A DNA stretch of 26,670 nucleotides from an uncultured euryarchaeote. Its GTDB lineage: Archaea; Thermoplasmatota; Poseidoniia; Poseidoniales; Poseidoniaceae. The notes below the pieces were generated by a model. It did no database searches and was not told where the DNA came from. It saw only the letters and a program-made list of their open reading frames with translations. Positions 1-26,670 of the stretch are shown here, in pieces. Both the position numbers and the translations under genes were made by a program. The first letter of the stretch is position 1. Each line of letters starts with the position of its first letter. The DNA lies in assembly GCA_937899865.1 (NCBI GenBank), contig CALBRH010000015.1, forward strand, positions 1 to 26,670. The letters run 5' to 3'.

Positions 1-2
1 AG

Positions 3-653
3 GAGTTTTGGCCTAATACAAATAAAACTTGGACTTGGACTTCTCGTGGTAGGGGTAGAGTAGACCGTCTTGCACTTTGGTTGGGTCCAATCGCTGAACA
101 AAACAAAATTCGTCGCTTTGTTAGAATACCCCCAGATCCAACAAGGACTCCATTCATAATGTTGGGTGGTGCGCCAATTACAGTAATTGATGAGGCTACG
201 AAGGAACCTCGCGTCACAGCTCAAAGAGGCATTTATGCTTCGGTAATCGACTCGGCATTAGTTGAATCAGGTTTGGCCGATGATTGGCTTGAAACATTAT
301 CATTTGGCACTGATTATGCTTGGGCAGAAGCAAAAGGTAGAAGGCCAGTAATTTATCATTCACAACCGATTGTAAATAACTCAAGTGAAATAGGCAATTT
401 AGTTGTTACAACAGGCCGAATTATAGATTTGATAAACTTTGATTTAACTATTGAAACAGTTGATAATTTTGTTGAAATTTGTTTGGAGCATGACATAAAT
501 AAAGTGACTATAAGAGCCGGTTTAGATCCAGATATACAACCCAAAATACAGGGTTCTCTCGACCGCCAACTAGCAAGACGCCATGGTTCAAGGAAGGCCT
601 TTTTATTACGTAATTCTAATGAAGAAAATTACTTACTTTGCGTTACTAATTAA
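3..653 (+). CDS. 5'-truncated protein, probable C-terminal THUMP-like domain of a SAM-dependent (RNA) methyltransferase
   Basis: The frame is open from base 3 (EFWPNTNKTWTWTSRGRGRVDRLALWLGP...), so the TTG at 81 is probably not the real start. The segments 'GRVDRLALWLGP', 'IYASVIDSALVESGLA' and 'INKVTIRAG' resemble the pattern I recall for methyltransferase/THUMP-like (PF18096-type) proteins. Assigned by recall only. Confidence 0.45.
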   Translation, partial: EFWPNTNKTWTWTSRGRGRVDRLALWLGPIAEQNKIRRFVRIPPDPTRTPFIMLGGAPITVIDEATKEPRVTAQRGIYASVIDSALVESGLADDWLETLSFGTDYAWAEAKGRRPVIYHSQPIVNNSSEIGNLVVTTGRIIDLINFDLTIETVDNFVEICLEHDINKVTIRAGLDPDIQPKIQGSLDRQLARRHGSRKAFLLRNSNEENYLLCVTN

Positions 654-706
654 CTACTATTTTCGCATAATTTCTCAAATCAAAAACAACTTGCAGCATC
701 GCGGTC

Positions 707-715
707 TTGATATAT
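707..715 (+). promoter_or_regulatory. Possible archaeal TATA box of the rps13 operon
   Basis: TTGATATAT about 57 nt upstream of the rps13 ATG in a 118-nt intergenic gap. Weak match. Confidence 0.3.
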
Positions 716-759
716 GGGAGGTTGGTCGGGAACTTGCTTCACACTGTGTGTAAGCAACA

Positions 760-765
760 AGGTGA
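760..765 (+). promoter_or_regulatory. Shine-Dalgarno site of rps13
   Basis: AGGTGA, 6 nt before the ATG at 772, matches the archaeal GGAGGTGA-type SD. Confidence 0.7.
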
Positions 766-771
766 AAAGAA

Positions 772-1239
772 ATGGCGCAACCGAAAACCGAAGACTTAGG
801 TGAAGATTTTTCTTACATACTTCGTATGACAGATACCGACATTGATGGTCTAAAACCGCTTGCTACGGCGCTGACAGCTGTCAAAGGAGTCGGGGCAAGA
901 ACCGCTATACAAATCTGTAAAAACACTGGATTTGACGCATCTTCTCTTGCTGGCCATTTGTCAGTTGAAGACCAAGAAAAACTCAGACTAGCTATCGAAG
1001 GTTACAATGAATCGGTTCCATTATGGATGCTAAATCGACAAAGAGATCTTGAAACCGGTGAAGAAATTCATTTAACCGGTCAGCAAGTTAAATTGACACT
1101 TAAAGATGATATTACAAGACTACGTTCAATCAAATGTTACCGTGGCGTTAGGCACGCAAGTGGCAACAAGGTACGTGGGCAAAGAGGACGTTCAAATGGC
1201 CGTGGTGGCCTAACACTAGGTGTGAGCAAGAAGAAATGA
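772..1239 (+). CDS. rps13: 30S ribosomal protein uS13
   Basis: H2TH motif 'LTAVKGVGARTA' and archaeal C-terminus 'YRGVRHASGNKVRGQRGRSNGRGGLTLGVSKKK'; first gene of the S13-S4-S11-RpoD cluster. Confidence 0.97.
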   Translation: MAQPKTEDLGEDFSYILRMTDTDIDGLKPLATALTAVKGVGARTAIQICKNTGFDASSLAGHLSVEDQEKLRLAIEGYNESVPLWMLNRQRDLETGEEIHLTGQQVKLTLKDDITRLRSIKCYRGVRHASGNKVRGQRGRSNGRGGLTLGVSKKK

Positions 1240-1248
1240 GGGATTTAG

Positions 1249-1902
1249 ATGGGAGAGCCAAAATTTTCGAGACCTAAGTTTGACACACCTTCTCATCCTT
1301 GGAAGGCAGCACGAATAGAAGAAGAGCATGCTATCAAAGCCCAACACGGCTTGAAGAACATGCGCGAAATCTGGAAGGCAAAATCCCAGTTAAGGCGCCA
1401 TCGAAGACAAGCAATGCGATTAATCGGTATGGTTGATACCAGTGAAGGACACGGAAAGAAAGAAATGGAAGACCTTCTACGTTCATTGAATAACAAGGGA
1501 TTAATCCAGTCTGATGCTTCACTTGACGACATTCTTTCTTTGGGAACAGAAGATATCTTGAACCGACGCCTTCAAGCCCAAGTTTACTACAAAGGCCTTG
1601 CTGCAACCATGAAGCAAGCAAGACAATTGGTCAATCATGGATTGATTTGCATTGGCGATCAAAAAGTTACCATTCCATCTTATCCAGTTTCACGTGATGA
1701 AGAAGAACTCATCAAGTATCACCCAAGTAGTGGTTTAAACAATCCTGAACATGCAATTAGAAAAGCGATTGAAGGACGCCGTGAAAAGGCAGAATATGCT
1801 GTTGACGAGGTCGACCCTGAGGCAACTCCAGAATTTGCTGCTGAAGTAAAGGAAGCAGCAGAAGCCGCACCATCGGTAGAAGAAACAGGAGGCGATGAAT
1901 GA
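1249..1902 (+). CDS. rps4: 30S ribosomal protein uS4 (archaeal type)
   Basis: 'MGEPKF...TPSHPW', 'GLKNMREIWKA', S4 domain 'RRLQAQVYYKGLA.TMKQARQLVNHG'. Confidence 0.97.
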   Translation: MGEPKFSRPKFDTPSHPWKAARIEEEHAIKAQHGLKNMREIWKAKSQLRRHRRQAMRLIGMVDTSEGHGKKEMEDLLRSLNNKGLIQSDASLDDILSLGTEDILNRRLQAQVYYKGLAATMKQARQLVNHGLICIGDQKVTIPSYPVSRDEEELIKYHPSSGLNNPEHAIRKAIEGRREKAEYAVDEVDPEATPEFAAEVKEAAEAAPSVEETGGDE

Positions 1903-2285
1903 TGACTCGTAGAGCAATCGTCAACATTTTCAGTTCATACAACAACATTTTGATGACTGCCACGGATTTGACAGGTGCAGAAACTATCACCACTTGTTCA
2001 GGTGGACAAATGGTAAAATCATCTAAGGATAGTGGTGGACAATTCGCTGCTACTAGAGCTGCTGAAAAGTTAGCAGATGCATTAAAAGACAAAGATTTCA
2101 CTCAATTAATCGTTAAATACCGAGCACCTGGGGGCAATTTGTCAAATAATACAGGACCAGGCGCACAAGCAGCAATTAGAGCACTAACTCGTGCTGGAAT
2201 GACAATTACTAGAATAGAAGATGTCACTCCAATCGCTCACGATGGGACCAAGAAGAAAGGCGGCCGACGTGGCCGACGTGTATGA
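1899..2285 (+). CDS. rps11: 30S ribosomal protein uS11
   Basis: 'SSYNN...TDLTGAET', 'GPGAQAAIRAL', 'RIEDVTPIAHDG...GGRRGRRV'; ATGA overlap with the rps4 stop. Confidence 0.97.
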   Translation: MMTRRAIVNIFSSYNNILMTATDLTGAETITTCSGGQMVKSSKDSGGQFAATRAAEKLADALKDKDFTQLIVKYRAPGGNLSNNTGPGAQAAIRALTRAGMTITRIEDVTPIAHDGTKKKGGRRGRRV

Positions 2286-2289
2286 TACA

Positions 2290-2296
2290 GAGGTGA
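2290..2296 (+). promoter_or_regulatory. Shine-Dalgarno site of rpoD
   Basis: GAGGTGA just before ATG 2298 / GTG 2301; spacing slightly favours the GTG. Confidence 0.55.
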
Positions 2297-2297
2297 T

Positions 2298-3233
2298 ATG
2301 GTGAAAGCAGAGATTGTAGAAGGCTGGCCAAAAGAAAACTCGATTAGAATCGCACTTAGTGAAACCGATGCTTCCCAAGTAAATGCAATTAGAAGAGCTC
2401 TTATTTCCGATGTACCAAAACTCGCCATTACTAGAGTTAATATCAGTCAAGGAGTTGAAGAAAAAGACGACGGACAGATTCTAGAATCGGTTAACGTGCT
2501 TCCAGATGAAATGCTAGCACACAGGCTAGCAATGATTCCAGTTCCAACATACCCAGAAGAGAAATTAGATTATTTTGAAACCTGTCCAGTATGTATTGAG
2601 ATGGTAGAGGCAGAGAAAGGCTGTCCACAGTGTCAAGTTCTTTACTCATTGAATGCTCAAGGCCCAGCGCCAGATGTTGAAGAAGACTACATCACTGTTT
2701 ATGCAGGAGATTTGAAGACAATTTCGGATCCTATGTACGATATCAAAGAGGAACATAGGAGAATTCCAATTACCATCCTTTCCAAGGGGCAATATTTAGA
2801 GTTGTATGCATTTGCAACACTCGGCCGTGGTTCAAGCCACCAAAAATGGTCACCTGTTGCAGGTGTAGGATTTAGTGGGAGAAACATCGTCAAGCTAAAC
2901 AACGCTAAGAAGGCAGAAACACTCTTTTCACTTAACCTAAAGACCACCGATGGCAGAGATATCAATGCAAAGTTATTCGGCAAGGATAAGACGGTTGAAG
3001 ATGTAAATACCGTGATAGATTTAGAAAAGGCTCTTCACCAGGTTGGACCAGGTACAGGCCGAGAAGCAGATTTTGATGGAGCAATTTCAATTGAGCCAGT
3101 TGATGGAAGTTATGTTTTGTCTTATGAAACCGATGGCAGCTTAGATCCAGTTACTGCATTTAATCAAGCAATGAATGAGTTATCCAATAGATTTACAGGA
3201 CTTAATGAAGAAATTACTTCTGCACTAAAGTGA
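2298..3233 (+). CDS. rpoD: DNA-directed RNA polymerase subunit D (Rpo3)
   Basis: 'NAIRRALISDVP.LAI', 'LPDEMLAHRLAMIP', 'GQYLELYAFATLGRG..HQKWSP', 'YETDGSL'; canonical position after rps11. Confidence 0.95.
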   Translation: MVKAEIVEGWPKENSIRIALSETDASQVNAIRRALISDVPKLAITRVNISQGVEEKDDGQILESVNVLPDEMLAHRLAMIPVPTYPEEKLDYFETCPVCIEMVEAEKGCPQCQVLYSLNAQGPAPDVEEDYITVYAGDLKTISDPMYDIKEEHRRIPITILSKGQYLELYAFATLGRGSSHQKWSPVAGVGFSGRNIVKLNNAKKAETLFSLNLKTTDGRDINAKLFGKDKTVEDVNTVIDLEKALHQVGPGTGREADFDGAISIEPVDGSYVLSYETDGSLDPVTAFNQAMNELSNRFTGLNEEITSALK

Positions 3234-3235
3234 AT

Positions 3236-4357
3236 TTAGTAGTGAGTATATTCAATTCCCAGGGGGGAATGAACTACCTTTCTTCCATTATCTACTACAT
3301 GGCCAATAATTTGTATCCCGGCCATTTTTGCTTGTAACCAAGCACAAATGCCATCAGCGTATTGATGATTGACTGCAATAATCATGCCACATCCCATGTT
3401 GAATGTCCGATACATTTCCCACGTATCCACTCCACCGCTCTCGGCAAGCCAATTAAATTCAGGATGGGGAGTTAGAGGATTACTAATCTCCCATCCGAGA
3501 CTGTCATGTAGTCTTAGCAAGTTAGACAATCCCCCTCCAGTAACATGACAAATCCCTCGGATATCTTGTACACCAAATTCGCTTTCACTGGATTGAGCAT
3601 ACTTGATTAAATCTACGATAGGGTCACAATAAATTCTAGTCGGGTTGAGAAAAACCTCTCCTAAACTAACTTCATCATTATCTTTGTTAAAACGCAAAAT
3701 TTCCCTCGTAGAACTATTACAGTCAAATGGAGCAGTATCGGTATATTGCATACCAGAGTGCTCCATGATTCTACGTACAAGAGAATATCCGTTTGAATGG
3801 ATTCCAGAAGATGGTAGTCCAATCAAAACATCTCCACTTTGCAAATGTTCTCCAGTTATCGCTTCACCTTTTTTCAAATAACCAAGAGCTGTGCCAGATA
3901 AGTCTAATTCGGTAACAATGCCAGGAAGAGACGCGGTTTCACCGCCAGCAAGAGTGACTCGTGCCAAACGACATGCTTCTGCAAGTGATGCACCAAGAGC
4001 AGCATGAACTTCCGGGTCAGGCTTCGGAACCGCAACATAATCAACAAAGGCAATTGGCTCAGCACCAACACAAAGCAGATCATTGACATTCATTGCCATG
4101 CAATCTATCCCAACACCAGACCATTGATTTAACATCGAAGCAATTTGCAATTTACTACCCACTCCATCAGTTGCTAATGCTAGTAAATGGTCACCAAATT
4201 CAATCAGGCCGCCAAATCCACCGGGCAAATCCACAGGAGCGCCAGGTGTCCCAGTTTGGCGCACAGATTTCCCTAGTGAAGATATTAGAGAAGCGACAGC
4301 TGAGCCTTCTAGGTCGATATCGACTCCAGCGCTGGCGTAGTCCATTTTATCAGCCAT
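3236..4357 (-). CDS. purM: Phosphoribosylformylglycinamidine cyclo-ligase (AIR synthetase)
   Basis: 'YASAGVDI', 'TDGVGSK', 'GIDCMAMNVND', 'GGETA', 'SSGIHSNGYSL', 'HVTGGG', 'MYRTFNMGCG'. Start set at the ATG at 4357 (MADKMDY) rather than the ORF-track 4399. Confidence 0.95.
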   Translation of the reverse strand: MADKMDYASAGVDIDLEGSAVASLISSLGKSVRQTGTPGAPVDLPGGFGGLIEFGDHLLALATDGVGSKLQIASMLNQWSGVGIDCMAMNVNDLLCVGAEPIAFVDYVAVPKPDPEVHAALGASLAEACRLARVTLAGGETASLPGIVTELDLSGTALGYLKKGEAITGEHLQSGDVLIGLPSSGIHSNGYSLVRRIMEHSGMQYTDTAPFDCNSSTREILRFNKDNDEVSLGEVFLNPTRIYCDPIVDLIKYAQSSESEFGVQDIRGICHVTGGGLSNLLRLHDSLGWEISNPLTPHPEFNWLAESGGVDTWEMYRTFNMGCGMIIAVNHQYADGICAWLQAKMAGIQIIGHVVDNGRKVVHSPLGIEYTHY

Positions 4358-4395
4358 ATTTATTCCAGCAGTAGACAGGCAATGAATAAATCGGC

Positions 4396-5418
4396 TCAAT
4401 TATGGAGTGTTTTTGCTAGCAATGGCATACTAATGTCAAGCCTATGCTCAATACCTGAGTGGGTGCCTTCAAATTCTTCCCAGTGGTGATCGATTCCAAA
4501 CTCTTGTAATGATTTGATTAGAATTCGACTACCGTATTGGATGCCGTATTGATCTTTGTTACCACAATCGATATACAAGAAATCCAATTTTTTAAGGGAA
4601 TTTTGATTTTGTTTTATCGAGTAAAGCGGGTCAAATGTTAACCACTGTTTCCAGATTGTTTCATCAATTTGGCATGTGTTTAGATCAAATGGTAATCTAA
4701 TACCAAAACCGTCACTGATATTTGTTTTTGAGTCATATGAAGCTGCCATTGCACAAATCATCAGTGCATGGAAATCATCACTATTCAATTTGCTACAAGT
4801 TTTGACATGAGTAAGGAAATCATCCAAATTTCCTCGTTGATTGATTTGCGTAGCAGTGGTCGGGAAATCAGCCCGATAAAGGACATCAAATCCAACATCT
4901 CCTGAGTGTGATGCTATTGCGTGCCATTCATTTGGATGATGGATTGCATTGTGTAATGCGCCAAAACCGCCAGATGATTTTCCAAACAGAGCAAACTTGC
5001 CATTGGTAGAATAACGCATAGTAATTGCTGGCTTCAAGGATTTATTTAGCCAAGAACTCCATTCGCCCATAATCGAAGAATCAACAAATTGATTCCCTCC
5101 CAGAGATGTAAAACAATCAGGCATAACCAGTATTGTTGGCAACATATTTCCTTGATTTACCAATCTTTCATGTCTTTGCGGAAGCGTCTCAGCAAAGGCT
5201 TTCCAACCTGCACGGGCTAAGCCCGATGAAGTAAATGGTGCCAAGTATATCATAACTGGTAGATGCTTTCCTTGCTGAATCATTTCTAATCCTTGTTTAG
5301 GAATATGAACAATAACTTCTCTTTCAGTAGGGTCTCCCAAGCGATTTCTAAGTAAATCAGAATCAACTACTATTCGTTCAAGACTTCCAGTAATAGGAGC
5401 AAAACTATGTTCGGGCAT
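4396..5418 (-). CDS. Alpha/beta-hydrolase, putative esterase (Fes/PF00756-like)
   Basis: Nucleophile elbow GKSSGG, 'LYIDCG..DQY' and 'FEGTHS' (candidate catalytic Asp and His); no signal peptide. Confidence 0.8.
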   Translation of the reverse strand: MPEHSFAPITGSLERIVVDSDLLRNRLGDPTEREVIVHIPKQGLEMIQQGKHLPVMIYLAPFTSSGLARAGWKAFAETLPQRHERLVNQGNMLPTILVMPDCFTSLGGNQFVDSSIMGEWSSWLNKSLKPAITMRYSTNGKFALFGKSSGGFGALHNAIHHPNEWHAIASHSGDVGFDVLYRADFPTTATQINQRGNLDDFLTHVKTCSKLNSDDFHALMICAMAASYDSKTNISDGFGIRLPFDLNTCQIDETIWKQWLTFDPLYSIKQNQNSLKKLDFLYIDCGNKDQYGIQYGSRILIKSLQEFGIDHHWEEFEGTHSGIEHRLDISMPLLAKTLHN

Positions 5419-5517
5419 GAACAGTCCATGGCGTCATTACTGATTTGTTCGACGGTCGGCAGAGTTACACTGGACAAGCGATTTTTCCTAAGAAATGTGG
5501 TGTAGAGTAAGCCATAC

Positions 5518-5538
5518 TTCCAGTAGAAACATAGGGGT
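5518..5538 (+). promoter_or_regulatory. ORB-like element (Orc1/Cdc6 binding site)
   Basis: TTCCAGTAGAAACATAGGGGT closely matches the euryarchaeal ORB pattern TTCCAGTGGAAAC-n-GGGG(T), including the G-string; intergenic, about 70 nt before mcm. Confidence 0.7.
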
Positions 5539-5605
5539 GTAACAAATTCATAGAAGCAATCATAAACCGTTACCAAATAGTCTGTTAGTCTACCACGGTA
5601 GGTTA

Positions 5606-7744
5606 GTGATATTTATGTTGCAAGAATTTGATTTAGCGGCAAGATGGACTTCGATGATCCAAGATTTGTACGCCGAATCAGTTCACAATCTAGCACAGAA
5701 ATGGCCAGACGAACAATCTCTTGAAGTTTCATATCGAATCATTGAAGGTTTTGATGATGAATTTGCTCAAAATATTTTATCACACCCTGATTTACATTTC
5801 CAAGCAGCAAACCAAGCACTTCGACAATTCTTACAAGATGAAGGCCATACATCGATGTATCCATTTGTTAGAATAGTTCACCTTCCTAGTGACCAAATTA
5901 GAACAGTCTCTCAACTTAGAGCTGATGATATCGGCATGATGCTTGCCATAGATGCTATTGCTACCAAGATTTCCGGTGTAAGGCCAAGAATCTATTCCGC
6001 TTCCTTCATGTGTTCTTCTTGCGGCCATATAACAGAAGTAAAACAACCAAATGAACAAGAATTGATTGAACCGCTTGAATGTTCACAAATAGATGGTGGT
6101 TGCGGGAGACAAAAGCGACAAACAAGATTCGTCTTGCAAGAAGATGAATCAATATTAATCAATTCACAATTTATTGAACTTCAAGAATCCCCTGAACAGT
6201 TGAAAGGCGGTATTCAGCCCGAGAGGATAATCTGTATTGGAGAACATGATATTGCAGGCAAACTTAATCCTGGAGATAGAGTGAAAGCCAATGGTGTATT
6301 GTTTATTCGCTCGCAAAGAAAAGGCGGCAAGGATACGCCAGTATTCGATATTTTCTTGCGCATACATTCTTTGGAGCGTCAAAATGTTCCTCTTGAGGAA
6401 ATCGTGATTACTGAAGACGAGGAGTTAGAAATCAAAGAATTAGCCAGCCGTTCAGACATTTATGACTTGTTTAGTAAAAGCATCGCACCTTCAATTTTTG
6501 GTATGCCTAGGGTAAAAGAATCGCTAATGCTCCAACTATTTGGCGGCGTTGCCAGGTTAAATCCAGACGGCACTAGGAACCGTGGGGATATACACATTCT
6601 TCTGATGGGAGACCCTGGGGTTGCTAAATCACAGTTGTTAGACTACATGTCGAAGATTTCTCCACGTGGCCAATTTACTTCAGGACAATCAGCATCAGCA
6701 GCAGGACTGACCGCAGCTGCAGTGCAAGATTCTGCTGCAGATGGCAGGTGGACTCTAGAGGCGGGTGCGTTGGTACTCGCTGATCTTGGTTTGGCAGCAA
6801 TTGACGAATTTGATAAGATGAACGAAGCAGATAGGTCAAGCATGCACGAGGCAATGGAGCAACAAACGATATCAATTTCTAAAGCAGGAATAAATGCAAG
6901 TCTTAGAACTCGTTGTGCAGTATTAGCAGCAGCTAACCCCAAAAATGGTCGATTTGAACCAATCTCAGATACCCCATTTACCGCTCAAATCAACCTTGCT
7001 CCTCCATTGATATCTCGTTTCGATATAATCTGGCTATTAACTGATAATGCAGAGCAAGATCGTGATGCAAAAATCGCTCAGCACATTATCAACAATCGAT
7101 TATTAGGTACTAGTGAGTTATTAGTTAATCAAGGCAGTGCACCAGACCCATCAAGAAAACTTTCTTCCTCAACCCAGAAATCACAAGAGGGTGATGAAAT
7201 TCTAACTAAGGAATTGATTAGAAAATACATTGCATACTCTAAGCGTTCAATTCATCCTAAACTTGATGACGAAGCAAGAAATAGAATTGTTTCGTTTTAT
7301 GTAGAAACTAGAAAGAAAGGCGGAGAGTCAATGGATAGCGTTTCTATTACCGCACGTTCTCTTGAAGCGGTTGCACGTATGGCTGAAGCTAGTGCAAGGA
7401 TTAGATTATCAGATATTGCAAATATTGAAGACGTCGATAGAGCAATTCGCCTAACCAGAACATGGCGTAACGAATTGATGGGTGATAATTTTGATGAGAC
7501 AACATTACAAACCGGTAGAAAGGCTTCAGCACGAAATCATGAAAGAATCTTAATTGATACAATTAGAGATCTTGAATCAAGATCAACCGAGAAAATAAAA
7601 TACGCCAATCGTATTGATATTTACAATGAAATGCAAAACCATAATGTTGACAGAGGTAAGGTTGATGATATGATTGAGAAGATGGTTAGAGATGGAAAAT
7701 TGATGTTACCAAAAGGTTACGATACAATTCAAACCCTTAGATAA
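5606..7744 (+). CDS. mcm: Replicative helicase MCM
   Basis: Zn finger CSSC...CSQIDGGC, Walker A GDPGVAKSQ, Walker B IDEFDKM, 'LAAANP..GRF', Arg finger SRFD, 'ITARSLEA'. The start may be ATG 5615 rather than GTG 5606. Confidence 0.97.
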   Translation: MIFMLQEFDLAARWTSMIQDLYAESVHNLAQKWPDEQSLEVSYRIIEGFDDEFAQNILSHPDLHFQAANQALRQFLQDEGHTSMYPFVRIVHLPSDQIRTVSQLRADDIGMMLAIDAIATKISGVRPRIYSASFMCSSCGHITEVKQPNEQELIEPLECSQIDGGCGRQKRQTRFVLQEDESILINSQFIELQESPEQLKGGIQPERIICIGEHDIAGKLNPGDRVKANGVLFIRSQRKGGKDTPVFDIFLRIHSLERQNVPLEEIVITEDEELEIKELASRSDIYDLFSKSIAPSIFGMPRVKESLMLQLFGGVARLNPDGTRNRGDIHILLMGDPGVAKSQLLDYMSKISPRGQFTSGQSASAAGLTAAAVQDSAADGRWTLEAGALVLADLGLAAIDEFDKMNEADRSSMHEAMEQQTISISKAGINASLRTRCAVLAAANPKNGRFEPISDTPFTAQINLAPPLISRFDIIWLLTDNAEQDRDAKIAQHIINNRLLGTSELLVNQGSAPDPSRKLSSSTQKSQEGDEILTKELIRKYIAYSKRSIHPKLDDEARNRIVSFYVETRKKGGESMDSVSITARSLEAVARMAEASARIRLSDIANIEDVDRAIRLTRTWRNELMGDNFDETTLQTGRKASARNHERILIDTIRDLESRSTEKIKYANRIDIYNEMQNHNVDRGKVDDMIEKMVRDGKLMLPKGYDTIQTLR

Positions 7745-7784
7745 CAATCGTTGCAATCTTGAATAATGAATTACTGGGATAACT

Positions 7785-9815
7785 ATGGCGGAGTCGCATT
7801 TTCCTGAACCAGAAGGCGATATTTCTGACGCGGAAAGCCTTGACCCGAACCAATTGGGCTTTATGTGTGGCATAGAGGTTCACCAGCAATTAGCAACAGG
7901 AAAATTGCATTCCCGCCAACCTGGGGATTTGTATGATGTTACGATGGAAACCTTGCCAGATGATTGGCCAAAATTTTCACGAAAATTACGAGCCGCTAGA
8001 GGCGAAGGTGGCAAAATCGACATTGCTGCTAGATTTGAAACACGTCGTAATCGTTCATTTGAATATGTTCAGTCGCCAAATTCTGGTTTGATAGAATTAG
8101 ATGACCAACCTCCCTTGACGCATGACACAGATGCTTTGGAAATCGCTCTAACCACTTCCGCATTACTTGATGCAAACCCAGTTTCTTTACTCCAAACTAT
8201 GCGGAAAACAGTTGTTGATGGCTCGAATACAAGCGGTTTTCAACGAACTACGTTAATTTCGACTGGCGGTACATTACAAACCACCACAGCTCCAGTGGGC
8301 ATCTCGGTATTGTGTTTAGAAGAAGATAGTGCAAGAAAACTTGACACTTATGCAACAGATTCAGGAGAGTGTGTAATTTACAATTTAGATAGGTTGGGCC
8401 TACCTCTAATCGAAATTGCAACAGAACCGGATGTTCAAACTCCAGAACATGCTAAAGAAACCTCAATTGCCTTAGGTAGAACACTACGTCAGACACGTCG
8501 AGTTCGTAGAGGACTTGGAAGTATTAGACAAGATCTCAATGTTTCAATTGCTTGTGGCGATAGAATTGAGATTAAAGGTTGTCAAGACCTAAATTGGATT
8601 CCTCGAATAATTAAGTTAGAAATGGCTAGGCAACTACATTTTTACCGATTGGCAAATACTCTTCGAACCGAGTTATCCTTGCCCCCTCTGCCAAGTGATA
8701 GGCGTCAAGACGATAGTGAAATCGAGGCACAGGTAGAGCAAAAGGTAGCAGAAAAATTGCCATTAGAATTAATTGATGTGACTAAAGATTTTTCAAATTG
8801 CCAATCAAAAATGGTTGTTAATGGTTTAGAACAAACTTTCACAATGCTTGCTTTACCATTACCCGGATTGGCAGGGAAAATCGGCACGAAAACGGTTGAT
8901 TCTGAAGGTGCTCAATTACCAAGACTTGGAAGAGAACTGGCCGGGGCAGCAAAATTAGCTGGAGTAAAAGGTGTATTCCATTCAGATGAATTGCCAGCAT
9001 ACGGTATTGAAGACGAGTATGTAGAAAGCGTACGTTCATCACTTAAGTTGTCAAATAGTGATGGATTTGTGCTATGCTTAGCCCCTAAGTGGCAAGCAGA
9101 ACTTGCCTTGGAAAGCGTCCTATTACGCGCAAGAGCCGCTTGGCACAGAATTCCGCAAGAAGTCCGTAATGTAGTGATAAAGAAAGGCGCGCCCGATGAC
9201 GGCACTACTGCACCAATGAGGCCTCTACCAGGAGGGGCTAGAATGTATCCGGAAACCGATATTCCTAGTCAAAAAATTAGCTCTGAAAAATGGCAGTCAA
9301 TCCTTGAAAACTTACCTATGACAGATAGTCAACGCATGGCAAGAATGGATGAATTTGATGTATCATCAGACCAAAAAGAACAAATTTTGGCAAGGGAATT
9401 AGATGATACATTCGTTGATTATCAAAACGATTTACCGGCTAAAGCATGGGCTGCAGTATTGTTAGAAAACGATGAAGTAGACCCAAGAATATCTAGTCTT
9501 GTTCTATCGGCAAAAGAGCAAGGCGAAATCACTCGGGAATCAATCAATGAGGTGATTGCCTACTTTGCGGATAAAAACCCCGAACTTGATCAAATACTCG
9601 CTTATGCAGAAGAGCATGGGTTGAAACCTGCAGATGAATCCCAACTTGCTGACATAATTTCAGCTGTAGTTGCAGATAGAACAGATTTCATCAAAGAGCG
9701 CGGAATGGGCGCAATTGGGCCATTGATGGGAGTAGTTATGCAGCAAGCAGGTGCGGCAGATGGTAAAGCAGTCAGCGCTTTACTTAAGCAGGCCATACTC
9801 GATTTGACCAAGTGA
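7785..9815 (+). CDS. gatE: Glu-tRNA(Gln) amidotransferase subunit E
   Basis: 'GIEVHQQL', 'VVDGSNTSGFQRT', 'LDRLGLPLIEIAT', 'RGLGSIRQDLNVSI', AspRS-like insert 'HSDELPAYGI', 'RMYPETD', C-terminal Yqey-like tail. Confidence 0.96.
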   Translation: MAESHFPEPEGDISDAESLDPNQLGFMCGIEVHQQLATGKLHSRQPGDLYDVTMETLPDDWPKFSRKLRAARGEGGKIDIAARFETRRNRSFEYVQSPNSGLIELDDQPPLTHDTDALEIALTTSALLDANPVSLLQTMRKTVVDGSNTSGFQRTTLISTGGTLQTTTAPVGISVLCLEEDSARKLDTYATDSGECVIYNLDRLGLPLIEIATEPDVQTPEHAKETSIALGRTLRQTRRVRRGLGSIRQDLNVSIACGDRIEIKGCQDLNWIPRIIKLEMARQLHFYRLANTLRTELSLPPLPSDRRQDDSEIEAQVEQKVAEKLPLELIDVTKDFSNCQSKMVVNGLEQTFTMLALPLPGLAGKIGTKTVDSEGAQLPRLGRELAGAAKLAGVKGVFHSDELPAYGIEDEYVESVRSSLKLSNSDGFVLCLAPKWQAELALESVLLRARAAWHRIPQEVRNVVIKKGAPDDGTTAPMRPLPGGARMYPETDIPSQKISSEKWQSILENLPMTDSQRMARMDEFDVSSDQKEQILARELDDTFVDYQNDLPAKAWAAVLLENDEVDPRISSLVLSAKEQGEITRESINEVIAYFADKNPELDQILAYAEEHGLKPADESQLADIISAVVADRTDFIKERGMGAIGPLMGVVMQQAGAADGKAVSALLKQAILDLTK

Positions 9816-11500
9816 ATAAAATGCGTAAAAAAATGCTTATTTTGGCAATAGTTGCCATTTATTGTCTATCATTCACGCAAGCAGAAACTCCACTAAGTAC
9901 CGAGGAAGAATTTTCACTTCAATGGAATTTAGATTTTGGTGAAGTGTATGTATCAACTCATCCAATAACTTCTGCCGATGCAATATTTGTTCGAACATCA
10001 TCATCTAATTTAGCTCAAGGAATTCCTTCAGTATATTCATTAGATTTTGATGGTAAGGAAAAATGGCAAATGCAAAATGCGAATTCAACAAAGCAAGACA
10101 TGTCTCCCTTAGAATTTGTTAAGGCAGGCAATGGAGACTGCGGCAGTTGGCCTGACATGGTATTAGTTGGCTGGTCAGACGGTTTGTTTCAAGCACTCGA
10201 TGCGCAGGACGGCAGTGTGGTTTGGCAACATCAAACAGAAGTGCTTGGTTGGGGGATTACAGGTAGCATGTTAGTCGAAACAGAAACGGTAACAATTCCA
10301 ACAAGAAATGGCATGGACAAGTTTTGTTTAAACGGCGAGTTGCAATTTACCAAAAGTACCGGTGAGGGTTGGAGAAATGGTGTAACATTTGCTGCACAGT
10401 CATATTGGATTGGCGATGAATCTGGCAGGTTGTGGTCTGTAAACCATCAAGATGCCAATAGCCATTTTATTGCAGAAGGGAAAATCCGCCATGCACCAGT
10501 AAGTTTGTCCAATAATAATCTATTAATTCATCTTCAAACCGCTACAGGTAGCACAATTTATCAATTCAATACAACTTCTAATCAGTCTACAGCAATAGCA
10601 AATTCAGGTTTTGGCCCAGGTATTCCAAAAGTATTCCAAGATTACATCATAACGACAGATTCCCAAAATCTAATGTCGATTTCTTGTCAAAACCTGTGTT
10701 CTGTTATTGATTTTGAAACGTTTCAATCCAATGGCGAAATATCAAACGTATTTGGAAAAATAATGTTGCCACAGAATACGGTTGAGGGAGGATATGGACA
10801 GTTTGAGATATCGAGTGAAGGCCAATTGAACTTCCTCGGCCTTGCCAATTATGATGATGATTGGTATGGTACAGCAGGTATCGAATCGTGGATCATCGAC
10901 GACGAGAAATACATGTTATTGGTTAACGATAATGCAAATTTGAAACTATTGACGAGTAGTTTTAATATAAACGTCGAAGAAAATAATGATGATACTGATT
11001 GGCCAACCATTCTCGTGATGCTTTTTGCTTTAATTTTGATATCTACTACTAGCATTCAACTGCTTAGGGAAAGATTTCAATCAGCATTCAAATTTTTCAT
11101 ACTGTTCTGCACAATTCTGCTATACTTTACCTTCGCTGATATAATTCAAGCATGGGACGACCTAATCAATGAAGATGCGCCGGCATCAGAGGCTTGGAAT
11201 GAGACTTGGCCAGAGGAATGGCTAGGGACACAAGTAATCGTTTTTCAGTTTCAAGATAATTCCGTAGTCACTGGTGGATTATTTGGCCATGATAATGTTC
11301 TACAGTTGACTCAAGCAGCAGCGATTGAGCAGGGTATGGATGTTGAGATAATTGATAGTAGTCTCGGCAAATATGTAGTTAGCATCGACAATATTGCAGG
11401 AGAAGGTTGGGAATATACCGTCAATGGCCAGGCAGGCGCGGTATCTGCTGAATATAGTCAACTTGAATCAGATAGTATAGTAGTATGGAAACAACTCTAG
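9812..11500 (+). CDS. Secreted PQQ/BamB-like beta-propeller + 2 TM helices + C-terminal DUF4430 (transcobalamin C-terminal-like) domain
   Basis: Signal peptide (MRKKMLILAIVAIYCLSFTQA); Trp-docking repeats 'SLDFDGKEKW', 'ALDAQDGSVVW'; TM pair 'WPTILVMLFALILISTTSIQLL' and 'FKFFILFCTILLYFTFA'; C-terminal 'SSLGKYVVSIDNI..GWEYTVNG..GAVSA....L...IVVW' typical of DUF4430. Start is GTG 9812 (overlapping the gatE stop) or ATG 9821. Confidence 0.75.
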   Translation: MNKMRKKMLILAIVAIYCLSFTQAETPLSTEEEFSLQWNLDFGEVYVSTHPITSADAIFVRTSSSNLAQGIPSVYSLDFDGKEKWQMQNANSTKQDMSPLEFVKAGNGDCGSWPDMVLVGWSDGLFQALDAQDGSVVWQHQTEVLGWGITGSMLVETETVTIPTRNGMDKFCLNGELQFTKSTGEGWRNGVTFAAQSYWIGDESGRLWSVNHQDANSHFIAEGKIRHAPVSLSNNNLLIHLQTATGSTIYQFNTTSNQSTAIANSGFGPGIPKVFQDYIITTDSQNLMSISCQNLCSVIDFETFQSNGEISNVFGKIMLPQNTVEGGYGQFEISSEGQLNFLGLANYDDDWYGTAGIESWIIDDEKYMLLVNDNANLKLLTSSFNINVEENNDDTDWPTILVMLFALILISTTSIQLLRERFQSAFKFFILFCTILLYFTFADIIQAWDDLINEDAPASEAWNETWPEEWLGTQVIVFQFQDNSVVTGGLFGHDNVLQLTQAAAIEQGMDVEIIDSSLGKYVVSIDNIAGEGWEYTVNGQAGAVSAEYSQLESDSIVVWKQL

Positions 11501-11540
11501 TTTAGGCAATGCTCAAGACATTCAACCTCTAGGGCTAGGC

Positions 11541-12197
11541 ATGTTCCAGTCATATGGCATCCACGGCCCGGTTCTCGGACCAGTTACTGGATTGGTTATT
11601 GATGTTATTCTGCTTGGATTAGCATTTTGGATGTTAGCCTCGCCAGATATGCGAAAAGCCCCAAATATCCTTACTTTTGTTACCCTTGTAGCAAGCATAT
11701 CATTGCTTAGAGTTGTTATGACTCCACTACCAAATATTCAGCCGGTAACAGTTGCTGCACTGATTGTTGGCGCCCAACTTGGAGTGCGAAGAGGGGTCGC
11801 TTTCGCAGTTTTAGTTGCAATGATTTCTAATTTCATCATTGGTGATGGTATATGGACCTTGTATCAAGCAATTGGTTGGTCAGTAGTAGCTATAATAGGT
11901 GCATATTCAAACATTATAGTCGATGAAAAATTACAGTTGAGCAAGACCTATCTTTATGCGATAGTAACCGCATTTTTATTCGGATTCATTGTGTCTTTAA
12001 GCGTACTTGGAACTGTATCATTCAGCGGTTTTATGATTTATCTACTCAATGGAATTCCTTACGATTTACTTCATGCACTTGGTAATCTAACTATGGCCGC
12101 TTGGTTTGGCACGTGGTTTAGTGATTCAATAGCTAAATTCCAATCATTGGAAGAAATTGAGCAAAAAGTAGTCGATGGATATGTCACGAGAACATGA
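11541..12197 (+). CDS. ECF transporter S component, CbrT-like (predicted cobalamin)
   Basis: About 7 hydrophobic helices (6 core plus one N-terminal). Motifs 'LLR...PLPNIQPVT', 'ISNFIIGDGIWTLYQ..GW' and 'GIPYDLLHALGN' match the CbrT-type S-component pattern as I recall it. Confidence 0.75.
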   Translation: MFQSYGIHGPVLGPVTGLVIDVILLGLAFWMLASPDMRKAPNILTFVTLVASISLLRVVMTPLPNIQPVTVAALIVGAQLGVRRGVAFAVLVAMISNFIIGDGIWTLYQAIGWSVVAIIGAYSNIIVDEKLQLSKTYLYAIVTAFLFGFIVSLSVLGTVSFSGFMIYLLNGIPYDLLHALGNLTMAAWFGTWFSDSIAKFQSLEEIEQKVVDGYVTRT

Positions 12198-12549
12198 TGG
12201 TCCTTCGATGGCCTTGATAGTCAGAAAAGATCTGAAATTATCTGCTGGTAAATTGGCAGTACAATGTTCTCATGCAGCGGTAAACTGCTCATTAACTGCT
12301 AAAAAAACCGAGCCTAGATTAATGGAGCGCTGGCAATCAAATGGAGCACGAAAAATTTGTTTGGCAATAAATGACCTCGAATCATTAAAAATACTGATGG
12401 GCAAATCGAAGTCAGCAGGTTTGATTACTCATTTGATTAAGGACGCTGGCCATACTGAAATTCCGCCTGGGACAATAACGGTTCTTGGTATTGGCCCAGC
12501 ACCAAAAAGCAGTATTGACGCGTTAACTAGCGAACTTAAGCCGTATTAA
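12175..12549 (+). CDS. pth2: Peptidyl-tRNA hydrolase Pth2, copy A (more divergent)
   Basis: 'VRKDLKLSAGKLAVQCSHA', 'DAGHTEIPPGTITVLGIGP'. The start may be ATG 12181; it overlaps the end of the S-component gene. Confidence 0.88.
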   Translation: MDMSREHDGPSMALIVRKDLKLSAGKLAVQCSHAAVNCSLTAKKTEPRLMERWQSNGARKICLAINDLESLKILMGKSKSAGLITHLIKDAGHTEIPPGTITVLGIGPAPKSSIDALTSELKPY

Positions 12550-12977
12550 TGGAGGTGTTTTTTTTGGGTCTTCGTTCCTTTATTCATAGATTAACAGCAC
12601 CAAGGTTTACTTCAGGATTTATCGATAGCCCGGTAAAATTAGTATTAGTAATCAATAACGATCTAAAGATGGGTAAAGGCAAAATTGCAGCCCAAGCAGG
12701 CCATGCATCAGTATCTGCAACTATGAAAGCTGGAGAAAAATCCCCTTCTATACTCGATTCCTGGTTGAAATCCGGCCAGAAAAAAGTCTGCTTGAAAACA
12801 AATTTTGATGACTTAATCGATTTAGAGAACAAAGCAAAATCCACAGGCATTCAAACGGTTAGAATAAACGATGCAGGAAAAACACAAATCCCTAGCGGCT
12901 CGCTTACAGTAATTGCTTTTGGTCCTGACGATGAAGAAAAGTTGGAACAATTAACTGGGCATTTGAAACTTTTATGA
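12549..12977 (+). CDS. pth2: Peptidyl-tRNA hydrolase Pth2, copy B (canonical)
   Basis: 'DLKMGKGKIAAQAGHA', 'W...GQKKV', 'DAGKTQI..GSLTVIAFGP', 'TGHLKLL'; TAATG overlap with copy A. Confidence 0.92.
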   Translation: MEVFFLGLRSFIHRLTAPRFTSGFIDSPVKLVLVINNDLKMGKGKIAAQAGHASVSATMKAGEKSPSILDSWLKSGQKKVCLKTNFDDLIDLENKAKSTGIQTVRINDAGKTQIPSGSLTVIAFGPDDEEKLEQLTGHLKLL

Positions 12978-13017
12978 AATCCGCCTATTTCATCAATGAT
13001 GGCCATTTGGAAACACC

Positions 13018-14064
13018 ATGCGAGAGTATAATTTGGATAGAATCGACCTTCGCAGCGACACAGTAACTCAACCTACTCAGGCGATGAAGGAAGCGATGAT
13101 GGCTTCGGTAGTCGGTGATGATGTTTTGCAAGATGACCCAACAGTTAGGGCATTAGAGGAAAAGATTGCACAAATGTGCGGGATGGAAGCGGCATTATTC
13201 GTACCATCTGGAACTATGTCTAATGCCATTGCAATTAGGGCGCATACTTCTCCTGGAGACGAGATAGTAATGGAAAGGACTAGTCATATTTACCAATATG
13301 AAGGTGGAGGTTATGCTGCATTATCGGGAGTATCAGTAGCACTTATCGATGGTGAAAAGGGACAATTAACTCCGCAATCAGTTGCCAAGGCAATACGTAA
13401 GGCAGAAGGTAGTTTTGGACATTATCCTGATGGTACTTTGGTCTGTGTAGAGAACACAGCTAATCGTGGTGGAGGTACATGTTATTCACAAGAAGCCCTT
13501 GATGCAATTGCTGCAACTGCACACGAACACAATTGTGCAATTCATATGGATGGTGCACGAATATTCAACGCATCAGTAAAGACAAAAACACCCATAAATA
13601 GGATGTTAAGAGATTTTGATTCAGTATCAATCTGTCTGTCTAAAGGATTAGGTGCGCCAGTTGGTAGTTTGTTGGTAGGCTCTAAGCAGTTTATTGCAAA
13701 AGCCAGCCGTTGGAGGAAATTGTTTGGTGGCGGAATGCGCCAATCAGGATTTTTAGCAGCCTGTGGTTTGTTTGCATTAGAACATAATATCGAGAGATTG
13801 GCAGACGATCACAAAAGAGCATTACATCTTGCGAACAGCATTAGTAAAATGAATGGTTTCAATATCAATTTAGATTCTGTAGAGACCAATATGGTATATA
13901 TTGACAGTGACATGGGTGCACAGAAATTGATGCAAGAATTAGCCAATAACGGCATTGATGTGTTAGATGTCGGCCCTACTGCAGTAAGGGCAGTAATTCA
14001 TTTACACGTTACCGATGAAGATATCGAGCAAGTAATCGGTGTTTTTGCTCAATTAGCAAACTAA
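13018..14064 (+). CDS. ltaE: Low-specificity L-threonine aldolase (PLP-dependent)
   Basis: 'DLRSDTVT', 'LFVPSGTMSN', 'HMDGARIFNA', PLP-lysine motif 'SICLSKGLGAPVGS', 'GGGMRQ'. Confidence 0.93.
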   Translation: MREYNLDRIDLRSDTVTQPTQAMKEAMMASVVGDDVLQDDPTVRALEEKIAQMCGMEAALFVPSGTMSNAIAIRAHTSPGDEIVMERTSHIYQYEGGGYAALSGVSVALIDGEKGQLTPQSVAKAIRKAEGSFGHYPDGTLVCVENTANRGGGTCYSQEALDAIAATAHEHNCAIHMDGARIFNASVKTKTPINRMLRDFDSVSICLSKGLGAPVGSLLVGSKQFIAKASRWRKLFGGGMRQSGFLAACGLFALEHNIERLADDHKRALHLANSISKMNGFNINLDSVETNMVYIDSDMGAQKLMQELANNGIDVLDVGPTAVRAVIHLHVTDEDIEQVIGVFAQLAN

Positions 14065-14065
14065 A

Positions 14066-14977
14066 TCATTCACGTCGAGTAAATATTGCTGCACCAGCGA
14101 TTGCGATAACAGCAAATGAGACTGTAAAGCCAGGTAATGAATCATCATCTTTTTGCGAATCAGTAGTTGGGGGCTGGTTTTCTGTAATTGGCTCAGGTAA
14201 ATTCATGATATACACAAGATGAACTTCAAGATCATTTCCATCGTGTGCCGGCGGGATTTTTATTGTAGCAGTTCCCGATAAATCAGAACCTAAATCAGTC
14301 ATATTTCTAACGATGTCGTGGTATACTCCGGCACCATTACCGCCATCAGCAAACTCAGCACTATCTTCAACAAACCACGCATTTACATTAAGAGTTGAAT
14401 CTGGATAATTAGACATATTCAAATCAAGGCTCCAAGAAATAATACCATAATCATCTGGTATGTCACAATTACAATCAGCTTTTGGTGTCCAAGAGAACGT
14501 TGAGATTCCGCTACCCATATTCAATGGAGTTGCAATCATCGCACGATAATCGCTCTCTAAGGAATCTGAATCAGGTAGTGTTCCATGTTTTTTGACAGTT
14601 CCATTGAAAGCAACTAATGGAGGTAAATTTTCCCCGTATCTTTCAGTAACATATGCTGATGCAAAATCATCTCCTAATGGGTCTTCATAATCAGGAGAGC
14701 GGTGGAATTCATATTTCTGAACCAACCCTTCTGTTTCAAGATCATCAAGAACTTCTTCGGCCTTGAGACAATTTGAACACCACGTGGCAGTGAAATCTTC
14801 AGCAATAGCTGGCAATTCATCAATTGGAGTTGAGTTTGTCGAGAGATTTTCAATTGGCGTATGTTGGCCACCGAACACAGCTCCAGTATTAGTTGGCTCG
14901 GCAGGTTTAGCATTTGTTGAAGGTATTCCCATGGCGAGAATTAGACAAATAACGGTAATCGCTACAACTCTTCGCAT
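14066..14977 (-). CDS. Surface thioredoxin-fold/Omp28-like protein with PGF-CTERM sorting signal
   Basis: Signal peptide; 'EDFTATWCSNC' (CxxC); 'PPLVAFNG' cis-Pro segment; 'FVED...YHDIVR' Omp28-like elements; C-terminal 'LPGF' + hydrophobic helix + 'RRE'. Confidence 0.7.
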   Translation of the reverse strand: MRRVVAITVICLILAMGIPSTNAKPAEPTNTGAVFGGQHTPIENLSTNSTPIDELPAIAEDFTATWCSNCLKAEEVLDDLETEGLVQKYEFHRSPDYEDPLGDDFASAYVTERYGENLPPLVAFNGTVKKHGTLPDSDSLESDYRAMIATPLNMGSGISTFSWTPKADCNCDIPDDYGIISWSLDLNMSNYPDSTLNVNAWFVEDSAEFADGGNGAGVYHDIVRNMTDLGSDLSGTATIKIPPAHDGNDLEVHLVYIMNLPEPITENQPPTTDSQKDDDSLPGFTVSFAVIAIAGAAIFTRRE

Positions 14978-15061
14978 GTTTGACCCATCAAACCAGTTGC
15001 TTTGAATCCATCTGCGGTTTGTTTTAATGCTATTTTCACTGGTTATACTATTATTTTTACA

Positions 15062-15079
15062 ACAGTTTTCAATAACTGT
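15062..15079. promoter_or_regulatory. Operator-like inverted repeat upstream of the addB-like gene
   Basis: ACAGTT-ttcaat-AACTGT, perfect 6-bp arms, ending 15 nt before ATG 15095 and just after an AT-rich tract. Confidence 0.35.
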
Positions 15080-15094
15080 CGCTAATCTGCCAAT

Positions 15095-18000
15095 ATGTAC
15101 GGGGGTTCAAATGTGCTAAATTCACTACATAGTATTACCATTGAATCAACCCCTAGCGGTATGCTGATGCCACATTGGCTACAAAAGGCATTAACCGAGA
15201 GTATTGGTAGCAATATCTTGATTTTATACCCGAGTGAAACATCTCGTCAAGCCGCTCTCAATGAATTATCAAGAACAAATTCTGCTATTGATTCGTCAAA
15301 GCATCTAACCATCAAGCGTCTAATCCGTGCATTACTTACCGATTTCCGCCAACCAAATGTCTTTGATGATGATAGTGTTCTACTCTACAAAATACATCAG
15401 GAATGCGTCAATAGGGCGGCCAAAGGCAAGTTTCCGCTATTGCATATAACTGGTAAGAAATGGGGCATTGGAAAGACGCACAGGTTATTACAATTACACC
15501 AAGAGATTGCCAAACTTCCAACAATACCTCCATGGGAATCCGACCCTGGCGTCAAGGAGTTTAGAAATGCTTTACTTGCAATCGAGAAATCATCTTCAGG
15601 AACCCATCCAGATTTGATGCAACATCACTTAAACCGTTTACTCGATAGCATTGACGGAGATAATCTGCCGTTCAGTCTTCGTGAACTGGCCGGCATAATT
15701 ATTCTTGACCATCCACCTGAATTTAGCGAAATAGAGAGAGAAATTTTCTCTAAGATTTCTCAATATGTATCAATTCATCAATTGTGTAATCCGGGTAAAT
15801 TTAGATTGGGATACAGTGGCGCATATTTGCAAGATGTCAAGTGGTGCAATCAATCGGATTTACCGCCATGGGTGCCATTTCACGAGGTCGAACAAGTAGA
15901 TCACGACTCACCATGGTGTTCTAGTGTGTCGGAATACAGAAATTCGCAATATCACAAAGTTGTTGTAGAACATTCTGGACACATAATAGATGCAACAACC
16001 AACCTTCTTGATAGCCTATCGATTGTTCCACAAGACAAGATTTTAATTGTCGATGCAGATTTACAAAACAGAGCTCACAGATGGCAGGAGATGTTACGGC
16101 AGTTGGGAATTTACAGTGCTAACAAAAAACATACAATTAGCCAAGAGCCATTGATTCAAGAATTGATTTATCATTTACAACTTGCTAGTGGCCTTGAAGC
16201 ATGGTCGTTTGAAAGGTTACGGCGGTTTGCCAATAGTACTAACTTCGCCATTAATTTCGATTTAACACATCCGACAAATCCCGAATTACTACCGCGCCCA
16301 CATACAGAGATTTTAGAAAACATATCTCGAAGTTTCCACGTATTAGGCGGCCCGGGAGCTGCTGAGCGTTGGTGCAAAACCTTAGACCAATCACACCAAC
16401 AAATAGGTGATTTTGATGATAGCATGGCAATCAAGCAAGAGGAAACGCAGTGGTGGTTAGCAAATATAATCAATTTATGGAATATTGTTGCAGATATTGA
16501 TTTCGAAATACCAAAGCTTGAAGGTTGTTATAGCGGCGATAAGTTGCCATTAATCGAGCCTCTTGATACACCGATAAAGTTGCTGGAGGCGTTGATAGAA
16601 AGCATAGATTGGACTACAATGATGGCCGATGATGCTCGCTTTAACAACTGTATTTTTGCAGTGGAAGCAGTAAAAGATAAGCTATACGCTATTGATTTAG
16701 AACAAGATTTAGCCGATGATGCCGACTTGAATTTTATTGATTTAGTCAAGCTTGTAATTTCTAATGAATATAATAATGCACCTAGGATTGATTGTGCAAA
16801 TGTTGTGATATGTTCTCCAAGTGATGCGTTTGGACAATCCGCCAATGTTGTAATTTTAGCAGGCTTAGATTCGGAGTCTTGGTCTATGAAACCAACCAAT
16901 GTTCCTTGGTTAGATAATGCTACTAAAGTAAAGTTGGGGTTGGCAAATTCAGATATTAAGGTTAGACAAGGACGTCACGAATTAAGACATATTCTCAACA
17001 GTAGTGATTCAATAATTGTAATTGATACTTCATTGGATGAAGCAGCAAGCCCCAGTCCGCCACTTTCAGAGTGGCTTGATGATGTTAGTGAAGATGAGTC
17101 TATTTTCACTACCTTGCCAACATTTGTTGAACCTGAAGAGTATGATGAAAATAATCGTCAAAGGTCTTGGAATTTGTTAACATCGGATAACAAAAAGGCA
17201 CTCAAACTGAGAATTTTTACTACAGAATATGATGGAAATACACCAATCAGTGTGAAATCTGGCAACAAAGGTCGAGACATTCGCCAACGTGCAGGTCTTG
17301 CATTACAAGATGGAAGGGAAGTAGAACTACTACCTAACAACAAATCATCTCTTGCTATGGCTTACGAATTACCGATAAATAACCGCTTACGGAATTCACA
17401 ACCGATAATGAAGGACATAGATGTAGGGCAATCAATGAATTGGCAAGAGCGAAATAAAATGATTTCATTTTCTTCAATAAATTTACGTCCTGGCGAGAGG
17501 TCTGCTAATTCAAATACGAGAGGGAATACTATTTGGCCCAATTTAGGGTACAAGATAAATGGCATTACTGTAAGTCCAGCAATTGATCCAAGGCCTTTAC
17601 CATTACAGTTAGATTTGCCTGTTACACTACAGGCTGTAATGGGTAATTCACAATCAGCCTTGCTTCCAAAACGATGGTCACCATATCGACTTCAAGCATG
17701 GCTAAAATGCCCAAGGCAAGCATGGCTTACCAATTATTTACAATTAACAAGTCATGAGGTTCAAAATGAAGACCTAGATAATCGAACGCGTGGTTTGTTA
17801 ATGCATGATATCGAAGCAGAAATCATGTCATTAAATGGCGTACCGGTATTTGACAAACCATTGACTAAATCTGTGCCACTGATAGATTCAACTCATAATG
17901 AAATAGATGTGCTTTGGCAAAAAAGCCTTCAATTCCTAGCATCTAAAAGCCCTTGGCTATCGAGAAAAAATGCTGTATCAGTCCATCGTTGCCGCGAGGT

Positions 18001-18733
18001 TATCGGAGTTACGCCAGATGTCTGGCAAGAATATCTTGATGGAGAGATATCGCTAGAGCCCAATGGCAAAATAGCCAATTACCTAACTGCAAGTTTGGCC
18101 TTGAAACATTCTGCTCCTTTGGTTTGTGAGTGGATGATTGCTTCACAATCCAAGTCACAAGTTACGATTACCGGTATAGCCGATGATGGCGAAATAGGAG
18201 AATTCTCTCTAGCAGGAAGGGTTGACAGGGTTGATGAGTTACATATTCCCGGGACCGATAATACTCAAAGATTGATTATAATTAGAGATATGAAAACCGT
18301 CAATGGTCCAAAGGTAAAATTACGTGGAGAAAGACATCGAAGAGCCATTTTTGATGAATTACAACTAGCCCTTTATGCCAAAGCTTGGGAAGCAGCATTT
18401 CCAGATGATAGAGTAATTGGTGTTGGAATTACTGAAGTTGGAGAGAATACAGAATATTATGTGGAAGTCGATCCAGATTATCTCGATGTTGTAGCAGACT
18501 TATCCATCGGAAAAATAACGACATATACATCGAAAACATATCGTGATTTAGATGAGGAAAAAAGCGGTGAAAGCAATGGTTTCCGTGCTTGGTTAGATGA
18601 GCGAATTAGAACTGCTTTACGAGTTGTCGATGGAGCCGAAAAAGGCCATGTTAATCCTACTGTAAGCGATGATTGTAAATTTTGCAAGGTTAGAAGATTA
18701 TGCCCGTCGGCAAAATTGGGGGGTAAATTATGA
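15095..18733 (+). CDS. AddB/AdnA-like protein: degenerate helicase-like N-terminus + Fe-S PD-(D/E)XK nuclease
   Basis: No Walker A seen. 'WSPYRLQAWLKCPRQAW' (Cys1), 'RGLLMH', 'GRVDRVD', 'IRDMKT', 'QLALY', terminal 'CKFCKVRRLC' (Cys2-4). Confidence 0.85.
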   Translation: MYGGSNVLNSLHSITIESTPSGMLMPHWLQKALTESIGSNILILYPSETSRQAALNELSRTNSAIDSSKHLTIKRLIRALLTDFRQPNVFDDDSVLLYKIHQECVNRAAKGKFPLLHITGKKWGIGKTHRLLQLHQEIAKLPTIPPWESDPGVKEFRNALLAIEKSSSGTHPDLMQHHLNRLLDSIDGDNLPFSLRELAGIIILDHPPEFSEIEREIFSKISQYVSIHQLCNPGKFRLGYSGAYLQDVKWCNQSDLPPWVPFHEVEQVDHDSPWCSSVSEYRNSQYHKVVVEHSGHIIDATTNLLDSLSIVPQDKILIVDADLQNRAHRWQEMLRQLGIYSANKKHTISQEPLIQELIYHLQLASGLEAWSFERLRRFANSTNFAINFDLTHPTNPELLPRPHTEILENISRSFHVLGGPGAAERWCKTLDQSHQQIGDFDDSMAIKQEETQWWLANIINLWNIVADIDFEIPKLEGCYSGDKLPLIEPLDTPIKLLEALIESIDWTTMMADDARFNNCIFAVEAVKDKLYAIDLEQDLADDADLNFIDLVKLVISNEYNNAPRIDCANVVICSPSDAFGQSANVVILAGLDSESWSMKPTNVPWLDNATKVKLGLANSDIKVRQGRHELRHILNSSDSIIVIDTSLDEAASPSPPLSEWLDDVSEDESIFTTLPTFVEPEEYDENNRQRSWNLLTSDNKKALKLRIFTTEYDGNTPISVKSGNKGRDIRQRAGLALQDGREVELLPNNKSSLAMAYELPINNRLRNSQPIMKDIDVGQSMNWQERNKMISFSSINLRPGERSANSNTRGNTIWPNLGYKINGITVSPAIDPRPLPLQLDLPVTLQAVMGNSQSALLPKRWSPYRLQAWLKCPRQAWLTNYLQLTSHEVQNEDLDNRTRGLLMHDIEAEIMSLNGVPVFDKPLTKSVPLIDSTHNEIDVLWQKSLQFLASKSPWLSRKNAVSVHRCREVIGVTPDVWQEYLDGEISLEPNGKIANYLTASLALKHSAPLVCEWMIASQSKSQVTITGIADDGEIGEFSLAGRVDRVDELHIPGTDNTQRLIIIRDMKTVNGPKVKLRGERHRRAIFDELQLALYAKAWEAAFPDDRVIGVGITEVGENTEYYVEVDPDYLDVVADLSIGKITTYTSKTYRDLDEEKSGESNGFRAWLDERIRTALRVVDGAEKGHVNPTVSDDCKFCKVRRLCPSAKLGGKL

Positions 18734-21700
18734 ACTTCCCATTTAACAATAGTCAGAAATTAGGTCTCGATATAGACAAACATATTGCCATCGATGCTGG
18801 TGCTGGAACTGGTAAAACTGCAGTTATGGCTGAAAGGTATGTGCAACACTTGCTTGCTGAATATCAACGAGCAAAACAATTACTCCCCAATGGTCCAAGA
18901 GCACCACTCCAAGGCCAAGGAGCGCTACGCTCACCAGCGAGAGAGAGAAGTAATTTGGTGGAATGGAAAGGCTTGTTACCAAGCGAGGTTGTAGCAATTA
19001 CCTTTACTAGAAAAGCAGCATCAGAGTTACGTAATAGAATACGTAAGAGATTGAGTAAAACCGATATTGATTTGTATTCAATTTCAAATGGTGATATCGA
19101 AATGCTGCTAAGCAGCCTCGAAGATGCACCGATATCTACGATTGATGCCTTTTTGTCAAAACTAGTAACACCTTATCTTGATATTTTGACTACCCAGCCG
19201 GCAGGAGAGCAAATCGCAGAATCAAGGTCGCCAATGCTGATTTCCGAAACGATCAATTCTGCTTGGCGCATTAGAACAATTTACGATGCCGATGAAGCAG
19301 GAGTTCTTGGTGACCGTCAAGGATTTATTGATGCAAGAAATAATCTCGCCATTTTACTCGGTGGGCAACGAAATGCAGAGATAGTCTTGGCAGGGTTGTT
19401 GAATACCTCGCTCTTTGTTGAAGAAACCAAGCGAACCATAAAGCAAAAATCAGAGGATAAAGGCATCGAATGGCGGGAAACTGAATTAGTCAATCCCGAT
19501 ATAATTCTAGATTTGATTGGCCATCCTGCAGAACCGTTTATTGACGAACTCTGTACTGAGATAAGAGGTGTGCTAAACAGTTGGTTAGATGTGTATCTCG
19601 AGCACCATTTGCATTATATTTTGGCCTGTGAGCAACAAATCGAAAGTCAAAGCACCAGATTCAATCAATTAGTGGAATTAGCAAGAAATATTCACCCAGA
19701 GGATAGTATTGGTAAACTGCAATGGGTATGGCTGGTGGCGGTTTGTTGTACTTCGAAATCATCACTAGATGGCTCTGAGCATAATCATTTTCCACGCAAT
19801 AGACTACCTAATGCAGATGATTGGCATGGAGGTATTCAAACCAACTCGAATGTCGACTTACCAAAGAAACAAATTGCAGAGGTTTCTGCTCAATCAACAC
19901 CTTTAGCCCAACAATTAAAGAGTATTTTGAATAGTAATCTTGGCCAATTAGCAAAGATACTAGGATGTAGTTCGTATACCTTTGACCCTAGAATACCATT
20001 ATCGTTTTTATCTGAAGAAAGCTCGTTAAATTATATTGAAATCACTGAGGATTTGGCTGCAGAGCCTCCTAATGGCAGAATACGCGTATCCAAACAATTA
20101 CAACTTTCTGTATTACGAGATTTACTAGTTGTCCACAAAGGTTGTCAACAAATTTTAACCCTAAGAAAAATGCAGGAAGGAGTACATGACTTCGACGATA
20201 TACAACGATTAGCAGCGGACTTACTACTCTCCCGCTGCCCGGAAATAGTACGTTACGATTATCCAGTCGAGGTAGTAGATATTCTGGACAATTTAGGTAA
20301 TGAACCATGGTCTGATAATCATATAGATCAAGCGAGACATTTGATTGATGACAAATATCCTCAATGGCGTGATGATTTTGAACGCAGAGTAGGGATTTTG
20401 AAAACAATTAGACAACAATTCCTTGCCTTCATTGTCGATGAATATCAAGATACAAACCCTGCACATTTTAGACTATTATCACGCCTTTGGGGTTCACGAA
20501 GAATCAAAGAAACATCAGATTATCATGGACCATGGGATCCAACAATTTGTATCGTCGGAGACATGAAGCAAAGCATCTATCGATTTAGACAAGCAGAAGT
20601 TACAGTGATGCGTCGTACAGTTGAAAATATTAAACGCATGAACCAAATTGAGTTTGGTAATACTAATTTTGAGTTTAGAACTTTAGATAATGCACGCGAC
20701 CCTAGGCCAATCGCTGGAGTTGATAGTTTCAAAACCAGCGTGAAATCATCAAAGGAATTGCCAAAAAACACTGGTAAATGGAACCAAATAGATTTCAATA
20801 AAACCGATAAAGGAGACATTATTACCGATGATGAAATCATTAAAAATAGAAAATACGGACATATTGATTTGACCTCAAATCACCGTACTGCACACGATTT
20901 AGTAAATACCTTGAACGAAGTATTCGGCGATGTATTCAATGAACGCCACCATAGTTTGCCTGGCGACTATCACGCAAAACCACAACCATTGAAGGCAGCG
21001 AAATTAGACACGCCTCATGGCAAATTGGAATGGTTAATGCCTCTAAAGGTGGATAATTTACCACAAGTAATTGACAATGAATTATTTGACGAATCAAACC
21101 CAACTCGTATCCACTTAGAGCATGAAATGATTGCTTTGAGGTTGCAAAATTTAATTCAAGGAATCCCATGTAAAGTTTGGAATCCATCAAAAATGGAATA
21201 TATGACTCTAGAAAAACCAACCGAGGAAATCAAACCAAGCGATATCACCATCCTAATTCATTCGAGAACCCATATCGCTGATTTAATCGAGCGGCTACAA
21301 GCTAGAGGCATACCGGTTATCTCCGACAAGCAGGGGCAATTACTCACTCAACCGATTGTTGAAAACCTAATGTCTGCACTAGATTTAATCGCTCACCCCA
21401 ATTCAAAATATGCTGCAGCATCATTGGCGAAATCACCAATTATCGGTTTGACAGACAAAGCATTGAATCAGCTATTTTCAACTCATTCAGAATCGGATAA
21501 TTGGTGGCAAACACTTGCAGATACCGTTTCAAATCCTAATGTTGCTAAATTATTATCTCATATAACTAAGCAAATATCGGGCTATAATGTCCACAATATC
21601 CTCAATGATATAATAGATAATTCTGATTTGATGTTTGCTTATTCTGATGATTCGTCTAGACAAAATGCCGAGCAATGGTGCAATTTGGTGTATGAGATTG

Positions 21701-23571
21701 GTAAAGATTGTGGCCATAATCCAGCAGAAATTTTTGCTCAGTTAGAAGCATTACAACACTTAGGAAACAAAGGCCCACAAGCATCAGCAACACCGTCATC
21801 TGGTGCAGTCAAGATTATGACGGTTCACGGCGCTAAAGGTTTGGAATCTAAGGTAGTAGTAGTATCGGGTATTTTCCAAGCAGGTCGTTATGATACCAAC
21901 ATTACTACACGAGAAAATGTGCTTGTGACTCCAGAGATAATTTCTGGGCGAATCAATCCATGGGCTTCGTTAGACCGTCCAGAAGATGGCCTTTGGCAGT
22001 TCACTAAAAATATCAATAGTGCTCAAAATCAAGCAGAGCGAAGAAGAGAATTTTATGTTGCATTAACTAGAGTTGAACATCATTTGATTATCGTAGGAAA
22101 CCCCACCAATAAAGCAGAGATGTGTTCTGAAACTGGATTGATACAGTATACTAGCAAACCTTCAGCTAAAACGATGGGGCATATGTGGATGGAAGCACTG
22201 AGATCGATTGCTCACAAAGGCGAATTGGCCGAATCTCCGTGGTTAAAAACCGATGATATTTTTGGCCAAGAATTAGGCGAATATGGTGAACATGAAGTAT
22301 CATTAGACCCTGTAAGCCTTTACTTTAATTCTCAACTTGGAAAAGGCAATATTAGGTCAATGGCAATTTACCATAGCCCAGATTGTTTCTCCGAAATCAA
22401 ACCGATGACTCCACAACAAAGATGGCAATTAGTCGAGGAAAAAATCGACTCAAAATCAACTATCGCCTTCAACGAGCAAGCGCAAAGAAAGGTGTCACAT
22501 ACATTGAAATTAGGTGCTAATGCCTTAGATAATAGCGTTCAATGCCGCCATCACCATTGGCCGAATAATTTAGCAGATTGGAACAATAATCGTTTGAATA
22601 AACTACTTGAAAACTCAGCAAAAGCCAGCACGGAATCTAGTGTTTTACCATCTGCTATCGAGTTTGGTTTGATGATGCACAGGTTGGTAGAAATCAGTTT
22701 AGATAATCCTAGTAAATATAATACCAAAATTACAGCTCCTCTGCCTGAAAGTTGGTTCAATAAGCCTGAGTATGAATTAACATCCAATCAATCAATTGAG
22801 ATTGTTTTGAGTGAGTTTGGGTTTAACAGAATAGATAAGTCAAGCGCTGAGCGATATGATGCAACCTTCGAGCGAATGCAAAAAGTTGCACAACTAGTCG
22901 ATAATGGGCTAACCGGTAATTACGCGAAGGGCAAGGAAATACATGGAATAGTTGCAGAAGGCCTTAGAACAGAATTGCCATTTTTGTACAATCATTTAGT
23001 TGAGGTAGATACAGCAAGACAGGTATTTAGGAATAGTCAAATGCAGGATATGGCCAATGTGTCCAATGTTGAGATTATTTTCGAGGGAAGGGCAGATTTA
23101 GTAATGGCATACGCAGATGCAGATGGCAAGGGATATTTGCAAGTGATAGATATGAAGACAACTGGATGTTTGTATGGATTTAATCAAGATAATCCGAAAC
23201 AAGGCACACCACTTCAAAATTTCAGCGGAGATATATTCGACAGATATCCATCTAATCCAGCCGAACAAAAAATCATTGACAAATACAAGTATCAATTAAC
23301 CCTGTATTCTAAAGCCCTTGAAGCAATTGAAAATGAGAAACCTGAGGCTGAAAGGAGAATAGTATCACCACCTGCAATCCTAATTGCAGCATCAGGAAGA
23401 ACGGTTGAAATGTCGCAAAAAGAGTATGAACAAGCTAAAGATGAATTAGACGAACAACTATCTTGGATAGGAGAATTAGTAGCCAACCCTCAAAGTCCAA
23501 ACGAACCAGATAGGATGACCATGGAGCATGCTATGATTTGCTGGAATACAGGAATTGAACCGCAAGATTAG
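18730..23571 (+). CDS. AddA/AdnB-like UvrD-family (SF1A) helicase with C-terminal RecB-family nuclease
   Basis: Walker A AGAGTGKT, 'TFTRKAASE', 'STIDAF', 'VDEYQDTN', 'VGDMKQSIYRFR', 'NHRT', 'MTVHGAKGLE', 'FYVALTRVE'; nuclease 'GRADL', 'IDMKT', 'QLTLY'; ATGA overlap with the partner gene. Confidence 0.92.
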   Translation: MNFPFNNSQKLGLDIDKHIAIDAGAGTGKTAVMAERYVQHLLAEYQRAKQLLPNGPRAPLQGQGALRSPARERSNLVEWKGLLPSEVVAITFTRKAASELRNRIRKRLSKTDIDLYSISNGDIEMLLSSLEDAPISTIDAFLSKLVTPYLDILTTQPAGEQIAESRSPMLISETINSAWRIRTIYDADEAGVLGDRQGFIDARNNLAILLGGQRNAEIVLAGLLNTSLFVEETKRTIKQKSEDKGIEWRETELVNPDIILDLIGHPAEPFIDELCTEIRGVLNSWLDVYLEHHLHYILACEQQIESQSTRFNQLVELARNIHPEDSIGKLQWVWLVAVCCTSKSSLDGSEHNHFPRNRLPNADDWHGGIQTNSNVDLPKKQIAEVSAQSTPLAQQLKSILNSNLGQLAKILGCSSYTFDPRIPLSFLSEESSLNYIEITEDLAAEPPNGRIRVSKQLQLSVLRDLLVVHKGCQQILTLRKMQEGVHDFDDIQRLAADLLLSRCPEIVRYDYPVEVVDILDNLGNEPWSDNHIDQARHLIDDKYPQWRDDFERRVGILKTIRQQFLAFIVDEYQDTNPAHFRLLSRLWGSRRIKETSDYHGPWDPTICIVGDMKQSIYRFRQAEVTVMRRTVENIKRMNQIEFGNTNFEFRTLDNARDPRPIAGVDSFKTSVKSSKELPKNTGKWNQIDFNKTDKGDIITDDEIIKNRKYGHIDLTSNHRTAHDLVNTLNEVFGDVFNERHHSLPGDYHAKPQPLKAAKLDTPHGKLEWLMPLKVDNLPQVIDNELFDESNPTRIHLEHEMIALRLQNLIQGIPCKVWNPSKMEYMTLEKPTEEIKPSDITILIHSRTHIADLIERLQARGIPVISDKQGQLLTQPIVENLMSALDLIAHPNSKYAAASLAKSPIIGLTDKALNQLFSTHSESDNWWQTLADTVSNPNVAKLLSHITKQISGYNVHNILNDIIDNSDLMFAYSDDSSRQNAEQWCNLVYEIGKDCGHNPAEIFAQLEALQHLGNKGPQASATPSSGAVKIMTVHGAKGLESKVVVVSGIFQAGRYDTNITTRENVLVTPEIISGRINPWASLDRPEDGLWQFTKNINSAQNQAERRREFYVALTRVEHHLIIVGNPTNKAEMCSETGLIQYTSKPSAKTMGHMWMEALRSIAHKGELAESPWLKTDDIFGQELGEYGEHEVSLDPVSLYFNSQLGKGNIRSMAIYHSPDCFSEIKPMTPQQRWQLVEEKIDSKSTIAFNEQAQRKVSHTLKLGANALDNSVQCRHHHWPNNLADWNNNRLNKLLENSAKASTESSVLPSAIEFGLMMHRLVEISLDNPSKYNTKITAPLPESWFNKPEYELTSNQSIEIVLSEFGFNRIDKSSAERYDATFERMQKVAQLVDNGLTGNYAKGKEIHGIVAEGLRTELPFLYNHLVEVDTARQVFRNSQMQDMANVSNVEIIFEGRADLVMAYADADGKGYLQVIDMKTTGCLYGFNQDNPKQGTPLQNFSGDIFDRYPSNPAEQKIIDKYKYQLTLYSKALEAIENEKPEAERRIVSPPAILIAASGRTVEMSQKEYEQAKDELDEQLSWIGELVANPQSPNEPDRMTMEHAMICWNTGIEPQD

Positions 23572-24215
23572 GAATTTTTCTTTTGACCGACAAAGACCAA
23601 TGTCACACCGTTTTCTCCACCAGCAATCCAATGCTTGACATTTTCAAATCCAGCATCTTTCCATGCTTGTTGCCATTGTTCAGTAGTTCTAGTAGACATG
23701 TGAACGCCGACATAGTCGGGCCAAGACAAACTATCCTCGTTTTCTGCATAGTGATCGATTCCAATCACTGCCCAACCGCTATCATTAAGCCAATAGTCAT
23801 GAAATAGCTTAAGCATGTTTTCAGGCTCTTTAAGATAGTATAGAAATTCCATCGAGTGGATAAAATCGAATTTACGCTTAGGCTGAAAATCAGGCAATAA
23901 TGCCAGTGTATAATCGGTATCCCTGTCGATGGCTTTTGCTTTGGTAATCATTGCTTCAGCACCATCAATACCCATTGCATATTCACATTTTCCATGCGAT
24001 TTTAATTTCCTAACCACCCATCCATTTCCACACCCAACATCAACCGCGCTGAAATTCTGTTCAGTTGATTCGACTTGCTGCCAAATAAATTCTAACATTT
24101 CACTAACTGATGCAGCATGACCTTTTTCCATTCCTTCATCTTTACCGACTAATGCCCAATCATGAAAAACATCGGTAGCGGGTCTTTTGGCCATAAACCT
24201 TGGTAAAAGATTCAC
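23568..24215 (-). CDS. Class I SAM-dependent methyltransferase
   Basis: Motif I 'VDVGCGNG', 'GIDGAEAMI', 'FDFIHSMEFLYY'. The start may be ATG 24194 (MAKRP) instead of GTG 24215. Confidence 0.88.
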   Translation of the reverse strand: MNLLPRFMAKRPATDVFHDWALVGKDEGMEKGHAASVSEMLEFIWQQVESTEQNFSAVDVGCGNGWVVRKLKSHGKCEYAMGIDGAEAMITKAKAIDRDTDYTLALLPDFQPKRKFDFIHSMEFLYYLKEPENMLKLFHDYWLNDSGWAVIGIDHYAENEDSLSWPDYVGVHMSTRTTEQWQQAWKDAGFENVKHWIAGGENGVTLVFVGQKKNS

Positions 24216-24237
24216 TCAATAAATCGTCGCTTTGAAT

Positions 24238-24642
24238 TCAGTAGACCAATTGCACATCAGATTCAGCACTAAGAGCAATCACTCCAGGAGGGCCACTCCA
24301 CGTCATCCAATCTTGGTAACCTTTGAGTAATATCGAATCAGCATTCTCTTTGGTTACTCCATTTGCTGCTTGTGAACCGGTTGAGCAGTAGATATTTTTA
24401 GCTCCTTCAGTAATGGTTTTTACCATACCAAAGATCATTCCTTCAGGCAGTGTTCCCGACTCATTTATGCCGCTAATATATTCGGAATTCAACATTTTTA
24501 CTCCATCCGCAGCAAAGAACATGTCAACGTCATATCCATCACTAATTGCTTGCGCAGCACATGCTAGTCCAACAACACATTTTCTTAAATCAACATCAGG
24601 GTCGGTGACAATTTTCACAAAGAATTTCTTACTCATGGTCAC
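24238..24642 (-). CDS. DsrE/DsrF-like (sulfur-relay/peroxiredoxin-like) protein
   Basis: 'GLACAAQAISDGYDVDMFFAADGV' and 'IYCSTGSQAANG' fit the DsrE fold pattern; the start may be ATG 24636. Confidence 0.7.
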   Translation of the reverse strand: MTMSKKFFVKIVTDPDVDLRKCVVGLACAAQAISDGYDVDMFFAADGVKMLNSEYISGINESGTLPEGMIFGMVKTITEGAKNIYCSTGSQAANGVTKENADSILLKGYQDWMTWSGPPGVIALSAESDVQLVY

Positions 24643-24759
24643 TACTAATTCAATTCAGTATATCATTTATTGTAAATTGTGGGTAAACTAAGGTTAGCAC
24701 TCAGGGAGATAGAGACAATTCAGACTAACCCTTATTGGTGCCGGGCTTAACCCTCATTC

Positions 24760-25950
24760 ATGGCCACCGTCAACGATGTTGTTGAAATCGTGGTCGTAAG
24801 CATGCGAGATGCCTTTCTGGCCGTGACTGTTTTCGTTGCTGCCATGGTATTGCTATTCAGTTGGTTGCAGTATGCAACCAGTGGTCGTTTTGTTGAATAT
24901 ATTCGAGAGAAGAAGAAATTACAACCCGTGATTGGTGCATTAATGGGTTTGACACCTGGCTGTGGCGGCGCCATTGTCATGATGCCAATGTATGCGCGTG
25001 GCTATGTGACATACGGAACAGTTGTGGCTACCTTAATCGCTACATTAGGTGATTCAGCCTTCGTATTGATTGGTGCTGCAGTCACCGATTCCAGTTTCAT
25101 TACACCCCTGCTGGCAGTTCACGCTATCTCATTCTTTGTCGGTGTCACATGGGGATATTTGGTTGACATGGCCGGCATAACTCCTCGCACACCATTAGGA
25201 CGCTTCGGTCCTACTATTTGGCAAGAAGAACCTCAAGTTGAGCCCGAGGGCGAATCGCCACTGGATGATCTTTCACGTGAAGTTCCCGAGGGGCTTGGAT
25301 ACAAGATTTTACATCAAGGTTATGTTTTATGGTGGATAGTTACCTTATTTGGTCTGGTTTTCGCTATTCTGTTACTGGTGTGGTCGGGCCAAGATCCAGA
25401 TTACAACTTGGAACTATCTTACAACCCATTTACACTTGATGGTTTCATAACATGGATTGGTCTTATTGGAACCATCTTTTCTGTGGTTCTCTATGTGGCA
25501 CAGAAGAATTGGTTTGCTGATGATACTGAAGCGACCATTGGTGATAAATTGCATTCTGGGCGAGAGACCATGGTGCATGCTGCAAGTGAAACCGCATTTG
25601 TCACATTTTGGGTGATGATCGCTTACTTAGCGTTTGAATTCATGTTGTTGTTTAGTGGGCTCTCTGAACAAGATATGGCCAATTATGGCGACGGGATGAT
25701 TGCAGTCACAGTGGCAGCTATCATTGGAGTGATTCCAGGTTGTGGACCACAAATCATAGCCATTACAGCGTATACGAAGGAGATAATTTCATTCCCAGCA
25801 CTGGCCGCTAATGCCATCAGCCAGGACGGGGATGCCTTGTTCCCATTGTTGGTTCGTCACAAAGCTGCTAGCCTTTGGGCAACAGTTCACACCACGATTC
25901 CAGCAATTATCGCAGGAATCGTATTGTTTGTCGCTGGCGTGAATCTCTGA
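24760..25950 (+). CDS. Putative manganese/heavy-metal permease (ArsP_2/DUF2899-like)
   Basis: Multi-TM protein with duplicated halves: 'GLTPGCGG'/'GVIPGCGP' and 'ATLGDSAF'/'SQDGDALF'. Confidence 0.78.
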   Translation: MATVNDVVEIVVVSMRDAFLAVTVFVAAMVLLFSWLQYATSGRFVEYIREKKKLQPVIGALMGLTPGCGGAIVMMPMYARGYVTYGTVVATLIATLGDSAFVLIGAAVTDSSFITPLLAVHAISFFVGVTWGYLVDMAGITPRTPLGRFGPTIWQEEPQVEPEGESPLDDLSREVPEGLGYKILHQGYVLWWIVTLFGLVFAILLLVWSGQDPDYNLELSYNPFTLDGFITWIGLIGTIFSVVLYVAQKNWFADDTEATIGDKLHSGRETMVHAASETAFVTFWVMIAYLAFEFMLLFSGLSEQDMANYGDGMIAVTVAAIIGVIPGCGPQIIAITAYTKEIISFPALAANAISQDGDALFPLLVRHKAASLWATVHTTIPAIIAGIVLFVAGVNL

Positions 25951-25960
25951 GCAATGGGTA

Positions 25961-25976
25961 CCGTCTGCTCGGACGG
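25961..25976 (+). terminator. Small GC-rich hairpin after the permease stop
   Basis: CCGTC-tgctcg-GACGG, 10 nt after TGA. There is no U-tract, so a terminator role is uncertain. Confidence 0.25.
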
Positions 25977-26067
25977 GTAAGCAAAGGGGACCCCTCTGAT
26001 TCTTACTGCTCGAGAAAGATTTGAAACAAGATATCTGCTAAGCACAATCATGGCGGGAGAAAAACAT

Positions 26068-26649
26068 TCAGAAGATGCTTACTTCATTGCTTATTTCTAT
26101 CCCCCTAAATTTTGCCCTTAACCGTAATGCATTCTTTGATTCTTCTTCATTTAAATGTTGGATTTTATAGGATGGTAAGATTGAGAGCCTACTCTGAAGA
26201 TCGTTTATAATAAATCCTGAATTAGCGACCTTTGAACTTGATGATGTTACTAAAGATAATTTTCTGTCTAAAAGCTGATTACATAAGTCAAAAATAGCAA
26301 GCTCCCATTCTTTTTTTCCTGCGCATAAATCAATGTCATCAATACAAACAATATTCCTGCTAGACAGATCCTGAATAACATGAGGATCATGGCTAATTAA
26401 TTCTTTCATTGGAATATAAACACAATTATTTACCATGTTGTCACTGACAGCTTGAAGCAAATGACTTTTTCCTGATGCAGTTTCCCCCCATAACCAAAAA
26501 CCATCAAATCTATCTGATGATCCATCTAATTCTGATAGAAGTTGATATATTTCTTGGTTTTTTGCTGGAAAGAAACTTTCAAAAACAGCAAAAATAAGAA
26601 ACCTTTTTGCTAAAGGTTCAGATGTTTCTTGGAAACAAATGAGAAACAC
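26068..26649 (-). pseudogene. hda: Truncated bacterial DnaA regulatory inactivator Hda-like fragment
   Basis: 'FESFF...NQ', Walker A 'GETASGKSHLLQA', Walker B 'CIDDID', 'WELAIFDLCN', 'DLQSRL', 'LRAKFRGIEISNEV'. It stops about 40 aa short of a typical Hda C-terminus and lacks the N-terminal QLxL clamp-binding motif. Confidence 0.8.
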
Positions 26650-26670
26650 TTACGACCTTAAATCACCAGC

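Follow-up and report, generated by a model that had tools for sequence, protein, structure and literature searches.

A conserved DUF4430–CbrT-type gene pair as a candidate ECF-less corrinoid capture and uptake complex of Poseidoniales

The locus analyzed here raises the question of how B12-dependent archaea of the order Poseidoniales (marine group II, MGII) may take up the vitamin, and whether a CbrT-like carrier encoded next to a DUF4430 protein could do so without an ECF module. The window, i.e., the whole stretch of 26,670 nt that was analyzed, belongs to a MAG-grade genome that is 91% complete; the other genomes compared are also of MAG grade. As described by a sequence-only reading of the window, a DUF4430-type gene, ORF1 (9812..11500, plus strand; 562 aa), is followed after 40 nt by the gene of a CbrT-family S-component-type membrane carrier, ORF2 (11541..12197, plus strand; 218 aa). 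The start of ORF1 is ambiguous, with the GTG at 9812, which overlaps the stop codon of gatE (7785..9815, plus strand), and the ATGs at 9821 and 9833 as candidates; a 555-aa form was used in the database gene call. Downstream, pth2 (copy A; 12175..12549, plus strand) overlaps the end of ORF2 by 23 nt. The order gatE-ORF1-ORF2-pth2 is a conserved block, and gatE is the upstream neighbor in MGIIb, too. None of the neighbors of the pair, i.e., gatE, pth2 and a threonine aldolase gene, is B12-specific. Neither nrdJ nor pduO is linked to the pair, PduO being encoded on another contig.

First, ORF2 was compared with solved proteins. The only one matched was the 182-aa membrane chain of the B12 transporter ECF-CbrT (6fnp_A), with an E-value of 8.8e-18 (phmmer, PDB sequences) and of 3e-21 with a profile. 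This chain was taken as CbrT from its size, its label as a membrane protein and the composition of entry 6FNP (PMC5997447). The profile alignment placed aa 42-187 of ORF2 (11664..12101, plus strand) against residues 10-159 of the 182 in the chain, with the motifs PNxQPVT, ISN, GIWTL.Q and D(L)xHAxGN common to both. CbrT was solved in the apo form, and ligand-binding residues are thus not defined by the structure (6FNP). PF20221 (DUF6580) scored 33.3 bits on ORF2 in a six-frame search of the genome (cut-off 27), and a precomputed match to this family was present in most ORF2 homologues; hmmscan of the ORF2 protein returned nothing, probably as a filter effect. Hydropathy indicated the S-component helices and an extra N-terminal helix (aa 1-41; 11541..11663, plus strand) without counterpart in CbrT of L. 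delbrueckii, and residues F2, G6, H8, G9 and P10 were invariant across 26 aligned ORF2 homologues. Membership of ORF2 in the BtuM family was rejected, since no BtuM chain was among its PDB matches with E-values up to 10 (phmmer) or up to 1 (profile). By similarity, ORF2 is a clear homologue of CbrT, as the sequence-only reading had assumed, with no match to any other solved S component, and transport of cobalamin or cobinamide is its putative function.

Second, ORF1 was predicted to be a membrane-tethered extracellular protein. Its N-terminal hydrophobic segment (aa 8-26; 9833..9889), recognized by hydropathy and as helix 3-17 in the model, may be a signal peptide or an anchor. It is followed on the plus strand by an 8-bladed BamB/PQQ-like beta-propeller (aa 34-382; 9911..10957; pLDDT of 83 in the AF2 model), a two-helix membrane hairpin (aa 397-418 and 422-452; 11000..11167; predicted from model, hydropathy and co-fold) and a DUF4430/transcobalamin-beta-like domain (aa 474-561; 11231..11494). 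The best Foldseek matches of the propeller were BamB and designed 8-10-blade propellers (E of about 1e-15), while PF13360 matched it below the cut-off (E of 3e-5). As judged from open-frame lengths, the propeller was kept in MGIIa homologues and was missing from most MGIIb ones; thus, it is an add-on and not part of the core. Propeller and hairpin, like the extra helix of ORF2, had not been described in the sequence-only reading.

PF14478 matched aa 504-560 of ORF1 with 24.2 bits (cut-off 23.8; hmmscan of the protein) and reached 28.8 bits in the six-frame search and up to 40 bits in MGIIb homologues. The DUF4430 domain was modeled with a pLDDT of 92, and its best structural matches were the DUF4430 protein 3U7Z and the beta domains of intrinsic factor, transcobalamin and haptocorrin (Foldseek probability of 1.0, TM of 0.6-0.78), which together made up all of the top 19. 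Thus, the C-terminal domain of ORF1 is, as had been claimed, a DUF4430 domain, with the transcobalamin beta fold in the model; contact with cobalamin is predicted only by fold. The likeness to the cobalamin-carrier and bacterial DUF4430 structures (5NO0, 2PMV, 4KKI, 3U7Z) lies in the fold, whereas sequence identity is only 10-16%. Unlike transcobalamin, intrinsic factor and haptocorrin, ORF1 has no alpha domain and would be tethered to the membrane beside a carrier instead of circulating.

Third, ORF2 was co-folded with aa 390-562 of ORF1, i.e., the hairpin and the DUF4430 domain. The score was 0.65, compared to 0.01 for the best of three controls. Scores this high were obtained for 58 of 80 solved complexes and for 2 of 110 mismatched pairs, which is only a rough guide for ORF1-ORF2 since self-made alignments were used. 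The runs agreed in at least 79% of contacts, with a partner pLDDT of at least 79; the ORF2 chain had a pLDDT of 78-80 within the co-fold. In the predicted interface, ORF1 helix 423-453 runs along ORF2 residues 166-188, and the beta domain (518-546) lies on ORF2 residues 1-4 and the PNIQ loop (63-66). The model supports binding of ORF1 to ORF2, in which the second hairpin helix would lie against the final ORF2 helix.

The pair is conserved throughout the order. Among 81 Poseidoniales genomes, including two single contigs, 80 possessed a single-copy ORF2 homologue, and in 76 of the 81 the gene immediately before it, on the same strand, encoded a DUF4430 or beta domain (our own count). In other genomes, a small DUF4430 gene immediately preceded the carrier gene in five of seven ORF2-homologue contexts; four of these five were not MGII-like, and the fifth had the same synteny as the window. 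One further ORF2 homologue adjoined a class II (B12-dependent) ribonucleotide reductase gene. The DUF4430-CbrT design is already known from bacteria. Lsa1836-1840 of Lactobacillus sakei (bioRxiv 10.1101/864751) likewise combines an S component with an exported transcobalamin-beta-like protein; however, that system, for which haem was reported, includes dedicated A and T components as well as a distinct alpha-like protein, whereas the archaeal pair has neither motor nor alpha-like protein.

The gene content of the host bears on the ligand. The B12-dependent methylmalonyl-CoA mutase (MM_CoA_mutase) was near-universal (79/81 Poseidoniales genomes), while CobS was found in none of the 81. The source genome encodes the large and small mutase subunits, a fusion of a B12-binding domain with MeaB, and the PduO adenosyltransferase, and the suggested search for cob genes returned no CobS. 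Of the B12-dependent enzymes that the sequence-only reading had named as a check, class II ribonucleotide reductase was not confirmed, since the enzyme of the source genome is of class I with NrdB adjacent and, thus, not B12-dependent. With a probability of about 0.6, the pair is an ECF-less corrinoid capture and uptake complex of the CbrS/CbrT type in an archaeon that, as its gene content suggests, needs B12 and cannot make it. Among candidates for vitamin uptake by these abundant, B12-dependent plankton, it ranks first.

Import of haem, or of tetrapyrroles in general including haem, instead of B12 specifically is unlikely, but has to be taken seriously. In this case, haem set free by plankton lysis would be bound by the DUF4430 domain and delivered by the carrier into a haem-auxotrophic cell for its haem-copper oxidase and further haemoproteins. 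ALAD, an early step common to all tetrapyrroles, was detected in no more than 14 of the 81 genomes. The source genome is not one of these, but it does encode the haem-copper oxidase COX1, and most of the order shares this combination of haem-copper oxidase without ALAD. The lineage, therefore, appears unable to make haem, and apparent haem auxotrophy of MG-II has been reported (bioRxiv 10.1101/2021.01.11.426183). No FecCD/BtuC-type permease, which could import haem or siderophores, exceeded the cut-off in the window or the genome (best 22.5 bits compared to 26.5), and in L. sakei haem uptake was associated with the ECF-like operon that includes exported transcobalamin beta-like and alpha-like proteins (bioRxiv 10.1101/864751). 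However, the only solved protein related to ORF2 is the S component of ECF-CbrT, a transporter of cobalamin and cobinamide for which hemin does not compete (PMC5997447). Wherever it has been characterized, the DUF4430 fold acts as a beta domain that binds cobalamin. Moreover, all 14 genomes with ALAD, which possibly make their own haem, retained the ORF2 homologue and the upstream DUF4430/beta-domain gene, and this fits the order-wide lack of CobS better. Haem may also enter via peptide-type ABC systems, of which dppABCDF was discussed (bioRxiv 10.1101/2021.01.11.426183). Since neither a riboswitch nor a B12 gene lies beside the pair and the lineage looks haem-auxotrophic, we only infer its corrinoid specificity.

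As to the motor, EcfT (PF02361) was found in 0/81 Poseidoniales genomes, the single-contig ones included, and neither in the source window nor in its 91%-complete genome, whereas PF02361 had matches in 11 of 14 control genomes, archaea among them. No ABC ATPase from 11 genomes of the genus exceeded the cut-off of the EcfA model TIGR04520 (best 153 bits compared to 315), and the source genome contained no other ECF S component. A shared ECF module is, thus, ruled out as far as genomes can show, and of the alternatives 'solitary or module-sharing' proposed for the carrier, the former stands and the latter does not. A BtuCDF type II ABC importer was rejected because the FecCD-family permease match stayed below the cut-off. 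No cobalamin riboswitch was found either (no Rfam match in the window, RF00174 absent from the genome, none at 11 homologue loci), in agreement with the earlier statement that EcfA/EcfT, BtuCDF and riboswitch are lacking from the window.

It is quite improbable that ORF2 is a normal S component of an ordinary ATP-driven CbrS/CbrT-type system whose motor was missed, either as a very divergent T component or as a recruited generic ABC ATPase. About 31 ABC ATPase matches were present in the source genome, but none came near the EcfA cut-off, and PF02361 matched the controls but no Poseidoniales genome. Some distant ORF2 homologues (P0356, P0358, P0363) are fused to ABC ATPase domains; however, no ATPase or T-like gene lies inside the conserved gatE-ORF1-ORF2-pth2 block, and no other S component would justify keeping a shared module. 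Solitary CbrT of L. delbrueckii without its ECF module did not enable B12-dependent growth of E. coli (PMC5997447); thus, ATP-independent transport by a CbrT homologue is without direct precedent. That the pair is no importer, i.e., a surface receptor, sensor or cell-envelope factor for another ligand, is very improbable: the S-component fold is common to sensor domains (PMC11109136), BamB-like propellers are not known to take part in B12 handling and the conserved neighbors are housekeeping genes, but ORF2 has no output domain and is similar specifically to a proven transporter subunit, its pairing with DUF4430 recurs outside the order, and the propeller is an add-on.

As a corrinoid (vitamin B12) capture and uptake complex, ORF1 and ORF2 would form a two-protein device in the cytoplasmic membrane. 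The helical hairpin would hold ORF1 in the membrane, with the DUF4430 domain, plus the propeller in MGIIa, outside the cell. Docking of the hairpin on the last ORF2 helix would position the DUF4430 domain above the outer opening of the carrier, and B12 may be caught between the two, much as transcobalamin holds it with its alpha and beta domains. Toppling of the S component may then move B12 across without an ECF ATPase module, as reported for solitary BtuM and BioY. Inside the cell, the PduO adenosyltransferase, MeaB and the mutases would trap B12 and thereby drive its uptake.

Known systems share parts of this arrangement. Bacteroides BtuG is a surface beta-propeller B12 binder, and ORF1 is alike in having a predicted surface-exposed propeller in a context of B12 capture. 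Unlike BtuG, the propeller of ORF1, for which any B12 binding would be hypothetical, is similar to BamB/PQQ propellers with eight blades, and its top 50 Foldseek matches included no BtuG entry. With ECF-CbrT, the archaeal system has in common the homologous S component and a host that appears to be a B12 auxotroph with PduO. CbrT of L. delbrueckii depends on its ECF module (EcfA, EcfA', EcfT), and its gene lies within an nrdJ-cbrS-cbrT-pduO cluster (PMC5997447). In contrast, no such module was found in Poseidoniales, the pair analyzed here has no B12-linked context (riboswitch, nrdJ, pduO), ORF2 carries the extra N-terminal helix, and the DUF4430 protein is anchored by a predicted two-helix hairpin, with a propeller in MGIIa. 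BtuM of Thiobacillus denitrificans is a solitary S-component-type protein proposed as a lone B12 importer in a host without an ECF module (PMC6072759), and BioY is a further precedent for an ECF-less S component (as cited in PMC11109136). ORF2 resembles BtuM as a small membrane protein of S-component type in an organism without an ECF module; it differs in having no detectable sequence similarity to BtuM and in its conserved DUF4430 partner that is predicted to dock, whereas BtuM has no accessory exported binder.

A more far-reaching reading, which is tentative and rather doubtful, is that the DUF4430 protein with its hairpin anchor serves as an indispensable subunit in place of the ECF module. 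The second hairpin helix would occupy a face of the S component and the beta domain would cap the carrier pocket, and the resulting composite, transcobalamin-like sandwich site would allow ATP-independent, trap-driven import. As neither cobalamin nor haem synthesis appears to be present in the order, this device may also act as a general tetrapyrrole gate. If true, this would apply to an archaeal group that ranks among the most abundant in the ocean.

The carrier gene ORF2 (11541-12197, + strand, 218 aa) lies 40 nt after ORF1 (9812-11500, + strand, 562 aa), which encodes the DUF4430-bearing tethered protein. Among all PDB sequences, ORF2 matched only the 182-residue membrane chain of 6FNP (E = 8.8e-18 for the single sequence; 3e-21 when a 26-homologue profile was used), i.e., the vitamin B12 transporter ECF-CbrT of L. 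delbrueckii (PMC5997447). The alignment spans residues 42-187 and includes the common motifs PNxQPVT, ISN, GIWTL.Q and DLxHAxGN. The other solved S components and BtuM did not match ORF2 in this search of all PDB sequences. In a six-frame search of the genome, PF20221 (DUF6580) scored 33.3 bits on ORF2, against a cut-off of 27 bits. When the ORF2 protein (11541-12194) was compared with Pfam by hmmscan, no family was returned at E up to 1; this is likely a filter effect on a membrane protein, and the blank result is unreliable here. At its N-terminus, ORF2 carries about 40 additional residues, which form an extra membrane helix, and its residues F2, G6, H8, G9 and P10 are invariant among 26 aligned homologues.

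The architecture of ORF1 was derived from hydropathy and an AlphaFold2 model (pLDDT 83). A hydrophobic signal or anchor (residues 8-26) is followed by a beta-propeller (34-382), a membrane hairpin of two helices (397-418 and 422-452) and a small alpha/beta domain (474-561). Given the N-terminal signal and the two-helix hairpin, an extracellular location is expected for both the propeller and the DUF4430 domain. The top structural matches of the propeller were 8-bladed BamB and PQQ-type propellers, and its match to PF13360 remained below the cut-off; identification as a BtuG-like B12 binder was rejected on account of these top matches. The C-terminal domain scored narrowly above the gathering score of DUF4430 (24.2 vs. 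23.8 bits) and reached 28.8 bits in the six-frame search. Since propellers dominated the fold search with whole ORF1, this domain was folded separately with 30 homologues (pLDDT 92). The 19 best PDB matches of the resulting model were exclusively the DUF4430 protein 3U7Z or the beta domains of the cobalamin carriers intrinsic factor, transcobalamin and haptocorrin (TM 0.6-0.78). A sequence profile of the beta domain found no match among the PDB sequences at E up to 10; thus, the link to transcobalamin is structural. In four genomes of the window's genus, a second DUF4430 match, possibly a paralogue of ORF1, was observed in a frame of 511-552 aa away from the carrier gene (G032:C34, G036:C12, G044:C1 and G046:C7).

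ORF2 was co-folded with residues 390-562 of ORF1, each with its own alignment. The score was 0.65 (0.64, 0.65 and 0.66 in three runs), while the best of three controls reached 0.01. Of 80 solved complexes, 58 attain this score mark, as do 2 of 110 mismatched pairs; these counts apply only roughly, as the co-folding used our own alignments. The runs agreed in at least 79% of contacts, with a partner pLDDT of at least 79. In the predicted complex, the ORF1 helix 423-453 runs along the last and most conserved helix of ORF2 (166-188), and the DUF4430 domain (518-546) is placed on the N-terminus (1-4) and the PNIQ loop (63-66) of ORF2. To our knowledge, no solved complex of a DUF4430 domain with an S component was available for the model to memorise. 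As a prediction, the co-folding model supports binding of ORF1 to ORF2.

Both genes belong to a tight + strand block of gatE, ORF1, ORF2, pth2 copies A and B and a gene for a threonine-aldolase-type lyase. The gatE stop overlaps the GTG of ORF1, and the last 23 nt of ORF2 are shared with pth2 copy A. No B12-pointing genes adjoin the pair in the window. The two tandem genes for Pth2 (peptidyl-tRNA hydrolase; 12175-12977) are divergent from each other, whereas a single pth2 follows the carrier gene at locus L018 of MGIIb and at locus L028. Two large coupled genes (15095-23571), of 1212 and 1613 aa, encode a PD-(D/E)XK nuclease protein and a helicase of the UvrD type whose C-terminal part is a nuclease; they resemble a bacterial AddAB-type pair, here within an archaeal genome, and the same gene comes after the carrier/DUF4430 pair at L028. 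The source assembly (65 contigs, 2.01 Mb in total) has a completeness of 91%, and close homologues of both proteins came from marine metagenomes and records of Candidatus Poseidoniaceae (marine group IIa).

Across the order Poseidoniales, a clade-specific profile detected ORF2 as a single copy in 80 of 81 genomes; the less sensitive Pfam model PF20221 detected it in 61/81. DUF4430 was found by its Pfam model in 63/81 genomes, and the MGIIa beta-domain profile matched 38 of the 39 other MGIIa genomes. Manual comparison of the coordinates of the DUF4430, ORF2 and beta-domain matches showed that, in 76/81 genomes, the carrier gene is preceded on its own strand by a DUF4430 or beta-domain gene. 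In seven of these 76 genomes the upstream match was 0.8-2.2 kb away, inside a frame of 676-712 aa. Of the five exceptions, three were genus g17 genomes in which the two matches fell on separate contigs; one genome gave no DUF4430 match, and one lacked both. A phyletic contrast via genus g4, which gave no Pfam matches, was rejected: clade-specific profiles found the pair and the mutase in g4 and, therefore, the pair is universal and offers no such contrast. Most MGIIb genomes encode a short DUF4430 protein, in an open frame of 163-226 aa. The L018 protein (210 aa) has no other parts than its DUF4430 domain and a pair of membrane helices, and the gene order there (gatE, the 210-aa DUF4430 gene, a 216-aa carrier gene, pth2) equals that of the window. 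Thus, the conserved core comprises the hairpin, the DUF4430 domain and the carrier, and the propeller is an MGIIa addition.

An exhaustive search for ORF2 homologues yielded 940 representatives (E ≤ 0.001), and the genomic context of seven was viewed. In five of the seven, including L028 with the window's synteny, a DUF4430 gene directly preceded the carrier gene, often overlapping it. For one further homologue of the seven, P0267 (174 aa; L021, 1258-4525), the gene of a class II, B12-dependent ribonucleotide reductase lies upstream, with two small genes in between. The contig is phage-like and also carries HNH endonuclease, nucleotide kinase and lysin-like genes, and P0267 may represent a phage-borne B12 carrier. 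In L. delbrueckii, cbrT is located in an nrdJ-cbrS-cbrT-pduO cluster (PMC5997447). Distant homologues of 490-660 aa (P0296, P0306, P0307, P0315 and P0338) combine the S-component domain with an alpha/alpha toroid of the prenyltransferase/squalene-hopene-cyclase-like type. Since a geranylgeranyltransferase-like protein of L. sakei has been described as equivalent to the alpha domain of transcobalamin (bioRxiv 10.1101/864751), these fusions may unite a carrier with a counterpart of that domain. Three further homologues (P0356, P0358 and P0363) are fused to ABC ATPase domains.

The sequence-only reading had left open whether the carrier is solitary or shares an energizing module. EcfT (PF02361) was found in 0/81 genomes, two of them single contigs; of 14 control genomes, which included archaea, 11 were positive in the same search. 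No ABC ATPase came near the cut-off of the EcfA model (153 vs. 315 bits) in 11 genomes of the genus, and no ECF S component other than ORF2 was found in the source genome. Module sharing is thus excluded as far as genome searches show, and the carrier is solitary. A FecCD/BtuC permease above the cut-off was lacking in the source genome, and CobS was not found in this genome or in any other searched (0/81). As had been read from the sequence, there is no cobalamin riboswitch in the window by Rfam search; none was present in the source genome or in 11 loci of ORF2 homologues, where the only Rfam match was a T-box leader before a pheS-like gene.

A need for B12 is indicated by the enzymes of the source genome, with methylmalonyl-CoA mutase being the one of three suggested clients that was recovered. 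Its large subunit and small B12-binding subunit are encoded along with a PduO-type adenosyltransferase, and the mutase family (MM_CoA_mutase) occurs in 79/81 genomes. The ribonucleotide reductase was rejected as a client: it scored below the NrdJ cut-off and is adjoined by NrdB, i.e., it belongs to class I. MetH was not among the matches of a B12-binding domain search in the source genome, which were only the mutase small subunit and a fusion of a B12-binding domain with the GTPase MeaB (G000:C25:1-1672; L005) that is cut by the contig end. In relatives, the corresponding IcmF-like frames are 1100-1200 aa long and include a mutase domain; therefore, the order probably possesses a fused mutase of the IcmF-like kind in addition to the split methylmalonyl-CoA mutase.

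Haem has to be considered as a serious rival substrate of the pair. ALAD (PF00490) was found in only 14/81 genomes, with a patchy occurrence in the window's genus (8/17), and was not found in the source genome, which encodes haem-copper oxidase subunit I; this combination fits the apparent haem auxotrophy of MG-II noted previously (bioRxiv 10.1101/2021.01.11.426183), and the transcobalamin-like ECF system of L. sakei has been linked to haem uptake (bioRxiv 10.1101/864751). However, hemin did not compete in transport by ECF-CbrT (PMC5997447), and all characterised domains of the DUF4430 fold bind cobalamin. Moreover, the pair is kept in all 14 ALAD-bearing genomes, and the loss of CobS is order-wide.

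For B12 capture and uptake, the tethered DUF4430 domain would catch B12 outside the cell, over the mouth of the CbrT-type carrier, whose toppling motion would move it across the membrane without ATP, as proposed for BtuM (PMC6072759) and solitary BioY (PMC11109136). PduO, MeaB and the mutases would trap B12 inside the cell. The MGIIa propeller could serve in anchoring in the cell envelope or in binding of a B12-carrying partner. Solitary CbrT of L. delbrueckii did not complement E. coli (PMC5997447). The bacterial prototype requires an ECF motor, whereas a CbrT-type carrier has been kept throughout the order, in which no such motor was found.

Marine group II archaea are uncultured and among the commonest microbes of the surface ocean. 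They are regarded as B12 auxotrophs (PMC9296465). In the literature searched, no specific B12 transporter was named for them and no description of a DUF4430-carrier pair in Poseidoniales was found. Existing labels are "ECF S component" (JGI) on some ORF2 homologues and "DUF4430 domain-containing protein" (NCBI) on ORF1 homologues, and the DUF4430-plus-CbrT design is already known from bacteria. New are the near-universal adjacency of the pair in an order in which an ECF motor was found nowhere, the fusion with a propeller, the carrier's additional N-terminal helix and, as modelled, the hairpin-tethered architecture with its predicted complex. The pair is a concrete single-copy candidate B12 transporter (80/81 genomes) that could mark B12 demand in metagenomes and metatranscriptomes. 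As the CbrT-type carrier is motorless, transport by a solitary S component becomes directly testable with a defined two-gene system. Since ALAD is likewise missing from most genomes, culturing of these archaea may require that both B12 and haem are supplied.
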